NCBI GenBank assembly: GCA_963708075.1
Contig: OY970194.1
Coordinates: forward strand, 3,744,001 to 3,808,000
From: Sedimentisphaerales bacterium
GTDB taxonomy: Bacteria; Planctomycetota; Phycisphaerae; Sedimentisphaerales; Anaerobacaceae
Reading direction: 5' to 3'
Length of the DNA: 64,000 bases
The notes under the pieces are model-generated. The model did not search any database and was not told the DNA's origin. It saw nothing but the letters and a program-made list of their open reading frames with translations. The position numbers were made by a program, and so were the translations under genes. Shown here one piece after another: positions 1-64,000 of the stretch; within the stretch, counting starts at the first letter, position 1, and each line of letters begins with the position of its first letter.

Positions 1-960
1 CAGGAAGATGATCGTCGCCAGTGCGGAGACGGCGAACATCGCGACATATTCAGCGAAGAAGAACATCACGAATCGAAAGCCGCTGTACTCCGTGTGGAAG
101 CCGGCCACGAGCTCAGATTCCCCTTCCGGCAGGTCGAAAGGCGACCGCTTACAACTGGCCAGAGAGGCGATGTAGTACGTGAAAAAGGCTAGGAACAGAA
201 ACGGATTCTGGAAGATCAGCCACGAGAACCAGCCGCCGGACTGCGCTTCGCCAAGTGTGATCAGGTTGACGGACCCGGTGGCAACGACCGCGGCCAGCAG
301 GCTCAGGCCCATAGGAATCTCGTAGCTGACCAATTGGCAGCCTTCACGCATGGCGCCGTACAGGCTCCATTTGCTGTTGGAGGCCCAGCCGGCCATGATG
401 ACACCCAACACTTCAATCGCCAGCATCGCCAGGACGAACAGCAGGCTGATATCCGTATCACGGAAGACCCACCCTACGCCGAAGGGCAAAGCCAGGTAGG
501 CACAAAATGCCGGCACAAGCGCGACGTAGGGCGCGAGCCGAAACAGCGGCTGATCGGCGTCACGCGGGATGAGGTCCTCCTTCTGAACGAACTTCAGGCC
601 GTCGGCCAGCGATTGCGCCCAGCCGTGCCAGTGGCCTGTACGCATCGGGCCCAGCCGCGATTGAATGCGGCCGGAGACTTTGCGCTCCCCCCAGATGCCG
701 ATGATCGCCACGATGCACACGAAGCCCAGCAGGCCCACCACGACCACGAAGTCACGGATGAACCACGGCAGCAGCGGGTTGATGAAGCGCCCCACGATCC
801 ACACAAAGAGCACCAGCGCCACTACGGCAGCGAAGAAGATGCCCCAGGCAAAACGCAACGCTAGGGATATGCCGGTCGGACCCCACTTCGTGGCAAGACG
901 CACAATGGTCAGACTCAAACCTTTGTATTCCACCGGGGGCCGCTGGGGAACGTACATCAT
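1..960 (-). CDS. nuoH: NADH-quinone oxidoreductase subunit H (3' end runs off the window)
   Basis: Translated by hand from the ATG at 960/957, which overlaps the nuoD stop. Gives WGERKVSGRIQSRLGPMR, QSLADGLKFVQKED and PFDLPEGESELVAGFHTEYSGFRF, all NuoH/ND1 motifs. Absent from the ORF track because no stop is in the window. Confidence 0.95.
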   Translation of the reverse strand, partial: MMYVPQRPPVEYKGLSLTIVRLATKWGPTGISLALRFAWGIFFAAVVALVLFVWIVGRFINPLLPWFIRDFVVVVGLLGFVCIVAIIGIWGERKVSGRIQSRLGPMRTGHWHGWAQSLADGLKFVQKEDLIPRDADQPLFRLAPYVALVPAFCAYLALPFGVGWVFRDTDISLLFVLAMLAIEVLGVIMAGWASNSKWSLYGAMREGCQLVSYEIPMGLSLLAAVVATGSVNLITLGEAQSGGWFSWLIFQNPFLFLAFFTYYIASLASCKRSPFDLPEGESELVAGFHTEYSGFRFVMFFFAEYVAMFAVSALATIIFL

Positions 961-2129
961 CGGTCTACCTCGCCCATCACGATATCGATACTACCCAGCA
1001 ACGCGGAAATATCGGCCAGCAGGCAATTCGGGGCCAGCACCGGCAAGACAGAGAGATTGCAGAAGCTCGGCCCACGTATCTTCAGCCGGTAGGGACTTGT
1101 CCCGCCGTCGGAGACCAGATGGAAGCCCAGTTGCCCGCGCGGGTTCTCGACCTCGTAGTAGACCTCGCCGGCAGGCAGCTTCACGATGCGAGGCACCTTC
1201 GCCTGCACGGGACCATCGGTGAGCTTGTCCAATGCCTGGCGGACGATCCGCACCGACTGGACCATTTCCAGAACGCGGACGAAGTACCGGTCCCAGCAAT
1301 CTCCAAGTGTCCCGTTTTGGCCCCGGCCCACAGGGACGTCGAACTCAAATTCGTTGTAGCGGCAGTACGGCGTGGCCTTTCGCAGGTCCCAGGCGAGGCC
1401 GCTGCCCCGCAGGCACGGCCCGGTCAAACCGTAGGCGACCGCCAGGTCCGCCGGACAGACGCCCACGTTGCCCGTGCGATTGATGAAGATATGGTTATAG
1501 CTCAGCAGGTTGTTGTACTCTGCGATCTTCGGCTCGAAGTAATCGAGGAACTCCCGGCACTGCTTGATCCAGCCCTCCGGCAGGTCCTCGCGCACCCCGC
1601 CGATGGTGAGATAGGAGTAGGTCAGACGCGCCCCGCAGGCCGCCTCGAACAGGTCCATGATCCATTCCCGCTCGCGGAAGCAGTACACCAAGGGCGTGAA
1701 CGCGCCCATGTCCAGGCCGTAGGAGCCGGTGGCCATCAGGTGTGAGGCGATGCGATTCAGCTCCGCGAAGATCACCCGCAGGTAATCCGCACGCGGCGGC
1801 ACCTCGATTCCGCCCAGCTTCTCCACCGCCAGGGCAAAGCCCAGGTTGTTGTTCATGGCGGCCAGGTAGTCCAGACGGTCGGTATAAGGCGTGAACTGGC
1901 GATACGTGACCTTTTCCGCGATTTTTTCAGCACTGCGGTGGAGGTATCCGATGTACGGCGTGGCCTTCAGGACCAGCTCCCCGTCGGTCTGCAGAACCAC
2001 CCGCAACACGCCGTGCGTGCTCGGGTGCTGCGGACCCATGTTCAGCATCAATTCCTCGGTGCGAATGTCCGAAGGAACTTCGCCGTCATGGAGCAGGTCT
2101 GGCTGACTTTGCAGTTCGATTTCTTTCAT
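957..2129 (-). CDS. nuoD: NADH-quinone oxidoreductase subunit D
   Basis: NMGPQHPSTHGVLR, GYLHRSAEK, YTDRLDY and C-terminal GEVDR. Lacks the NiFe-binding CxxC motifs. Confidence 0.96.
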   Translation of the reverse strand: MKEIELQSQPDLLHDGEVPSDIRTEELMLNMGPQHPSTHGVLRVVLQTDGELVLKATPYIGYLHRSAEKIAEKVTYRQFTPYTDRLDYLAAMNNNLGFALAVEKLGGIEVPPRADYLRVIFAELNRIASHLMATGSYGLDMGAFTPLVYCFREREWIMDLFEAACGARLTYSYLTIGGVREDLPEGWIKQCREFLDYFEPKIAEYNNLLSYNHIFINRTGNVGVCPADLAVAYGLTGPCLRGSGLAWDLRKATPYCRYNEFEFDVPVGRGQNGTLGDCWDRYFVRVLEMVQSVRIVRQALDKLTDGPVQAKVPRIVKLPAGEVYYEVENPRGQLGFHLVSDGGTSPYRLKIRGPSFCNLSVLPVLAPNCLLADISALLGSIDIVMGEVDR

Positions 2130-2605
2130 GGGTTGAACTTCAGCCCCTTATATTCGACCACGTTCTCGTAATCCTTGCGGAGCGGATGGCCGGGCCAGTC
2201 CTCCGGCATGAGGATTCGGCGAAGGTCCGGATGATGGAGGAACGTGACTCCCATGAGATCGAAGGCTTCACGCTCGTGCCACTGGGCCGCCGGCCAGATG
2301 CCGCCGACGGATTCCACCTGCGGGTTCGCCCGATCCAGCACGACCTTGACCGCGAAGGCATGAGCAAGCGATGTCGAGATCAGGTCGTATACGACCTCAA
2401 TGCTGTTCTTCGCGGGCCAGTCGATGGCGGAAATGCACCGCAAGAGGTCGAATCGCAGCCGAGGCTCGGACTTCAGGAAGCCGGCGACCGCGGTGAGCCG
2501 ATCAGCCTTGACTACAACGTGCGGATATGTTCCATCGGCGATCGCCGAGACAACGCTCTCCGCATCATGCTGCTTCAAGACTTCAATGATTTCAGATGGA
2601 GTCAT
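2126..2605 (-). CDS. nuoC: NADH-quinone oxidoreductase subunit C
   Basis: WHEREAFDLMG and HPDLRRILMPEDWPGHPLRKDY signature. Confidence 0.95.
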   Translation of the reverse strand: MTPSEIIEVLKQHDAESVVSAIADGTYPHVVVKADRLTAVAGFLKSEPRLRFDLLRCISAIDWPAKNSIEVVYDLISTSLAHAFAVKVVLDRANPQVESVGGIWPAAQWHEREAFDLMGVTFLHHPDLRRILMPEDWPGHPLRKDYENVVEYKGLKFNP

Positions 2606-2608
2606 CGT

Positions 2609-3100
2609 TTATTGTTTCTGTTTCGCAATGGTGCGTGTGCTGATCTTGTCCTGTAAACGCATGAGGCCTTCGAGCAGTGCCTCCGGCCGGGGCGGACAAC
2701 CGGGAATATACACATCGACCGGGACAACCTGGTCCACGCCTTTGACCACGTGGTAGGCGTGCAGGTGATAGGGCCCGCCGCTGATGGCACAAGCGCCCAT
2801 GGCAATGACAAAGCGGGGCTCGGCCATCTGCTCCCAGAGCCGGCGGAGACGCTCGGCCATTTTGAAAGTCACGGTGCCCGCGACGATCATCAGGTCCGCC
2901 TGCCGCGGTGTGGCCCGGAAGGCCCCGGAGCCGAAGCGGTCGATATCGAAGCGGCTGGCGCCCGTGGCGATCATCTCGATCGCGCAGCAGGCGATCCCGA
3001 ACGTCATCGGAAAGATGGAGCGTTTCCGCGACCAGTTCAGGACCCAGTCAACGCTGGTCACGATCAAGCCCGGCTCGAATATGCCTTCAATCAGTGCCAT
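2609..3100 (-). CDS. nuoB: NADH-quinone oxidoreductase subunit B
   Basis: [27 protein letters not shown] and [10 protein letters not shown] (N2 cluster ligands). Confidence 0.96.
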
Positions 3101-3109
3101 TGCTACCCT

Positions 3110-3195
3110 ATTGATTAAGGATTATTGACTATTGATGATGGATGAACGACGATTCAGTCCGCCTCTTCCACTTCCAATCATCAATAATCCATCAT
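3110..3195. repeat. Heptamer-like AT-rich inverted repeat between nuoA and nuoB
   Basis: GGATTATTGA (3119-3128) is the exact reverse complement of TCAATAATCC (3181-3190). It is flanked by ATTGACT/ATTGATG-like 7-mers. Confidence 0.55.
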
Positions 3196-3611
3196 CCTTT
3201 ACCAATCCTTTCATTCGTTGGCGAGGCGGCCCGCACCCAATCCAGGTAGCCAAACCGCCACAGATAAGCAAAACCGACGAAAATCAGACCCAGGAAGAAC
3301 ACCATGGACCAGAAGGCCGCGGAACCCAGGCCCTGCGCGATATAATCCTTGTACACCACGGCCCACGGATACAAGAGAGCGATTTCCACGTCGAACACGA
3401 CGAAGACGAGGGCTACGACGTAGAACCGCAGGTCGAACTGCACCCAGGCGGGCCCGATGGTCGGCTCGCCGCACTCGTAAATCTCGCCCTTGAGCCCGCC
3501 CGGATTCCTCGGCCGAAGCAGTTTGCCCAGGAGCAACGCTCCAAGTCCCAGCGCCGTGCCAACGCCCGCGAAAAGCAGCACTTCAATGGCAAAACGCGTA
3601 GATTCGGTCAT
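3192..3611 (-). CDS. nuoA: NADH-quinone oxidoreductase subunit A
   Basis: YECGE and RFYVVALVFVVFDVEIALLYPWA, with three hydrophobic helices. Confidence 0.95.
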   Translation of the reverse strand: MTESTRFAIEVLLFAGVGTALGLGALLLGKLLRPRNPGGLKGEIYECGEPTIGPAWVQFDLRFYVVALVFVVFDVEIALLYPWAVVYKDYIAQGLGSAAFWSMVFFLGLIFVGFAYLWRFGYLDWVRAASPTNERIGKG

Positions 3612-4225
3612 GCCGTTCCTTCCTTCGGTGCCGCCGCCTGCTTGGCAAGTTCGGCACAGTACTGCGGATCATCCGCCTTTGCCATCCACTCCCACTTGTC
3701 CCGATCGAGGTTCCGCCAGGTATCACGTGTCCGGGCCGCCCATGCGGGCAGGTTCGACTTCGTCAGCCAGATCGGCTCGATGGTCCGCCTGCCCTGCTTG
3801 CCCAATTTAACGAAATCAACCACCAACTCCTCCCGGCGATAGCACGAATCGTCGTGGATCGACCCCATCTTGAGGCATTGCGTAGGACAGACCTCGGTGC
3901 ACAGCCCGCAGAACAGGCAGGTGCTGTAGTCAATATTGTACTGGGTCATCGCCCCGCCGACGGCAATGTCGCGAGTCTTGTCGATCTTCCTCGGCCCGCT
4001 CTTGCCAACACTGATACAGGCCGCAGGACAGGCTTTGGCGCAGGCCTCACAGGCAATGCACCGCTCGATCTGGTAGCTGTGAAAGCCTCGGTAGCGGGGT
4101 TGCAGGGTCGGCTCGACATCGGGGTACTGTACGACCACCGTGCGGGCAAAGTGATACGGCAACGTCACTCTCAGCCCGGCGGCAACGGTCCGGACCGCCT
4201 GAACTATGTTCCTGAAGTACTGCAT
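3608..4225 (-). CDS. nuoI: NADH-quinone oxidoreductase subunit I (2x[4Fe-4S])
   Basis: QYPD..RYRGFH, CIACEACAKACP and CLFCGLCTEVCP. The stop overlaps the nuoA start. Confidence 0.92.
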   Translation of the reverse strand: MQYFRNIVQAVRTVAAGLRVTLPYHFARTVVVQYPDVEPTLQPRYRGFHSYQIERCIACEACAKACPAACISVGKSGPRKIDKTRDIAVGGAMTQYNIDYSTCLFCGLCTEVCPTQCLKMGSIHDDSCYRREELVVDFVKLGKQGRRTIEPIWLTKSNLPAWAARTRDTWRNLDRDKWEWMAKADDPQYCAELAKQAAAPKEGTA

Positions 4226-4265
4226 GGGCCCCTTGCATTCACGAATTACAATTTATGGGCTGCTT

Positions 4266-4294
4266 CTTATACCGCGCCGGTCCCGCGACAACAA
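4266..4294 (-). promoter_or_regulatory. Candidate sigma70-type promoter of the nuo operon
   Basis: TTGTTG-17 nt-TATAAG on the minus strand, about 40 nt upstream of nuoI. Confidence 0.45.
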
Positions 4295-4370
4295 GAGTTT
4301 TCTTAGATTTACGAATCACCATTTACGATTTAGGATTCAGGCGAAGCCGGCGTGAATGATAATTTGTGAA

Positions 4371-6722
4371 TCACGGCACAATTTCGAAGGGAACAGCGGG
4401 CAATACGGCAAGGGCGATCCGAGGCCTGTTGGCCTGCGATTTCTGCTTTTCGGGGGCTGGAGAGCTCACGGGGAAGGCATGGATGATCAGGTTGCCTTTC
4501 AGGCCCACCTTGGCTTTTGCAGCGTCACTGCGCAGCACGATATCCGCGCCCTGGCCGGTACGGGGAGATTTCAAACCCGCCCCAACGACTTTCTCAATCG
4601 TGATCCCTTCCGGCGGCTCGCTCAACTCAAGCTGGACCCTGCCTGTCAGGGCGGTTGCCGGCGCTGCGACTCGCACCCGGACAGTTCCGCCGGCGGGGAT
4701 TCTGATGGGAGTATTGCTGAGGATTTTCACCGGCGCCTTGGTCATGAAGCGTCCTGAGATGGCCACTCGGAGTTCCCTGGCGGGAACGAGATGGCGATAG
4801 AAGAACGCCTGCATCATGTCCTCCGCCGGCACGACCGGATGGACAATCTCACGGCCGTCAATCATGGCACGGCCTTCCAGCGAAACGCTCAACGGCTCCT
4901 GCGTAGGCGTCGGCGGGACCGTCAACGTCACCTGTACCTTATCCTGACCGGACGGCACCCAACTGCCACTTAAGATCACGTCGGCCGGCGCGTCCTTCAA
5001 AGCAAGCGCGATATCGCCGGCGAAACCGTCCTTGCGGAGGGCGTAGACGGTCAGAGGAACACTTGTCCCGCCTCGGACATTGATGCTGGCCGGCACAATT
5101 CGCAACTCAAAGTCCGGTCGCGGCGGTCCTGTGCGCAGGCGGTAGCCATACTCCGCCCCACCTTTGTTCTGGGCGTCAGCCAGGTGAAGATAGTACGTTC
5201 CATCCGCGGGCAACGTGGCACGCAGATAGGAATCGGCGTGGTGCGTGGTCAGCCCGGCCCCTTTGTCCTCCTGGTCGTCACTGGCGGCCAGTTGCCGCCC
5301 GGAGGAATCGGTCAGCTTGAGCATTGAATCCATCGGAGAATTCAGACGGCGAGCATACACTTCCGCCACGATCTCACTGCCGGCATGCCCCTCGAAACTG
5401 AACACATCCCTATCGCCGCCCTTGTCGATGTGCCCGTTGATGATCGCCGGCGTCGTGACCGGCTGAGCCTTCTGCGATTGGTCGTTTGATTCCCGCTCCA
5501 GGCACTCGGGCAGCGTGTCCACGGCGAACGGCACGAGATTGGACACCCATTCATCTCTGCCCACAGAAAGCTGATGGATTCCGACTTCAGCATCTCCAAA
5601 GCCGGGCGTCAGCGTCTTCGTGGGGAGATTCCAGCCCCGCAACTCGATTTCAGTCGGGGTCCCCGCCCGGCCGCCAAGCGGGAAGATACTCGTCACAAAG
5701 GGCAGCTCGCCCACCGTGATACGATAGACAAAATCCTCCCGGCCGCGATAGATGGAGTCCTTGATCTCGATCACGTACTCCCCGTCCGCAGGGATTTCGT
5801 AGAAGAGCACGGGATCAGGATTGAAACGATAGTCGTCGTCGTAGGCCAGCTCTTTCCCGCTATTGTCGTACAGTGCCAGCGTGGCCTGGAACCAGCCGGG
5901 GACAGCATCCGGCATATATGGGATCAATTCGCGAGCGCGGGCGGCGACGACAATCCGCTGGCCCTTTTGCGCCGTGAATCGGAACTGGTCCACACCTCCG
6001 GGCAGAATCTGGCCATTCAGGACGGCCGGCAGTGTGACCTTCATCTCGGTCTTCGCCACTGCGGATTGCACCGCCCTGAAATTCTGTTGCGGTTCAGTGC
6101 TGCCTTGCGATTCTTTTTCGCTGAATTCCGGCAACTCGCCGACGTAGAAGGCCAGCGGGTTTGTCACACCCACCGCCGTCATCAACCTCAGCTCGTGCTG
6201 ACCGGGCCCGGCATCCGGCGCCATTGTCACCGTAAGTGTGACTCTTTCCGCAATCGCCGGATTGGCCTGCCTGTTGGGGCCGTTGAGCAGCTTCTTTCTG
6301 ATCTCCGCGACCATTTTCACATCCTCGGCCGTCCATTGCGGCGGCTTGTTCGGCTCTGTGGAAGAGGGCACGCGGTCCTGTCCTTCGCGCTTGTCATTTA
6401 CCCCTGTGCCCTTCGCCGGACTGCTGCCTTTCATTGCCGCCTGCCTCTTCTCCTGCAGCACCCTCAGCCTCTCCCTCAGATCGTTGAACTCCTTTTGAGT
6501 CAACGGCCTGGTGCGCTCGACCACCACAGCCTGAACGCCAGCGCCGGAGAAACATGCGTCGTGGACGCCGTCAAGGAACTGCCCGCCGACCACGATCTGG
6601 AACGTCGTGCCTCGCTGGCCGCCGGCAGGATAGACGTAACCGATGTGGGGCATGTTCTGCGCGTGTACAACCGTCGCAGTCACGAGAACAGTCGCCATAC
6701 ACAGAATCGCACGCCACAGCAT
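4371..6722 (-). CDS. Secreted PPC (pre-peptidase C-terminal) domain protein, planctomycete type
   Basis: Signal peptide, then PHIGYVYPAGGQRGT. Has two PPC-like modules (GGVDQFRFTAQKGQ..LAYDDD; GDRDVFSFEG..YARRLNSPMDS). Sits next to DUF1501 and DUF1553 genes. Confidence 0.8.
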   Translation of the reverse strand: MLWRAILCMATVLVTATVVHAQNMPHIGYVYPAGGQRGTTFQIVVGGQFLDGVHDACFSGAGVQAVVVERTRPLTQKEFNDLRERLRVLQEKRQAAMKGSSPAKGTGVNDKREGQDRVPSSTEPNKPPQWTAEDVKMVAEIRKKLLNGPNRQANPAIAERVTLTVTMAPDAGPGQHELRLMTAVGVTNPLAFYVGELPEFSEKESQGSTEPQQNFRAVQSAVAKTEMKVTLPAVLNGQILPGGVDQFRFTAQKGQRIVVAARARELIPYMPDAVPGWFQATLALYDNSGKELAYDDDYRFNPDPVLFYEIPADGEYVIEIKDSIYRGREDFVYRITVGELPFVTSIFPLGGRAGTPTEIELRGWNLPTKTLTPGFGDAEVGIHQLSVGRDEWVSNLVPFAVDTLPECLERESNDQSQKAQPVTTPAIINGHIDKGGDRDVFSFEGHAGSEIVAEVYARRLNSPMDSMLKLTDSSGRQLAASDDQEDKGAGLTTHHADSYLRATLPADGTYYLHLADAQNKGGAEYGYRLRTGPPRPDFELRIVPASINVRGGTSVPLTVYALRKDGFAGDIALALKDAPADVILSGSWVPSGQDKVQVTLTVPPTPTQEPLSVSLEGRAMIDGREIVHPVVPAEDMMQAFFYRHLVPARELRVAISGRFMTKAPVKILSNTPIRIPAGGTVRVRVAAPATALTGRVQLELSEPPEGITIEKVVGAGLKSPRTGQGADIVLRSDAAKAKVGLKGNLIIHAFPVSSPAPEKQKSQANRPRIALAVLPAVPFEIVP
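4558..4586. repeat. REP-like palindrome family A (degenerate), in frame inside the PPC gene
   Basis: GTACGGGGAGATTTCAAACCCGCCCCAAC, translated as VGAGLKSPRT. Confidence 0.75.
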
Positions 6723-6737
6723 AAACCACTCCCCGGC

Positions 6738-8090
6738 TTACATGATCTCTTTCAAACGTCCGCCCATGCTGACGCCATCGGCGGCGGAGGGCAGCACCCC
6801 GACCTTCAGGCCTTGCGGATGGGGCAGCGTCGCATCGAGACCGATGCCGAGCAACTCGTACATGCTCGCAATGAGGTCCACCGGATACACGGGCCGGTCC
6901 TTCACTTCTTCGCCCTTTGCGTCTGTGGCCCCGACCACGCGGCCGCCCTTGAAACCGCCCCCGGCGACCACCGCGGAAAAGACCTTGCCGTAGTGGTTGC
7001 GTCCGCCACTCCAGGGCGGCTCCCACTGGACCTTCGGCGTCCTGCCGAACTCGCCGCTCCACCAGACGATCGTGCTGTCCAGCAGGCCGCGGTCCGACAA
7101 ATCCTGGAGCAGCGTCGCCATCCCTTTGTCCATGTCCGGCAGCATGCGACGCATGCTCTGAAAGTGCTGCTTGTGCGTGTCCCAGCCTTTGTAGTTGATG
7201 GTGACGTAGGGGACGCCCCGCTCGACGAGCCGCCGGGCCATCAGGCAGGATTGGCCAAACGTACTGCGCCCGTACTGATCCCGTAATTCGTTCTTCTCCT
7301 GCGCCAGATCGAACACCTTGGCCCCGTCGCCCAGGATCAGATCATACGCCTGCTTCTCGCACTGCTCCGAGGCTGCTAGTTGCGGATCGCCCTTCATGGC
7401 GTGTTCCAGCGTGTTGAGGTTGTGGAGAAGGTCCCGCCGGCTCTGCTGGCGTTTCTCGGAGATGCCCTGGGCCACGACGCCCTCGACGACAAACGGGTTC
7501 CTGGCCGGGTCGCCGCCCGTGGCGAACGGCTTGCAGCGCGAGCCCAGGAACCCCGCCTCGGAGAACCGCCCCTGCAGGTCGGTCAGCACGATGTAAGGCG
7601 GAATCAGCCCAGTGTATCCGGCATCGTAGCCCTTGAATTGCGAGACGACGGCCCCGACACAGGGATAGACCTCCTTGCCGCCGGGCGCACGGCCGGTCTG
7701 AACCATGTAAGCGGCCGTTTCATGAGAGTTGATGCCGTGGGTCATACTGCGGATGATCGAGTACTTATCGGCCTGCTTGGCCAGGAGGGGAAGCAGCTCA
7801 CCGATGATGATCCCGTCCACGTTGGTGGGGACGGGCTTATTCAGCGAGCCGCAATAGTCATTGCCCGCCTCCGGTTTGGGATCGAACGTATCAAGATGGC
7901 ATGGGCCGCCCCACATCCAGATTTGAATGACAGCCTTGGCCTTCGCGTTTGCAGCGACACCGTCAGGCATTTTATTGGATGCCCTTACGGGCACACTACG
8001 AACAAGACCGTCGCCCAGCGTCAGAGCAGCCGCACCGAAGAGGCCGCGACGTATTGCCTCACGCCTGGAGATTGCTGTGCTCATGGCCAC
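6738..8090 (-). CDS. DUF1501 family protein with Tat signal
   Basis: SRREAIRRG leader, KAVIQIWMWGGPCHLDTFDPKP, YGRSTFGQSCLMARRLVERGV, GWDTH, GEFGRTP and GGRNH. Confidence 0.92.
   Translation of the reverse strand: MAMSTAISRREAIRRGLFGAAALTLGDGLVRSVPVRASNKMPDGVAANAKAKAVIQIWMWGGPCHLDTFDPKPEAGNDYCGSLNKPVPTNVDGIIIGELLPLLAKQADKYSIIRSMTHGINSHETAAYMVQTGRAPGGKEVYPCVGAVVSQFKGYDAGYTGLIPPYIVLTDLQGRFSEAGFLGSRCKPFATGGDPARNPFVVEGVVAQGISEKRQQSRRDLLHNLNTLEHAMKGDPQLAASEQCEKQAYDLILGDGAKVFDLAQEKNELRDQYGRSTFGQSCLMARRLVERGVPYVTINYKGWDTHKQHFQSMRRMLPDMDKGMATLLQDLSDRGLLDSTIVWWSGEFGRTPKVQWEPPWSGGRNHYGKVFSAVVAGGGFKGGRVVGATDAKGEEVKDRPVYPVDLIASMYELLGIGLDATLPHPQGLKVGVLPSAADGVSMGGRLKEIM
7980..7999 (-). repeat. GTAG REP-like family C, in frame in the DUF1501 signal region
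   Basis: GTAGTGTGCCCGTAAGGGCA forms a TGCCC/GGGCA stem. 19 nt are identical to 61554-61572. Confidence 0.7.
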
Positions 8091-8112
8091 TGCCCTTCTC
8101 CCTTCTTTCGAA

Positions 8113-9705
8113 TCAGTGCCGATAGAGAAATTCCGCGCCGTTGATCAACGCCCAAGCCAGATCCACGAACGCCTCTCGCCCCCTTCCGCCTCCTGACTGA
8201 GGAGCATACGCCGCAATGACTTTCAGCTCTTCTTCTGTCGGATAACGCGAGAGAATCGTCAGGTAGAGTTCATTGACGATCTCGGGCGGCTTACGCCTGG
8301 ATTGCAGTAGGGATTGCAGCTTCGGCCCCTGCTCGACTTTGCGCTGGACGTGACTCGAATTGAGCATGTGCAGCCGTTGGCCGGCTGTGGGACGGCTGTT
8401 CCGCTCCGACTCCAGTCCGGTGTCACGCGGCGGACGCCCGAACAATTCAAGGAAGGAACTCGTGATGCTGCCATCCGCCAGCGCGATCGATCTCTGATCT
8501 TCGGGAATGAAAGTGAACGGTTCAGGAATCGCGCTGGAGTACTTTTCGGTCGTGCCGGTGATCTGGTTGAGCGCATCGATGAGCACCTCCGCCTCCAGCC
8601 GGCGCAGTGGATAGCTCGCGAAATTGGCCGCAGCTTCAGGCTTGTCGCTGCCAGAGATGGAGGAAAGCTGGTATGTCCGCGAGTTCAGAATCAGCCGATA
8701 GATATGCTTCAGGTCGTAGCGGGCGGCGACCAGTTCCTTCTCCAGGAGAGCCAACAGCTCCGGATTGCTCGGCGGATTGTCCGGCCGGATATCGTCCGGC
8801 TCGTGAACGATGCCGCGTCCCAACAGCCAGGACCAGGTGCGATTCACGATATTCCTCGCAAACCAGGGATTGCCCGGAGCCGTCAGCCAATCCACAAAGA
8901 TCACACGCGGGTCCTGCCCCTGTAGAGACGCAAGATCTTGCGTTTCCACTTTGGTTCCATCCGGAAAGATCGCCGCGGAGAGTCCCGAATTTGAGATCTC
9001 AGATTTCGGATTATCCTGATTCGGATCGAAGAAAACGATCTCCTCTTTCCATTCCCCGGTGTACTTGTAGCCGACCTGTGAGAAGAAGACGGCCATGGCC
9101 GACCAGCGATCCTTCGGCCAGCCCTCCGCCCGCACCCCCATAAATGTCAACGCCACGGCCTGTGCCAGGGCCTGCGGCTCCTTGCTCTGAGCGGCTCGGT
9201 AGAAGTTCACCTGAGGCACACGGAAATTGCTGCCGCTGGCCGTCAGCATCTCCCGGACGAACCGGTCATAGGGCATGTCCTCCTTGATGCAGGTTCGAAT
9301 CCAGCGGTGGTAGCCCTGCACGGCGTTGGGCCACAGGTTGATTGGGAACTCCGACTTGACGCGCAGCAGGTCGCTCCACTTCATCGCCCAGTAGTCGGCG
9401 AACTCCTCTCGCTCCAGCAGGCGATCGATCAGGACGCTGCGCTTGTTGGGGTCTTTGTCCGACAGAAAGGCTCTGGCTTCCTGGGCAGTGGGCAGTGTGC
9501 CGATCACGTCCAGGTAAGCCCGTCGGACAAACACGGCATCCGAGCATAGATTGGCGGGCTGAATGCCCAACTGCTCCAACCGGCCGAAAACCAGCTCATC
9601 GATCCGGCCATGGGGCACCGGCGGAGCAGGGTCCTCGTAGGGGCGGGTTTCAAACCCGCCCGCATTGGTCAGCACGAACGCCAGAATCAACAACACCCTT
9701 GCCAT
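8113..9705 (-). CDS. DUF1549/DUF1553 (PSD1) domain protein
   Basis: CSDAVFVRRAYLDVIGTLPT, FARNIVNRTWSWLLGRGIVHEPDD..NPPSNPELL, RRLEAEVLID and DLAWALINGAEFLYRH. Confidence 0.9.
   Translation of the reverse strand: MARVLLILAFVLTNAGGFETRPYEDPAPPVPHGRIDELVFGRLEQLGIQPANLCSDAVFVRRAYLDVIGTLPTAQEARAFLSDKDPNKRSVLIDRLLEREEFADYWAMKWSDLLRVKSEFPINLWPNAVQGYHRWIRTCIKEDMPYDRFVREMLTASGSNFRVPQVNFYRAAQSKEPQALAQAVALTFMGVRAEGWPKDRWSAMAVFFSQVGYKYTGEWKEEIVFFDPNQDNPKSEISNSGLSAAIFPDGTKVETQDLASLQGQDPRVIFVDWLTAPGNPWFARNIVNRTWSWLLGRGIVHEPDDIRPDNPPSNPELLALLEKELVAARYDLKHIYRLILNSRTYQLSSISGSDKPEAAANFASYPLRRLEAEVLIDALNQITGTTEKYSSAIPEPFTFIPEDQRSIALADGSITSSFLELFGRPPRDTGLESERNSRPTAGQRLHMLNSSHVQRKVEQGPKLQSLLQSRRKPPEIVNELYLTILSRYPTEEELKVIAAYAPQSGGGRGREAFVDLAWALINGAEFLYRH
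8922..8949 (+). repeat. GTAG REP-like family D, in frame inside the DUF1553 gene
   Basis: Palindrome GTAGAGACGCAAGATCTTGCGTTTCCAC, translated as VETQDLASLQ. Confidence 0.75.
9637..9661 (+). repeat. REP-like family A, in frame at the DUF1553 N-terminus
   Basis: GTAGGGGCGGGTTTCAAACCCGCCC, translated as GGFETRPY. Confidence 0.85.
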
Positions 9706-9845
9706 GCTTCACGAGAATTCCATATTACCAAAGGGCGACCACAGACCGTCCTCCCTTGTCAGGACGTTCAACAAGTCTGGCAAATTGCAGGAAAGAGAGC
9801 TGCCGGTTCACGGTTCTCAGTCCACTGCCAACTGAGAACTGCCAA

Positions 9846-10808
9846 CTATGCGTTGATCGCTCTATCTATTCGCCGGATCGTGTCGTCCACTTCCTTCGGC
9901 TTCATCATCCCGATGGTCACCGCGTCCACCAGTTGGTTCTGGAACACGTACCGCAGCGAGGCGTCCATCCGGTCGGGTCTGGCCAACTTTCCCGCTCCAA
10001 AGAGCTTCATGCCGACAACAATTTTGCCGTTGGCGCGGGCCTGCTTGAGAATGGGCGCCACCTCTTCCGGTGAGCCATCCATCTCCGCGTCCTTGCCCAC
10101 GTTGTTGATCCGGGCGATGAAGACATCCACCCAGGGATGGGCCGCCGCCACTTTCAGGGCGCCGACGTCGTGACAGGAGACACCCACGGCCCGCACGACG
10201 CCTTTCTGTTTGAGCTCGGACAGCTCGTCGCGGATGCGCTCGAACTCCTTCGGCCAGTCGGCGTTCTGCATGCAGTGGATCAGGCAGACGTCGAGGACAT
10301 CGGTGTTGAGTTCCTTGCGGAAGCGATCCACCTCCTCTTTGGCGCCGCCGGAAGGCGAGTTCCAGTACTCCTTCCTCGGCCAGATCTTGCTCGACAGGAT
10401 GTACTTGTCCCGCGGCACGCCCTTCAGAGCTGTCCCGACGTACGGATGGGCTCCATAAAGATCTGCGGTATCGATGAATGCGACCCCCTGGTCAATGCTG
10501 TGGCGAAGCAACTCGGTAAACGCCTTTTCCCCCAGCCGGGTGTGGGCGGAGGACCGTCCCCCGCCGTTCCACCCCGTGCCGTGTGCGATACGGGTGGCCT
10601 TAATGCCGGTCGGGCCCAATGTCACGATATCCGTGGCGCGGGACTTGCCGGAGGTCTTGCGTTTCTCGGCCCCGGCCAGCAGGCTGGACTGAGCCATCAC
10701 GGCCCCCGCACCAACAAGGGCGGTGGCGAGAAACCGGCGGCGGCTCTGTGAGAATTCAGATTTCAAATTTCGGATTTCGAGATTCTGGCAAGGTTTCTGA
10801 TCGTACAT
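9846..10808 (-). CDS. Aldo/keto reductase with Tat signal
   Basis: SRRRFLA, LGPTGIKATRIAHGTG, FIDTADLYG, LNTDVLDVCLIH and VRAVGVSCH. Start placed at ATG 10808 after an AAAGGA RBS; the ORF track starts at 10844. Confidence 0.88.
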   Translation of the reverse strand: MYDQKPCQNLEIRNLKSEFSQSRRRFLATALVGAGAVMAQSSLLAGAEKRKTSGKSRATDIVTLGPTGIKATRIAHGTGWNGGGRSSAHTRLGEKAFTELLRHSIDQGVAFIDTADLYGAHPYVGTALKGVPRDKYILSSKIWPRKEYWNSPSGGAKEEVDRFRKELNTDVLDVCLIHCMQNADWPKEFERIRDELSELKQKGVVRAVGVSCHDVGALKVAAAHPWVDVFIARINNVGKDAEMDGSPEEVAPILKQARANGKIVVGMKLFGAGKLARPDRMDASLRYVFQNQLVDAVTIGMMKPKEVDDTIRRIDRAINA

Positions 10809-10830
10809 GGAACGATTCCTTTCAAATGGA

Positions 10831-13461
10831 TTACTTGTCACCAAGGCGTTTGATTCTCATGTTGCGATACCAGACGGGCCGGCCATGGTCCTGCAGGCCG
10901 ACATAACCGACGCGGGCAAAGTCCTTAATGGCTCGCGGGAACTTGTTCGACGTCCCGTCAGGGTTCTCTCGCGGCTTGACCCACCGGTCCACATCCATGT
11001 TGATGACCTGCTCACCATTGAGCACGACTTCGACGCGATTGCCCTTGCAGGTCAGCGTACAGCGGTTCCATTCGCCGGGCGGCTTAATGGCATTCTTCGA
11101 CGGTTCCTGGCAGTCGTAAACGGCGCCGGCGGTGCCGGTCTTGCTGAGTTTCTCCCGACCGTACGAGTTGGCCACCTGGACCTCGATGCCCGTATAAACC
11201 GGGTCTTTCACATCCGAGGTGCGAAAGAAGATGCCGCTGTTCGTGCCGTCCACGACCTTGAACTCCAGATCGAGGACGAAATCGCCGTAGGTGTCCTTCG
11301 TCCAGAGGTAATCGAAGTTATGCTCCTGGCCGTCCATCGCTCGGCGAACGGTCAGGATCCCATCCTGGACGATCCAGGAATTGTCCGGCCCGGTCGTCCA
11401 ACCGGCCAAGTCCCGGCCATTGAACAAGGTCACGAAGCTTTCGGCATCAGTCTTGAGCCCGGCGGCCTGCGGTCGATCCTTCTCAGTGAGCGGTCGAATG
11501 AGGAGATTGCGGAATTGGACCAGACTGGAGGCGGGACCCTGTTGGCCGGTCTTGGGATCGATGCCGCCGTGATGTTGCAGGCCGATGGGACCACGCTCAG
11601 GCAAGCCGGGCACCTGGGCATCTTCGATGACGAGATTGCCGTTGAGCATCACCGTGACGCGGTCGCCGACCACGGTGATGTCCATCGAATTCCACTGCCC
11701 AACTGGACGGTCCGCCGGTTCCTTCGGCACGACGGCGGCTCGCTGCGCCGGCGTCAGGCTCTTATCATTGCGGATGGACCACATCTCCCCGGAGCCAACC
11801 GGCCAGCACCACAGATTGACCTGTCCCCGGCCTGAGCCACGAAGGAGGATGCCGGAATCCGCATTGGGAGTCGGAGTCTCGATCACCTTGCCGCCGGCAT
11901 CGGTCTTGTACGAGCCGTCGGGCAGGATCGCAGGCATCGGGTACAGGTCGGAGGTCCCCTTGAATCGCCACTCCACGTGGAGGGCGAAATCACCGAATGA
12001 CTCCTGCGTCCACAGGTTCTTGTCACCCTTGGCTTCAGACTGAGCATCGTAATCGATCACGCCATCAATGACCTTCCAGTGCCCATTGTCCCCTTCGGGC
12101 ACCTTCCAGCCAGCAAGGTCCTTGCTATTGAAAAGGACCTGGTATGCAGGCCATTCCCGCCACGTGGGATACATCTCTTCCTGCGCGAGCTTGTGGAGCC
12201 GGGGCGGCGTGGGCGGATTGCCGTGGTTGTAGAAGATATACAGGCCGCCTTTGCCCGCGATCACGATGTCGTTGCGGCCGTCCCTGTTCATGTCGGCGAT
12301 GTTGAGCTTCATGCCGGCGCTGACCACATAATTGGGTGGCGGATTGATGCCCCCTTCCTCGGGATAGTACGGCAGATGATTGTATGAGAGGACGTGCCGC
12401 TCGAATTTCCCACCCTGGATGTCGTACCAGAAGGTATAGAGAGGGTCGAACGCTCCGATGTCCCGGCCGTGGTGGGCGAAGAGCCGCTTGCCGGTCACGA
12501 GGTCGGGCTTGCCATCGCCATTGAGATCGCCCATGGCGAAGGTGTGGAATTGGCTGTAGTCGGTCTCCACCCAGTGCGTCGTGAAGGTGCGTTTGCCCGC
12601 GGCGTCCACTTTCTGCTGAAGCCAGGCCATGCCGTAGTTGTGGGAGGCGCCGATGATGATGTCGTTGCGGCCGTCCTGGTCCACATCGTGGATGATGATC
12701 GGGTGCGACGCCGGCCCGCCCAGACCCTTATCCGCCTTGAACTCGTAGTCCGCGTGGAAGGTCCACGGCGTATCACTCGCCCGCTGCGGCTGCTCGTACC
12801 AGCCGATCTGCGTCACGATATCCACGCGCCTGTCGCCATTGATGTCGCCCATGCCGTTGCCGTGCACGTCGCCCTGGGTCCCCACGACATGTTCCACGAA
12901 CCACGGGGCCTTGTCGATGTGCTCCAGCCACGTCATGCCCTGGCCTTTGACCAGTGCCCAGTGATTGCACAGAATATCGTCATCGCCATCGCCATCGATG
13001 TCCCCGTGGATTACGCCCTCCATATTGATCGCCTGGTGGATGCGGGTGGACTTCCACACCACGTCCTTCTTGCCGGGATTCTCATACCAGAACGCCCCTT
13101 TGAGGAACATCCAGCCGGAGCTGACGATGTCCATCCGGCCGTCGAAGTTGACGTCCATGGCGAACTCGCTGTTGTCGTCCGTCTCCGGCCCGTTGGTCTC
13201 AGCCCCGTCTCGGAAGTCCGCGTGCTTGACCCAATCGGGCGCCTCGTACCAGTTGCGCCCCGCCGCGATATCCAGGTCCCCATCGCCGTCGAAGTCCAGC
13301 ACCGACGCACACTCACAGAACGGCCCGAACCAGTAGCTGTTGCGGCCCGGATCGTGAATAGGCCCGTCGATCTTGGTCGGGATAAAGATCACCTCCGCCG
13401 CCTGCACAGGCACCGCCATCATTATCGCCACAGCAATCCACAGCCACTTCTTTCCCGGCAT
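10831..13461 (-). CDS. Secreted FG-GAP/VCBS repeat protein fused to two DUF1080 (3-keto-disaccharide hydrolase family) domains
   Basis: Repeated DxDGDGxxD motifs. Two DUF1080 units (LFNSKDLAGW..GPIGLQHHG; LFNGRDLAGW..GYVGLQDHG..VWYRNMRIK). Start MPGKK at 13461 after a GGGGAG RBS. Confidence 0.85.
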   Translation of the reverse strand: MPGKKWLWIAVAIMMAVPVQAAEVIFIPTKIDGPIHDPGRNSYWFGPFCECASVLDFDGDGDLDIAAGRNWYEAPDWVKHADFRDGAETNGPETDDNSEFAMDVNFDGRMDIVSSGWMFLKGAFWYENPGKKDVVWKSTRIHQAINMEGVIHGDIDGDGDDDILCNHWALVKGQGMTWLEHIDKAPWFVEHVVGTQGDVHGNGMGDINGDRRVDIVTQIGWYEQPQRASDTPWTFHADYEFKADKGLGGPASHPIIIHDVDQDGRNDIIIGASHNYGMAWLQQKVDAAGKRTFTTHWVETDYSQFHTFAMGDLNGDGKPDLVTGKRLFAHHGRDIGAFDPLYTFWYDIQGGKFERHVLSYNHLPYYPEEGGINPPPNYVVSAGMKLNIADMNRDGRNDIVIAGKGGLYIFYNHGNPPTPPRLHKLAQEEMYPTWREWPAYQVLFNSKDLAGWKVPEGDNGHWKVIDGVIDYDAQSEAKGDKNLWTQESFGDFALHVEWRFKGTSDLYPMPAILPDGSYKTDAGGKVIETPTPNADSGILLRGSGRGQVNLWCWPVGSGEMWSIRNDKSLTPAQRAAVVPKEPADRPVGQWNSMDITVVGDRVTVMLNGNLVIEDAQVPGLPERGPIGLQHHGGIDPKTGQQGPASSLVQFRNLLIRPLTEKDRPQAAGLKTDAESFVTLFNGRDLAGWTTGPDNSWIVQDGILTVRRAMDGQEHNFDYLWTKDTYGDFVLDLEFKVVDGTNSGIFFRTSDVKDPVYTGIEVQVANSYGREKLSKTGTAGAVYDCQEPSKNAIKPPGEWNRCTLTCKGNRVEVVLNGEQVINMDVDRWVKPRENPDGTSNKFPRAIKDFARVGYVGLQDHGRPVWYRNMRIKRLGDK

Positions 13462-13723
13462 AGTCACTCCCCTTGCATTACTCCTGATTGAGTTGAACAG
13501 CGATGATGTCCATAAGGCCGCCTCACGACAGCGTCGAACGTGGCACGCTCGATACACCGATGCCTCATGCTAATCCCCGCAGACAGAAGCGTCAACGATG
13601 TTTCTTGCTGGCCAACTCGTCCGACACACAGTAAGATGGCCCCGGCCCGACAACCGCAGGCACGTAAATCCGAGATTGCCTGCAGCCAGGCCTGGGAACG
13701 GTTCCATACTAAGGAGATACCCA

Positions 13724-14986
13724 ATGACTGCCATGCCCCTGAACGTCCGAATCCGCCTGAGTATCATGATGTTCCTCCAGTACATGATGTTCGCCGCCTG
13801 GTGGGTGCAACTGGCGGCATACCTTGCCAAGACCGGCGTCGCGACCAACCTGCAGGGCTGGATCCTCAGTAGCATGCCCCTGGGCAGCCTGGTCTCGCCG
13901 ATCTTCTGCATGATCGCGGATCGCCATTTCGCCAGTCAGAAGGTGCTGATGGTCCTGAACCTTGCCTGTGCCGGTCTGCTATTCCTCGCAGCCCTGCAGG
14001 GCAATCCGACCATCCTGTTCGTGATCCTGCTGCTGGCGATGCTCTGCTATATGCCGACCTGGAGCCTGACCAGCGCGGTAGCGATGGCCAACGCCCCTTC
14101 GGACAAGTTCCCTCAGATTCGAGTGTTCGGGTCGATTGGTTGGGCGGCAGCCATGGTGTTCAGTCTCGCAGCGGATAAGCTCTTCAACGGCACAAAGATC
14201 GACGGCACCGCCATCCCTCTGTACTGTGGCGCCGGCACGGCCCTCGTGGCGGCCCTGCTGAATTTGACCCTGCCCAACACGCCTCCGCCGGCCAAGGGCA
14301 AGCCGGCTTCGATTATCGACGTCCTTGGCCTCCGCGCACTAGGCCTTCTGAAAAGCGGCAATTTCGCCTTCTTCATGCTCATCTCCATGCTGGCGATGGT
14401 CCCATTCACGATGTACTTCTCATTCGCGTCGCAATTTTTTATGAGCCAGGGCTTCACGCAGGTGACGGCGATCATGAGCTGGGGCCAAATCGCAGAGATC
14501 TTGATCATGCTTCTGGTTCCGATCGCATTGACACGCTACGGCGCTAAGTGGGCGATCACCGCGGGCCTTGGGATGCTGCTGGTGCGCTATATGGCGTTCA
14601 TGGCCGGCAGCACATTCGATCAGATATGGCTGTACTATGTGGCCATTCTCGTGCACGGCGCCATTTTCGGCTTCTTCATCGTCGGCGGCCAAGTGTACGT
14701 GGACAAGAAGGCACCACCGGAGATCAAGGCCCAGGCACAGGGACTGGTTGGACTGCTCCTGTTCGGCGTAGGCATGCTCATCGGCACGCTCTCCAGTGGA
14801 AAGCTGATCGGAATGTACACAACCGACAAAGGCACCAACTGGAACACAATCTGGCTCATCCTCATGGTAATGAGCGCGGTCCTGTGCGCGGCGTTCTGGC
14901 TGCTCTTCCGAGACGATGTCCTGAAGAAGGTCGCACCGGCAGCCCCGCTGGCCGGTCTCGATCAGGCAGAGGTGGCTAAGGCGTAA
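13724..14986 (+). CDS. MFS transporter, nucleoside:H+ symporter (NupG-like) family
   Basis: RLSIMMFLQY, IADRHF, FPQIRVFGSIGW, LPNTPP and YVDKKAP..AQAQG. AAGGAG RBS before ATG 13724. Confidence 0.85.
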   Translation: MTAMPLNVRIRLSIMMFLQYMMFAAWWVQLAAYLAKTGVATNLQGWILSSMPLGSLVSPIFCMIADRHFASQKVLMVLNLACAGLLFLAALQGNPTILFVILLLAMLCYMPTWSLTSAVAMANAPSDKFPQIRVFGSIGWAAAMVFSLAADKLFNGTKIDGTAIPLYCGAGTALVAALLNLTLPNTPPPAKGKPASIIDVLGLRALGLLKSGNFAFFMLISMLAMVPFTMYFSFASQFFMSQGFTQVTAIMSWGQIAEILIMLLVPIALTRYGAKWAITAGLGMLLVRYMAFMAGSTFDQIWLYYVAILVHGAIFGFFIVGGQVYVDKKAPPEIKAQAQGLVGLLLFGVGMLIGTLSSGKLIGMYTTDKGTNWNTIWLILMVMSAVLCAAFWLLFRDDVLKKVAPAAPLAGLDQAEVAKA

Positions 14987-14996
14987 GGGGCGGGAG

Positions 14997-16022
14997 ATGG
15001 AGAAGCTGGGCGCTGGGATCATTGGCTGCGGGGCGGTGGCGGAAGAGTATGTGAAGGCCTTTCAGGCCGACAGCCGGTCGGAAGTCCGGGCGCTGGTCAG
15101 CCGCAATCGCGCCAACGCGGAACGGTATCGTGACAGGTACGACCTCAAGTGCGCGATTGAGACCGATGCCGCGGCCATGCTTCGCATGAAGAATGTCGAT
15201 ATCGTTGTGGTGTGCACGCCGCATGATACGCACACTGCCTACGTCGTCGCGGCGGCGGAGGCCGGCAAGCACGTGATCATCGAGAAGCCTGTGGCGCTGA
15301 CTGTAGAGGATGTGCGGAAGCAGAGACAGGCCGTGAGCAGGAACAAGGTCAAGACGATTGTGAGCTTCGTGCTGCATTGGAACCCCCTGCTCATGACCGT
15401 TGATCGATTGATCGGCCAAGGCGCATTGGGCAACATCTTCATGGTCGAAGTGGACTATATGCACCGGATCTGGATGACGCCGGAGCAGAAATGGCTGGGC
15501 AGCAGCAAGCAGAGCGGCACGGCCATCCTCACGGGCGGCTGTCACGCCGTCGACGCGCTGCGATGGTTCGCACGCAGCGAGGCCGAGGAGGTGTCCGCAT
15601 ACCAGGTGAAGACGGAGAACCCCATCGAGTACCCCGGCACGATCTCCGTGAACGTCAAGTTTCGAGACGGCAAGGTGGGCCGGACGACCACCACCTTTGA
15701 TGCAAGGATGCCCTACGTTTTCAATATCGGCGTCTACGGCACCGAAGGCTCCATCCGCAATGACAGGGTGTTTGCACCGAAATTGTTCCCCGGCCAGAGC
15801 AATTTCCTTCAGGTCCCCTGCATCCTGCCTGAAAGCGCCGACGTCTCCCACCATCCTTTCCGGGCCGAGGTGTCCCATTTCCTCGATTGCATCATTGGAG
15901 ACAAGCGGCCGTTCCCGGACCTGGAGGACGCGGCCAAGACGCACGCCATTTGTTTCGCCGCCGATCTTTCGGCCGAACGGGGCAGGCCCGTGAAGCTCAG
16001 CGAGCTCGATGCCTCCATGTGA
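14997..16022 (+). CDS. Gfo/Idh/MocA family oxidoreductase (cytoplasmic)
   Basis: GIIGCGAVA, CTPHDTH, GKHVIIEKP and GCHAVD. Confidence 0.9.
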   Translation: MEKLGAGIIGCGAVAEEYVKAFQADSRSEVRALVSRNRANAERYRDRYDLKCAIETDAAAMLRMKNVDIVVVCTPHDTHTAYVVAAAEAGKHVIIEKPVALTVEDVRKQRQAVSRNKVKTIVSFVLHWNPLLMTVDRLIGQGALGNIFMVEVDYMHRIWMTPEQKWLGSSKQSGTAILTGGCHAVDALRWFARSEAEEVSAYQVKTENPIEYPGTISVNVKFRDGKVGRTTTTFDARMPYVFNIGVYGTEGSIRNDRVFAPKLFPGQSNFLQVPCILPESADVSHHPFRAEVSHFLDCIIGDKRPFPDLEDAAKTHAICFAADLSAERGRPVKLSELDASM

Positions 16023-16038
16023 GGGACGTGAGGTCGAT

Positions 16039-17079
16039 ATGATCAGTATCGCGGGAACACTCTCCAAGGCATGGATGCACCAGGTGCTCGGCGTCGTGTT
16101 CGACCGCGATTACTACTTCGATCCGATCTGGCGCCACGCCATCGACTGCCGGTGCAACGAGTACGCCGCCGAGGAATTCCCGGGGATGGGCCTTTTCTAT
16201 TCCGAATCAAATCTGGGGCGGATTCAATATTGGGACAAGGAACAGGTCCAGATCGGGGGCATTCAGCCAAACATGATCCTCGGCATGCTCCTCGGCGCCG
16301 ATTTTCTCCCGGCCGATGATCGCGACGCGGACATCACGCCGGGATGCCTTGCAGGCGTTGATCCCGGTGAGTTGCCCAGTCCCGAGACATTGCTGCGCCA
16401 TGATCTCGTTCGCCTGTTCGACGGTCAGATTGCCCGGATTCAGAGCGAGGGGCAGTTGTGCCCGATCCCCCCATTCTTCTGGGACACCTCAGGCCGAGCG
16501 ACAATCCATGGAGTCCTGACCACTGCCCAGAAATTCTACGGCGAGACCATATTCCTTGACCTGATGAACGACCCTCGCAAATGCCTGAGAATCCTGGACT
16601 GGATCGCGGATGCCTATATCGTGCTTTGCCGGCACTTTGCACAAAAGGCCCATCTGCCCATAACGGATGTCCACGTCGGCGAGTGCTCCGCCTGCATGAT
16701 CAGTCCCGCCCTGACGAAGGAATTCGTCGTGCCGGTGACGTCAAGAATTGCCCGTGCGCTCGGCCCCCTGCGGCTCCATTCCTGCGGGTCCAGCACTCAT
16801 CTGCTGGAGGCCATTTCTGAGATCGACCGCCTGCAATCAGTGGACCTCGGCGGCGAGACCTCGATCCGCAAGGCACGCGAGATCTTCGGCCCGGAGATGT
16901 TGATAAGCATCGCCGCGCTGCCGCGTGACATGTCAGCAGAAAGCTCTGAACCCCTATTGAATTGGGCCGGACGAATCCTCGAAGAGAACGCGGGTGGCAA
17001 CCTTGTGTGCGTCTATCACCTTGAGCCGGCCTACAACCTGGAAGCGATCCGGTCGCTGACCGACTATCTGCGGCAGTGA
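16039..17079 (+). CDS. Uroporphyrinogen decarboxylase / MtaA-like TIM-barrel protein
   Basis: GETIFLDLMNDP, VGECSACMISP..KEFVVP and RLHSCG. Family assigned by eye. Confidence 0.6.
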   Translation: MISIAGTLSKAWMHQVLGVVFDRDYYFDPIWRHAIDCRCNEYAAEEFPGMGLFYSESNLGRIQYWDKEQVQIGGIQPNMILGMLLGADFLPADDRDADITPGCLAGVDPGELPSPETLLRHDLVRLFDGQIARIQSEGQLCPIPPFFWDTSGRATIHGVLTTAQKFYGETIFLDLMNDPRKCLRILDWIADAYIVLCRHFAQKAHLPITDVHVGECSACMISPALTKEFVVPVTSRIARALGPLRLHSCGSSTHLLEAISEIDRLQSVDLGGETSIRKAREIFGPEMLISIAALPRDMSAESSEPLLNWAGRILEENAGGNLVCVYHLEPAYNLEAIRSLTDYLRQ

Positions 17080-17083
17080 AATC

Positions 17084-17105
17084 GGTGGAGCAAGCCCCAC
17101 CCTAC
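17084..17105 (-). repeat. GTAG REP-like family B between convergent genes
   Basis: GTAGGGTGGGGCTTGCTCCACC, near-identical to 48415-48436 including the flanking AAATCGGT. Confidence 0.75.
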
Positions 17106-17108
17106 TAC

Positions 17109-18350
17109 TCACCCTTCCTGGATCGTCATTGCCTCACGGTCGTAGTTCTGGCGCCTGCCGGTTTCGAGGGCCTGGAAGCACATGATGCTCGCAACAGAAT
17201 GTGCATACCCTGCCTCGATGGGCGCGTTCGGCTCCTGGCGGGACCTGATACAGTCGAGCCAGTTGCGCATATGCGCTTCCGTCAGGTCGCCCTGCGGGAC
17301 GGGCGCGACGACGACCGGCTCTTTGAGGGCATCTTTGCCGCCGCCATCGGCGCGGGCTGTCCAGGTCTTGATGTCGAACGTGCCCCGAGTGCCGTAGAAA
17401 ATCACCTCCCCAAACGTCTGGCTATTGCCCAGACGGGTGGAGTAGTTCAGCATGAATTCCTTTGGGTATGTCAGGATGCAATCGACTGTATCGGCGTGCT
17501 CACGTCCATCCTTCCAGACGTACACGCCGCCGAGCGCCACGGCCGAGGCGGGGAGAGGATCATCCATGAACCACGTCGCGACGTCCATCCGATGCACCCC
17601 CAGCAGAGCCGGCGTGCCCAGTGTGAAATCTTTGTACAGGTGCCAGCGACGGAAGCGTTTCGCATCGAAGGCCTGGCGCGGCAGATTCATCAGGAAGCCC
17701 TCCCAGTCCACGTCCTCCTGATGGACATCGCTATAGCCGCGAGCCCATCTCGGGCCGGCATCATGATAGAATGCTTCCACCTCGCTGATTTTGCCCAGGA
17801 TGCCGGACTGAACCAGCTCCGCCGCCTTCTTGTGCCGCAGATCACTGCGAAATTGTGTCCCCACCTGCACGACGGCCTTGTTCTGGCGGGCAAGCTTCAC
17901 GGCCTCCTGGGCATACGTCAACTGCGTAGCCATGGGCTTTTCCACGTACACATCCTTTTTCGCCTTGAGGGCATCCACCAGGATGGGGGCGTGCGCGAAA
18001 TCTGCGGTCGCAATAATCACGGCGTCGATATCGGCTCGCGAAAGGACGTCGCCATGCCGCGAGCACGTGTCCGGAACGGTATTCTGTCGCTTTGCCAAGT
18101 CTGCGAGGGTCCTTTTGATATTGACCTTCCATACATCGCACAGGACCTTGATTTCGAGATCGTGCTCGCCTTTCAATCCCAGGGCGGCTTGCATCAGGGC
18201 GTTGCCCCGACCCCCGCAGCCGATCAGGCCGATGGAGATGCGCTCATTGGCTCCAAAAGCCGTTGCGGGAATCAGGGTCGGCATCGCGACGCTCGCAGCG
18301 CCAACCGCTGCATTCTTGACGAATTCCCGGCGACTGGACTTGCTGTTCAT
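17109..18350 (-). CDS. Gfo/Idh/MocA family oxidoreductase with Tat signal
   Basis: SRREFVK, GLIGCGGRG, KDVYVEKP and VQVGTQFRS. Confidence 0.9.
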   Translation of the reverse strand: MNSKSSRREFVKNAAVGAASVAMPTLIPATAFGANERISIGLIGCGGRGNALMQAALGLKGEHDLEIKVLCDVWKVNIKRTLADLAKRQNTVPDTCSRHGDVLSRADIDAVIIATADFAHAPILVDALKAKKDVYVEKPMATQLTYAQEAVKLARQNKAVVQVGTQFRSDLRHKKAAELVQSGILGKISEVEAFYHDAGPRWARGYSDVHQEDVDWEGFLMNLPRQAFDAKRFRRWHLYKDFTLGTPALLGVHRMDVATWFMDDPLPASAVALGGVYVWKDGREHADTVDCILTYPKEFMLNYSTRLGNSQTFGEVIFYGTRGTFDIKTWTARADGGGKDALKEPVVVAPVPQGDLTEAHMRNWLDCIRSRQEPNAPIEAGYAHSVASIMCFQALETGRRQNYDREAMTIQEG

Positions 18351-18385
18351 ATCGAGTCCTCCCTTCTATGCCCCGGACGATCCAT

Positions 18386-18414
18386 GTACGGGCGGGTTTG
18401 AAACCCGCCCCTAC
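18386..18414 (-). repeat. REP-like family A whose GTAG supplies the lactonase stop codon
   Basis: GTAGGGGCGGGTTTCAAACCCGCCCGTAC on the minus strand, with TAG at 18411-18413. Confidence 0.85.
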
Positions 18415-19556
18415 GGATTACCGGAGACGGTGACCATCTTCAGGCAGACGGGCATGGACACCCGGCAGACCTGTCCCGTGGGTATCAACGCGCCAAGGTC
18501 CTGGTTGATGCGAAAGCTGACGATGGTGCCGCTGTCCTGATTGGCAACCAGCAGGAATGTGCCGGATGGGTCAATCGCGAAATTGCGAGGGGTCTTGCCC
18601 TGGGTGGGCTCGTGGCCGAGCAGGCGAAGTCCGCCGGTCTTGTCATCCACTGCGAAGATGGCGATGCTGTTATGCCCGCGGTTGGAGCCATAGAGGAATC
18701 GCCCGGACGGATGCACGTGAATGTCGGCGCACGTGTTCGCACCCTGGAAGCCCGCAGGCAGAGTCCCGATTTTTTGGAAAGGCTTCAGCGTGCCGGCATC
18801 CGCATCGTAGGTATATGCCGCGATTGTGGAGCTGAGCTCCTCGATCACGTACACGTACTTGCCGGTGGGGTGAAAAGCAATGTGCCTCGGCCCTGATCCG
18901 GGCTCGGACCGCACGAAGGGCGGGTCATTGGGTAGCAGTTTGCCCTGCTCGAAATCAGGACGGTAGACCATGACCTTGTCAATCCCCAGGTCCGCCGCCA
19001 ACGCATAGCGATTCCCGGCATCGAGTACGACGCAGTGGGCGTGCGGCCCTTTCTGGCGGTTTGGATTGACGCTGGAGCCTTCATGTTGCACCACACTGGT
19101 GGCGGGTTGCAGCCGGCCGTCGTCGGCGATGGGAAGCATAGCCACGTGGCCGCTGCCATAGTTGGCCACGAAGAGGAACCGGCCCTCGCGGTCAACAGTC
19201 ACATAGCACGGCCCCTGCCCTCCCGACGGCTGCTCGTTCAAGATGGTCAACTCACCTGTGGTCGAATTGCGCGACAAGGCAACCACGGCTCCGCCCTGGC
19301 GGCCGGACTCCCGGACCGCATATATACACCGTCCCTTGGGGTCGATGGCCAGGAACGAGGGGTTCTCCAGACCGGCCGTCTTGCTGACGGATGTCAGGGC
19401 CCCGGTGGAAGGGTCCAGGCGGTAGACGTAGATGCCTTCGCTACCCTTGCCGGTGTATGTCCCCACGTACACCAAGGCGTCCCGGGGTTCTGAGGCCGCC
19501 CACAGCGGCCCCACGGCCAGACAACTCAAGCACATCGCTACGATTGCACGCTTCAT
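18411..19556 (-). CDS. Lactonase family protein (6-phosphogluconolactonase-like beta-propeller), secreted
   Basis: YVGTYT, NPSFLA, VANYGSG, GPHAH, GSGPRH, SNRGHNSI and TPRNF. Signal peptide starts at MKRAIV (19556). Confidence 0.9.
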   Translation of the reverse strand: MKRAIVAMCLSCLAVGPLWAASEPRDALVYVGTYTGKGSEGIYVYRLDPSTGALTSVSKTAGLENPSFLAIDPKGRCIYAVRESGRQGGAVVALSRNSTTGELTILNEQPSGGQGPCYVTVDREGRFLFVANYGSGHVAMLPIADDGRLQPATSVVQHEGSSVNPNRQKGPHAHCVVLDAGNRYALAADLGIDKVMVYRPDFEQGKLLPNDPPFVRSEPGSGPRHIAFHPTGKYVYVIEELSSTIAAYTYDADAGTLKPFQKIGTLPAGFQGANTCADIHVHPSGRFLYGSNRGHNSIAIFAVDDKTGGLRLLGHEPTQGKTPRNFAIDPSGTFLLVANQDSGTIVSFRINQDLGALIPTGQVCRVSMPVCLKMVTVSGNP

Positions 19557-19644
19557 ATCGCAAGTCCTCACAAGATGATCATCGTTCCATGACCCTGCAT
19601 GCCCGGCTATCCTATCCCCCAAGTCACCCGCATTCAAGCGATGT

Positions 19645-20586
19645 TCAATCACGCGCTTTCGCGGATACTGGTTCCGGCGCCGTCGGCGGCCGGTCAGAGA
19701 TGGAGAACCAGGTCGTGAGCGAGCCCAACACAAGCAGCAGAGATCCCACCCACAGTTCCAGACTTGGCGTCACGTCCAAGTACAAACAACTCACCAAGGT
19801 TGATAGGAGCGGGGTAAAATAAGAGCAGGCAACCACAAGCGACAGGTGGCCCTTTCGCATCGCCGCATCCCAAAGCGAATAAGCCAGCACCGTACAGACG
19901 CCCAGCACTACGGCTTCACCGGCCACTCGCGCGCTCCATGCAAAGGATTCCGTCGAGAAGAAACGCAGGCCCAGAAGCATCAATCCCGTGGCCGGGATGA
20001 ACAGTTCGACAGCCCCACCGGCCCCGGGCCGAGACCAGCGTCGGGCCAGAGTCGAGTACAGCGCCCATGTGACCGCGCCGACAAACGCAAATGCGTAGGC
20101 GGCAGGATTGACCTGCAAGTGTCCCCAGAACGACTGCCATGACACACGAGTGCCTTGCGTAATCACCAGGAACTCGCCTGCCAGGGCGAGCACAGTCCCC
20201 GGCACAAGCAGCAGACTGGCCCGCTTGTGAAGGAGGAGAAGGGAGAACAGGATCGTTGCCGCCGGCCACAGGTAGTTCACCAGTCCAACTTCGAGCACCT
20301 GCTGTCGGTCCGCGGCCGACCCGACCGCCAGGAACAGAAGAACAGTGTACAGGACAAACAGGGAGCCGCAACCAAACACGTACCGACGCGAGAGTGTGAG
20401 GAATCGCTGCATCGGCGCTCGCCGCCACCCGAGTTGCAGCAGGCAAAGCAGGCCGCCAATCAGATAAACGTATGCCCCTGCCGTCAGGGGACCCGTCTGC
20501 TCCGACAGACTGCGAGCCACGGCTACCGTCGTGCTCCAAAGAACGATGGCCGCGAGCCCGCCGCCGGTGCTCCAACTGATATTCAC
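19645..20586 (-). CDS. DMT/EamA family transporter, YddG-like
   Basis: GLAAIVLWST, EVGLVNYLWP, LWDAAMRKG and SYFTPLLS, with about 10 TM helices. Confidence 0.82.
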   Translation of the reverse strand: MNISWSTGGGLAAIVLWSTTVAVARSLSEQTGPLTAGAYVYLIGGLLCLLQLGWRRAPMQRFLTLSRRYVFGCGSLFVLYTVLLFLAVGSAADRQQVLEVGLVNYLWPAATILFSLLLLHKRASLLLVPGTVLALAGEFLVITQGTRVSWQSFWGHLQVNPAAYAFAFVGAVTWALYSTLARRWSRPGAGGAVELFIPATGLMLLGLRFFSTESFAWSARVAGEAVVLGVCTVLAYSLWDAAMRKGHLSLVVACSYFTPLLSTLVSCLYLDVTPSLELWVGSLLLVLGSLTTWFSISDRPPTAPEPVSAKARD

Positions 20587-20627
20587 GTTACCTTGGCTCA
20601 GAGATCTCTTCCCGGAAAACTTCGCGT

Positions 20628-20656
20628 CTTATACCACTTGTCATCGCGATCGGCAA
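20628..20656 (-). promoter_or_regulatory. Candidate sigma70 promoter for the DMT transporter
   Basis: TTGCCG-17 nt-TATAAG with a TGn extension. Confidence 0.5.
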
Positions 20657-20900
20657 CCGACCGACGCACATGCCTTCGACGCCGAACGGGACCCAAAACG
20701 CTATGCGGTTCGGGTCAATACGTGTATACTGGACGCGCGAGTGGTGGCCGTGGGCGTATGAACTGCGATCCCTACTGGCCGTATAGCCGCTCGAAATGTT
20801 GTTCGGTTCATGGCTCAGCGACGAGCGGCTGGGCTCACCTCGTGCGGGCGGGTCATTATTCGCCTCTGGGTGCCACATGCTCGGTTCGGGTGGGTGCTGT

Positions 20901-23480
20901 ATGGCTTGCTTATCGTCATATACATCGCGTTGCAGCCATGTCATTGGCATCTTTCTGATCGTCTTTTTCCTCGCAGAGGCCCCAGCCGCCACAGGCCAGG
21001 ATTCCAAATCTGAAATTTCAAATTCGAAATCGCTTTTCAAGACGGGCGAGTATGACAAGTGCCTCGAATCGGCCCAGAAGGCCATTAAGGATGGGGCTTA
21101 TTCCATCGAGTGGCACGTCCTTCAGACGGAGTGCTTGCTGGCGTTGGGGCGGTATGAGGAGGCCGCAGCTCACGTCGATGAAGTGCTGAGAGGCTCGCGG
21201 CCGGACATTTGCCTGCTGCGGGTCGCGCACACCGCCTATCAGCACAGCAACCAGGCCGAGAAGGCCACGATGATGCTCGCAACGGCTTACAGGATCGCTA
21301 GTTACCGCCGTTCGGAGTACCTGACCAGTGCGGAGATGGTGGCTCTGGGCCAATGCCTGCTTCTGCTGGGAGCCGAGCCGCGGCTTATCCTGCGAGACTT
21401 CTACAACCGGGTCATCGAGCGCGACCCGAACTGCCGCGAAGCGTACCTCGCCGCCGGCGCACTGGCGGCAGCCAAGCAGGATTACGAGTTGGCCGCAGAA
21501 CGCTACCGCGAAGCCCTTAAGCGATTTGGCGACGATCCGGACGTTCACTACGGGCTGGCCCAGGCGTTCTACTACAGCGACCGAAAAGCGATGATCGCGT
21601 CGCTGGATGCGGCCCTTCACGTGAATCCCAGGCATGCACCGGCGCTGGTCCTGCTGGCTGAGCATCAGATCGACTGCGAAGACCGGGAAGGGGCGGCCAA
21701 ATCGCTGGACCGCGTGCTCGCGGTCAATCCCTGGCATCCGGAGGCCTGGGCGTGCAAGGCGGTCCTGGCCCATTTCGCCAGCGATCCCAATGCCGTCAAT
21801 ACCTGCCGCGCCAGCGCACTGAAGTTCTGGCCGAAGAACCCGCAGGTGGATTACCTCATCGGCAGAAAGCTATCGCAGAATTATCGTTTTGCCGAGGGCG
21901 CCGCCTGTCAACGTCAGGCAGTAGTATTCGATCCCAACTACCTGCCCGCAAAGATCCAACTGGCACAGGATCTGCTACGGCTTGGGGATGAGCACGAGGG
22001 CTGGGCCCTGGCCGATGAGGTGAATAGCAAGGACGCCTACAATGTCGAGGCCTACAACCTCGTCAATCTTCATGATGCGTTGTCCCAGTTCAAGACGCTG
22101 TCGGCGGATGGCTTGCTCGTAAGAATGGACAAGCACGAGGCGGCCGTCTACGGCGACAGAGTCGTCGAGCTGCTCCGGCGCGCCAGGTCCAGGCTGTGTG
22201 GCAAATACGGGCTCAGATTGGATGGGACCGTCACGATCGAGTTGTTCCCCAACCAGCAGGATTTCGCCGTCCGGACGTTCGGCATGCCGGGCGGGGACAG
22301 TTTTTTGGGGGTCTGCTTCGGCAAGGTCATCACGGCCAACAGCCCGAAGGCTGCCAGACCGTCCAACTGGCAATCGATGCTCTGGCACGAGTTCTGCCAC
22401 GTCGTGACGCTGAATCTCACAGGCAACAAAATGCCTCGCTGGCTGAGCGAGGGGATCTCCGTCTATGAGGAGATGCAGGAGAACCCGATCTGGGGCCAGG
22501 CAATGAATCCGCAGTATCGCAAGATGATCCTCGACGGAGGACTGACGCCGATCAGCAATCTCAGCGCCGCGTTCATGAGTCCGCCGACCCCGATGCACCT
22601 GCAGTTCGCTTACTATGAATCCGCCCTTGTGGTGGAGTTTCTCGTTGAGCGATCCGGCTTTGCGTCGCTTAAAGCAATCCTCGCCGACCTGGCAAGAGGA
22701 GAGGAGATCAACGCCGCCATCGCGAGGCACGCCGGGGCGATCAAGGAGATCGAAAACGGTTTCGAAGCCTTTGCCAGGAAGCGGGCGCAGGAGTTGGCCC
22801 CGGATGCAGACTGGGAGCAGCCTGCACGGGACCAGGTCGATCCCGCCGACCATGCGGCGGTCACTCAATGGCTGACCGGCCACCCCAACAACTTCTGGGC
22901 CCTGACGTTGCACACCGGCAACCTCTTGGCCGAGGAAAAGTGGGAACAGGCCAAGGAGCCTCTCCGGAAGCTGATCTCTTTGTACCCAGCGTACGTCGGT
23001 CAGGACAATCCCTATCGACTCCTCGCCCAGGTGCACCATACCCTCGGAGAAACGGAGCAGGAAGCGCAGACGCTCGGCAAATTGGTGGCGCTTTCGCCTG
23101 ATGCCGCCGACGCCTATGACCGCCTTATGGAGATCGGGATGGAGCAGAAAAACTGGATGCAGGTAATCGAAAACAGCGACAGGTATCTTGCAGTGTACCC
23201 TCTGTTATCGGCGGTGTACTTGCGTTCAGGACGGGCGTGCGAAGAGCTTGGGCAACCGGAGCGGGCCATCCAGTCTTATGAGCGTCTGCTCCTGCTGGAC
23301 CCCGCAGACCCGGTCGATGTCCATTATCGCCTGGCACAACTGCTCCAGCAGCACGACCCCGCCGGCGCGAAGAGGCACATTCTTGAAGCCCTCGCCGATG
23401 CCCCACGCTTTCGCCAAGGCCATAAACTGCTACTGAGCATTCCCACTGAGGCGACAACGATCCAGGAGAAGCAGCCATGA
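20901..23480 (+). CDS. Secreted TPR-repeat protein with a gluzincin-type (peptidase MA-like) domain
   Basis: Many TPR-like repeats. LWHEFCHVVT (HExxH) is followed by MPRWLSEGISVYEE. Start is uncertain (20796-20901). Confidence 0.8.
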   Translation: MACLSSYTSRCSHVIGIFLIVFFLAEAPAATGQDSKSEISNSKSLFKTGEYDKCLESAQKAIKDGAYSIEWHVLQTECLLALGRYEEAAAHVDEVLRGSRPDICLLRVAHTAYQHSNQAEKATMMLATAYRIASYRRSEYLTSAEMVALGQCLLLLGAEPRLILRDFYNRVIERDPNCREAYLAAGALAAAKQDYELAAERYREALKRFGDDPDVHYGLAQAFYYSDRKAMIASLDAALHVNPRHAPALVLLAEHQIDCEDREGAAKSLDRVLAVNPWHPEAWACKAVLAHFASDPNAVNTCRASALKFWPKNPQVDYLIGRKLSQNYRFAEGAACQRQAVVFDPNYLPAKIQLAQDLLRLGDEHEGWALADEVNSKDAYNVEAYNLVNLHDALSQFKTLSADGLLVRMDKHEAAVYGDRVVELLRRARSRLCGKYGLRLDGTVTIELFPNQQDFAVRTFGMPGGDSFLGVCFGKVITANSPKAARPSNWQSMLWHEFCHVVTLNLTGNKMPRWLSEGISVYEEMQENPIWGQAMNPQYRKMILDGGLTPISNLSAAFMSPPTPMHLQFAYYESALVVEFLVERSGFASLKAILADLARGEEINAAIARHAGAIKEIENGFEAFARKRAQELAPDADWEQPARDQVDPADHAAVTQWLTGHPNNFWALTLHTGNLLAEEKWEQAKEPLRKLISLYPAYVGQDNPYRLLAQVHHTLGETEQEAQTLGKLVALSPDAADAYDRLMEIGMEQKNWMQVIENSDRYLAVYPLLSAVYLRSGRACEELGQPERAIQSYERLLLLDPADPVDVHYRLAQLLQQHDPAGAKRHILEALADAPRFRQGHKLLLSIPTEATTIQEKQP

Positions 23481-24334
23481 CAAGACCACGATGGCTCATC
23501 GTTCTATCCTCTGTGCTCGTTGTGGCAGCAGGAGCGACGCTGGCGCAGAGGTACTATGATCGAGGCAGCGTGCCCAACTGGGAGGTGGACAAGGAATTCG
23601 CTCACGATGTCTTCACGTTCGTCCGCATCCGGTACTCCTCGGGATACGGCGGCTACGAATATGGGGGCTACGGCGGCGGATATGGTCGCCGAGGTCGGGG
23701 TTACGGCCGGGGCGGCGGCGGCTGGGCGACGGACTATCCCGACAGCGACCTGAACTTCTCCTATCGGCTGCATCAATTGACCTCCATGGAGGTCAACCCC
23801 GACGGCCTTGTGCTCGAATTGACAGACCCCGAACTGGTCAACTACCCGTTCATCTACCTCCTGGAGCCCGGCCGGCTGGTCTTCAGCGAGCCCGAGGTCG
23901 AGGCGCTGCGAGGCTACCTGCTCAACGGCGGCTTTCTCATGGTCGATGACTTCTGGGGCGAGGCGGAGTGGTACAACTTTTATCGCGAGATCAAGCGGGT
24001 GTTCCCCGACCGCGAGCCGGTCGAGCTGGACCTGGATCACCCGGTCTTCCACGCCGTGTTCGACCTGAAGGAAAAGCCGCAGATCCCCAGCATCAACGTG
24101 GCCCTGGCGGGCCGCGACTATGGCGTCACCTGGGAACGCGACGACGCACGCGAGGTCCACTACAAGGCCATCTACGACGATAAAGGCCGGATGATGGTCA
24201 TCATCTGCCACAACACCGACCTCGGCGACGGCTGGGAACGCGAAGGGGAAAACGAGTGGTACTTCCATGAGTTCTCCGAGAAGAAAGCATATCCGCTGGG
24301 AATCAATATCGTGTTCTACGCGATGACACATTGA
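23477..24334 (+). CDS. DUF4159 domain protein
   Basis: FTFVRIRY, WATDYPDSD, YPFIYLLEPG, YLLNGGFLMVDDFWG, HNTDLGDGWE and GINIVFYAMTH. Confidence 0.85.
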   Translation: MTRPRWLIVLSSVLVVAAGATLAQRYYDRGSVPNWEVDKEFAHDVFTFVRIRYSSGYGGYEYGGYGGGYGRRGRGYGRGGGGWATDYPDSDLNFSYRLHQLTSMEVNPDGLVLELTDPELVNYPFIYLLEPGRLVFSEPEVEALRGYLLNGGFLMVDDFWGEAEWYNFYREIKRVFPDREPVELDLDHPVFHAVFDLKEKPQIPSINVALAGRDYGVTWERDDAREVHYKAIYDDKGRMMVIICHNTDLGDGWEREGENEWYFHEFSEKKAYPLGINIVFYAMTH

Positions 24335-24349
24335 AATGGGAAATAGTGA

Positions 24350-25354
24350 ATGGCAAATCCTGAGATCTACGAATCTGAGCAATGGGCAGTGGAGCAAATC
24401 AAGGCCGCACGGGAGCGCATTGGGACTGAGCTTTCGAAAGCCATCATCGGCCAGCAGGATGTGATTGAGCACTTGCTGATTGCCGTGTTGTGCGGCGGGC
24501 ACTGCCTTGTCACGGGGGCGCCGGGCCTTGCGAAGACCCTCCTGGTCAAGTCGCTGGCGCAACTGTTTGACCTGAAGTTCCAGCGCATCCAGTTCACGCC
24601 GGACCTCATGCCCGCAGATATCACGGGCACGGAGATCCTCCAGCAGAATGACGGCGAGCGGAGGATGGCTTTCGTCAAAGGACCGATCTTCGCCAACATG
24701 ATCCTCGCTGACGAGATCAACCGGACGCCGCCCAAGACGCAGGCCGCCATGCTCGAAGCGATGCAGGAGCACCACGTGACGGCCGCGGGGGTGTGCTACA
24801 AGCTCGAGGAGCCGTTCTTCGTCTTCGCCACGCAGAATCCCATCGAGATGGAAGGCACGTACCCGCTTCCCGAAGCCCAGCTCGACCGGTTCATGTTCAA
24901 CGTGTCCATAGATTACCTGCCGGAGGATGACGAGGTGGCCGTGGTTCGCCAGACCACCACAACCGAGCCTCAACCCATTGCGAGAGTCTTCACCGGCGAG
25001 GACCTGCTCCGGTTCCACAGCGTGGTGCGCAGGGTCCCCACCGCCGAGGACGTGGTGCGTTACGCCGTAAGGTTGGCTGCCGCGTCGCGGCCGGGTCCCG
25101 GCGCGCTGGATTTCGTCAACGAATGGGTCACATGGGGAGCGGGCCTGCGCGCCTCGCAGTACATGGTGCTCGGCGCCAAGGCCCGGGCACTGCTCTACGG
25201 CAGATCGCATGTCAATTTCGATGATATTCGGGCGCTTGCTCTTCCGGTGCTTCGCCATCGGCTGCTGATCAACTACCGTGCCGAGGCTGAGGGCGCCGGT
25301 GTCGAGACTCTCGTGGACCGCCTGCTCAAGTCCGTGAAGGAGAAGATCAAGTGA
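24350..25354 (+). CDS. moxR: MoxR family AAA+ ATPase
   Basis: GAPGLAKT, RIQFTPDLMPADITG, LADEINRTPPKTQAAMLEAMQE and ATQNPIEMEGTYPLPEAQLDRF. Confidence 0.95.
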   Translation: MANPEIYESEQWAVEQIKAARERIGTELSKAIIGQQDVIEHLLIAVLCGGHCLVTGAPGLAKTLLVKSLAQLFDLKFQRIQFTPDLMPADITGTEILQQNDGERRMAFVKGPIFANMILADEINRTPPKTQAAMLEAMQEHHVTAAGVCYKLEEPFFVFATQNPIEMEGTYPLPEAQLDRFMFNVSIDYLPEDDEVAVVRQTTTTEPQPIARVFTGEDLLRFHSVVRRVPTAEDVVRYAVRLAAASRPGPGALDFVNEWVTWGAGLRASQYMVLGAKARALLYGRSHVNFDDIRALALPVLRHRLLINYRAEAEGAGVETLVDRLLKSVKEKIK

Positions 25355-26341
25355 CGGATCGAGCCGGTCCATTTCGCTCGCAGATCGCCGGTGGCAAAGC
25401 CGAGGGCATGATCGATCCGGCGGCGTTGATGAAGATCAAATCGATGGAGCTGCGTGCCAAGGCGGTCGTCGAGGGCTTTTGCAGGGGAATTCACCGCAGC
25501 CCCTATCACGGCTTTTCCGTCGAGTTCACCGAGTACCGCCAGTACACCCTCGGCGACGACCCCCGCTATATCGACTGGCGCGTGTATGCGCAGCGATCGG
25601 TTCTTCATCAAAAAGTTCGAGGACGAAACGAACCTCCGCTGTCATCTGCTGATCGATCACAGCCGGTCGATGGCCTATGGCTCGGCCGGCTATGCGAAGT
25701 CACAATACGCCGGCACACTGGCGGCGACGCTGGCCTACTTTCTTTTCATGCAGGGCGACGCTGTCGGCCTGGCCACATTCGACGACCAGATCCGGCAGTA
25801 CCTGCCGCCACGCAACCGGCCGAGCTACCTGCGAAGGCTGATCCATTCGCTGGAGGCCGCGCCCGCGGGCAAAGCCACCGACCTGGGTCCGCCGCTGCAG
25901 CGCCTGGCTCAAATGCTGACCAGGCGAGGGTTGATCGTGCTGATCTCCGACCTGCTGACGTCGGTGGATCGGCTCGAACCTGACCTGGGCTACCTCTGCG
26001 CGGGTGGTCACGATGTCGTCGTATTCCACGTACTGGACCCGGCGGAGCTGCATTTTGATTTTGACTCGCCGGCCCTGTTTCGGGACGTGGAGACCGGGCG
26101 CGACCTGTACATCGATCCGTCCGCCGCCCGCAAGAGCTACACGCGATTGCTGAACGACCATCTTAACAACGCGAAGGCCATCTGCCAGAGGCTCGGGATC
26201 GACTACCATCTGTTCGCAACGGACCGTCCATTCGATTTGGTCCTGCTCGATTTCCTGCAGGGTCGCATGCGCCGCCGCAGGCACCAGATTCGAAATCCGA
26301 ATTTCAAATCTCGAAATTCCGGCGAGGGGAGGACGGCATGA
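25351..26341 (+). CDS. DUF58 domain protein (frameshift near 25590)
   Basis: GIHRSPYHGFSVEFTEYRQY..GDD.RYIDWRVYA continues in another frame as SDRFFIKKFEDETN..DHSRSM. Restoring a missing CG dinucleotide joins the two. Confidence 0.88.
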
Positions 26342-28449
26342 GCTTCCTGTACCCTCTATTTCTGGCCGGCGTCGCCGCGGTGGCTGTGCCGATCCTGCTG
26401 CACCTGATTCGCCGTCACACGCGAGAACGCGTGGCGTTCAGTTCCCTGATGTTCCTGCGCACGACGATGCCGCGATTCAAGAGCCGCAGCCGGCTGGAGC
26501 ATATACCGCTGCTGATCCTGCGATGCATGATCGTGTGCCTGCTGGCGTTTGCCTTTGCACGTCCTTTCCTGGTGCGGCCGGCTGCGGTGGGCACGGCCCG
26601 GCCCGGTGAGCGGATTGTCATGCTGATCGACACCAGTGCATCAATGCGGCGTGAAGGCGTCTGGGCCCAGGTGGTCGACGAAACCAAGTCGGTCCTGGCA
26701 CATGCCGGGCCGGCCGACCGCCTGTGCGTGATGAGCTTCGATCAGACCACGCACACGCAGATCGGATTCGAGCAGTGGACGACAATGGATCCCATTCAGC
26801 GTGCGGCCATCGCGGCCCAGAGCATAGCAAGCCTGTCGCCGAGTTGGGCATCCACCGATCTCGGCCATGCTCTCGTCGCGGCTGCGGAAGCCATCGAGGA
26901 TGATGAAGTGACCGATGGGCAGCAAAGCGGCGGCATGCGACGGGTGGTGCTGATCAGCGATCTGCAACAGGGCAGCAATCTCGACGCGCTCTCGGCTTAC
27001 GAATGGCCCGAGCGGACGGAGCTGGTGGTCAAAGCGATTCCGTGCCACGGAACGACGAACGCCTCACTGCAGTGGATCGCGAGCCGCGAGACTCTGGCCT
27101 CCTCGCGTGGTGACGGCACGCCGAGTATACGCGTTACGAATGCCCCGGATGCGGACAGAGATCGTTTTGAACTTCGCTGGGGCGAGGGCAGGCAAACGGA
27201 TGTGTACGTGCCGGCGGGTCAGAGTGTCGTCGTGCATGCCCCGGCCAATCCGGATCAGCCGGCACCCACAAAGCTCGTCCTTGCCGGCGACGATCACGAC
27301 TTCGACAACGTCCTCTATCTGGCCCCGCAGCCACAGCGCAACATCAATATCCTTTATACCGGCAATGAGGATCCCAATAATACCAGGGAGATGCTGTACT
27401 ACGTGCGCAGGGCCTTTGGAACCGGCAGCGCAATGAACGCGAACATCGTTGGCCGCCCCGGCAACGAAACCATCAGCGATGCCGATATCAAGACCGCCCA
27501 CGTGATTCTTGTCACCGACCTGATCAGTCCGCAGAACTTTGCGCCGCTGCGGAAGTATCTTGAGTCCGGCAGGATTCTCCTGCTGGTCATGAAATCCGCC
27601 GAGACTGCCGCCGTCCTCTCAGGTTTGGCGGGCATTGAAAGACTTGACTGCCACGAGGCCAATGTCGGTCAGTACGCGATGCTCGACCGTATCGAGCTCG
27701 AGCATCCATTGTTGAAGCCTTTCTCCGACCCTCGTTTCGGCGACTTCACGCGGATTCACTTTTGGAGATACCGGCGCATCGATGCCGCCGATTGTCCCGG
27801 GGCGAGGGTGCTGGCCTGGTTTGACAGCGACGACCCTGCCTGGCTCGAGGTCCCCATGGGTCGCGGATCGCTGCTTGTGTGGACCAGCGGATGGCATCCG
27901 GCAGACAGCGACCTGGCGCTTTCATCCAAGTTCGTCCCCCTGCTGTATTCCGCTCTCGAATACAGCGGAGCCTTTGCGGGATACCGGCCGCAGTACTTCG
28001 TCGGCGACCCGGTGCCTGTCCCCGAACAGAATGCATCGGTCTCCCCAAACGTGGACATCCACCGGCCGGACGACACCATCGTGCACGTAGATGCCGCTCA
28101 GCGAGCCTTTACACAGACGGACCTGCCAGGCATTTATTCGATTCTGGATTCGACGCAGGGTGCTAATCCGCAATCCTTTGCCGTCAATCTGGCTGCCGGT
28201 GAGAGCCGGACCGATCCCATGCCAATCGAGGAACTGGAGAGGAGGGGCATCTCGCTGAAATCTGTTTCCGGCATTGCACCGGCGGGCGGCGAGCGAGAGA
28301 TACAGCACAGCAGCTTTGGCGAAATGGAATCGCAGCAGAAACTCTGGCGATGGGTACTTGTGGCAGTATTGGCGATGCTATTGGTTGAGACATGGCTGGG
28401 CGGCTGGCTCACGCGCCCCAGTCCGGCGTCTCAGGAGGAGCAGACATGA
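26338..28449 (+). CDS. BatA N-terminal / vWA domain membrane protein
   Basis: MSFLYPLFL..VPILLHL..FSSLMFL..LAFAFARP, MIDAS-like DTSASM, LISDLQ and a C-terminal TM helix. Confidence 0.85.
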   Translation: MSFLYPLFLAGVAAVAVPILLHLIRRHTRERVAFSSLMFLRTTMPRFKSRSRLEHIPLLILRCMIVCLLAFAFARPFLVRPAAVGTARPGERIVMLIDTSASMRREGVWAQVVDETKSVLAHAGPADRLCVMSFDQTTHTQIGFEQWTTMDPIQRAAIAAQSIASLSPSWASTDLGHALVAAAEAIEDDEVTDGQQSGGMRRVVLISDLQQGSNLDALSAYEWPERTELVVKAIPCHGTTNASLQWIASRETLASSRGDGTPSIRVTNAPDADRDRFELRWGEGRQTDVYVPAGQSVVVHAPANPDQPAPTKLVLAGDDHDFDNVLYLAPQPQRNINILYTGNEDPNNTREMLYYVRRAFGTGSAMNANIVGRPGNETISDADIKTAHVILVTDLISPQNFAPLRKYLESGRILLLVMKSAETAAVLSGLAGIERLDCHEANVGQYAMLDRIELEHPLLKPFSDPRFGDFTRIHFWRYRRIDAADCPGARVLAWFDSDDPAWLEVPMGRGSLLVWTSGWHPADSDLALSSKFVPLLYSALEYSGAFAGYRPQYFVGDPVPVPEQNASVSPNVDIHRPDDTIVHVDAAQRAFTQTDLPGIYSILDSTQGANPQSFAVNLAAGESRTDPMPIEELERRGISLKSVSGIAPAGGEREIQHSSFGEMESQQKLWRWVLVAVLAMLLVETWLGGWLTRPSPASQEEQT

Positions 28450-31400
28450 TTGAGGAAGCTCTTCGCAGACAACTCCAACCCATAGCCGACCGGCGAAGGC
28501 GCCTGCACCTGGCCCGGCGGCTGTCGATCTGCTGGCTGATCTGCGGTTCTCATCGGGGCCGCCATGGTGAGCGGAGCATGGCTGTGGGGCTGGGGATCGA
28601 CTTCGGCCGTTCTGGCCCTGTGCATTGCGGCCGTCCTGGCGACAGGCTGGATCATCTACCGATCGCGTCGCCTGCAGCCGGACTATCGGGTCCTTGCGCG
28701 AACCATCGAGCAGCAGCATCCTGACTTGCAGGCCCTGCTATTGGCCGCGATCGAGCAAGAGCCGCAGGGCCCGGATGGACAGATGGGCTATCTCCAGCAG
28801 CGGGTGATTGCCGAGGCGGTCACCCATGCAACAGGTCATGATTGGCTCCAAAGCATCTCCCGAGGAAAGCTGATGCTGGCCGGCCTGGGCCGAACTGCCA
28901 CCCTGCTGTTCCTGCTGGTCGTCTTGTCCCAAATGCTGCCGCTTACGTCGCTGCTGCCACGCGAGCACAAGGGCGTGCTGGCATCCAGAGGCCTCGACGT
29001 CACCGTCACTCCAGGTGACACATCCATCGAACAGGGCACGCCGGTGGTGATATTGGCGCGTTTCGAGGGGCGTGTGCCGTCGGCGGTGGACCTGCTGTTC
29101 GGCGAGGCCGGGCAGGAGCCCCAGCAGATCTCGCTGAGCAGGAGCCTCGACGATCCCGTGTTCGGCGGCATCCTTCAGGACGTCCGATCCGATCTGCTCT
29201 ACCACGTCGAATACGCGGATCAGCGGACGCGCGATTTCGCGATCAGCGTCTATCAGTGCCCCGAGCTTGTCCGGGCTGATGCGAAGATCGTGTATCCCGC
29301 CTATACGAAGTTGCCCGAGAAGACGATCAAGGACACGCGTCAGGTCAGCGTAGTCGAGGGCTCCGAAGTCACGCTCATCCTCACGCTGAACAAGCCGGTA
29401 GCCACCGCCCGGCTGGTCCCTAAGACAGGCATCGCAGTGGGCCTTGCCGTGGATCGCCAGGACCCTAATGTGCTGACCGCGTCCGTGACAGCGTCGCAGA
29501 GCCAGCGGTACGAGTTGCAGATGGCCGATGCCCAGGGCCGGTCGAACAAGCTGCTGCCGCGGTTCGTGATCGAGGTGCACAAGAACCTGCCGCCCGAGCT
29601 GACGCCGGTATTTCCGAGCAACGACGTGGTGGTTTCGCCGCTGGAAGAGCTCTCGCTAGAGGCGGAAGTTGCCGACGATTACGGCGTCACCGGCTACGGG
29701 CTCTCCTACGCCCTGGCTGGCACGGAGGGGCGAGACCTGGTGCTGAGCGAGGCTTCGAATGAAAAGCCACAGATTCAATACCTTCTCGCGATGGAGGAGC
29801 TCAAGGCCGAGCCGGACCAGTTGCTGACCTGGTACTTCTGGGCCGACGACGTTGGGCCTGACGGCAAGCCCCGCAGGACGGCCAGCGATATCTACTTCGC
29901 CGAGGTGCGCCCCTTCGAGGAAATCTTCCGTGAGAGCCAGTCCTTCCAGGATCAGCAGAACCAGGATCAGCAAAACAGCCAGGAAGGCAATCAGCAGGAC
30001 CGGCCCGGCGAGCGGCTGGCCCAACTGCAAAAGCAGATCATCAGCGCCACGTGGAACATCAAGCAGCAGGCCGAGCGCTCCGGCGAGATCGACCGCCATA
30101 AGGAAGACCTCGACGTCGTCCAGCAGTCCCAGGCCGGCGCCTTGGAGCAGGCCGGCGAGGCGTTGAAAGAGGCGGAAGACCCGGCGGCGATGAAAGCCCT
30201 TCAGGCCGCTTCGGATCACATGCAAACTGCCTTGGACCACCTGAGCAAGGCGTCGGAATCTGCATCGACAACGGAGCTGACGCCCGCGCTGGCCGGCGAG
30301 CAATCGGCCTACCAGGAGTTGCTGAAGCTGCGGCAGCGGGAGCACCAAGTGGCCCAGGGCCGTAGCCAGGGTCGGGCTGCCAATGCCAACTCCCAGCGTT
30401 TCCAGCAACAATTGCAGCAGTTGCAGCTCACGCAGCGGGAGAATCGATATGAGACGCAGCGTCTGGCTCAGTCCCGCGAGCAGTCCGGCCGCAGCGAGGA
30501 TCTGCAGATGCTCAACCGGCTGCGAGACCTGGCACGGCGGCAGAACGAGATGAGCGACAGGCTCCGCGAGGCACAGGCAGCCCTTCGCCAGGCGCAGAAC
30601 GAGCAACAAAGGCAGGAGGCGCTTCGCGAGCTCCGCCGCCTGCGGGACGAGCAGCTTGAAGCGCTTCGCGACACGGACGAGCTCCAGCAGCAAATGGAGA
30701 GGCCGCAGAACCGCCAGCGAATGGCCGATGCCAGACAGCAGTTGGATGATTCCCGGGCCGGAATCCGTGAGTCGGCGGAGGCGATGGAACAAGGGATGGT
30801 CTCCAGGGCAATCACCTCCGCGACACGCGCCCAGCGTCAACTCGAGCAGATGCGTGATGAGTTCCAGCGCCGCACCTCCAGTCAGTTCAGTGACCAGATG
30901 CGCAACATGCGCGAGGAGGCGCAGCAACTCGATCAACGCGAGGAGGAAGTCGCACAGGAGCTGAGCCGGCAGATCGATGCAAGGCAAAAGACGCTTGCGG
31001 GGCCCGATGCAAACCGCGAGCTGGCGGATCAGATCGATCAGCAGAAGGAGAGTATGAAGGAGCTGATCGACCAGATGAAGGGGGTAAGCGAGCAGGCGGA
31101 GAACTCCGAGCCGCTGCTGTCGAGGGCGCTTTATGATACTCTGCGCAAGGCGAGCACGAAGGACCTTGACAAGACTCTGGAGATGACCCGGGAGCTGCTG
31201 CGGCGGGACCTGCTGCCTCAGGCGCAGGAGATCGAGCGGCGGGCCGGCAATGGCATTGACGAAATCCGCCAGGGCGTCGAAGAGGCGGCCAGAAACGTGC
31301 TCGGCGATGAGGCCGACTCGTTGCGCCTGGCTCGCCAGCAGATCGAGGAGCTGATCCGGCAGATGAATGACGAAATGGCCCGTGTCGGCGGTGCAAACCC

Positions 31401-32043
31401 GCAAGGTGACGATCCAAATGGATCGATGAACACGGCAAGTCAAGAGAGGCGGGCTGAGGCTCAAGCTGGAGCCAGAGATAGCCAGGAAGGCGGACAACCG
31501 GCAGACCGCGCGTCGGGTGAGAGGGACTCCACGCGTTCAGGGCAGGCTCAGCAAGGCGGCTCCCCTCGCGAGGGTGCGGAGCAGCAGGCCTCCGATCGCC
31601 GTGCCCAGGCGGATGGTGGCGCGCGGGCCGACCCAAGAGGCTTGGGCGGCAATCCCGGCTCCCCGGGACAATGGGATGATCCGGGCAACCGAGGGCCGCT
31701 CACGGGTGAGGATTTTCGCCAATGGTCGGATGGGCTGCGCGACGTGGAGGAGATGCTCACTGAACAGGAGCTGCGTGACGAGGCAGCGAGGATTCAGGAC
31801 CGCGCCCGGGCCATACGGGCGGAGTTCAAACGTCACGGCACGGAGCCACAGTGGGACCTGGTCCGCACGCAGATCATGGACCCGCTGACCGAGTTGCGGC
31901 AGCGAGTGGATGAGAAACTGGCGCAGCTTCAGTCGGACGAAACGATGGCCCCCATCGACCGTGATCCGGTGCCCGACCGCTTCGCAGACCTGGTCCGAGC
32001 CTACTTCGAGAGCCTGGGACAGGAGGAGGGGACGGGGAATTGA
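28446..32043 (+). CDS. DUF4175-like membrane-anchored Ig + long coiled-coil protein (frameshift near 28543)
   Basis: ATG at 28446 after GGAG. N-terminal TM helices, YPAYTKLP, ADDYGV, EVRPFE, Gln-rich coiled coil and C-terminal DRDPVP..VRAYFESL. The 5' end is in a different frame from ORF 28564-32043. Confidence 0.7.
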
Positions 32044-34450
32044 TGATTGACAGTGTTACCATCCCTGTAAGTCCCTGGTTCTGGCCGGCCGGGGCACTAC
32101 TCATAGCGGGCCTTGCATTGATGGTCTGGTCACATTGGCGCGCCGGGAGACTTCACATTTCAAATCTCAGATTTGGAATTTGGAGAGTCGCCTTCTTGCT
32201 CAAGTTGATGGCCATTGTCGTCCTGGCCTTGTGCCTGATCGAGCCGCTCTGGAGCGGCAGGCGCGCCAAGTCCGGGGCCAACCTGTTCATCGTTCTGGCG
32301 GATAACAGCAGCGGCATGAATATTCGCGATCGCGACGCCTCCCGCAGCCGTGGCGAGATTCTGCAGGATCTGCTGAATGTGCAGGCCGGTTTGAAACCCG
32401 CCCCTACAGGGGCCGGCGCGACGACTAAGCCGGGCTGGCTGGCTGTGCTATCGAACGATTTTCAGGTCCGCCCGTACCTGTTCGATTCAAGGCTGCGCCG
32501 GACAATGGATTTCTCCGATCTGGCGTTTGATGGCAAGGCCACGGCGCTGGGCTCGGCCCTGCGGACCCTGGCCGGGCGGTTCCAGGGAATGCCGCTGGCG
32601 GGGATCCTCCTGCTGAGCGACGGGTGCGCCACGGATCTCGGAGCGGACATCCCCGACATGCCGGGCCTTCCACCGGTGTACCCCGTGGTGATCGGCGAAG
32701 GGCGACCGCCGAAGGACATCTCCCTGGCCGGCGTCTCCGTCAGCCAGACGGCCTTCGAGGACGCCCCGGTGACCATCCAGGCGGACGTCGAAACCACCGG
32801 CTTTGCCGGCCAGACCGTGGCGGTCGATCTGCTCGATGATTCAGGAACTATGGTCGAGCACCGGCAGTGGACGATCGACAGGAACGACGAAAGGCAGGCC
32901 TTCCGTTTCCGTCTGCGCCCGACAGGACCGGTGTCCTCTTCTATCGCCTCCGCACGACAGCCGGATCACCGATGGACACGACAGCGGCAGCAGAGGCAAC
33001 GCTGGCCAACAACGAGCGGACTATCGTGGTGGACCGCGGCAAGGGACCCTACCGGATTCTCTACGTGGCGGGCAGGCCCAACTGGGAATTCAAGTTCCTC
33101 AAACGAGCCGTCGAGGAAGATGAGCAAGTGCAGCTCGTCGGATTGCTGCGTGTGGCCAGGCGAGAGCCTAAGTACGATTGGCGGGGGCACACCGGTGAGA
33201 CGAGCAACCCGCTGTATCGGGGATTCGACTCCAAGGACGAGGAGACCGAGCAGTACGATCAACCCGTCCTTGTGCGTCTGAACACGCGAGATCAGACGGA
33301 ACTGAACGATGGATTCCCCAAGACGAAGGAGGAGTTGTTCGAGTACCACGCGGTCATCCTCGACGACGTGGAGGCCGAGTTCTTCAGTCGCGACCAGATG
33401 GATTTGCTGCACCGCTTTGTCGCCGAGCGAGGCGGCGGGTTTCTCATGCTCGGCGGCAAGGGATCGTTCCAAGAAGGCAACTTCCGGCGCACTCCCCTTG
33501 GCAACCTCCTGCCGGTGTACCTGGAGCCCGCGCCGGCCGACTCGGTGAAGACGGGGATCCGGCTGCAACTTACCCGCGAGGGCTGGCTGCAGCCCTGGGC
33601 CCGGCTGCGTGACAACGAGAAGGAAGAACAGCAACGGCTCTCGGAGATGCCGGAGTTCCGCGTGCTCAATCATACAGGCTCGGCAAAGCCCGGGGCACGG
33701 GTTGTCGGCGCGATTGGCGGAGCCGAAACGCAACAACAACCCGGGCTGGTCGTCCAGCGGCTGGGCAATGGCCGTACGGCGGCGCTGACCCTTGGAGATC
33801 TGTGGCGTTGGGGCATGCAAAAGCCGCCGATGCACGACGATATGGACAAGTTCTGGCGGCAGACGCTTCGATGGCTCGTGACGGATGTCCCCGGCCGGAT
33901 ATCGCTCCAGGCGGTGCAGAAATCAGGCGAGACGAACCAGCCGGTGACGTTGCAGGTTCGGGTGCGTGACAAGGCCTTCGAGCCCGTGGACAGTGCCTCC
34001 ATCGCCATCGAAGTGCGCGAGCCGGGGGACCAGCGGGTGCAACTGGCCGCGGCCCCCGTGCCCACCGAGAGCGGGCTATTCGAGGCCATCTACGTTCCGC
34101 GCACCAGCGGCGGCTATTTTGCTCAAGTGACTGTGACTGATGCGGCGGGAACGAAAGCAGGTGACGCACAAGCGGGATGGGCGGTCGATCTCGAAGCGAG
34201 CGAGTTTCAATCCGTCCGGGCGAATCGGCCCCTGCTGGAGAAGATCGCCCGCCGCACGGGAGGCCGAATCGTGTCGGTCGATGAGCTGGAGGATTTCGCT
34301 CGCGACTTGCCGCATCAGAAGGTCCCGGTCACAGACGTCTGGGTCAAGCCGCTGTGGGACCTGCCGGGGATGCTGCCGGCGGTCTGCTTGTTCATCTTGA
34401 CTTGTTTTGCCGCCGAATGGGCGATTCGCCGCTGGAAAGGACTGCCGTGA
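32043..34450 (+). CDS. Membrane protein with vWA-like and class I glutamine-amidotransferase-like domains (frameshift near 32920)
   Basis: DNSSGM and LLSDG in the first frame; RILYVAGRPNWEFKFL, GGGFLMLGG, WRWGM and EWAIRRWKGLP in the second. One C is missing in a C run at the junction. Confidence 0.78.
32379..32407 (-). repeat. REP-like family A, in frame inside the vWA/GATase gene
   Basis: GTGCAGGCCGGTTTGAAACCCGCCCCTAC, translated as VQAGLKPAPT. Confidence 0.8.
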
Positions 34451-35442
34451 GAAGAGCATTGACGTTACTAGTCGGCATGCTGAGTTGCAGCGGATTCGCC
34501 GGGCAATCTGAATCCATGACAGAGGGTCAGACCGTGATCATTGTCGTCGGCGCCGCCGGGACGCCCGAGTATGCGGCGCAATTCACAAAATGGGCAGGAG
34601 CTTGGGAGCAGGCATGCACGAAGAGCCATGCGGAGTTCATCAGCATTGGCTTGACCGAGAGCGATAGCCAATTGGATCGTGCGCGCCTCCAAGAAACACT
34701 TGCCAGGCAATCTGAACAGACTTCGGCTGCTTTGTGGCTGGTCCTGATCGGGCACGGGACTTTCGACGGCAGAGCGGCCAAGTTCAATCTCCGGGGCCCG
34801 GACATCTCAGCAGGCGATCTTGCCGAATGGCTCAAGCCAATGAAACGGCCTGTCGCCGTCATCGACACGGCCTCCTCCAGCGCGCCGTTCCTGAAAGAGC
34901 TGTCTTCGCCCGAGCGCACCGTAATCACCGCCACCAAGAGCGGTTTTGAACAGAACTTTACGCGATTCGGCCAGTACCTTGCCGAGGCGGTCGTCGATCC
35001 TCGGGCGGACTTGGACAAAGACGGGCAGACCTCCCTGCTCGAAGCGTTCCTCAGCGCCTCTCACGCCGCCAGCGAGTTCTACTCCGCCGCCGGAAGACTC
35101 GCTACCGAGCACGCGCTGCTTGACGACAACGGCGATGGCCTGGGCACGCCCGCCGAGTGGTTCCGCGGCATCCGGCCGGTGCAGAAGGCCCGGGACGACG
35201 CCGCCCTCGACGGCTACCGGGCCCATCAGCTTCATCTGCTCTATAGCGAAGGCGAGACGGTTATGCCGCCGGAGGTACGGGCCCGACGCGATCAACTGGA
35301 GTTGCAGGTCATGCAACTCCGTGACACGAGAGCCTCGCTCTCCGAGGAGGAGTACTTCGCCAAGCTGGAACCGCTGCTCCGCGAGATCGCCCGAATCTAC
35401 GAGCAGGCGGACAAGCGTGCCCCCTCAGGGCAATCGAGGTAG
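34447..35442 (+). CDS. Secreted hypothetical protein, caspase/legumain-like fold suspected
   Basis: GTG start overlaps the previous stop. VLIGHGTFDG, IDTASSSAPF, ADLDKDGQTSLLEAF and TEHALLDDNGDG. Confidence 0.65.
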   Translation: MRRALTLLVGMLSCSGFAGQSESMTEGQTVIIVVGAAGTPEYAAQFTKWAGAWEQACTKSHAEFISIGLTESDSQLDRARLQETLARQSEQTSAALWLVLIGHGTFDGRAAKFNLRGPDISAGDLAEWLKPMKRPVAVIDTASSSAPFLKELSSPERTVITATKSGFEQNFTRFGQYLAEAVVDPRADLDKDGQTSLLEAFLSASHAASEFYSAAGRLATEHALLDDNGDGLGTPAEWFRGIRPVQKARDDAALDGYRAHQLHLLYSEGETVMPPEVRARRDQLELQVMQLRDTRASLSEEEYFAKLEPLLREIARIYEQADKRAPSGQSR

Positions 35443-35549
35443 ACCGCCCCATTGCTGAGCGGCACCCGCTCCGGTATTCTTGTCTCCTGTGATATTCCTC
35501 GGATCGACGTAACGATGCTGGTTGGAGACCTCAGGCAGGGCTGCGTGTT

Positions 35550-37267
35550 ATGTTCGGACTGTTCGACGCGGTTTTCTTCTTCGGGTACATCGTGGTCGTG
35601 CTGGTTATCGGCTTCGCCGTAGCCCGACGAGAGAAGCCGACCGTTCAGGAGTATTTTCGCGCCGGCAACCGCCTGCCCTGGTACGCCATCGGAGCCTCCA
35701 TCATCGCGGCCGGAGTCAGTTCCGAGCAATTCGTGGGCGAGGTCGGGTACGCGTACAAGCTCGGCATGCCCGTGATGAACTGGGAATGGATGGTCTTCCC
35801 GGCCCTGTCCATCCTGCTTTTTATCTTCATCCCGCTCTACGTCCGTAACCGCATCACGACCATGCCGGAATACCTGGAGCGCCGTTACGGCCCGCACGCC
35901 CGCACCCTCTACGCCGTACTCATCATCGCCAGTTACATCTTCGTGAATTTCGCCCTGGTGTTCTACACGGGCGGCTACGCCCTGGAGAAGATGTGGGGCT
36001 TTGACCGCGTCGCGGCAGTCTGGTTGCTGGCCGCCGCGACGGGGGCATACACGATCTACGGCGGGATGCTGTCGGTCGCCTGGACGGATTTCTTCCAGTG
36101 CCTCCTGCTGATGGGCGGAGGGCTCTATGTATTCCTCGCGGGCATGCACCACCTTCACTGGGACTTCGCCGCGGTCATCAACAGCGGCCAACGCGCCCAC
36201 CTGATCGCCCCGCAGAGTCACGAGGTGCCCTGGACCGCCCTGGTGATCCTGGGCCTGTCCACAAATGTGTGGTACTACGCCACGGACCAGTTCATCAATC
36301 AGCGATGCCTCGGCGCGAAGAATGAGTGGCACTCCAAAATGGGCGTCCTTTTTGCCGGGGGTCTGCAACTGCTGCTACCGCTGGCCACAGCCGCTCCTGG
36401 GATGATCTATTATGTGATGAACCCCACATTGCCCGATCATAACGCCGCGTACACTTCCATCGTCGCCGAGCTGATCCCGGCAGGTCTGCGCGGGCTGGTC
36501 GTGGCCGCCGTGATCGGCGCGATCATGTCCACAATCTCAGGCCTGGTGAACTCCACCTCGACGATGGTGACACTGGACCTGTTCCGCCGCTGGAAGGGCA
36601 AGGACTGGCCCGAGCACCGGCTGGTCCGATTCGGGCAATGGTCCGGCACCGTCGCCCTCGTCATCGGCGCGCTCTTGCGCCGGTGGTCATGAAATGGGAC
36701 AGCATTTTCCGCTACTGCCAGGACATCTGGGCCCCGATGGCGGCGCCGGCGGTCGTCGTTTTCGTCGGCGGGGCGCTCTGGCGACCGGCCAAGCAGCGAG
36801 GGGCGGTCGCTTGTCTGCTGCTGGCCATGCTGACCGTGCCGCTGACGTTCCTGAAGTCATTTCTGGCGGATGCCGGCATCCACATCCTGCCGCCGAACCT
36901 CGAAAACTCCCTCATCTTCGGTGGCGGCGTGTTCATACTGTCCATCGTCCTGCTTGCGGTGTTTTCGCTTGTCCGATCTCTGGCCGCCGGCCTGCTGTGC
37001 AGCGCCGTAGCGGCTGCATTCATCTTCTGGCTGATCAACGCCAATCCTGCCACAATAGCCGTCCTCATCGTCGGGTCCTACATCGCCGCGATGATCTACG
37101 GCTGGCGCATCAGCTCGCGGGAAGCGCACGACGATCCCTACATGTGGAATCGCTCGATGCTGGTGGGCTCGCCCGCGGGCCAGGCCCAGAAATGGTACAG
37201 GAGCATCTGGTTCTGGTGGCTGGTGAACCTGGCGGTCTTCACGGCTATCTACATTACGTTCTGGTGA
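35550..37267 (+). CDS. Sodium:solute symporter (SSS) family transporter (frameshift near 36678)
   Basis: YFRAGNRLPWYAIGASIIAA..SSEQFVG, TMPEYLERRY, YGGMLSVAWTD, DQFINQRCLGAK and AIMSTISGLVNS. The C-terminus continues in ORF 36638-37267. Confidence 0.9.
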
Positions 37268-37268
37268 T

Positions 37269-38693
37269 TCACTCGCTGATCGATGCAAGGATTTCCGCGA
37301 GCCGGGCCATTTGAGTTGAGGAGGGTCTGTTGGGCTCCTCCTGTGCGTACTCGGTCACCTTATCGCGCGCGAGCTGATAGACATCCTTCGCACCTTTGGC
37401 GGCCCAGGAGCCGTACTGTTCGCGGACGGATAATCGCGGGGCCACATATTCATCGGAGTAAAGCCACTTCAGCGTATGATCGGCCGTCAGATACGATGGA
37501 TTCTGCGGGCCGGTTTTGATGATCAGGTCCTTGCCGATAGTCCCTTCGTCCACCTGCACGCCTGCCGCAATCCTGCGGCAGATGGCGGACATCTCCTCGT
37601 CCATCAGCAGTTGCTCGTTGCTGCACGTCAGTCCGGTGGCGAACATGCCGCAGTTGACGATCAGGTCGTGGCCCGCGGCGACGGAGCAGAACTGGCTCAG
37701 TGCCTTTTCCCAAGCGTTCTGTTCGTCATGCGCGTGATTGTCCGAGTTCGGCGCCGTCGTGTGAGAGGGAACCTTGTAGAAATGTGCCAACTGAGCGGCC
37801 GCGATCCGGCAAACGGTCGTCTCCGTCGAACCGACCAGGGCGGTCCCGGTTCGCATGTCACAGGTGGTCCAGGAATTGGCGTACATGACCTTCGCGCCCG
37901 GCCTGAGCATCTGAATCATGGCCAGGCCCGACAGGCATTCCGCGTTGCACATCGTCAGCAGCCCGGCCAGCGTATAAGGCGCGGAAATCCCTGCGATCGG
38001 CTCCGGGAGAATAGCGAGCGGGACCCCCGTCGGCACGGTGTCCATGATCGCATCCAGCACGCCCTCCTCCCAATAGAGCGGACTGGTGGAGGAAAGCTGG
38101 CTGATGCCGTACACCTGGCTCTGCAGGTCGCCTGTGAACGCCGCCTTCAGCATTTCGATGCACAGGCTGTTGATCTCGGTGCTGTTCGTGGAGAAGTAGA
38201 TGGGCTTGGTCGTATTCTCGATCACGGCTCGCACGGCATAGAGGAGCGTCGCCCCGGGGTTCGGGATGTCCTGCGGCATCACCGGCACGCCGACCATGTC
38301 GATGCACTCCAGCTTGTCGCAGATGCGAGTGAAAAGCTCCACGTCGGCCACTGTGGATTCCCGCCGCTTGCCCGTCTGCGAATCCACCCAGAAGACGGCA
38401 TTGTGCCCGGCCGCGATCTTCGGCTTTCTGTCGCCCAGAACGAAGACGAATTTCCCATTGCGGTCGAAGACGTCGAACTGTGCGGGGACATGGCTCAATG
38501 CATCTTCAATGGAAGCTCGCGTGAAGGTCACGGTGCGGGCTTCGGTGTCCACAGCAAGCCCCCTGCCCTTCAAGAAGGCCAGCATTCGGTCGTTGAGGAT
38601 TCTGACGCCGCACTGCTGCAGGATGTCGAGCGAGGCATTGTGAATATCGAGGATTTCCCGCTCCGAGAGAACCTTGAGCCATGGTAATCGCAT
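37269..38693 (-). CDS. Trimethylamine methyltransferase (MttB superfamily), non-pyrrolysine
   Basis: IHNASLDILQQCGV, ENTTKP, SPL, AGISAPYTLAG..NAECLSG and DMRTG. No in-frame TAG. Confidence 0.88.
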   Translation of the reverse strand: MRLPWLKVLSEREILDIHNASLDILQQCGVRILNDRMLAFLKGRGLAVDTEARTVTFTRASIEDALSHVPAQFDVFDRNGKFVFVLGDRKPKIAAGHNAVFWVDSQTGKRRESTVADVELFTRICDKLECIDMVGVPVMPQDIPNPGATLLYAVRAVIENTTKPIYFSTNSTEINSLCIEMLKAAFTGDLQSQVYGISQLSSTSPLYWEEGVLDAIMDTVPTGVPLAILPEPIAGISAPYTLAGLLTMCNAECLSGLAMIQMLRPGAKVMYANSWTTCDMRTGTALVGSTETTVCRIAAAQLAHFYKVPSHTTAPNSDNHAHDEQNAWEKALSQFCSVAAGHDLIVNCGMFATGLTCSNEQLLMDEEMSAICRRIAAGVQVDEGTIGKDLIIKTGPQNPSYLTADHTLKWLYSDEYVAPRLSVREQYGSWAAKGAKDVYQLARDKVTEYAQEEPNRPSSTQMARLAEILASISE

Positions 38694-38707
38694 CTGAGAC
38701 TATCTCC

Positions 38708-39622
38708 TCAACCTGCGACCTGTCTAAAAAGGTCGGCGTACGTGCAGGGTTTCAGCCCAAGCCGGCGAGCGTGGACAAACGTCAGTTCGAGCATCTTCAT
38801 CTCGGGGTCGAACTTGTGCAGCGACCATGGGTGCCAGATCAGTGAGACGTGGGGCTTGTTCGTTTCAATCGCCTTTTCGAGAAAGACCCGGTTGATCTCG
38901 AATTCGTCGCCGGCTGTCCGGACGAATTGCGTCGGAATCGCCTCGGGCATGGGCGAGGGCCACAGCGTGAGGCGTCTGGGTCCCCAGCCATTGTGGTTCT
39001 TGAGCAGGTTCTCATGCCAGCCGTGGCCGGGCAACTCCCACAGATCGGCGAACCCGTCCTCGCCATAGTGAAATGGCTCGCGGATCAGTGCGGGCATGGA
39101 ATAGTCCGGCCCCCACAGCAGGCTGCTGACGTACTTGAGCCCAGCCTCGCGGAGCAACTTCAGAACATCGGTTGCACCTTTGAAGCCATTATCGAAGCCG
39201 CAGGCCGCCCGCAGGCCCAGGCACGGCCGCTCGAAGACGCTCTCAATCAGCTCCTTGGCCCGGAAAATCTCCTCCCTCTTTTCCTCCGCGGAGGCTGCCG
39301 CACCGCAGAAGACGTTCTCCCGAAGCATCTTGTGGCTCCAGGTGTGCGAAGCGACCTCGAAGAGCGGGTCCGCGAGCAACTCTTTGTATTCTTTGGCGTT
39401 CCCTTCCAGCGTCCTGCCGGTAATGAAGAACGTCGCGGGCATCTGGAGCTGCTTGTGGACCTCGACGATCCTGCGACAGGCCTGCAGGCACGCCGGCGAC
39501 TCCGTGTCGTACGCGGCAATGTACGCTGTCTTAGAATTCGCAATTTGAGATTTGAGATTCGAGATCGGAAGGGCCGCCCCCAATGCAGCGCCCATGAGGT
39601 CTCTTCGTGAAATGCGGCTCAT
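38708..39622 (-). CDS. Polysaccharide deacetylase (NodB-like) with Tat-like signal
   Basis: SRRDLMG, AYDTE, ATFFITG, EVASHTWSH, GLRAACG and IWHPW. Confidence 0.8.
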   Translation of the reverse strand: MSRISRRDLMGAALGAALPISNLKSQIANSKTAYIAAYDTESPACLQACRRIVEVHKQLQMPATFFITGRTLEGNAKEYKELLADPLFEVASHTWSHKMLRENVFCGAAASAEEKREEIFRAKELIESVFERPCLGLRAACGFDNGFKGATDVLKLLREAGLKYVSSLLWGPDYSMPALIREPFHYGEDGFADLWELPGHGWHENLLKNHNGWGPRRLTLWPSPMPEAIPTQFVRTAGDEFEINRVFLEKAIETNKPHVSLIWHPWSLHKFDPEMKMLELTFVHARRLGLKPCTYADLFRQVAG

Positions 39623-39642
39623 TGTAATCCCCTCGTGAATCG

Positions 39643-40434
39643 TCACCGCGTCAGGTACGCGAGTGTCTTTCGCACGGATGACTCGTGATCGGTGGAGGGC
39701 AGGTATTCGAGGCCGAAGACGCCCTGGTAGCCCAGCGTCTCGATCTGTCCCATCACGAATGGGTAATCCGTCTCGCCGTGGTACAGCTCGTGCCTGCCGG
39801 GCACGCCTGCGGAATGGAAATGGCCGATCACGTCGATGTTTCGCTTGATGTGGTTGACGAGGTCGCCCTCCATGATCTGCATGTGGTAACAGTCGAATAG
39901 CAGCTTCAGCCGCGATGAGCCGATCTCTCGGCAGATCTCCGCCCCCTCGTCGCTGCTCGCCAGGAAATAGCCGCGATGATCGTACCGGGTATTCAGCGGC
40001 TCCAACAGCAGCGTCACGCCGGCCTTGTCCGCCATCTCGACCGTCGGCTTGAGCCCGGCAACCACCGACGCAAGCATCTTGCTGCGGGTCATCCCTTTGA
40101 CCTCATTGCCCGTGCAGACGATGGTGGCGGGGATGCCAGCTTGCTTGGCGAACTCGATGGTCATCGCCGCCCGAGCGAGCCACCTTTTGCGGTGGGCGGG
40201 ATTCGTGAGGCCGCCGCCAATGGAGCCGTCGGGCGAGCCGATCACCGTGTTCGTGATCGCGACATCGTGCGTGTCGGCCATCTTCGCGAGTTCCTGGGGC
40301 TTGCCCTTGAAGCTCTTGTCCACGAACCACATCTCGACGTTCCTGAACCCGCACTCCGCAGCCTTTCGGATGCGGTCCTCAAACGGCAGATTCGCAAACG
40401 CCATCTCTATGCATAATCCTATTCTCATATCCAT
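39643..40434 (-). CDS. Hydroxypyruvate isomerase-like / AP_endonuc_2 TIM-barrel sugar isomerase
   Basis: LLLEPLN, KLLFDCYHMQIMEG, HFHSAGVPGRHE and GLEY. Confidence 0.85.
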   Translation of the reverse strand: MDMRIGLCIEMAFANLPFEDRIRKAAECGFRNVEMWFVDKSFKGKPQELAKMADTHDVAITNTVIGSPDGSIGGGLTNPAHRKRWLARAAMTIEFAKQAGIPATIVCTGNEVKGMTRSKMLASVVAGLKPTVEMADKAGVTLLLEPLNTRYDHRGYFLASSDEGAEICREIGSSRLKLLFDCYHMQIMEGDLVNHIKRNIDVIGHFHSAGVPGRHELYHGETDYPFVMGQIETLGYQGVFGLEYLPSTDHESSVRKTLAYLTR

Positions 40435-40439
40435 CCCTC

Positions 40440-41765
40440 TCACTTGAGAATGGTCCGCAGGACCTTGTTGATGCCCAGGGCGATAGCGGCACAATCCAGC
40501 GGCGAGTAGTTCCAGTTCACATCCAGCATGATCGCCCGCGACAGCAGGTCCAGCGCCCGCGGGCACATGTCACGCGCGTATTTCGGCAATTCCGCCGCCG
40601 GCACAGCGCTCCAGGGCAGGCCGTCCCGAGCGACAGACTTCTTGTCCAGGATGTGCTCCCAGCAATTGTAGACGTGCCAGTCCCTGATCTTGGAATCGTA
40701 AATGCCGCCGGCGGGAACGCCCTCCGCCTGCATGGCGTCGATGGCCTTTCGCGTCCCTTCGGCCGTTGACAGGAACATGACGAGGCAAATGGCCGTGTCG
40801 CCCGCCTCGTCGGTCAGGCGGCGAAAGCTCAGGCCGGGCAGCCGCGAGATCGCGTCCTTAATCTGCTTCTTGGCCCGCCTGTAGCCGGCGAGCATCTCGT
40901 CCGCCTTGCGGATCTGCGCCAGCGCGACGGCGCCCTCCAGCTCGCTCATGCGGTAGTTCTCGCCGCAGAACAGCTCGCCCTCCTTGCGCTCTTTGGCGAA
41001 GCGGTCGGGCCTCCAGCAGGCGGCGCAGTCGTGCCAGCTCTGGGCGCGGGTGTAGAGCCACTCATCGTTCGTAGTGACGAAGCCGCCCTCGCCGCTGACG
41101 ACGATCTTGTAGTAATCGAAGCTGAAGCAACCCATGGTGCCGATACTGCCCAGGCGCTTGCCGCCGAACGAGCCGCCTGCAGCCTGTGCCACGTCCTCGA
41201 TCACCGGAATGCCTTTGCGGTTAGCGAGGTCCATGATCGCATCCATCCGGGCGGGCGAACCCCGCATGTGGACCGGGACGATCGCCTTCGTCCGCTTCGT
41301 GATGGCTTTCCTGACTGCATCCGGGTCCATGTTCAGACTGTCATCGACGTCCACAATGACCGGGATCGCATTGGCGCTGGCCACGGTGGCGCTGGTGGCG
41401 AAGAATGTATAGCCCGGAACGATGACTTCGTCGCCCGCGCCGATCCCCAGCGCCCGGTAGCTCGCCACAAGGGCGGAGGTGCAGGAATTGACGGCGAGGC
41501 AGTGCCCAACACCGATAAGCTCGCGCATGGCCGCCTCGGCCGCCGCCACTTTGCTCGGCCTGGGATTGTAGTAGCGAAACAGGTGAGGACCCGCCACATC
41601 CGGCTCGTTCTCGATCAGCTCCCTGAGTTTCTGCTGCGTCTGCGGGCTGAACTGCCACATGCTCAGAATCTCAAGAAGCTCATCTTTGCCGATTTTTGCA
41701 GGGAACGGCCCCAGTTTGCCGACCGCCTTACCGCCGCCGTCGATGGCCAGTTTTTCCACGCTCAC
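40440..41765 (-). CDS. DegT/DnrJ/EryC1/StrS PLP-dependent aminotransferase
   Basis: KLAIDGG, NSCTSAL, GDEVIVP, IEDVAQA, FSFDYYK (catalytic Lys)..GEGG and NYRMSE. GTG start after AAGGGGAG. Confidence 0.92.
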   Translation of the reverse strand: MSVEKLAIDGGGKAVGKLGPFPAKIGKDELLEILSMWQFSPQTQQKLRELIENEPDVAGPHLFRYYNPRPSKVAAAEAAMRELIGVGHCLAVNSCTSALVASYRALGIGAGDEVIVPGYTFFATSATVASANAIPVIVDVDDSLNMDPDAVRKAITKRTKAIVPVHMRGSPARMDAIMDLANRKGIPVIEDVAQAAGGSFGGKRLGSIGTMGCFSFDYYKIVVSGEGGFVTTNDEWLYTRAQSWHDCAACWRPDRFAKERKEGELFCGENYRMSELEGAVALAQIRKADEMLAGYRRAKKQIKDAISRLPGLSFRRLTDEAGDTAICLVMFLSTAEGTRKAIDAMQAEGVPAGGIYDSKIRDWHVYNCWEHILDKKSVARDGLPWSAVPAAELPKYARDMCPRALDLLSRAIMLDVNWNYSPLDCAAIALGINKVLRTILK

Positions 41766-41827
41766 CGGTTCTCCCCTTCTCACATTATCCATCACAGACC
41801 ATTGCCCAACCAAACGCAGACCCACGG

Positions 41828-41856
41828 GTTATACCGCACTACCTGCGATTGTTCAA
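41828..41856 (-). promoter_or_regulatory. Candidate sigma70 promoter of the DegT-MttB operon
   Basis: TTGAAC-17 nt-TATAAC. Confidence 0.55.
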
Positions 41857-42007
41857 GTCGGGTGACATCCTGCGGAAAGACATGAATAATGCGGCCGGCG
41901 GCAGCCTCCTTACCGCCGCCGCGCCGGAGATTCGGCCCCCTCGGTCCTCCGGAAGCGACTGCTTCAGCTCGCCGCAAGCACCGAATGGCCATTTCGCGTG
42001 CTCCGTC

Positions 42008-42159
42008 CGGGCAATATCCTCAGAGATTCCCTCGAATAAGGCTACAGAGGAAATTGCTCATACATGATTAAGGGTTTTGCCTAGTCGCATGGCGCAGACC
42101 GGCACGTGACATCGAACGATTAAGGATTTTGCTTAAAAACAGACTGATACTTTTCCTCA
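42008..42159. promoter_or_regulatory. Five 15-bp imperfect palindromic operator-like boxes upstream of kaiC
   Basis: TGAGGATATTGCCCG (42008, reverse), AGAGGAAATTGCTCA (42046), TAAGGGTTTTGCCTA (42069), TAAGGATTTTGCTTA (42121) and TGAGGAAAAGTATCA (42145, reverse). Confidence 0.5.
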
Positions 42160-42432
42160 TATTGGGAGAAGGCGAGATGTCATGGATCAACTCATGACCC
42201 TGTAATGCCGCCTTTGAGAAGTTGGATTCCACATTGACAGCTTATCGAACTACGGGTATGGATAAGACATGGCGCCATCATTTGACGACGGGCAACTGAG
42301 GCCATTGGGTTGGAGGTTTGCGTCACGAAAAGTCAACAGCGCAACCCCTGCGTCTTTTCTGACTGCATTCTTGCTGGCGATTGTGCTCCATGATCAGCCA
42401 TTCTTTCATCGCTATGCACAAGGGAATCCTGT

Positions 42433-44215
42433 ATGCCTGAACTGACGAAAGAGAAGAAAGAGAACCCGAACCACCGCAAAGAAACTCACCGGCCTTGAGA
42501 AATGCCCGACCGGCATCCAGGGGCTGGATGAGATCACCGGCGGCGGCCTGCCGCGAGGGCGACCCACGCTCATCTGCGGCGGAGCCGGAAGCGGTAAGAC
42601 GCTCATGGCCATGGAATTCATCGTCCGAGGCGTTCGTGATTATGGCGAACCGGGCGTGTTCATGGCCTTTGAGGAGACCGCCGGCGACCTGACCAAGAAC
42701 GTCGCCTCCCTCGGCTACGATCTTGAGGAGATGACCCGCCGTAAGCAGCTTGCGATCGATTACGTGTACATCGAGCGAAGCGAGATCGAAGAGACCGGTG
42801 AATACGATCTCGAAGGATTGTTCGTCCGCCTGGACACCATGATCAAAGAGGTGGGCGCCAAGCGCGTCGCCATCGATACGCTCGAGGCGCTTTTTGCCAG
42901 TCTGCCCAACGAAGGGATCCTGCGGGCGGAGTTGCGCCGGCTCTTCCGCTGGCTCAAAGACAGGAAAGTCACCGCCATCATCACAGCCGAACAGGGCAAA
43001 GACACGCTGACCCGTCACGGCCTGGAGGAATACGTCAGCGACTGTGTGATCTTCCTGGACCACCGTGTAACGAACCAGATCGCCACGCGGCGGCTGCGAG
43101 TGATCAAATACCGCGGGTCATCTCACGGGACCAACGAATACCCGACCATGATCGACGAGAGCGGCCTGAGCGTCCTGCCCATCAGCTCGCTGGGCATGGA
43201 CTACGGCGTCAGCTCTGAGCGTATCTCCACCGGGATCCACGGACTGGATGAGATGTTCGGCGGCAAAGGCTACTTCCGGGGCAGCAGCGTCCTGGTTTCG
43301 GGCAGTGCGGGCACGGGCAAGACGAGCCTGGCCGCCGCCTTTGTCGGTGCCGCCTGCCGCCGGGGCGAACGCGCCCTCTATCTGGCCTACGAGGAGGCCC
43401 CGGCGCAAATCATGCGCAATATGCGATCGATCGGCTACGACCTGGAACAGTGGGTTCGCAAGGATTTGCTGCGCTTCCACGCCGTGCGGTCCACGCTCTA
43501 CGGCCTGGAGCAGCACCTGGTGACCATCCACAAACAAGTGACCGAGTTCAAGCCTTCCGTCGTCGTCATCGATCCGATCACCAACCTCATGACGATCGGC
43601 GAAGCCGGGGATATCAAGTCCATGCTGACGCGGGTGATCGACTTTCTCAAGAGCAGGGGCGCCACAGCCCTGTTCACCAGCCTCACCGAGAGCAGTGTCT
43701 CGATTGAATCGAGCGAGGTGGGCGTCTCGTCGTTGATGGACACCTGGCTGCTGCTGAGGAATATGGAGATGGGCGCGGAGCGCAACCGCCTGCTGTTCAT
43801 CCTCAAGAGCCGCGGCATGGCGCACTCCAATCAGGTCCGCGAGTTCCTCCTGACGGATAATGGCATCCATCTCAAGGATGTCTATGTCGGCTTGGGCACG
43901 GTACTGACCGGTTCAGCGCGGATGGCGCAGGAGGCGAGGGATAAAATCCAGACCATCGGCGAGCAGCAGACGGTCGCCCGCCGGCGACGGGAGCTGGAGC
44001 AGGAGCAGGCGGTGGCCAGGGCACAGTTGGAGGCGACGCAGCTCAAGAGCGTCGCTCTGGATGAAGAGTTGAAAGCGATTGCGAGTGATGAACAGGCCCG
44101 GCTTGCCACAGCCGCACGCGAGCAGGCAGAATTGGCCCGCGCGCGAGCCGGGAACGTAAACAATATAGAGATGACGAAAAAAGGGAGAAATCGCAATGCC
44201 AACCAGACAAAGTAA
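42433..44215 (+). CDS. kaiC: Circadian clock protein KaiC (double-domain; frameshift near 42448)
   Basis: [34 protein letters not shown] lies in frame upstream of the called ATG 42605. Also [18 protein letters not shown], second Walker [20 protein letters not shown] and [14 protein letters not shown]. An in-frame TGA at 42443 means the likely start is ATG 42433, one base out of frame. Confidence 0.95.
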
Positions 44216-44549
44216 AGTGAAAGCCCCCCGGCGCGGTTCGAGAGCATCCAAGCCACTCGAGTCCTCCGAGCCGTCGGAGCGGTGGGACCTGCGGCTGTAC
44301 GTGGCGGGCCAGACGCCGCGTGCGATCGCGGCATTGGAGAATCTCAAGAGAATCTGCGAAGTGCATCTCGCCGGGCAGTATACCATTGAAGTCGTTGACT
44401 TGCTGAAGAACCCGCAGTTGGCGCGCGGTGACCAGATTCTGGCCGTGCCCACCTTGGTCCGCAAGTTGCCGGAGCCGGTTCGAAAGATTATTGGGGACCT
44501 CTCAAATGAGGAACGCGTCCTTGTGGGCCTGGACCTTCGCCCGCGATAA
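44196..44549 (+). CDS. kaiB: Circadian clock protein KaiB
   Basis: [54 protein letters not shown]. Confidence 0.95.
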
Positions 44550-44561
44550 CTGGAGTAATAC

Positions 44562-45044
44562 ATGGCTAAGAAACATACCGAATCTGCGAAAGAGGCCATC
44601 GAGAAGGCAGCGGAAAAGGCCAAGAAGCAAAAATACGTGCTGCGGCTGTATGTGGCGGGCATCACGCCGCGATCGCGGGAAGCGATCCGCACGGTGACCG
44701 CCATCTGCGAGGAGCATCTGCAGGGCCGATATGATCTCGAAGTGATCGATATTTATCAGCAGCCGACGCTGGCCAAAGGCGAGCAGATCGTCGCCGCTCC
44801 GACCCTGATCAAGAAGCTGCCCGTGCCGCTGCGCAAATTTATCGGCAGTATGGCCGACAAGGAAAAGCTCCTCGTCGGCCTGGACCTGAGAACCGAAGGA
44901 GGAATAACCACGGAACCAAATATACCTCCTCATGTCACCCCCGCGCAGGCGGGGGTCCAGGATGCTTTGGTGCACAAGTGGATTCCCGCCTTCGCGGGAA
45001 TGACATGGGGTGGCTGTCGAGCGCGTTCTCACGTGCATCGGTAG
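44562..45044 (+). CDS. kaiB: Second KaiB paralogue (true stop probably TAA at 44905-44907)
   Basis: YVLRLYVAGITPRS..EVIDIYQQP.LA..QIVAAPTLIKKLP..IGSM..LVGLDL. Removing one A near 44891 gives LDLRPKEE*, which matches the paralogue end LDLRPR*. Confidence 0.9.
   Translation: MAKKHTESAKEAIEKAAEKAKKQKYVLRLYVAGITPRSREAIRTVTAICEEHLQGRYDLEVIDIYQQPTLAKGEQIVAAPTLIKKLPVPLRKFIGSMADKEKLLVGLDLRTEGGITTEPNIPPHVTPAQAGVQDALVHKWIPAFAGMTWGGCRARSHVHR
44931..45007. repeat. Paired palindromic element (GTCAYYCCCGCG.AGGCGGG..TCCA type; MITE/REP-like)
   Basis: CATGTCACCCCCGCGCAGGCGGGGGTCCA ... TGGATTCCCGCCTTCGCGGGAATGACATG: two hairpins arranged as inverted termini. Confidence 0.8.
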
Positions 45045-45060
45045 CACCGAAGGTTGAGTC

Positions 45061-48000
45061 ATGAGTAGTGAGAGCAAAGACCATCGCACCAAGGCGCAAC
45101 TGCTGGAGGAGGTCGAGACTCTGCGCCGGCGGCTGGAGGAGGCGGAGCAGACGATCGAGGCGATCCGCCAAGGCGACGTCGATGCACTCGTGGTGGCCGG
45201 TCCGCGCGGCGAGCAGGTCTTCTCCATTACTGGCGCTGAGCACATCTATCGCGTGATCGTCGAGACGATGAACGAGGCGGCCGTGACGGTGGACCCGGAT
45301 GGGACGGTGCTTTTCTGTAATCAGCGGTTCTGCGACCTGATGAAGATGCCGATCCATGAGGTGATCGGCCGAAAGGTGACGGACTTTGCGGCCCGCCCCC
45401 AGCGGCCGTCCTTGCAGGCGATGCTGAGAGATGGGCAGATCGGAGCCATCCAGCGGCGCGTGACGTTGCGGGCGACCGACGGCACGGCCGTGCCCGTCCA
45501 GATTTCCGCCAATCCCCTGCAGATCGACGGTGCCACCAGCATCTGCCTTGTGGCCTCGGACCTGACTGAGCTGGAAGCCTCCGCCAACTCGATCCGTGTC
45601 CTGCGCGAGCACCAGCAGGCCCTGGAGGAGAGCGAGTCGCGTTTCCGGATGATCTTCGAGTCCAGCCAGGACGCCATCGCGATCGCCAATGACGAGGGAA
45701 TCTGCGTGCAGGCCAATCCGGCCGTGCAAGCGATCTTTGGCCTTCCACCGGAACAACTCGTCGGCCGGCGAATCTCAGACGTCATGGACCAGACCCCCGA
45801 TTTCTCGACCCTCTGGCAGACCTTCCTGACCACAGGCACTTTCCACGGGGAACTGCCGTTGACCGGCGCCGATGGACAGACACACTACATCGAAGCGAGT
45901 GCCGTCGCCAACATCCTGCCGGGCCGGCACTTGGCGGTTATCCGCGACACCACCGAGCGCAAACAAGCCCAGGAAGCCCTGCAGTCGGCAAATACGCAAC
46001 TCCAGATCCAGACAGAAGAACTGAAAGCCCAAACCGAAGAGCTGCAGATCGCCAACGAAGAGCTTGGTGCACGAGAGGAGGAGCTGCGGGCCGCTAATGA
46101 GGCCCTGCGCAAAAGCGAGGAGCGCTACCATCGCCTTTTCGAGGACGACCTGACCGGGAATGTCATCAGCACACCCGAGGGGAAGATTCTGCTGTGCAAT
46201 CCGGCGTTCGCCCGGATCTTCGGATTCTCCTCGGCCGACGAAGCTGTTGGCACAAACATCCTGGAACTGTACGTCGATCCGACAGAACGAGAACCGCTCT
46301 TGGAGAGACTGAGGCAACAACGGAAGACCGAGCGTCTTGAGGTCTGGCGGAGACGCCGTGATGGCGAGCCTGTCTACATAGTGGAGAACCTCGTCGGCCA
46401 TTTCAACGAGCGTGGCGAGTTGTACGAGATCAAAGGCTATATCTTCGACGACACCGAGCGCAAGCGGGCGGAGGAGGCGCTCCGGGAGAGCCGGGAACGG
46501 CTGGAGCGGGCGCAAGAGATCGCGCATTTGGGCAGTTGGGAACTGGACCTCGTCAGCAATCGGTTGACCTGGTCCGACGAGGTGTACCGGATCTTCGGCT
46601 TGCAGCCGCAGGAATTCGGCGCAACCTACGAGGCATTTCTCGACCACGTGCACCCGGAGGACCGCGCGGCCGTGGATGCCGCATATTCCGGCTCGCTGCG
46701 AGAGGGACGGGATACCTATGAGATCGAGCATCGCATTGTCAGAAGGTCCACCGGCGAGGTCCGCATCGTCCATGAGAAATGCGAGCACGTCCGCGATGCG
46801 TCCGGCCGGGGCATCCGTTCCGTCGGCATGGTTCACGACATCACTGAGCGCAAGCAGGCGGAAGAGGCACTGCGGATGAGCGAGGAGAAATTCCGCACCT
46901 TGCACGCCCTGTCCCCCATTGCCATCGTACTGAACAGGCTCGACAATGGGCAATTCCTGGAATCCAACCAGGCGCTGTGGGGCATGACCGGTTACACCGA
47001 AGAAGAATTCCGGTCGCTGACTTACTGGGACATTACGCCGATCGACTACAAGGAAATGGAAGCGAAGCAGTTGGAATTGCTTCACACCGTCGGGAGGTAC
47101 GGCCCCTATGAAAAGGAGTATATTCGAAAGGATGGCAGCCGTTTTCCCGTGCTCTTGAGCGGCGTTCGCATCAAAGATCCCAGCGGGACGGATCTGATCT
47201 ACTCCGTCATCCAGGATATTACCGAACTCAAAGCAAAAGAACAGGCCCTGCGAGAATTGAACGCTACGCTGGAGGCGAAGGTGGCGCAGCGAACCGCCGA
47301 ACTGCAGTATCGGGCCAGGCAACTCCAGAAGCTGGCGCTGGAACTGTCGCAGGCAGAGGACCTCGAGCGTAAGCGCATTGCGGAAATCCTGCACGACGAC
47401 CTGCAGCAGATCCTGGCGGCGGCGAAGTTCCATCTGAACTCGTTGCGGAGCCGGGCCAGGTACGATCCATCGATACAGGCCACTGCGGCGCAGATCGACC
47501 ACATGCTCAAAGACGCGATCGACAAATCGCGGGCGCTGTCCCACGAGCTCAGTCCGGCCGTGCTCCATCATGGCGATTTTCGCGATACCCTCGGATGGCT
47601 GGCCGGCCAGATCCAGACCAAGCATGGCCTGATCGTCCGCGTCGATGCCTTCAGCAGAGCCGATGTGCAGTCCGATGCGCTGCGGGCCTTCCTGTACAAG
47701 GCGGCCCAGGAGCTGCTGTTCAATGTGGTCAAGCACGCAAGGGTCAACGAGGCGAGGATTCGCATTCGCCGGTGGGGCCAGTGCATCTGCCTGTCCGTAT
47801 CCGACCGTGGCCGCGGGTTCGACCCGCAGGATCTCAAGGCGACCACGGGATTCGGGCTGTTCAGCATCCGCGAGCGCGTCGAGCTGCTTGGCGGACGGAT
47901 GAAGATCAAGAGCAGCAAGGGCCATGGAAGCACGTTCCATATCGTCGTACCGGACGGCGAACTCATCAAAAAGGCTGCCACCGTCGAGCCGGCCGACCTT

Positions 48001-48408
48001 GCGAAGGAAACGAAGCCTGCCCAAGGCGAAGGGCAGCGCCGCCTGCGCGTGTTGATCGCGGACGATCATGAGATCGTGCGGGAGGGCCTGATCTCGCTGC
48101 TCAGCGATGAACACAGCATCCAGGTGGTCGGGGAGGCTGCCAATGGCCGCGAGGCGGTGGATCTGTCCGACCAGCTCCGGCCGGACGTAGTAATCATGGA
48201 TGTGGCCATGCCCCTGATCGACGGCGATGAGGCCACCCGGCAGATCAAGAGGCATATGCCGGACACGCGGGTGATTGCGTTGTCCATGTACGAGGAACAC
48301 GAAAACGTGGAAAAGATGCTCGCGGCCGGGGCCGAGGCCTACATCCTCAAAACCGCACCGGCCGAGGAACTGCTCGCCGTCATCCGAGGCACGACACCGG
48401 GTGGATAG
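45061..48408 (+). CDS. Hybrid sensor histidine kinase: about 5 PAS domains, HisKA_3/HATPase, C-terminal NarL-type receiver
   Basis: Repeated PAS-PAC ends (DLTE, DTTERK, DDTERK, DITERK, DITELK). ERKRIAEILHDDLQQ, QELLFNVVKHA, DRGRGFD, GFGLFSIRER and RVLIADDH..DVAMP. No TM helix. Confidence 0.92.
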   Translation: MSSESKDHRTKAQLLEEVETLRRRLEEAEQTIEAIRQGDVDALVVAGPRGEQVFSITGAEHIYRVIVETMNEAAVTVDPDGTVLFCNQRFCDLMKMPIHEVIGRKVTDFAARPQRPSLQAMLRDGQIGAIQRRVTLRATDGTAVPVQISANPLQIDGATSICLVASDLTELEASANSIRVLREHQQALEESESRFRMIFESSQDAIAIANDEGICVQANPAVQAIFGLPPEQLVGRRISDVMDQTPDFSTLWQTFLTTGTFHGELPLTGADGQTHYIEASAVANILPGRHLAVIRDTTERKQAQEALQSANTQLQIQTEELKAQTEELQIANEELGAREEELRAANEALRKSEERYHRLFEDDLTGNVISTPEGKILLCNPAFARIFGFSSADEAVGTNILELYVDPTEREPLLERLRQQRKTERLEVWRRRRDGEPVYIVENLVGHFNERGELYEIKGYIFDDTERKRAEEALRESRERLERAQEIAHLGSWELDLVSNRLTWSDEVYRIFGLQPQEFGATYEAFLDHVHPEDRAAVDAAYSGSLREGRDTYEIEHRIVRRSTGEVRIVHEKCEHVRDASGRGIRSVGMVHDITERKQAEEALRMSEEKFRTLHALSPIAIVLNRLDNGQFLESNQALWGMTGYTEEEFRSLTYWDITPIDYKEMEAKQLELLHTVGRYGPYEKEYIRKDGSRFPVLLSGVRIKDPSGTDLIYSVIQDITELKAKEQALRELNATLEAKVAQRTAELQYRARQLQKLALELSQAEDLERKRIAEILHDDLQQILAAAKFHLNSLRSRARYDPSIQATAAQIDHMLKDAIDKSRALSHELSPAVLHHGDFRDTLGWLAGQIQTKHGLIVRVDAFSRADVQSDALRAFLYKAAQELLFNVVKHARVNEARIRIRRWGQCICLSVSDRGRGFDPQDLKATTGFGLFSIRERVELLGGRMKIKSSKGHGSTFHIVVPDGELIKKAATVEPADLAKETKPAQGEGQRRLRVLIADDHEIVREGLISLLSDEHSIQVVGEAANGREAVDLSDQLRPDVVIMDVAMPLIDGDEATRQIKRHMPDTRVIALSMYEEHENVEKMLAAGAEAYILKTAPAEELLAVIRGTTPGG

Positions 48409-48414
48409 GAAATC

Positions 48415-48436
48415 GGTAGGGCAAGCCCCACCCTAC
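48415..48436 (-). repeat. GTAG REP-like family B whose GTAG supplies the response regulator stop
   Basis: GTAGGGTGGGGCTTGCCCTACC, with TAG at 48433-48435. Confidence 0.75.
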
Positions 48437-48870
48437 TCGCCCTGCTCATGACTCTCGGACACGGTAGCCTCGACCTCCACGCCGGGACTGACGTAAATCG
48501 CACCTTCAGCCACGGTTCGAATGGCCTCCAGCAACTCATCGTAGTCGGAGTCTTTGAGCATATAGCCGCGTGCGCCGGCTTTGAACATCTCCGCCACGTA
48601 TTGCTTGTGCTTGTGCATTGAAAGCGCGATGACCTTCATCTCAGGCCACCGGCTGCAAATCCACCGTGTGGCCTCCAGCCCGCTGAGCACCGGCGGCATG
48701 CTGACATCCATAATGATGATATCCGGGTGGAGCTTCTCGACGAGTTCCATGGCTGTAACGCCGTCCTTGGCCTCGCCTACTACTTCCATACCTTCCTGGG
48801 TCCTCAGGAATCTGCTGAGGGCCTCACGAATCAGCTTATGATCATCTGCGAGAAGAATCCGTATAGCCAT
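48433..48870 (-). CDS. Stand-alone NarL-type receiver-domain response regulator (no HTH)
   Basis: RILLADDH, IIMDVSMP, IALSMH and GARGYMLK. Ends about 15 aa after YVSP. Confidence 0.88.
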   Translation of the reverse strand: MAIRILLADDHKLIREALSRFLRTQEGMEVVGEAKDGVTAMELVEKLHPDIIIMDVSMPPVLSGLEATRWICSRWPEMKVIALSMHKHKQYVAEMFKAGARGYMLKDSDYDELLEAIRTVAEGAIYVSPGVEVEATVSESHEQGE

Positions 48871-48890
48871 GCAACTTTTCCTCGGCACCT

Positions 48891-48984
48891 GTTGTTATAG
48901 TTGTTGGTTGCTCGTTGTTGGTTGTCAGTTGGCGTCGCACGAGCAAATAGCCACCAACAACCATCAACCGGCAACCATTAACTA
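48891..48984. repeat. Heptamer tandem repeats in inverted arrangement
   Basis: GTTGTTG/GTTGCTC/GTTGTCA units face CAACAAC/CATCAAC/GGCAAC units, giving a potential long hairpin in the leader of the receiver gene. Confidence 0.6.
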
Positions 48985-49009
48985 TACGACGTAGCCCGCA
49001 AAATGGCAG
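48981..49009 (-). promoter_or_regulatory. Candidate promoter of the receiver gene
   Basis: CTGCCA-17 nt-TATAGT. Confidence 0.4.
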
Positions 49010-49054
49010 CATGGGTATATGCTGATTTCTCGTTTTTCTTGAAGAGGCGGGTTT

Positions 49055-49084
49055 CTACGGGCGGGTTTGAAACCCGCCCCCTGC
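49055..49084 (-). repeat. REP-like family A just downstream of the sugar porter
   Basis: CTACGGGCGGGTTTGAAACCCGCCCCCTGC. Confidence 0.8.
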
Positions 49085-49086
49085 CG

Positions 49087-50460
49087 TCAGCCGGCGCTGA
49101 GCTGCGTCTGCAACTGCTCCAGGGAAACACCCTTCGTTTCGGGCAGGTATTTGAGGACCAGGAAGAACTGCAGAACCATCATGACGGCGAAGATGGAGAA
49201 GGCCAGCGCGCCCGAATGGCGGGCGAGGACCGGGAATGTCCAGCTTACGACAATGCAGAGGCTCCAGATGAGGAAGCAGGTTGCGGCCGAGCCGGAGGCG
49301 CGAATGGCGTTGGGAAGCAGCTCGTTGATGTACACCCACACGATTGCGCCCTGGGAATACGCGTGCGATCCGACGATGCCCATCATGGCCGCAATCACGA
49401 TCCAGCCTTGCGTGTGCGTGTAGAACACCCACGCCGCCAAGACATGCGAGATGACAAATGTCACCGAGCCGACCAGCAGAAGGAACTTGCGTCCGAGGCG
49501 GTCGATCACGGCCATGGCCACGATCGTCATCACCAGGTTGGTCAGACCGACGATCACCGACTGCATCAGGGCGCTGGTCTTGTCCGCTCCGGCCATGCGG
49601 AAGATGTCGGCGGTGTAGTAGATCACCGCGTTGATGCCGTCGAGCTGATTGAATGCCCCGACCATGAACACGATCAACAAGGGCTTGAGGTACTTGCGCT
49701 GGAGCAGGTCGCGATACGCGCCGGCGGGCTCGGAGGTGAGCGACTGCTCGATCTCATCAGCCTCCCGCAGAGGATTCTCGTGGCCGAACCGAGTCAGCAC
49801 GGTCTCGGCCTCAGCGCGTCTTCCTCTCTTGACCAACCAGCGAGGGCTCTCCGGAATCACCATGGAAGCGATGAAGAACGCCACGCAGGGAATTGCCTCC
49901 AGGCCGAACATCCATCGCCAGCCGGCAGGATGCTCCGCGCCCAGGAAATAGGACACGAGGTAATTGGAGAAATAGGCCATCAGGATGCCTACCACGATGT
50001 TCAATTGACTCACCGCCACCAGCAGGCCACGACGACGAGCCGGCGCAATCTCCGTGATATACACGGGCGAAACGACGGATGTCCCCCCTACCGCCACACC
50101 ACCGATCCAGCGGAAGAACAGCAGCGAATACCAGTCCCACGCAAAAGCGCAGCCCACGGCGGACACGAAGAACAAGACCGCCAGGACGGTAAGCACCGGT
50201 CGCCGGCCCCACCAGTCGGAGGGCCGACCCACCAGCAGAGCGCCGAACAATGTCCCGAACAGCGCACTGGAAACCGTGAAGCCCAGGAGATTATCACTGA
50301 GCGAATAGACTCCCCGCAGAGCCTCTGTCGTGCCGGAGATCACCGCGGTATCGAACCCGAACAGAAACGACCCTAATGCCGCGGCAATCGCGCTGGTCAA
50401 AAGCACCGTGCCGCCACGGCCTTCCGCCGCCCGGCTTTGACTGATGGGATATGTATCCAT
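49087..50460 (-). CDS. Sugar porter family MFS transporter
   Basis: FLFGFDTAVISG, DWWGRR, YITEIAP..RG, PESPRWL, QLDGINAVIYY, DRLGRK and PETKG. Confidence 0.93.
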   Translation of the reverse strand: MDTYPISQSRAAEGRGGTVLLTSAIAAALGSFLFGFDTAVISGTTEALRGVYSLSDNLLGFTVSSALFGTLFGALLVGRPSDWWGRRPVLTVLAVLFFVSAVGCAFAWDWYSLLFFRWIGGVAVGGTSVVSPVYITEIAPARRRGLLVAVSQLNIVVGILMAYFSNYLVSYFLGAEHPAGWRWMFGLEAIPCVAFFIASMVIPESPRWLVKRGRRAEAETVLTRFGHENPLREADEIEQSLTSEPAGAYRDLLQRKYLKPLLIVFMVGAFNQLDGINAVIYYTADIFRMAGADKTSALMQSVIVGLTNLVMTIVAMAVIDRLGRKFLLLVGSVTFVISHVLAAWVFYTHTQGWIVIAAMMGIVGSHAYSQGAIVWVYINELLPNAIRASGSAATCFLIWSLCIVVSWTFPVLARHSGALAFSIFAVMMVLQFFLVLKYLPETKGVSLEQLQTQLSAG

Positions 50461-50464
50461 GCTT

Positions 50465-53125
50465 CTACAGCCTTCCTTTCATGACGAAACTCACTGGGGC
50501 AAACGCCGTCAGATTCACAGTGAACATGCCCTGCTCCACGGGAATCAGTGCACCGGCCGGTTCGCCGCGGAGATTCACTGGTTGGACTTGCTCAACATCG
50601 ATCCCCGCGGGCAGACGCACCCGACACGCGCCGGAATTGCCCGCGTATTCCCATAAACGCAGCACGATCCCGGGGCCGTCCGGATTGCGGCCGAAGGCCG
50701 TGACCAGCACGCCTTTGAGCGACAGTTCCAATCCCGCCTGTGCGGTCGGCAGCTTCCCGCCGGGGCCGTTGGCCCAGGCCGCCTGGAGCGGATAGCGGGA
50801 TTCCAGGGCAGGCGTGATGAGCAACGACTCCGACTGGTAGCGGTCAATCGGCCAGATCCGGACGCGCGAGGTCCACGTGCCTGAGTTCCACAGCCGGAAG
50901 TTCGTGTTCCACTGGTTGTTGAACAAGTTCACATAGACGGTCGGCTTACGTGGCACAAAGTCGTGCGTGTACTTCCAGCAGCCCGGCGTGTCCAGACTGA
51001 CCAGCGGAGAATCGAGCGGGCAAACGCCGACGCCCTGGCCCTGTGGGTCGGTGACAGCCAGGCCGGTATTGAGTCCGAAGATGTGCCGGTTGGCGCCCGG
51101 CAGGATGTCGCGGGCGGGGTCGATGATCGAAGCGACCCGGCCGAGGCGGAACTGCGGTGAATCGACCTTCAGTGGCAGGCAGAGCCAGCCGGCCTCGGAC
51201 CATGAATCGGCCGGCTTATCATGAAGCGTGATCTCGAGATCCAGGTACGGCTGGTCGCGATATAGAACGACCCGTGTTGTGACCGCCGGCAGGTCTCCAT
51301 CCGCGCGGTTTTCCATCACGGCCGCCACCGAGACCGCTGACCGCTCGAAGCGAAGCTGGAAATCCTTCGGCGAAGCAGCGCGATACGGGAATTCCTCGGC
51401 GGGTGGCTGGCTGACTTTGTTGAACACCTGGCTCTTGACCTGCTCCGGAAGGCGGAGGTACGCATTGCAGTATTCATTCATCTGCTTCGTGTCGAACCGC
51501 TCGTACAGGTACTGGCCCAAACCGACCGCCGCTGTGTCATCGACCAACTCGCGCCCCGAGGCCTTTTCCATCAGCGACCGCACAATGCCTCGCGCGGGAT
51601 CGAACGTCGCGCGGAATTGAGCGGTTTCGATCACGCCGCCATCGCTGGAAAGAAGCGGAGCCGAGGCGTTGACCGGGACATAGGTGCGGTAGCCCATCGG
51701 CGGCACATCGCGGGCAATGAAGCGACACTGGCCGTTTACGGTTTCGACCGCCAGGTCCTCGCCACGATCTACCGCTCGCATCGCGTCCGCGCCCGGCGTC
51801 TGGGCCTCGATGCTCACCAATCCGTCGCGCTTCCACGGCAGCGGGTTGTAGACCACGAGCCGCTGCCCGGTGTAGCCTACGTTTCGGGCGAGTGACGTGA
51901 GGTTCTCCTGCAGAACTGGCATGAGGACCTTATGCACGTTTTCAATATACGCGGTGTGCTCGTCCCAGGAGGCTTCGATCTTCCGGAACCGGCCGGCCGC
52001 GCGGTCCTTACGAAAATCCTCACCGAAGCTCATCTTGCCTTCGATGTGTCCAAACCCGGCCCACCACCCCATCCCGCCCCAGGTATGTTCGCCATAGAGC
52101 AGGCTTTGCTCGTAGGCCTCAGCCACCGCCGGTGCGGCATCAGGCACCGTCACACCCCACGCATCCAGTTGTGTATTAAGCGATTCCGTGGCGGCAATCA
52201 GCGGCCGGAGGTTGCGGGCGATCTTGCCGCCCGCCGGGTCCGACATCGGACCGTGAATCCAGGTGTCCGGGGCATCGCCACGGATGACAGGCAAATCGGC
52301 CTTCTCGGCTGCAATGGCGTCGGCGAAATCGGAAAGTCGGCCGATCCGCACTTTGACACCAGGCAGCTTTTGGGCTGCTTCGTCGAGTACCTTCTGGACA
52401 TCCTCGGGCCGCGGCGGACCGACGTTGTCACCCGTATGGAGCAATGCCAGCCAGGTCTTGTAGGGCCAGTCTTTGGGAGGCATCAGGCCGGTACCGTAAT
52501 CGGGCGAGTACATCGTCAGCGTTCGCGAGCCGTCCGGCCCCTCCCACCAGAACAGCGGCGGCACCAGCAGCGGCGCGCTCCATCCATTGCAGCCGATGTG
52601 CATGAAGCGCACGCCGGCATGGTGCAACAGCGTGGATAGCATCCAGGTGTGTTCGGGGACATCGGTCATCTTTCCATCGTACGGCAGGGCGAGGCCCAGT
52701 TCCCGTGTGAGCCGCGACGAGTAGCCCAGCCCGCGCACCATGTCTTCCACTTCGAGCAGTTCGGTGTGCGTGGTGAACGGCAGTGCGTGAACCACGAATC
52801 GGCCGTCTTTGAACGCCTGCACGATCTGCTGCTTCCGGTCAGGTGTCTGACCTTGCCAGTCTTCAAGAATCTTATGCATCGGCCAGCCGGGGATTGTCCA
52901 GACGAACTGCTGTTCCGGCGGCAGATCATGACTCTGATCCACCACCTTGAGGGCCTGGTCGATCATCGTCGTGCGATAACGTTGCACAACGTTGGCGGCC
53001 ATGTCCGTATAGCCGATGTCGAAGTGGGTCTTGAAAACAACAATGACTTCCTGAACGTCGGCTGACGCAGCTATTGGCGCTATCAGCCCGCAAAGCAAAG
53101 CGACCGCCAAGGCTTGTCTTCTCAT
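50465..53125 (-). CDS. Secreted GH38-like (alpha-mannosidase N-terminal fold) glycoside hydrolase
   Basis: FKTHFDIGYTD, TDVPEH, LFWWEGPDGS, GDNVGP, LLYGEHTWG and YNPLPWKR. Confidence 0.8.
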   Translation of the reverse strand: MRRQALAVALLCGLIAPIAASADVQEVIVVFKTHFDIGYTDMAANVVQRYRTTMIDQALKVVDQSHDLPPEQQFVWTIPGWPMHKILEDWQGQTPDRKQQIVQAFKDGRFVVHALPFTTHTELLEVEDMVRGLGYSSRLTRELGLALPYDGKMTDVPEHTWMLSTLLHHAGVRFMHIGCNGWSAPLLVPPLFWWEGPDGSRTLTMYSPDYGTGLMPPKDWPYKTWLALLHTGDNVGPPRPEDVQKVLDEAAQKLPGVKVRIGRLSDFADAIAAEKADLPVIRGDAPDTWIHGPMSDPAGGKIARNLRPLIAATESLNTQLDAWGVTVPDAAPAVAEAYEQSLLYGEHTWGGMGWWAGFGHIEGKMSFGEDFRKDRAAGRFRKIEASWDEHTAYIENVHKVLMPVLQENLTSLARNVGYTGQRLVVYNPLPWKRDGLVSIEAQTPGADAMRAVDRGEDLAVETVNGQCRFIARDVPPMGYRTYVPVNASAPLLSSDGGVIETAQFRATFDPARGIVRSLMEKASGRELVDDTAAVGLGQYLYERFDTKQMNEYCNAYLRLPEQVKSQVFNKVSQPPAEEFPYRAASPKDFQLRFERSAVSVAAVMENRADGDLPAVTTRVVLYRDQPYLDLEITLHDKPADSWSEAGWLCLPLKVDSPQFRLGRVASIIDPARDILPGANRHIFGLNTGLAVTDPQGQGVGVCPLDSPLVSLDTPGCWKYTHDFVPRKPTVYVNLFNNQWNTNFRLWNSGTWTSRVRIWPIDRYQSESLLITPALESRYPLQAAWANGPGGKLPTAQAGLELSLKGVLVTAFGRNPDGPGIVLRLWEYAGNSGACRVRLPAGIDVEQVQPVNLRGEPAGALIPVEQGMFTVNLTAFAPVSFVMKGRL

Positions 53126-53128
53126 AGC

Positions 53129-56100
53129 TTATCTGAACTCCGCACGGAGACTCACTAGCCCCGAGGCGGGGACTTTGATCTTGCCGCTCACCTGTTTACC
53201 CGCACGCTCGCTGGTATCGCTCAGGAACACGCCCGCCGGTGGCGCGATGCCCCACTTGAGCGTGGCGGACCTCGCCTTTGCCGACGCACCGAACAGCCGG
53301 ATGATCACGGCCTTGCCGTCATCGCTCGGCTTGAGAGCCGTCACGAGGACATCCTCAGGCTCCACACGGAGGAACGGTGCGCCGGAGGGCTTCGCGCCGC
53401 TTGCACGAACAGCCAGAAGCGGCTGGCTGAAACCGGTAGCGAAACGCGAGGCTTCCGCCACGTCGCGCCTGTCGTGCGGCCGCAGGATGAAACGGAACAC
53501 GGTCGGTCCCTCCTGGTAGGCGCGATAGTTCGTGCCCCAGTGGTTGTTCATGGCCCACGAGTAGAGCTTCTGGGTCGGCTCGACGTGCTTACGCCAGATG
53601 TCCGGGTTGGTCTGCGAGTTGAGCAGCGTGGCGGTGATCCCGCCCACCTGCACCAGCGGAGCATCGAGCGTCACCCATGTGACGCCCCGGCTCTTGTTCG
53701 AGACATCGGCCCAACGGCCCACGGTGAACCAATTCTTGCACGCGCTGGGCATTTGGTCGGCCTCCGGACGCATTACGCCGAGCGGAAGGTCGAGCAGCAT
53801 GTCGCCATTCGGCACCGCGAACGGGAACGCGAAGTTCACGCTCTCCTTGCCCTCCTTTGCCATGTAGCTCTTGGCAGGCAAGCGCTCCTTATCCACGGCG
53901 TTGATGCACTCGACGTAGTCGAGCCCGGCCACGACGCGAAGCTCGCGCACAAGCTTCTTGCAGCCCGGCGCAGCGGATTCGACAATAAGCGAGGCCACCA
54001 GCGGACCTTTCTCGCCTATGCGAATCGTCACCTTGCCATTTCGCTGAATGTTCTTCAGATCGTCGCCGATCAGATAGAGGTAGTCGTTCAGGGCCTCACC
54101 GCCGCTGGTGTCGGCGAAGTTGCCCTTCAGATCCTTTGCGGTCAGCTCGACGATTCCGCCGGTCTTCTCATCCACACGCAGACGAATGACGCCACTGTCA
54201 AGAGTCGATCCCTGTGCGGCCGCCTGACCCTTGGCCTCGGGAGCACCCGAGGTCGCGATGTAGCGCTGTGAGGTAAAGGCCGGCACATCCTTGGTGAGGA
54301 ATACGAGCTCGCCCGAGGATAGCCGCTGCGACGGGACTACCTTTCCTTTGTCGTCGATCACGCGATCACCCGTGGCGGAGAGTTCCCTGGACAGGGTCAC
54401 CAATTCCGTTCGCGGCCATGAGAGCGTGTTGAACACATCCACCGCTCCCGGCGGTGCGCTCGATCCGACGCGTTTCGCTGTCGCCGCGGCTAATAGCTCG
54501 CATGATTGCTTGTCCGCCGCCAGGGCATAGCTCTGCTTGATTTCCCATTGTTCTTTTGTCTTCTGCCGTTCCGGCCCGGTGACGCTGCAGTCGGCACCCC
54601 AGGTGTGCTCCGAGTAGAGCAGCACGCTGTTCCAGGCGTCTCCGAAGGCCGCCGCTGGATATACGGGGGGCTTGAGCATCGCAAACAGCGTTTCCGCCTG
54701 CGCGAGCCTGTCGGAGCTGGCGCGATTCATCGCGGTCTCCAGTGCGGACGAGCCCGCGCCATCCTCCCAGTACGGCGTCCAGTCCCCTCGCACCGTGGGA
54801 AGCCTGTCGCCGTAACGCTGCTCGAACGTGCGAAAAGCTTCCGTCGTACCGCAGATGATGAAGTGCGGCCAAGTGTATTTGGCATTCCAGTCCCTGACGA
54901 ACTCGCAGATAGCGGGGTCGGGCACGGCGTTGTCCCCATGGCCGCTCCAGCGCACGTACGCGATGTCAAATGGGTAGCCGCGTTTCTCCAGGCCATCGGA
55001 GAAATCCTCCACGAGCTGCGGCGACATCTTTCCATACTTATGCGACATCGCGTAGCCCCAGAACGGAATCCAGACGAGCACCTTCGACCGGCCATCGGGT
55101 CCCACCCAGTAGAATGGTTTGTTTTCCCATTCCCGCAGGATCGTACCGATGCGGTCGAAGTAGTTCGGCGCTGCGGAGAAGTACCGGATGCCCGCGTGTG
55201 CCATGGCGGTGACCGTGCCCCACGTGTAGCCGGGGACGTCGGAGATCATGACGGACTCGATCGGCACGCCGGTCTTTTCGGCCAACTCCGTGGAGTAGCG
55301 GAACAGACGGACCAGCTCCTCCGGGCGACATAAGCCGGTCAGCTCGTTCAGATACATGCCGTTCAGGACGACCTGGCCGCTCTTGACCGCGGCGAGGAAA
55401 TCCGCCCGCTGCTGCTCGTCGAGCCGGTGCAGGATACAGGTCCGCCGCCCACAGCACCTCTACGTTCCAGACAAACCGGGCCCCCGGCGGGTAATTGGCG
55501 GTACGCTTGGCCGCGGCGAGGCCGTCAATAAGGTTCTGCACCTGCCTTTTCTCGATGGCCGTCTGAATCTCCGTGTAGCCGATGTCGGTGTGCGAGTGCG
55601 GCGTGATGTACACCGTAAGCTTCTTCACCGGTTTCAGTGTGATCTCGCGGGACGCCACGATTTTGCCGCCCACCTCGACCGTGACCTGTCGTTTTGTTTC
55701 CTTGCCGATAGCGCCGGCCATCAGCTCCGCCTCCTGCGAACCCTCCTTGAGACGCACAGTCACGGCGGGCCCGTCCTGCAAGCGCACAACCGCGTCGGTG
55801 CTTTCGCCAAAATGCCGCAGAGTGACCAGCACCGGCTGCACCGGCTTCCCATCCCGCTCCCGCAGCGCGCGGATGGGTCTAACGTCATCAAGCAGGGTCC
55901 GCGACTGCACCTGGCCCAACTCGGCCCCGGCGGGCACAGCCAACTCGATGCTGTCGTAGAGCATCCAGGAACCGCTGACCGTAATGATGCGAATTTCATT
56001 GTCGCCGGTCTTGAGAAGACTCGCCGGGAAGGTCACGGCGAAGTTGTGCCGCTTGCCCTTGTCCGGCTGGCCGAACACGGAGGCGTCCCCCGCGCCGGCG

Positions 56101-56540
56101 GGCAGGGCTTGCTCGAACGGCCGCGCGTTGACTTCCACACGGAGCTTCGGCGGGCCTGCGCCCTGGGTGTCGATCAAGTTGAACTGGAGCCGGCATTCTC
56201 CTGCGACTGGCGGGACTTTGAGTCCGAAGAGCACGACGAACGTATGCGGTCGGCCCCCCGCCCAACCATCCACCGGCCCCGGGTGCACATACGGCCAGTC
56301 CTTCTTCGCATCCGAGCTGCCGACGACAAAGAACCCGTCGGTCTTGAATTGCGCGTAACCGCCCGGCGCCAACGCGAACTCCGCGTTCTTCCCGTCAGCC
56401 TCGCCGATCCGCCACAGGGATGTGAGCTCACCCGCGAGAGCGTTCCCCGCGACAGTACTCACAAGACAGAGCACGAGCGCAATCATCGCAAGCGGTTTTG
56501 CATTTACGACAGTCGATTTGCAGTTTCCGGTCATCATCAT
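53129..56540 (-). CDS. Secreted GH38-like glycoside hydrolase with N-terminal CBM-like domain (frameshift near 55433)
   Basis: LWRIGEADG..EFAL and WPYVHPGP.D.WAG N-terminal module, then PHSHTDIGYT. Continues in ORF 53129-55357 with SDVPG, PFYWVGPDG, YWEDGAGS, YSEHTWG and MNNHWGTNY. Confidence 0.8.
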
Positions 56541-56712
56541 AAGCAGGTCCTCACAATCATAATCAGGGCCTCATGCTACCCTGTGAATCGCCCCCGTGCC
56601 AGTTGCCATCCTCCATTTTTTCTTCGAATCTGGCGAGTTCTTCGGCCACGGCCCTTGCATGAAACCCCCTATCTCATAAAATCGCCCGATATGGGTTGGA
56701 AACAAGGAACAT

Positions 56713-56741
56713 GTACGGGCGGGTTTGAAACCCGCCCCTAC
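56713..56741 (-). repeat. REP-like family A upstream of the MFS gene
   Basis: GTACGGGCGGGTTTGAAACCCGCCCCTAC, identical to 18386-18414. Confidence 0.85.
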
Positions 56742-56767
56742 CGACGGGTCTTTTGGAGGCCGATCTC

Positions 56768-58091
56768 ATGGATGATTCGACAGTCGCCATTGGAAATTCG
56801 ATTTCGCGGAGAACCCCCTTCCCTTCGCGTGTTCTGGGTCGCCAATAGCGTCGAGGTACTGGAGCGATTCGCCTACTACGGCATCTACTTCGGCTTTGGG
56901 ATCTACATGGCCCGCCTGGGCTATTCCCGCGAGCAGTTGGGCATCGTGCAGAGCCTCTTTCTGCTGCTGTCCTACGTGACTCCGGTGATCTCCGGGACCT
57001 TTGCCGACCGGTACGGTTTCAAGAAGATCCTGATCATCTCGTACCTGGCTTACCTGCCGTCGATCCTGCTGCTGATCCTGACGAAGTCCTATTCAGGGAT
57101 CATTCTGACGATGCTCAGCATTGGCCTGGCCGCCGGCATCTTCAAGCCTCTGATCTCCGGCACAATCCGCGCGGTCACCGACAAGACCAACAAGACCCTG
57201 GGTTTTGGCATCTTCTATGCGATGGTCAACGTCGGCGGCTCGTTCGGACCGATCGTCGCCGGCAAGCTGCGAGCGATCTCCTGGAACTATGCCTTCATCG
57301 CCTCGGCGGTCGCCGTGGTGGTGATGCTGATCATCACGATCTTCTTCTACAAGGAGCCCCCTCGCCAGACCGACGGGGCCACGCTCGGCCACAAGCTCAA
57401 GGAAATCGGGACGACCCTCGCGGACAGGAGGTTTGCCGCGTTTCTGCTGCTGCTGGGCATCTTCTTCTGGCTGCCATTCTGGGCGTTCTTCAACCTGTGC
57501 GCCCTGTACGTGGACTCGTCCATCGATACCGCCCGGCTGTATCTGGACATCAAGGCCGTCTTCGGCACTGCCTTCGCCAACTTCTTCTCCTATGTGGACG
57601 ACAACAAAGTCCGGCGCATCCTCGGTGAGACGATCTCCCACACCGGCTACATCATCATGATCTTCCAACTCCTCGTCTCGCGCATCGTGGAGCGATCCCG
57701 ACCGATTCCGGCCTTTCTCTGGGGACTGGCCATTGCGGCGGTAGGCTTTGTGGTCCTGGGCTACGCCGCCATCTCCGTTCCGGCGCTGGTCTTCCTGGGC
57801 ATCTTCCTGTTCGCCGTGGGCGAGATGATCACCTCGCCACGGATTCAGGAGTACATCACCTGGATCGCTCCTAAGGAGAAGGCCGGTCTGTACATGGGGT
57901 CCAACTTCCTGGCCACCGGCATTGGCGGCGTCACCAGCGGTGTGACTTACACGACCCTGTACGGCCGCTTTCAGGATGCCGGCCACCCCGAGTACGTCTG
58001 GTATGTCCTGGCCGCCCACGTGGTCGTTGGCATCCTGGCGATCTTCCTGTTCATGCGGATCGCAGGCGAGTTCCGCGAGCGGCAGGAGTAA
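56768..58091 (+). CDS. MFS transporter, POT-like (probable frameshift near 56824)
   Basis: FWVANSVEVLERFAYYG, GTFADRYGFK, GIFKP, GFGIFYAMVNVG and GEMITSP. ATG 56768 follows GGAGG and joins as ..TPFPRVFW if one T is removed. Confidence 0.85.
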
Positions 58092-58144
58092 GCAGAGGCG
58101 CAACAACTTGTATCTTCGCTACTTGTATTTTGGAGGATCACGCA

Positions 58145-59107
58145 ATGAACGGCAGATCAGCAAAATCGTGGTGGCTTGCAACAAGTTTGGCTCTGGTCGG
58201 GACGCTGCTCTTTTTCGCCGGGGCTGCACACGCCCAGGGAGCCGCAATGTCGAAACCGGCGCCTGCTCCGGATCCCACGGATGGCAAGGTAAGAATCATC
58301 TGCTTCGGCGCCCATCCCGATGATTGCGAGTTCAGCGCCGGGGGCACGGCGGCCCTGTGGGCGGCCCGCGGCCATCACGTCAAATTCGTCTCCTGCACCA
58401 ACGGCGACATCGGTCACTGGGGCATGGCCGGCGGGCCGCTGGCCCAGCGACGCACCGCCGAAGTCAAGCGCTGCGCCGAGATCTTCGGCATCGAGATGGA
58501 AGTGCTCGACATCCATGACGGCGAGCTGATGCCGACTATGGAGAACCGCAAAACCATCGTCCGGCTGATCCGCCAATGGCGGGCGGATGTCGTCATGTGC
58601 CATCGGCCCAACGACTACCATCCTGACCACCGCAATGTCGGCATGCTCGTCCAGGACGCCGGCTACATGGCCACCGTCGCGTTCTTCTGCCCGGACATTC
58701 CCTACCTGAAGCGAAACCCGGTCTTTCTGTACTACGAGGACGGATTCAAGAAGCCCAACCCGTTCTCCCCGGACATCGTGGTCGGCATCGACGAAGTCGT
58801 GGGCAAGAAGCTGGACGCAGCGATAGCTTTGGCATCGCAGACGCTCGAAGGCGGCTGCGACGGCTCCGAGAATTCGTATCCGAGCGATCCGGAGAAACGC
58901 AAGGCTCGCGAGGAGCAGGTCCGCCGCAGCTTCGACGGCTCGTTCGCCGGGGCCGCCAACCAGTTCCGAAAGCAACTCGCCGACTGGTACGGTCAGGAAC
59001 AGGCCGGCAAGATCCGCTATGCGGAAGCCTTCGAGATCTGTGAATACGGCCGCCAGCCCAACAAAAAGGAGATTCGGGAGCTGTTTCCATTTTTCCCAAA
59101 TCCGTAG
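58145..59107 (+). CDS. PIG-L family deacetylase, secreted
   Basis: GAHPDD, TNGDIG, DYHPDH and AEAFE, with a signal peptide. Confidence 0.9.
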   Translation: MNGRSAKSWWLATSLALVGTLLFFAGAAHAQGAAMSKPAPAPDPTDGKVRIICFGAHPDDCEFSAGGTAALWAARGHHVKFVSCTNGDIGHWGMAGGPLAQRRTAEVKRCAEIFGIEMEVLDIHDGELMPTMENRKTIVRLIRQWRADVVMCHRPNDYHPDHRNVGMLVQDAGYMATVAFFCPDIPYLKRNPVFLYYEDGFKKPNPFSPDIVVGIDEVVGKKLDAAIALASQTLEGGCDGSENSYPSDPEKRKAREEQVRRSFDGSFAGAANQFRKQLADWYGQEQAGKIRYAEAFEICEYGRQPNKKEIRELFPFFPNP

Positions 59108-59142
59108 AACGCGCGGGCGTATTGTCCAACTCCTCCGCCAAC

Positions 59143-59173
59143 GTGGGCGGGCGGGTTTCAAACCCGCCCCTAC
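59143..59173 (-). repeat. REP-like family A whose GTAG supplies the rnr stop
   Basis: GTAGGGGCGGGTTTGAAACCCGCCC on the minus strand, with TAG at 59170-59172. Lies between convergent genes. Confidence 0.85.
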
Positions 59174-61360
59174 TGCCTGCGACGGTTTCGATGTCTTTGG
59201 GAGCGTTTTCGCTGGCCCTGTTGTGGCCGGGTCTGCTGAGGCAATCTCGCGATAAGATCGACGGCTGGAGCCAAGTCGAGTTGCCCCGCGGCGGGATAGA
59301 CATCGACGATCCGTACGCGCATGGTCTGCCCTAGCCGCAGGACCGCCCTCGTGTGGCGGCCGATGAGGCATTGACTTTGCTCGTCGAACTGCCAGTGATC
59401 CGGTCCCAGGGCCTCGCGTCGGATCAGCCCTTCCACGCCGTACTCGGGCAGGTACACGGCAGCCCCGAATCCGGTCAGGCTCACGACGACCCCGTCCAGC
59501 TCCTGCCCGGTAAACCCCTTCAATAGATGAAGGACGAGAATCGTCTTGAGTTCCTGCACGGCGTCTTCCGCGGCCTGCTCGGTTTCCGAAATGTGCTCTC
59601 CGATATTCGCGAGTTCCGCGAAGGAATATTGGCGACGAGCGTAGTCCACTCTGCCGGTCAGATATCCGTGGAGCACGCGATGCACGATGAGGTCCGCGTA
59701 GCGACGAATGGGACTTGTGAAGTGGCAGTACTTGCGTGCGGCCAGGGCGTAGTGGCCGACACTCTCAGGGCCGTAGACCGCCCTCTCCAAGCTGCGCAGG
59801 ACAAGAATGTTCACGGGTAATGCCGCCCGGGTATTGCGGACCTGGTCCAGCAGTTTCTGTAAATCGCCGCGCTGAGGTTGGCGAGAGAGCGTCATTCCCA
59901 GCAGCCGAAGGGTCTGCGAGAGCCGGCGAAAGGCGGCGGAATCAGGCTCGGGGTGGATACGCCGTATGAAAGGGATGCAGTAGCGGTCGAGCAGAGTCGC
60001 CACCGCGACATTGGCCTCAACCATGAACATCTCGATGATCGTATGCGGATAGCAGGTGTCTTCGGGCTGGACGCCGATCACCTGCCCCGAACCATCCATC
60101 ACGACTTCACCGGCGAACGTCTGCAATTGCAGCATGCCCGCCCGGCGTCGGCGATCCTCGATCCGGCGGGCCAGTTCGTCCATACCGTGCAACAGGGTCA
60201 CGACATCCGCTGACAGGCCGCAGGGGTCGCCCTTCAACACGCGGTCGGCCTGCTGGTATGTCAGACGAGCCTGGGACTTCATCATCGTATTGGCAAAGCG
60301 GGTGGCCTGGACACGGCCGTCTTTGTCGTAGGTCAGGTACACGCTCTTGGTGTATCGCGGCTGGCCCGGCTGAAGGGAACAAACGCCGTTGCTCAGCATC
60401 TCCGGAAGCATCGGCAGCGTCCTGCCAGGCAGATAGACGCTGTTGCCGCGTTGGCGGGCGCAGCGGTCCAGGGCGGAACTGGCCGGGACGAAATGGCTGA
60501 CATCCGCGATGTGAACCCCAAGGACCGACCGCCCCTGCTCATCGGTGGTAAGGCTGATGGCATCGTCAAAGTCTTTGGCGTCCGGCGGGTCAATCGTAAT
60601 GATCAGGGCGCCGGTGATGTCCTCGCGGCCGCGAGTGTCCCGGGGATCGAAATTCTCCCTCGCGTTGCTGGCCTCGACCAGGCTGCTCGGATCGAAGTCC
60701 TCCTGCAAGCCGTGGCGTTGGATGATCGCGGAGATTTCCGTATCGAACCGGCCCGGCCTGCCAAGGACTTCCGTAATCACCCCGCGCCGGCTGGGAACGA
60801 GTCGGATAGGTGCGAATCCTCACCGCCACCTTATCCCCATGGCGGACCCTTCGGATATCGATGCTTTCCACCTCGACCGGCCGGAAGAAATCCCCGCCGT
60901 CCGGCTGGACTACCCACAAGCTCTGCTCCTGCCGCAGCGTGCCGACCACGGTCGTATGGGCCCGCTCCAGGACCCGGACGATTTCCCCGGTGAGCCGGTC
61001 CTGGTCCTTCTTTCGCGTGATCCTCGCGACGACGCGGTCCCCCGTCATCGCATTGCCGGTGGCGTTGGCAGGGATGAACACGTCATCGTCCATGCTGTCC
61101 TGCTGGGGCGTGATGAACCCGTACCCGCGGGCATTGGCCCGGAAGGTGCCTGTGATCTCGTTGGAGATCTCCGGCAGTTTGACGAGATTGCCCGCCCCGA
61201 CGATCACGCTGCCCTCCGCGCAGAGTGAGTCCAGCGCCTCGCGAAAGGCGGCCCTCAGCTCGCCGCGAATGCCCAGTTCCTGTTCCAGGTGAACGAGCTT
61301 GCGGGGCGAACTATCCTTCTGCAGCAGATGCAGAATATGGCTCTTCAAAACCTCGTGCAT
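59170..61360 (-). CDS. rnr: Ribonuclease R / RNB family 3'-5' exoribonuclease (frameshift near 60783)
   Basis: Cold-shock domain GTFRANARGYGFI..AMTGDRV, TIDPPDAKDFDDA, GVHIADVSH, IEMFM..AN, YCHFTSPIRRYADL and a C-terminal S1 domain. One G is missing in a G run at the junction. Confidence 0.93.
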
Positions 61361-61553
61361 CGACGCATCATATCATCCGGCGTAACCCGCCGTAAGGTCC
61401 AAACCCAGTCGTGCCGCCAACAGCCAGCCGAGCCAAATTGGCTTTGTTTCGCACACAGGTCCTCAGCGACTTCGTGTGCCCGGCAGGGCAAATTGGCTTT
61501 GTTTTGCGCGATCGGCCCCGGTCGTGGTGACGCCGCGACGCGTTTCCTTCAAG

Positions 61554-61572
61554 GCCCTTACGGGCACACTAC
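61554..61572 (-). repeat. GTAG REP-like family C inside the array
   Basis: GCCCTTACGGGCACACTAC, identical to 7981-7999. Confidence 0.7.
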
Positions 61573-61795
61573 AGACAGGTCCGCCGGCATATTTGGCTTT
61601 GTTTTTCGCACAGGCATAATCCGCGTTTTTCGCATAACTCTTTTGCCTACCGGGAATTACCTTCCATTGGGCCCTCCGCCAATTGGCTTTGTTTCGCGCA
61701 ATCATCCCTGCTTGCCGGCCGACAGCCCCCGGAATTTGGCTTTGTTTCACACAGTACGCCGGGCAAATTGACTTTGTTTGTGCGACCCGGCCCCT

Positions 61796-61824
61796 GTAGG
61801 GGCGGGTTTCAAACCCGCCCTCAC
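61796..61824 (+). repeat. REP-like family A inside the array
   Basis: GTAGGGGCGGGTTTCAAACCCGCCCTCAC. Confidence 0.85.
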
Positions 61825-62033
61825 GCTTGCCGGCACATCACGAACCCGCCGGGCAAATTGGCTTTGTTTAGCGCGGCAGGCACGGAGGAATTGGGTTTGT
61901 TTCGCAGGATCACTTGTGTCGGGGCTCATGGACCTCTTGGCATTATGTAAATCGGCGAGGATGGACGATTCACCGGTCATGGACAGGCTCTCCGAATGGA
62001 CTATGTCGCTATCCGCTATTCCGTTGTGTCCCT

Positions 62034-62062
62034 ATCATACATATGCACGCATTTTCTGTCAA
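62034..62062 (-). promoter_or_regulatory. Near-consensus sigma70 promoter reading into the repeat array
   Basis: TTGACA-17 nt-TATGAT, 11/12 consensus matches. Confidence 0.7.
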
Positions 62063-62088
62063 CTGAAATCCCGCCGATAGCCACGTTT

Positions 62089-63622
62089 GTGTGCGACTAC
62101 ATTTCGTGGGGTCAGGCGGGTATCTTGCGTTGGATGTCCCAGTAGTTATGCCATAGATGGCTGGAACGCACTGACGCCAGGGCCATCATGGCCTCAGCAT
62201 TGGGTTTGTCCCAGCGCATCCCTGGGCCTTTGAGCCGGACCGTCAACGTCTTGCAGAAGGCCTCTGTCGGGCCCGAGCCGATCTCATAGCCGGCCGCTTT
62301 GAATTGTGGATACTGCGTCATCTCCTGGCGGACATCAATGAACTTGATCAACTGCTCCAGGGCTTTGCGTTTGTCGGCGGCTCGAAGCGTCTTACGCAGG
62401 GCTTGGATCTGCTCCAGGGCCTGCTCGGGGCCTTGCTCTAAGAAGCAGCCACAGATCTGCTCACGCCAATGCTGGCTTTGCACACTGCCTTGGCCATAGA
62501 CGCTTTGACTGGCCTTGATCACGTTGTCCCGCAGGTGATAGTAATCCAGGATGTTGGCCTTGAGCATCGGCAATTGGAGGTGGTATTGCTTGCGAATCCA
62601 CTCGGCCCCGTCGCTCACCGAGTAGGCCAGAGCGGCTTGATCCAGCTTGAGTTGGCCGGCGTGCTGACGCATCAACTGGCCCAGCGTCTGGGCATTGCCG
62701 CTGGTGCCGATGGCATATTGGTGCTGTTTCGAGGGATCGTAGAACGCCACGATCTTGAACTCCTTGTACGGCAGATCACTGCCGGGATGCATCGGCCGAC
62801 GCTTGGGCTGGCCCTTACGGCGACGGGCCCGTCGCTTGCGGCGTTTCTCTTTCTCCACCTGGGTGACCAAGGGCACCTTAACCCCATCGGCTCCGGTGAT
62901 GATGCAGGTGGATTTGTTCGGTCCGGACCGGCAGTCCTCGGCCGCCCAGTCGGGGCCCAGAGCCCCCGAACGCTGCTGCGTCAGGACTTGCCGGCCCTCA
63001 CCCTCGACAAGGCCGCGGACCGTCTCATGGCTGATGTGCAATTGACCGACGTAGGCCAGATTCTCGGCGGCGGTGCGAAAGTCACTGCCGACCGCCGCCC
63101 GGCAGCATAACTGGCGAACCCCCACGCTGTAGCGACTGTGGCTCATGCCCAGCCATTGATCCACCGGGGTGATGGAGCCCTTGCCGCGATTCCAATAGAC
63201 CCGGCGGCGGATCTGAACAGGACCATTGACCGTCAGATACTCAATCGAACGGCAGCCTTTACTCTCGTACCTGGGGCCGTCGTCGCTGGGCATCGGGGGA
63301 AAAAGCCGCCTCACTGTGCTGCTGGCGTAATTGAAGGGCTCTCTCATAGAGACGCTGGCGAAACAACGCACTGGCCTGGCGAACGAGTTCTTCGCTATCG
63401 GCAATGATGCGTCCGGCCTGGGCCTGATTGACGGCCTTGACCACGTCCTCGATCAAGGTATCGACCTCTCCCCTCATCGCCTTTTTCAACTGTGAGGCAG
63501 TGAGCTTCTCGTGCATGAGTACTTCCTTGCTGTATGACTGAATGACTGAATAATTCCATTCTCATCATACGCTGTCCAACTGCCCACAGGCCATACGATC
63601 CCCACGAAAATTAGTCGCACAC
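62089..63622 (-). mobile_element. Complete insertion sequence, ISKra4 (Mutator-like) family, 1534 bp
   Basis: TIRs GTGTGCGACTACATTTCGTGGGG (62089-62111) and the reverse complement of 63600-63622 match at 21/23. The 8-bp direct repeat CCACGTTT flanks it at 62081-62088 and 63623-63630. Confidence 0.92.
62112..63516 (-). CDS. ISKra4-family DDE transposase in two overlapping ORFs (63259-63516 and 62112-~63300)
   Basis: TGADG, SDGAEWI, ILDYYH, IGSGPTEAFCK and RLKGPGMRW. The frames overlap at TTTTTCCCCC (63295-63304). Confidence 0.88.
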
Positions 63623-64000
63623 CCACGTTTCTTCCGGGCCCCTAAATCCTTACCAGGCATGGATATACGCAGGAGTGACACGCCTTTCCCGCGATTCCCC
63701 TGAAGGATGGTTCCGGCCCGTCGGGCCGGGAGTCTTGCGCGTTGGGGCCACCAGCCTGATTCACTCCCCCTCCCGCCTGTGCGAGAGGGTGGCCCACGGG
63801 CGGCGTATGCCCATCCATGCTGGAGGCCCGAATGCGAGAAACTCCCAAGCGCGATCCTTCGCGTTTGGCCCCAACCCCTCGATGTGCTGTTGCCCGTTCC
63901 TGGTCCCGCAACGGGCATTGCCGCCAGGGTTATGCCCCGGACCCCGAGATTTATCGCACCGGGCGCAAAACATGAAGGACTCAATATCAGGCTGTTGCCG

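Follow-up and report, generated by a model that had tools for sequence, protein, structure and literature searches.

Neisserial intergenic mosaic elements (NIMEs) form arrays in which dRS3 repeats of 20 bp, each a dyad (ATTCCC-N8-GGGAAT), stand between RS elements; their fillers are families bounded by the repeat, and NIMEs are reported as specific to Neisseria (PMC1797815). The locus described here lies in a window of 64,000 nucleotides (the whole stretch of DNA analysed) and resembles the arrays of that account in several ways: both are long intergenic arrays in which variable fillers, from tens of bp to about 200 bp in length, lie between copies of one short conserved repeat, both sit beside ordinary genes and receive insertions of other repeat families and of insertion sequences (IS), and both differ from genome to genome in length and in number of repeats. 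Membership is nevertheless rejected on the same account. The motif here is asymmetric and, in this genome, strictly one-directional, whereas dRS3 is an inverted repeat; the fillers are mostly not repeat-family units, with 15 of 234 shared whole; the arrays go back to the tail of one particular gene, whose promoter many of them keep; and the gene-motif pair is found in several phyla.

A second precedent is the CcaF1-CcsR1-4 ('cuckoo' RNA) system of Alphaproteobacteria, in which one transcript carries a gene together with several repeated sRNAs that share a motif, and the small gene product binds these sRNAs (PMC8034643). The two have several features in common: a small gene, from a very large family that long went unexplained, stands ahead of several repeats with one short conserved motif, the loci duplicate, and the repeat copies are only weakly linked to the gene. 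The CcaF1 protein binds RNA and affects those RNAs, whereas the protein considered here is proposed to bind RNA; each CcsR unit is a defined hairpin sRNA whose loop motif is CCUCCUCCC, whereas no conserved hairpin is predicted and no Rfam match was obtained for the present arrays; and the present protein is unrelated, about 175 aa long and without a DUF1127 match.

Sponge RNAs such as CsrB and RsmZ carry GGA motifs in hairpin loops, have CsrA as their partner and are encoded at one to three loci. The arrays described here would share with them the plan of a promoter-driven, non-coding RNA whose many short, single-stranded, irregularly spaced motifs titrate a protein; they differ in a motif of 19 nt, a putative partner, about 40 loci and the lack of an Rfam match. 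Centromere repeats (sopC behind sopB, parS behind parB) form regular tandem arrays, with a ParA partner, and are carried by a replicon that depends on them. Here, too, a gene is directly followed by an array of sites that its product may bind, but assignment to the partition centromeres fails: the sites are irregularly spaced and form 43 arrays on the chromosome, no ParA-type gene was observed, and Pfam searches of 44 family members gave no consistent ParB/RepB match (one of the 44 matched RepB, at E 8e-4). The recurrence of a promoter-leader unit upstream of unrelated genes, in 11 copies, 10 of them co-oriented with the next gene, resembles putative mobile promoters or promoter reuse; the difference is that this promoter comes with a motif array and a gene stump.

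Other described classes fit no better. REP/BIME elements, with palindromic units in alternating orientation, are excluded by a non-palindromic motif and by arrays that each keep to one strand; the genuine REP hairpins within the arrays are only passengers. An integron cassette array is excluded by the absence of intI, a motif that is not an inverted repeat and fillers that hold no genes, and a type III toxin-antitoxin (ToxI-like) array by unrelated fillers of unequal length and by the position of the array downstream of the gene in complete copies. A sequence-only reading of the window had stated that no standard feature class explains the array, and indeed no curated Rfam or Pfam family covers it. 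Rfam found no array match in the region (the sole match being a chance snoRNA at E 0.2, outside the array) or in eight related loci, where only two tRNAs were reported.

Anatomy of the locus

The sequence-only reading had described eight same-strand repeats of about 15 bp with largely unique spacers, and this description holds. Eight copies of AAACAAAGCCAATTT with 0-2 mismatches lie on the minus strand (Table 1) at spacings of 55, 100, 90, 53, 32, 90 and 33 nt, where 0.71 would be expected by chance and eight were reached in none of 100 shuffles; the conserved unit of the array copies extends about 4 nt 5' of the core (TGCG). Five of the seven spacers are unique in the genome, and the two embedded REPs are confirmed as dispersed repeats. 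Filler 2 has 81 genome matches, its REP recurring in fillers of five other arrays, while filler 6 has 22, with its repeat present at 13 places outside arrays and in one other array. None of the fillers contains a gene.

Table 1. Features of the locus (62077..61435, minus strand) and of its surroundings
Feature	Position	Strand	Remarks
Promoter-leader unit GGATTTCAG	62010..62077	-	Conserved; profile match and alignment to full genes
-35 TTGACA, 17-nt spacer, -10 TATGAT	62062-62057 and 62039-62034	-	11/12 consensus positions
Leader ACAACGGAATAGCGGATAG	within 62010..62077	-	Part of the conserved promoter-leader unit
Gene stump MTGESSILADLHNAKRSMSPDTSD	61909..61993	-	RBS, ATG and about 24 degenerate codons; alignment to 5' ends of full genes
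RBS GGAGAG	61993-61988	-	7 nt before ATG at 61980
77-aa ORF	61980 to 61747	-	Chance continuation of stump frame; ORF list
95-aa ORF	61463-61750		ORF list
Array	61435..61906	-	Eight motif copies and seven fillers of 17-85 nt
15-nt cores 1-4	61888-61902, 61855-61869, 61765-61779, 61733-61747	-
15-nt cores 5-8	61680-61694, 61590-61604, 61490-61504, 61435-61449	-
Filler 2 with REP-type hairpin GGGGCGGGTTTGAAACCCGCCC	61780..61854	-	Arms 61787-61809 / 61811-61833; detected inverted repeat
Filler 6 with second dispersed repeat	61505..61589	-
rnr (RNase R)	59170..61360	-	Pfam RNB, S1, OB_RNB, CSD2; orthologues in congeners
Insertion sequence, 1534 bp	62089-63622 (with duplications 62081..63630)	-	Context, outside the element
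IS transposase ORF	62112-63404		Pfam UPF0236
8-bp target duplication CCACGTTT	62081-62088 and 63623-63630		Flanks the IS

The strong promoter pointing into the array, the RBS and both small ORFs also exist as described; the 77-aa ORF has no Pfam match. The promoter, leader, RBS, ATG and first 24 or so codons align with the 5' ends of full-length genes at three related loci (L037, L039 and L115). An intact copy of that gene is absent from the window (tblastn with P0001, a 173-aa N-domain of the family, located nine copies in the genome, none of them in the window), and the array is termed an orphan because only the degenerate gene stump is left.

Pfam annotation of the flanks of the array yields rnr, a PIG-L family gene and the IS transposase. 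The IS, which has inverted ends, entered about 4 nt upstream of the promoter-leader unit and is active: the genome holds six copies, five at 100% and one at 99% identity, and among the DNA contigs of four runs one spans exactly the IS at about four times the flanking depth. The apparent contig 'joints' within the array in the four runs are contigs of other arrays with the same motif and do not represent structural variants. On the other side, rnr is co-oriented with the array and starts 75 nt past its last motif copy, and no terminator-like site was found between the two on the minus strand. Terminator-like hairpins of the antisense motif number five, against 1.2 in shuffles; with stems of only 5-6 pairs, G-T pairs included, they were judged too weak.

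A multicopy element and its orphan arrays

With a probability of roughly 0.9, the locus is a decayed, gene-less orphan copy of a multicopy element that combines a gene with an array. The element is undescribed and has about forty copies in the genome of this sediment bacterium. When complete, it consists of a promoter, a gene of about 175 aa and then copies of the motif TGCGAAACAAAGCCAATTT with unconstrained fillers; at the present locus, two fillers have received REP-type repeats of the host, and an IS has inserted just upstream.

The array is not a one-off. At no more than two mismatches the genome contains 291 motif copies, where a reversed control gives three, and these form 43 arrays of 2-13 copies, every one of them one-directional and co-oriented with its gene or promoter. 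Nine arrays trail an intact gene, and the other 34, including the one studied here, are gene-less. The sequence logo, which the copies of the locus fit, comprises a core of about 19 nt, asymmetric and without a dyad, between unconstrained flanks; 205 of the 291 copies have 0-1 mismatch to the 15-mer, a count bounded by their selection at no more than two.

Among 234 fillers, only 15 are common as whole units and 110 are unique, the remainder sharing nothing but embedded REP/MITE-type repeats (dispersed repeats occur in 103). Cassette-like swapping of motif-bounded units was considered and rejected: in 23 of 34 cases of a shared filler the neighbours are also similar, which points to block duplication rather than to the shuffling of units. 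On the sense strand the fillers are rich in G (0.38, versus 0.29 for C, at the locus, and likewise genome-wide).

Conservation of the motif at the nucleotide level, which the sequence-only reading had supposed, is borne out by the absence of a kept reading frame: the 234 spacings are distributed 99/63/72 modulo 3, or 73/63/72 once 26 spacings of 87 nt are removed. A conserved element at the distal array end exists only among recent gene-bearing paralogues, and the tRNA-like end of gene-bearing copies is the common end of a different dispersed repeat, present about 55 times.

Within the genus, motif copy number ranges from 0 to 305, and in comparisons with array-rich congeners an array occupied the orthologous site in one of 19 (0/8 for rnr; 1/11 for glyA, bipA and purF). 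An empty-site search based on rnr synteny found that homology to eight congeners ends at the start of rnr, so that no pre-insertion sequence can be defined.

The gene family and its link to the motif

A gene family does track the array. All nine gene copies in the genome are followed, 56-256 nt downstream and on the same strand, by an array, and the link extends over several phyla: among 70 related loci the motif occurs within 1.5 kb downstream of the gene in 60 and upstream in three, while a looser pattern finds it downstream on the sense strand in 64 and upstream in two. Single motif copies stand behind alphaproteobacterial and acidobacterial homologues. Both the motif and the N-terminus of the protein are nearly invariant across phyla. 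Because the motif precedes the gene in only two of 70 loci, it does not serve as an operator for the promoter of that gene.

The family itself is very large and unnamed, with 23,063 representative clusters, and has no Pfam, NCBIfam or PHROGs match; when 44 members were searched against PHROGs, at most two matched any one family, itself unnamed. The predicted protein model combines a basic N-terminal two-helix region, of low confidence over the N-terminal 45 residues, with a long helical hairpin. Foldseek against PDB and BFVD returned nothing at E <= 0.001, and further fold and feature searches (VIA wide, ESM Atlas, a PDB sequence profile) gave only generic helical matches or unnamed clusters, those listed by VIA wide being exclusively generic helical hairpins. 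A search of the literature for the 13-nt motif was negative, and a separate one produced nothing relevant on Planctomycetes intergenic interspersed or CRISPR-like repeats. A second small ORF in the conserved filler of AT-rich relatives shows no conserved reading frame.

RNA-level and DNA-level readings of the array

Of the three functional options offered by the sequence-only reading, a transcribed multi-site RNA and a protein-loading DNA array survive, and an att-like site does not. We put at slightly under even odds the first of these, the preferred reading, in which the array acts at the RNA level as a transcribed, many-sited RNA bound by the protein of the element. Transcription of the array is likely: the sigma-70-type promoter would make a purine-rich, poorly folded RNA that exposes eight motif copies and reads on into rnr; protein supplied by the nine intact gene copies elsewhere would bind the motif through its invariant basic N-terminus; and the orphan arrays could serve either as decoys for this protein or as leaders through which downstream genes respond to it.

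The RNA-level reading draws on the joint retention of promoter and leader in diverged orphans. An nhmmer profile of the promoter matches the locus at E 1.8e-13 as well as 10 other arrays, in each case 73-306 nt ahead of the first copy of the motif, and the promoter-leader unit also stands upstream of full-length genes in four of 80 related loci. In these 11 diverged orphan arrays the -35, the -10 and the leader are kept, and the -35/-10 spacer and the fillers are not. It draws further on orientation, the G-rich sense strand of the fillers, the irregular spacing and the predicted accessibility of the core. A simple home-made gene finder places the next gene in the same orientation as the array in 30 of 38 cases (binomial p = 0.0005) and in 10 of the 11 arrays of the promoter type. 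The median probability that the 13-nt core is fully unpaired is 0.028 in the sense RNA, versus 0.0001 for other windows, and 0.002 versus 0.0004 in the antisense RNA, values that are low in absolute terms and follow partly from base composition alone. It also counts against this reading that the leader-array RNA is predicted to fold no better than its shuffles (z = -0.45). Co-orientation and promoter retention could, on the other hand, result from selection for the expression of host genes, independently of the motif.

We regard as somewhat unlikely the main alternative, namely that the motif copies are duplex-DNA sites on which the family protein loads as an oligomer, in the manner of centromere repeats, iterons or a packaging site, the orphans being extra loading sites or roadblocks placed between a promoter and a host gene. 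One argument in its favour comes from antisense copies of the motif, retained in 13 of the 70 related loci; these speak against a single-stranded RNA motif, whereas a duplex-DNA site would tolerate them. Ten of the 13 fall in a single Sedimentisphaerales/Phycisphaerae subfamily, in which an antisense copy is followed by a sense copy, and three distant loci have an antisense copy only. The placement of sites directly behind the gene in all nine copies and the near-invariance of motif and N-terminus also speak for docking on DNA, and a basic N-terminus followed by a helical hairpin is a layout commoner among DNA binders. A spacing of 30-38 nt, which recurs 19 times among the 234, would also agree with it, but no conserved inner sequence was seen in these doublets, and genome-wide the spacing is irregular (32-375 nt) and without helical phasing. 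The asymmetry of the motif and its rarity upstream of the gene count further against DNA docking, which leaves unexplained both the joint retention of promoter and array in the 11 diverged orphans and the strand-asymmetric composition of the fillers.

Other explanations

It is improbable that the arrays are merely a selfish, NIME- or BIME-like mosaic repeat with no sequence-specific task at the locus, one that is harmless upstream of genes, grows by slippage or unequal crossing-over and gathers REP/MITE insertions. Much of the distribution would fit such a repeat: the variation in copy number within the genus, the near-absence of arrays from orthologous sites, the functionally unrelated genes downstream, the dispersed repeats in the fillers and an architecture like that of NIME arrays (PMC1797815). 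The motif has, however, stayed near-invariant while fillers and stump diverged beyond recognition, the same motif stands behind the gene in distant phyla, and the promoter elements are selectively kept; together, these observations argue for purifying selection on both motif and promoter.

Very unlikely is a phage-packaging mimic, in which the gene would be a relative of the small terminase and the arrays pac- or cos-like sites that hijack or block packaging. Only the general layout is suggestive (an N-terminal nucleic-acid-binding region, a helical oligomerization part, sites beside the gene). Against it stand the lack of a common PHROGs family among the 44 members and the absence of phage genes beside the array of the locus or among the annotated neighbours of other arrays. 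The Pfam and Foldseek searches given above yielded no small-terminase match, with a model of low confidence in its N-terminal 45 residues.

Three further readings are rejected as far as sequence analysis can tell: an att-like site, a repeat protein and a CRISPR array. The first, a tyrosine-recombinase core flanked by arm repeats, was suggested by direct repeats on both sides of a central stretch and by a 25-bp dyad at 61635-61659, but this dyad is no better than chance: five of nine positions are complementary, 36 equally good 9-7-9 pseudo-dyads occur in 681 nt (32.3 +/- 5.0 in shuffled sequence), the repeat search does not report it and its spacer occurs only once in the genome. The flanks contain no integrase gene, their sole recombinase-type gene belonging to the unrelated IS with its own inverted ends and target duplication, and a tRNA gene lies near only two of 43 arrays and three of 60 related loci.

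Hardly more credible is a real repeat protein, built of KQSQF repeats. The 77- and 95-aa ORFs do cover parts of the array, and in GC-rich copies the frame of the gene stays open through it; in AT-richer loci, however, the ORF stops before the first motif copy, and the predicted tails of homologues use all three motif frames, so that the conservation is that of a nucleotide sequence and not of a peptide. A CRISPR-like guide array, which the sequence-only reading had already ruled out, would need regularly recurring repeats of about 23-50 nt and spacers of similar size; those of the locus measure about 19 nt at irregular periods of 32-100 nt, and no cas-family Pfam match was obtained in the ORFs beside the array.

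Implications

It is possible, if doubtful, that the family and its near-invariant 14-19-nt motif represent a new class of single-gene selfish element, one that sheds promoter-bearing, gene-less arrays before host genes (rnr, glyA, purF, EF-G, bipA) and whose protein, by docking on array RNA or DNA, gains control of dozens of unrelated host genes. Were this so, a family that rivals many named Pfam families in size would become approachable for the first time, through a defined nucleic-acid motif that accompanies it in lineages from Planctomycetota to Alphaproteobacteria, Acidobacteriota and Actinomycetota, and its function would become directly testable with a 19-nt oligonucleotide. The spread, in this genus, of some forty promoter-plus-array units before housekeeping genes would, moreover, amount to a large, lineage-specific rewiring of expression by a repeat. 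The arrays will probably also confuse CRISPR finders and ORF callers; in predicted proteins of the family, translation continues through the array and adds a long false tail.

A motif array repeated across the genome

Within the 64-kb window, AAACAAAGCCAATTT occurs eight times, always inside a single array (see table), against 0.71 occurrences expected by chance; none of 100 shuffles reached eight. Start-to-start spacings are 55, 100, 90, 53, 32, 90 and 33 nt. The sequence-only reading was accurate in most of its particulars: the eight same-strand repeats with their spacings, a near-perfect promoter pointing into the array, a ribosome-binding site with a 77-aa ORF and an overlapping 95-aa ORF that also overlaps the array, and largely unique spacers with two embedded repeats were all recovered (five of the seven fillers separating the copies are unique in the genome and two carry dispersed repeats). 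The recombinase-like dyad that it placed at 61635-61659 did not survive, being complementary at only five of nine positions and absent from the output of a repeat search of the region, where 36 9-7-9 pseudo-dyads are as good, against 32.3 +/- 5.0 in shuffles.

The window is part of a single 7.5-Mb contig (60% G+C) in which the motif is found 216 times with at most one mismatch and 291 times with at most two (reversed-pattern controls, 0 and 3). These 291 copies form 57 clusters, namely 14 singletons and 43 arrays of 2-13 copies, each array keeping to one strand with spacings of 32-375 nt, so the window array is not a one-off. The conserved unit spans about 19 nt, TGCGAAACAAAGCCAATTT, between unconstrained flanks that are G-rich on the motif strand. 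Conservation at the nucleotide level, as had been proposed, is supported by the failure of the spacings to keep a reading frame (99/63/72 modulo 3, or 73/63/72 after removal of the 26 spacings of 87 nt).

Coordinates of the array, its surroundings and related features (window positions unless a genome or locus is named; G000, the genome holding the window; G176, a congener; L numbers, individual loci)
Feature	Position	Strand	Remarks
Motif array	61435-62062	-	promoter included in the span; 0-2 mismatches per motif copy
Promoter TTGACA-17-TATGAT	62062-62034	-	11 of 12 consensus positions matched
Ribosome-binding site GGAGAG	7 nt ahead of ATG 61980	-	77-aa ORF
Filler	61780-61854		REP-type hairpin inside; 81 genome matches
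Filler	61505-61589		dispersed repeat inside; 22 genome matches
Promoter-leader unit	73-306 nt before first motif copy		GGATTTCAC, TTGACA, variable 17-nt spacer, TGTATGAT, leader ACAACTGAATAGAGAAT
Insertion sequence (IS), 1534 bp	62081-63630, including target duplication		just upstream of promoter unit; transposase Pfam UPF0236
Other copies of this IS	G000 861342, 1109144, 2879577, 3059152, 6916346		
Array upstream of bipA	G176 L164:430-720		four copies; periods 87, 87 and 92 nt
Inverted motif pair	100-500 nt past gene		L042, L049, L056, L060, L064, L067, L070, L071, L076, L077
Conserved filler, AT-richer loci	L047:3105-3231, L054:3275-3401, L066:3103-3229		12 similar loci
tRNA-Thr(CGT)	L047:3579-3650, L048:3469-3540	same as array	150-270 nt past array
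Terminal sequence, ~30 nt	L009:1850-1890; G000 about 942150-942190		CGAATCCGCCACCG..GCCG.CCGCACC
Flanking repeat, ~100 bp	L009:1185-1285, 1920-2015; G000 941486-941582, 942220-942315		both sides of a complete element's array

A gene of an unnamed family precedes nine of the arrays

ORFs upstream of several arrays belong to one family. A tblastn search of the genome with the family's 173-aa N-terminal domain, P0001, located nine copies, each followed at 56-256 nt by an array on the same strand; 34 of the 43 arrays have no gene. Where gene copies are GC-rich, no stop codon interrupts the frame across the array. Homologues, in their predicted tails, read the motif in each of the three frames (AKQSQF/S, CETKPI and RNKANF), and in AT-richer genomes the ORF ends 13-85 nt past the domain, ahead of the first motif copy. 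The array is therefore non-coding despite the open frame, and conservation in a single frame as a real protein, the outcome against which the sequence-only reading had set itself, is not seen.

A conserved promoter-leader unit precedes 11 arrays, including that of the window, and in other genomes lies directly upstream of full-length genes at 4 of 80 related loci. Aligned to full genes, the window copy retains promoter, leader, ribosome-binding site, ATG and about 24 codons, within which the family-invariant residues are already gone, and then jumps to the first motif copy. On this alignment, what the 77-aa ORF and its ribosome-binding site preserve is the start of a real gene, beyond which the frame reads on by chance; the window array is shown to be an orphan, a degenerate copy of a gene-plus-array element.

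A scan of 185,579 species genomes yielded at least 582 encoding loci, the best 80 of which come from Planctomycetota, Acidobacteriota, Alphaproteobacteria, Ignavibacteriales, a deltaproteobacterium, Actinomycetota and Verrucomicrobiae. Of these 80, 70 were tabulated (10 short matches were excluded): 60 have the motif, at two mismatches or fewer, no more than 1.5 kb downstream of the gene, and three have it upstream; the link between gene and motif is old and wide. Variants include AAACAAACCCAAT and AAACGAASCCAAT, and alphaproteobacterial loci have a single copy, TTTGCAAAACGAAGCCAATTCCG, about 170-200 nt past the domain. A looser 12-nt pattern gives downstream sense copies in 64 of the 70 loci and one antisense copy in 13; ten of the latter constitute a subfamily in which a sense copy follows the antisense copy 130-280 nt later, and three distant loci have the antisense copy alone.

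No curated family, whether of proteins or of RNAs, accounts for the gene or for the motif array. Searches of Pfam, PHROGs and NCBIfam with P0001 gave no hit at E <= 1, a profile from its alignment found nothing among PDB sequences, and 44 members scanned individually pointed to no consistent family. A word-indexed search returned 624 relatives, all annotated hypothetical, the named members belonging to Sedimentisphaerales, Phycisphaerales and other Planctomycetota, while an exhaustive search reached 23,063 representative clusters at E <= 0.001 (6,051 at E <= 1e-10); the domain begins within the first few residues of almost every one of the 150 matches listed. An AlphaFold model (mean pLDDT 81.6) confidently predicts a helical hairpin or bundle over residues 50-172. 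The N-terminal 45 residues, with invariant N10, N13, S17-T18-G19-P20, K26, N32 and H36, are the most conserved part, yet are modelled with low confidence. Foldseek with the model against PDB and BFVD gave nothing at E <= 0.001, a wide VIA-align search only generic long-helix matches, and a protein atlas search unnamed clusters; no resemblance to small terminases was recovered.

How the motif may act

The mode of action is one that we infer in its entirety, and our preferred reading, that the motif acts as RNA, is tentative (probability roughly 0.45). Transcribed motif RNA would be bound by the element's protein. CcaF1-CcsR offers a precedent, a small gene whose transcript also carries repeated motif RNAs that its protein binds (PMC8034643). 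Besides this precedent, action as RNA is favoured by the joint retention of promoter elements and motif copies in 11 diverged orphans where all else has drifted, by the sense orientation of every array in the genome to its promoter or gene, by the strand-asymmetric composition of the fillers (G 0.38 and C 0.29 in the window array) and by the irregular spacing. In the sense RNA the core is also predicted to be unpaired far more often than windows elsewhere (median 0.028 versus 0.0001; antisense RNA, 0.002 versus 0.0004), which again favours RNA. Against this, promoter retention and co-orientation could stem from host-gene selection alone, and the RNA lacks global structure (z = -0.45).

The antisense copies retained in 13 of the 70 related loci fit a duplex DNA site better, and the modelled layout of the protein resembles that of a DNA binder; both would suit an array of DNA docking sites for the protein, the main rival reading, which we consider rather unlikely. 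Among the options of the sequence-only reading, a transcribed RNA sponge or scaffold is thus preferred, a DNA protein-loading array is kept as the lesser candidate, and an att-like site falls with its chance-level dyad. We group the window array with intergenic mosaic repeat arrays, as a known kind. The neisserial NIME array (PMC1797815) is closest in architecture and the cuckoo-RNA locus, CcaF1-CcsR, closest in logic, although the window element lacks the defining features of either; that the array is a functionless NIME-like mosaic is unlikely. Att-site, protein-repeat, CRISPR-like and terminase readings are each highly improbable. A literature search with the motif found no paper containing it.

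Genomic neighbourhood

The RNase R gene, rnr, starts 75 nt past the last window motif copy on the same strand, and no terminator-like site was found between them on that strand. In the assembly rnr is split into two ORFs of 256 and 536 aa (window 60590-60790), congeners having one frame of 735-841 aa; since short-read contigs of two runs contain two extra bases (CG) behind 60782, the frameshift is probably an assembly error and not a pseudogene. Judged by our own simple gene finder, 30 of the 38 arrays that have at least three copies are followed by a co-oriented gene (p = 0.0005), as are 10 of the 11 promoter-type arrays. The genes that follow share no common function (SHMT, PurF-type amidotransferase, EF-G, BipA, RecQ, PBP, FliD, an ECF sigma factor and others). 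A separate and bolder reading would see here a new class of single-gene element controlling host genes.

The IS beside the window array, apparently active, has inverted ends and is present six times in the genome, with 100% identity to the window copy in five cases and 99% in one; each copy has an 8-bp target duplication, CCACGTTT at the window copy. Three of the six adjoin array elements, which may reflect target preference: the window copy, one that follows the last motif copy of array 862909 after 33 nt, and one directly beside sequence that resembles the -35 part of the promoter unit.

Turnover of arrays and fillers

The exact 14-mer is almost absent from 150 sampled genomes of the phylum, with 1-4 copies in six; of 24 genomes of the genus, eight lack it and the richest has 305 copies. 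No motif was found upstream of rnr in eight congeners, within the roughly 2.7-3 kb fetched, and arrays are rarely common to orthologous sites: at glyA, bipA and purF in five array-rich congeners, an array is present at one of the 11 sites where the upstream sequence extends over 1.5 kb (a twelfth, with only 122 nt, was left out). That array, in G176, lies upstream of bipA as in G000 and shares with its counterpart only the 131-nt bipA promoter-leader region and no filler, so that either an old array has undergone complete filler turnover or two insertions occurred independently. At the strain level the window array is stable, contigs of a related population (95-99% alike) being collinear over 61186-62042.

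Matches outside arrays were obtained for 103 of 234 fillers (for 81 of them at no fewer than five places) and matches to another array for 108; 110 had none. Only 15 fillers recur as complete motif-to-motif units, with neighbours also similar in 23 of 34 cases, which argues that shared material reflects embedded REP/MITE-type repeats and block duplication of whole elements; unit-by-unit shuffling of fillers was rejected on the same counts. A fixed core that would serve DNA bending was not borne out.

Several further repeats accompany the elements. In the inverted-pair subfamily, the motif pair flanks palindromic GTTTCAAGT/ACTTGAAAC-type repeats and could mark an invertible or hairpin-forming segment. 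In 15 AT-richer Planctomycetota loci, motif copies 1 and 2 lie about 90 nt apart around a conserved filler (..AAATGCCCAAATGAACGTAA..ACAAAGGATTATGAAAA..) with an RBS-like AAGGA and then ATG, after which no conserved reading frame was found. A tRNA gene near the array is not general (3 of 60 related loci). Gene-bearing copies end in a sequence of about 30 nt that resembles a tRNA T-arm, with no matching tRNA gene; it recurs at about 55 other genome places and is common to at least two other dispersed repeat families, as if one terminal signal served several repeats. The flanking repeat of about 100 bp, probably a MITE, occupies more than 100 genome places in both orientations. A separate 37-42-nt repeat lies within 87-nt array units and at about 30 places outside arrays.
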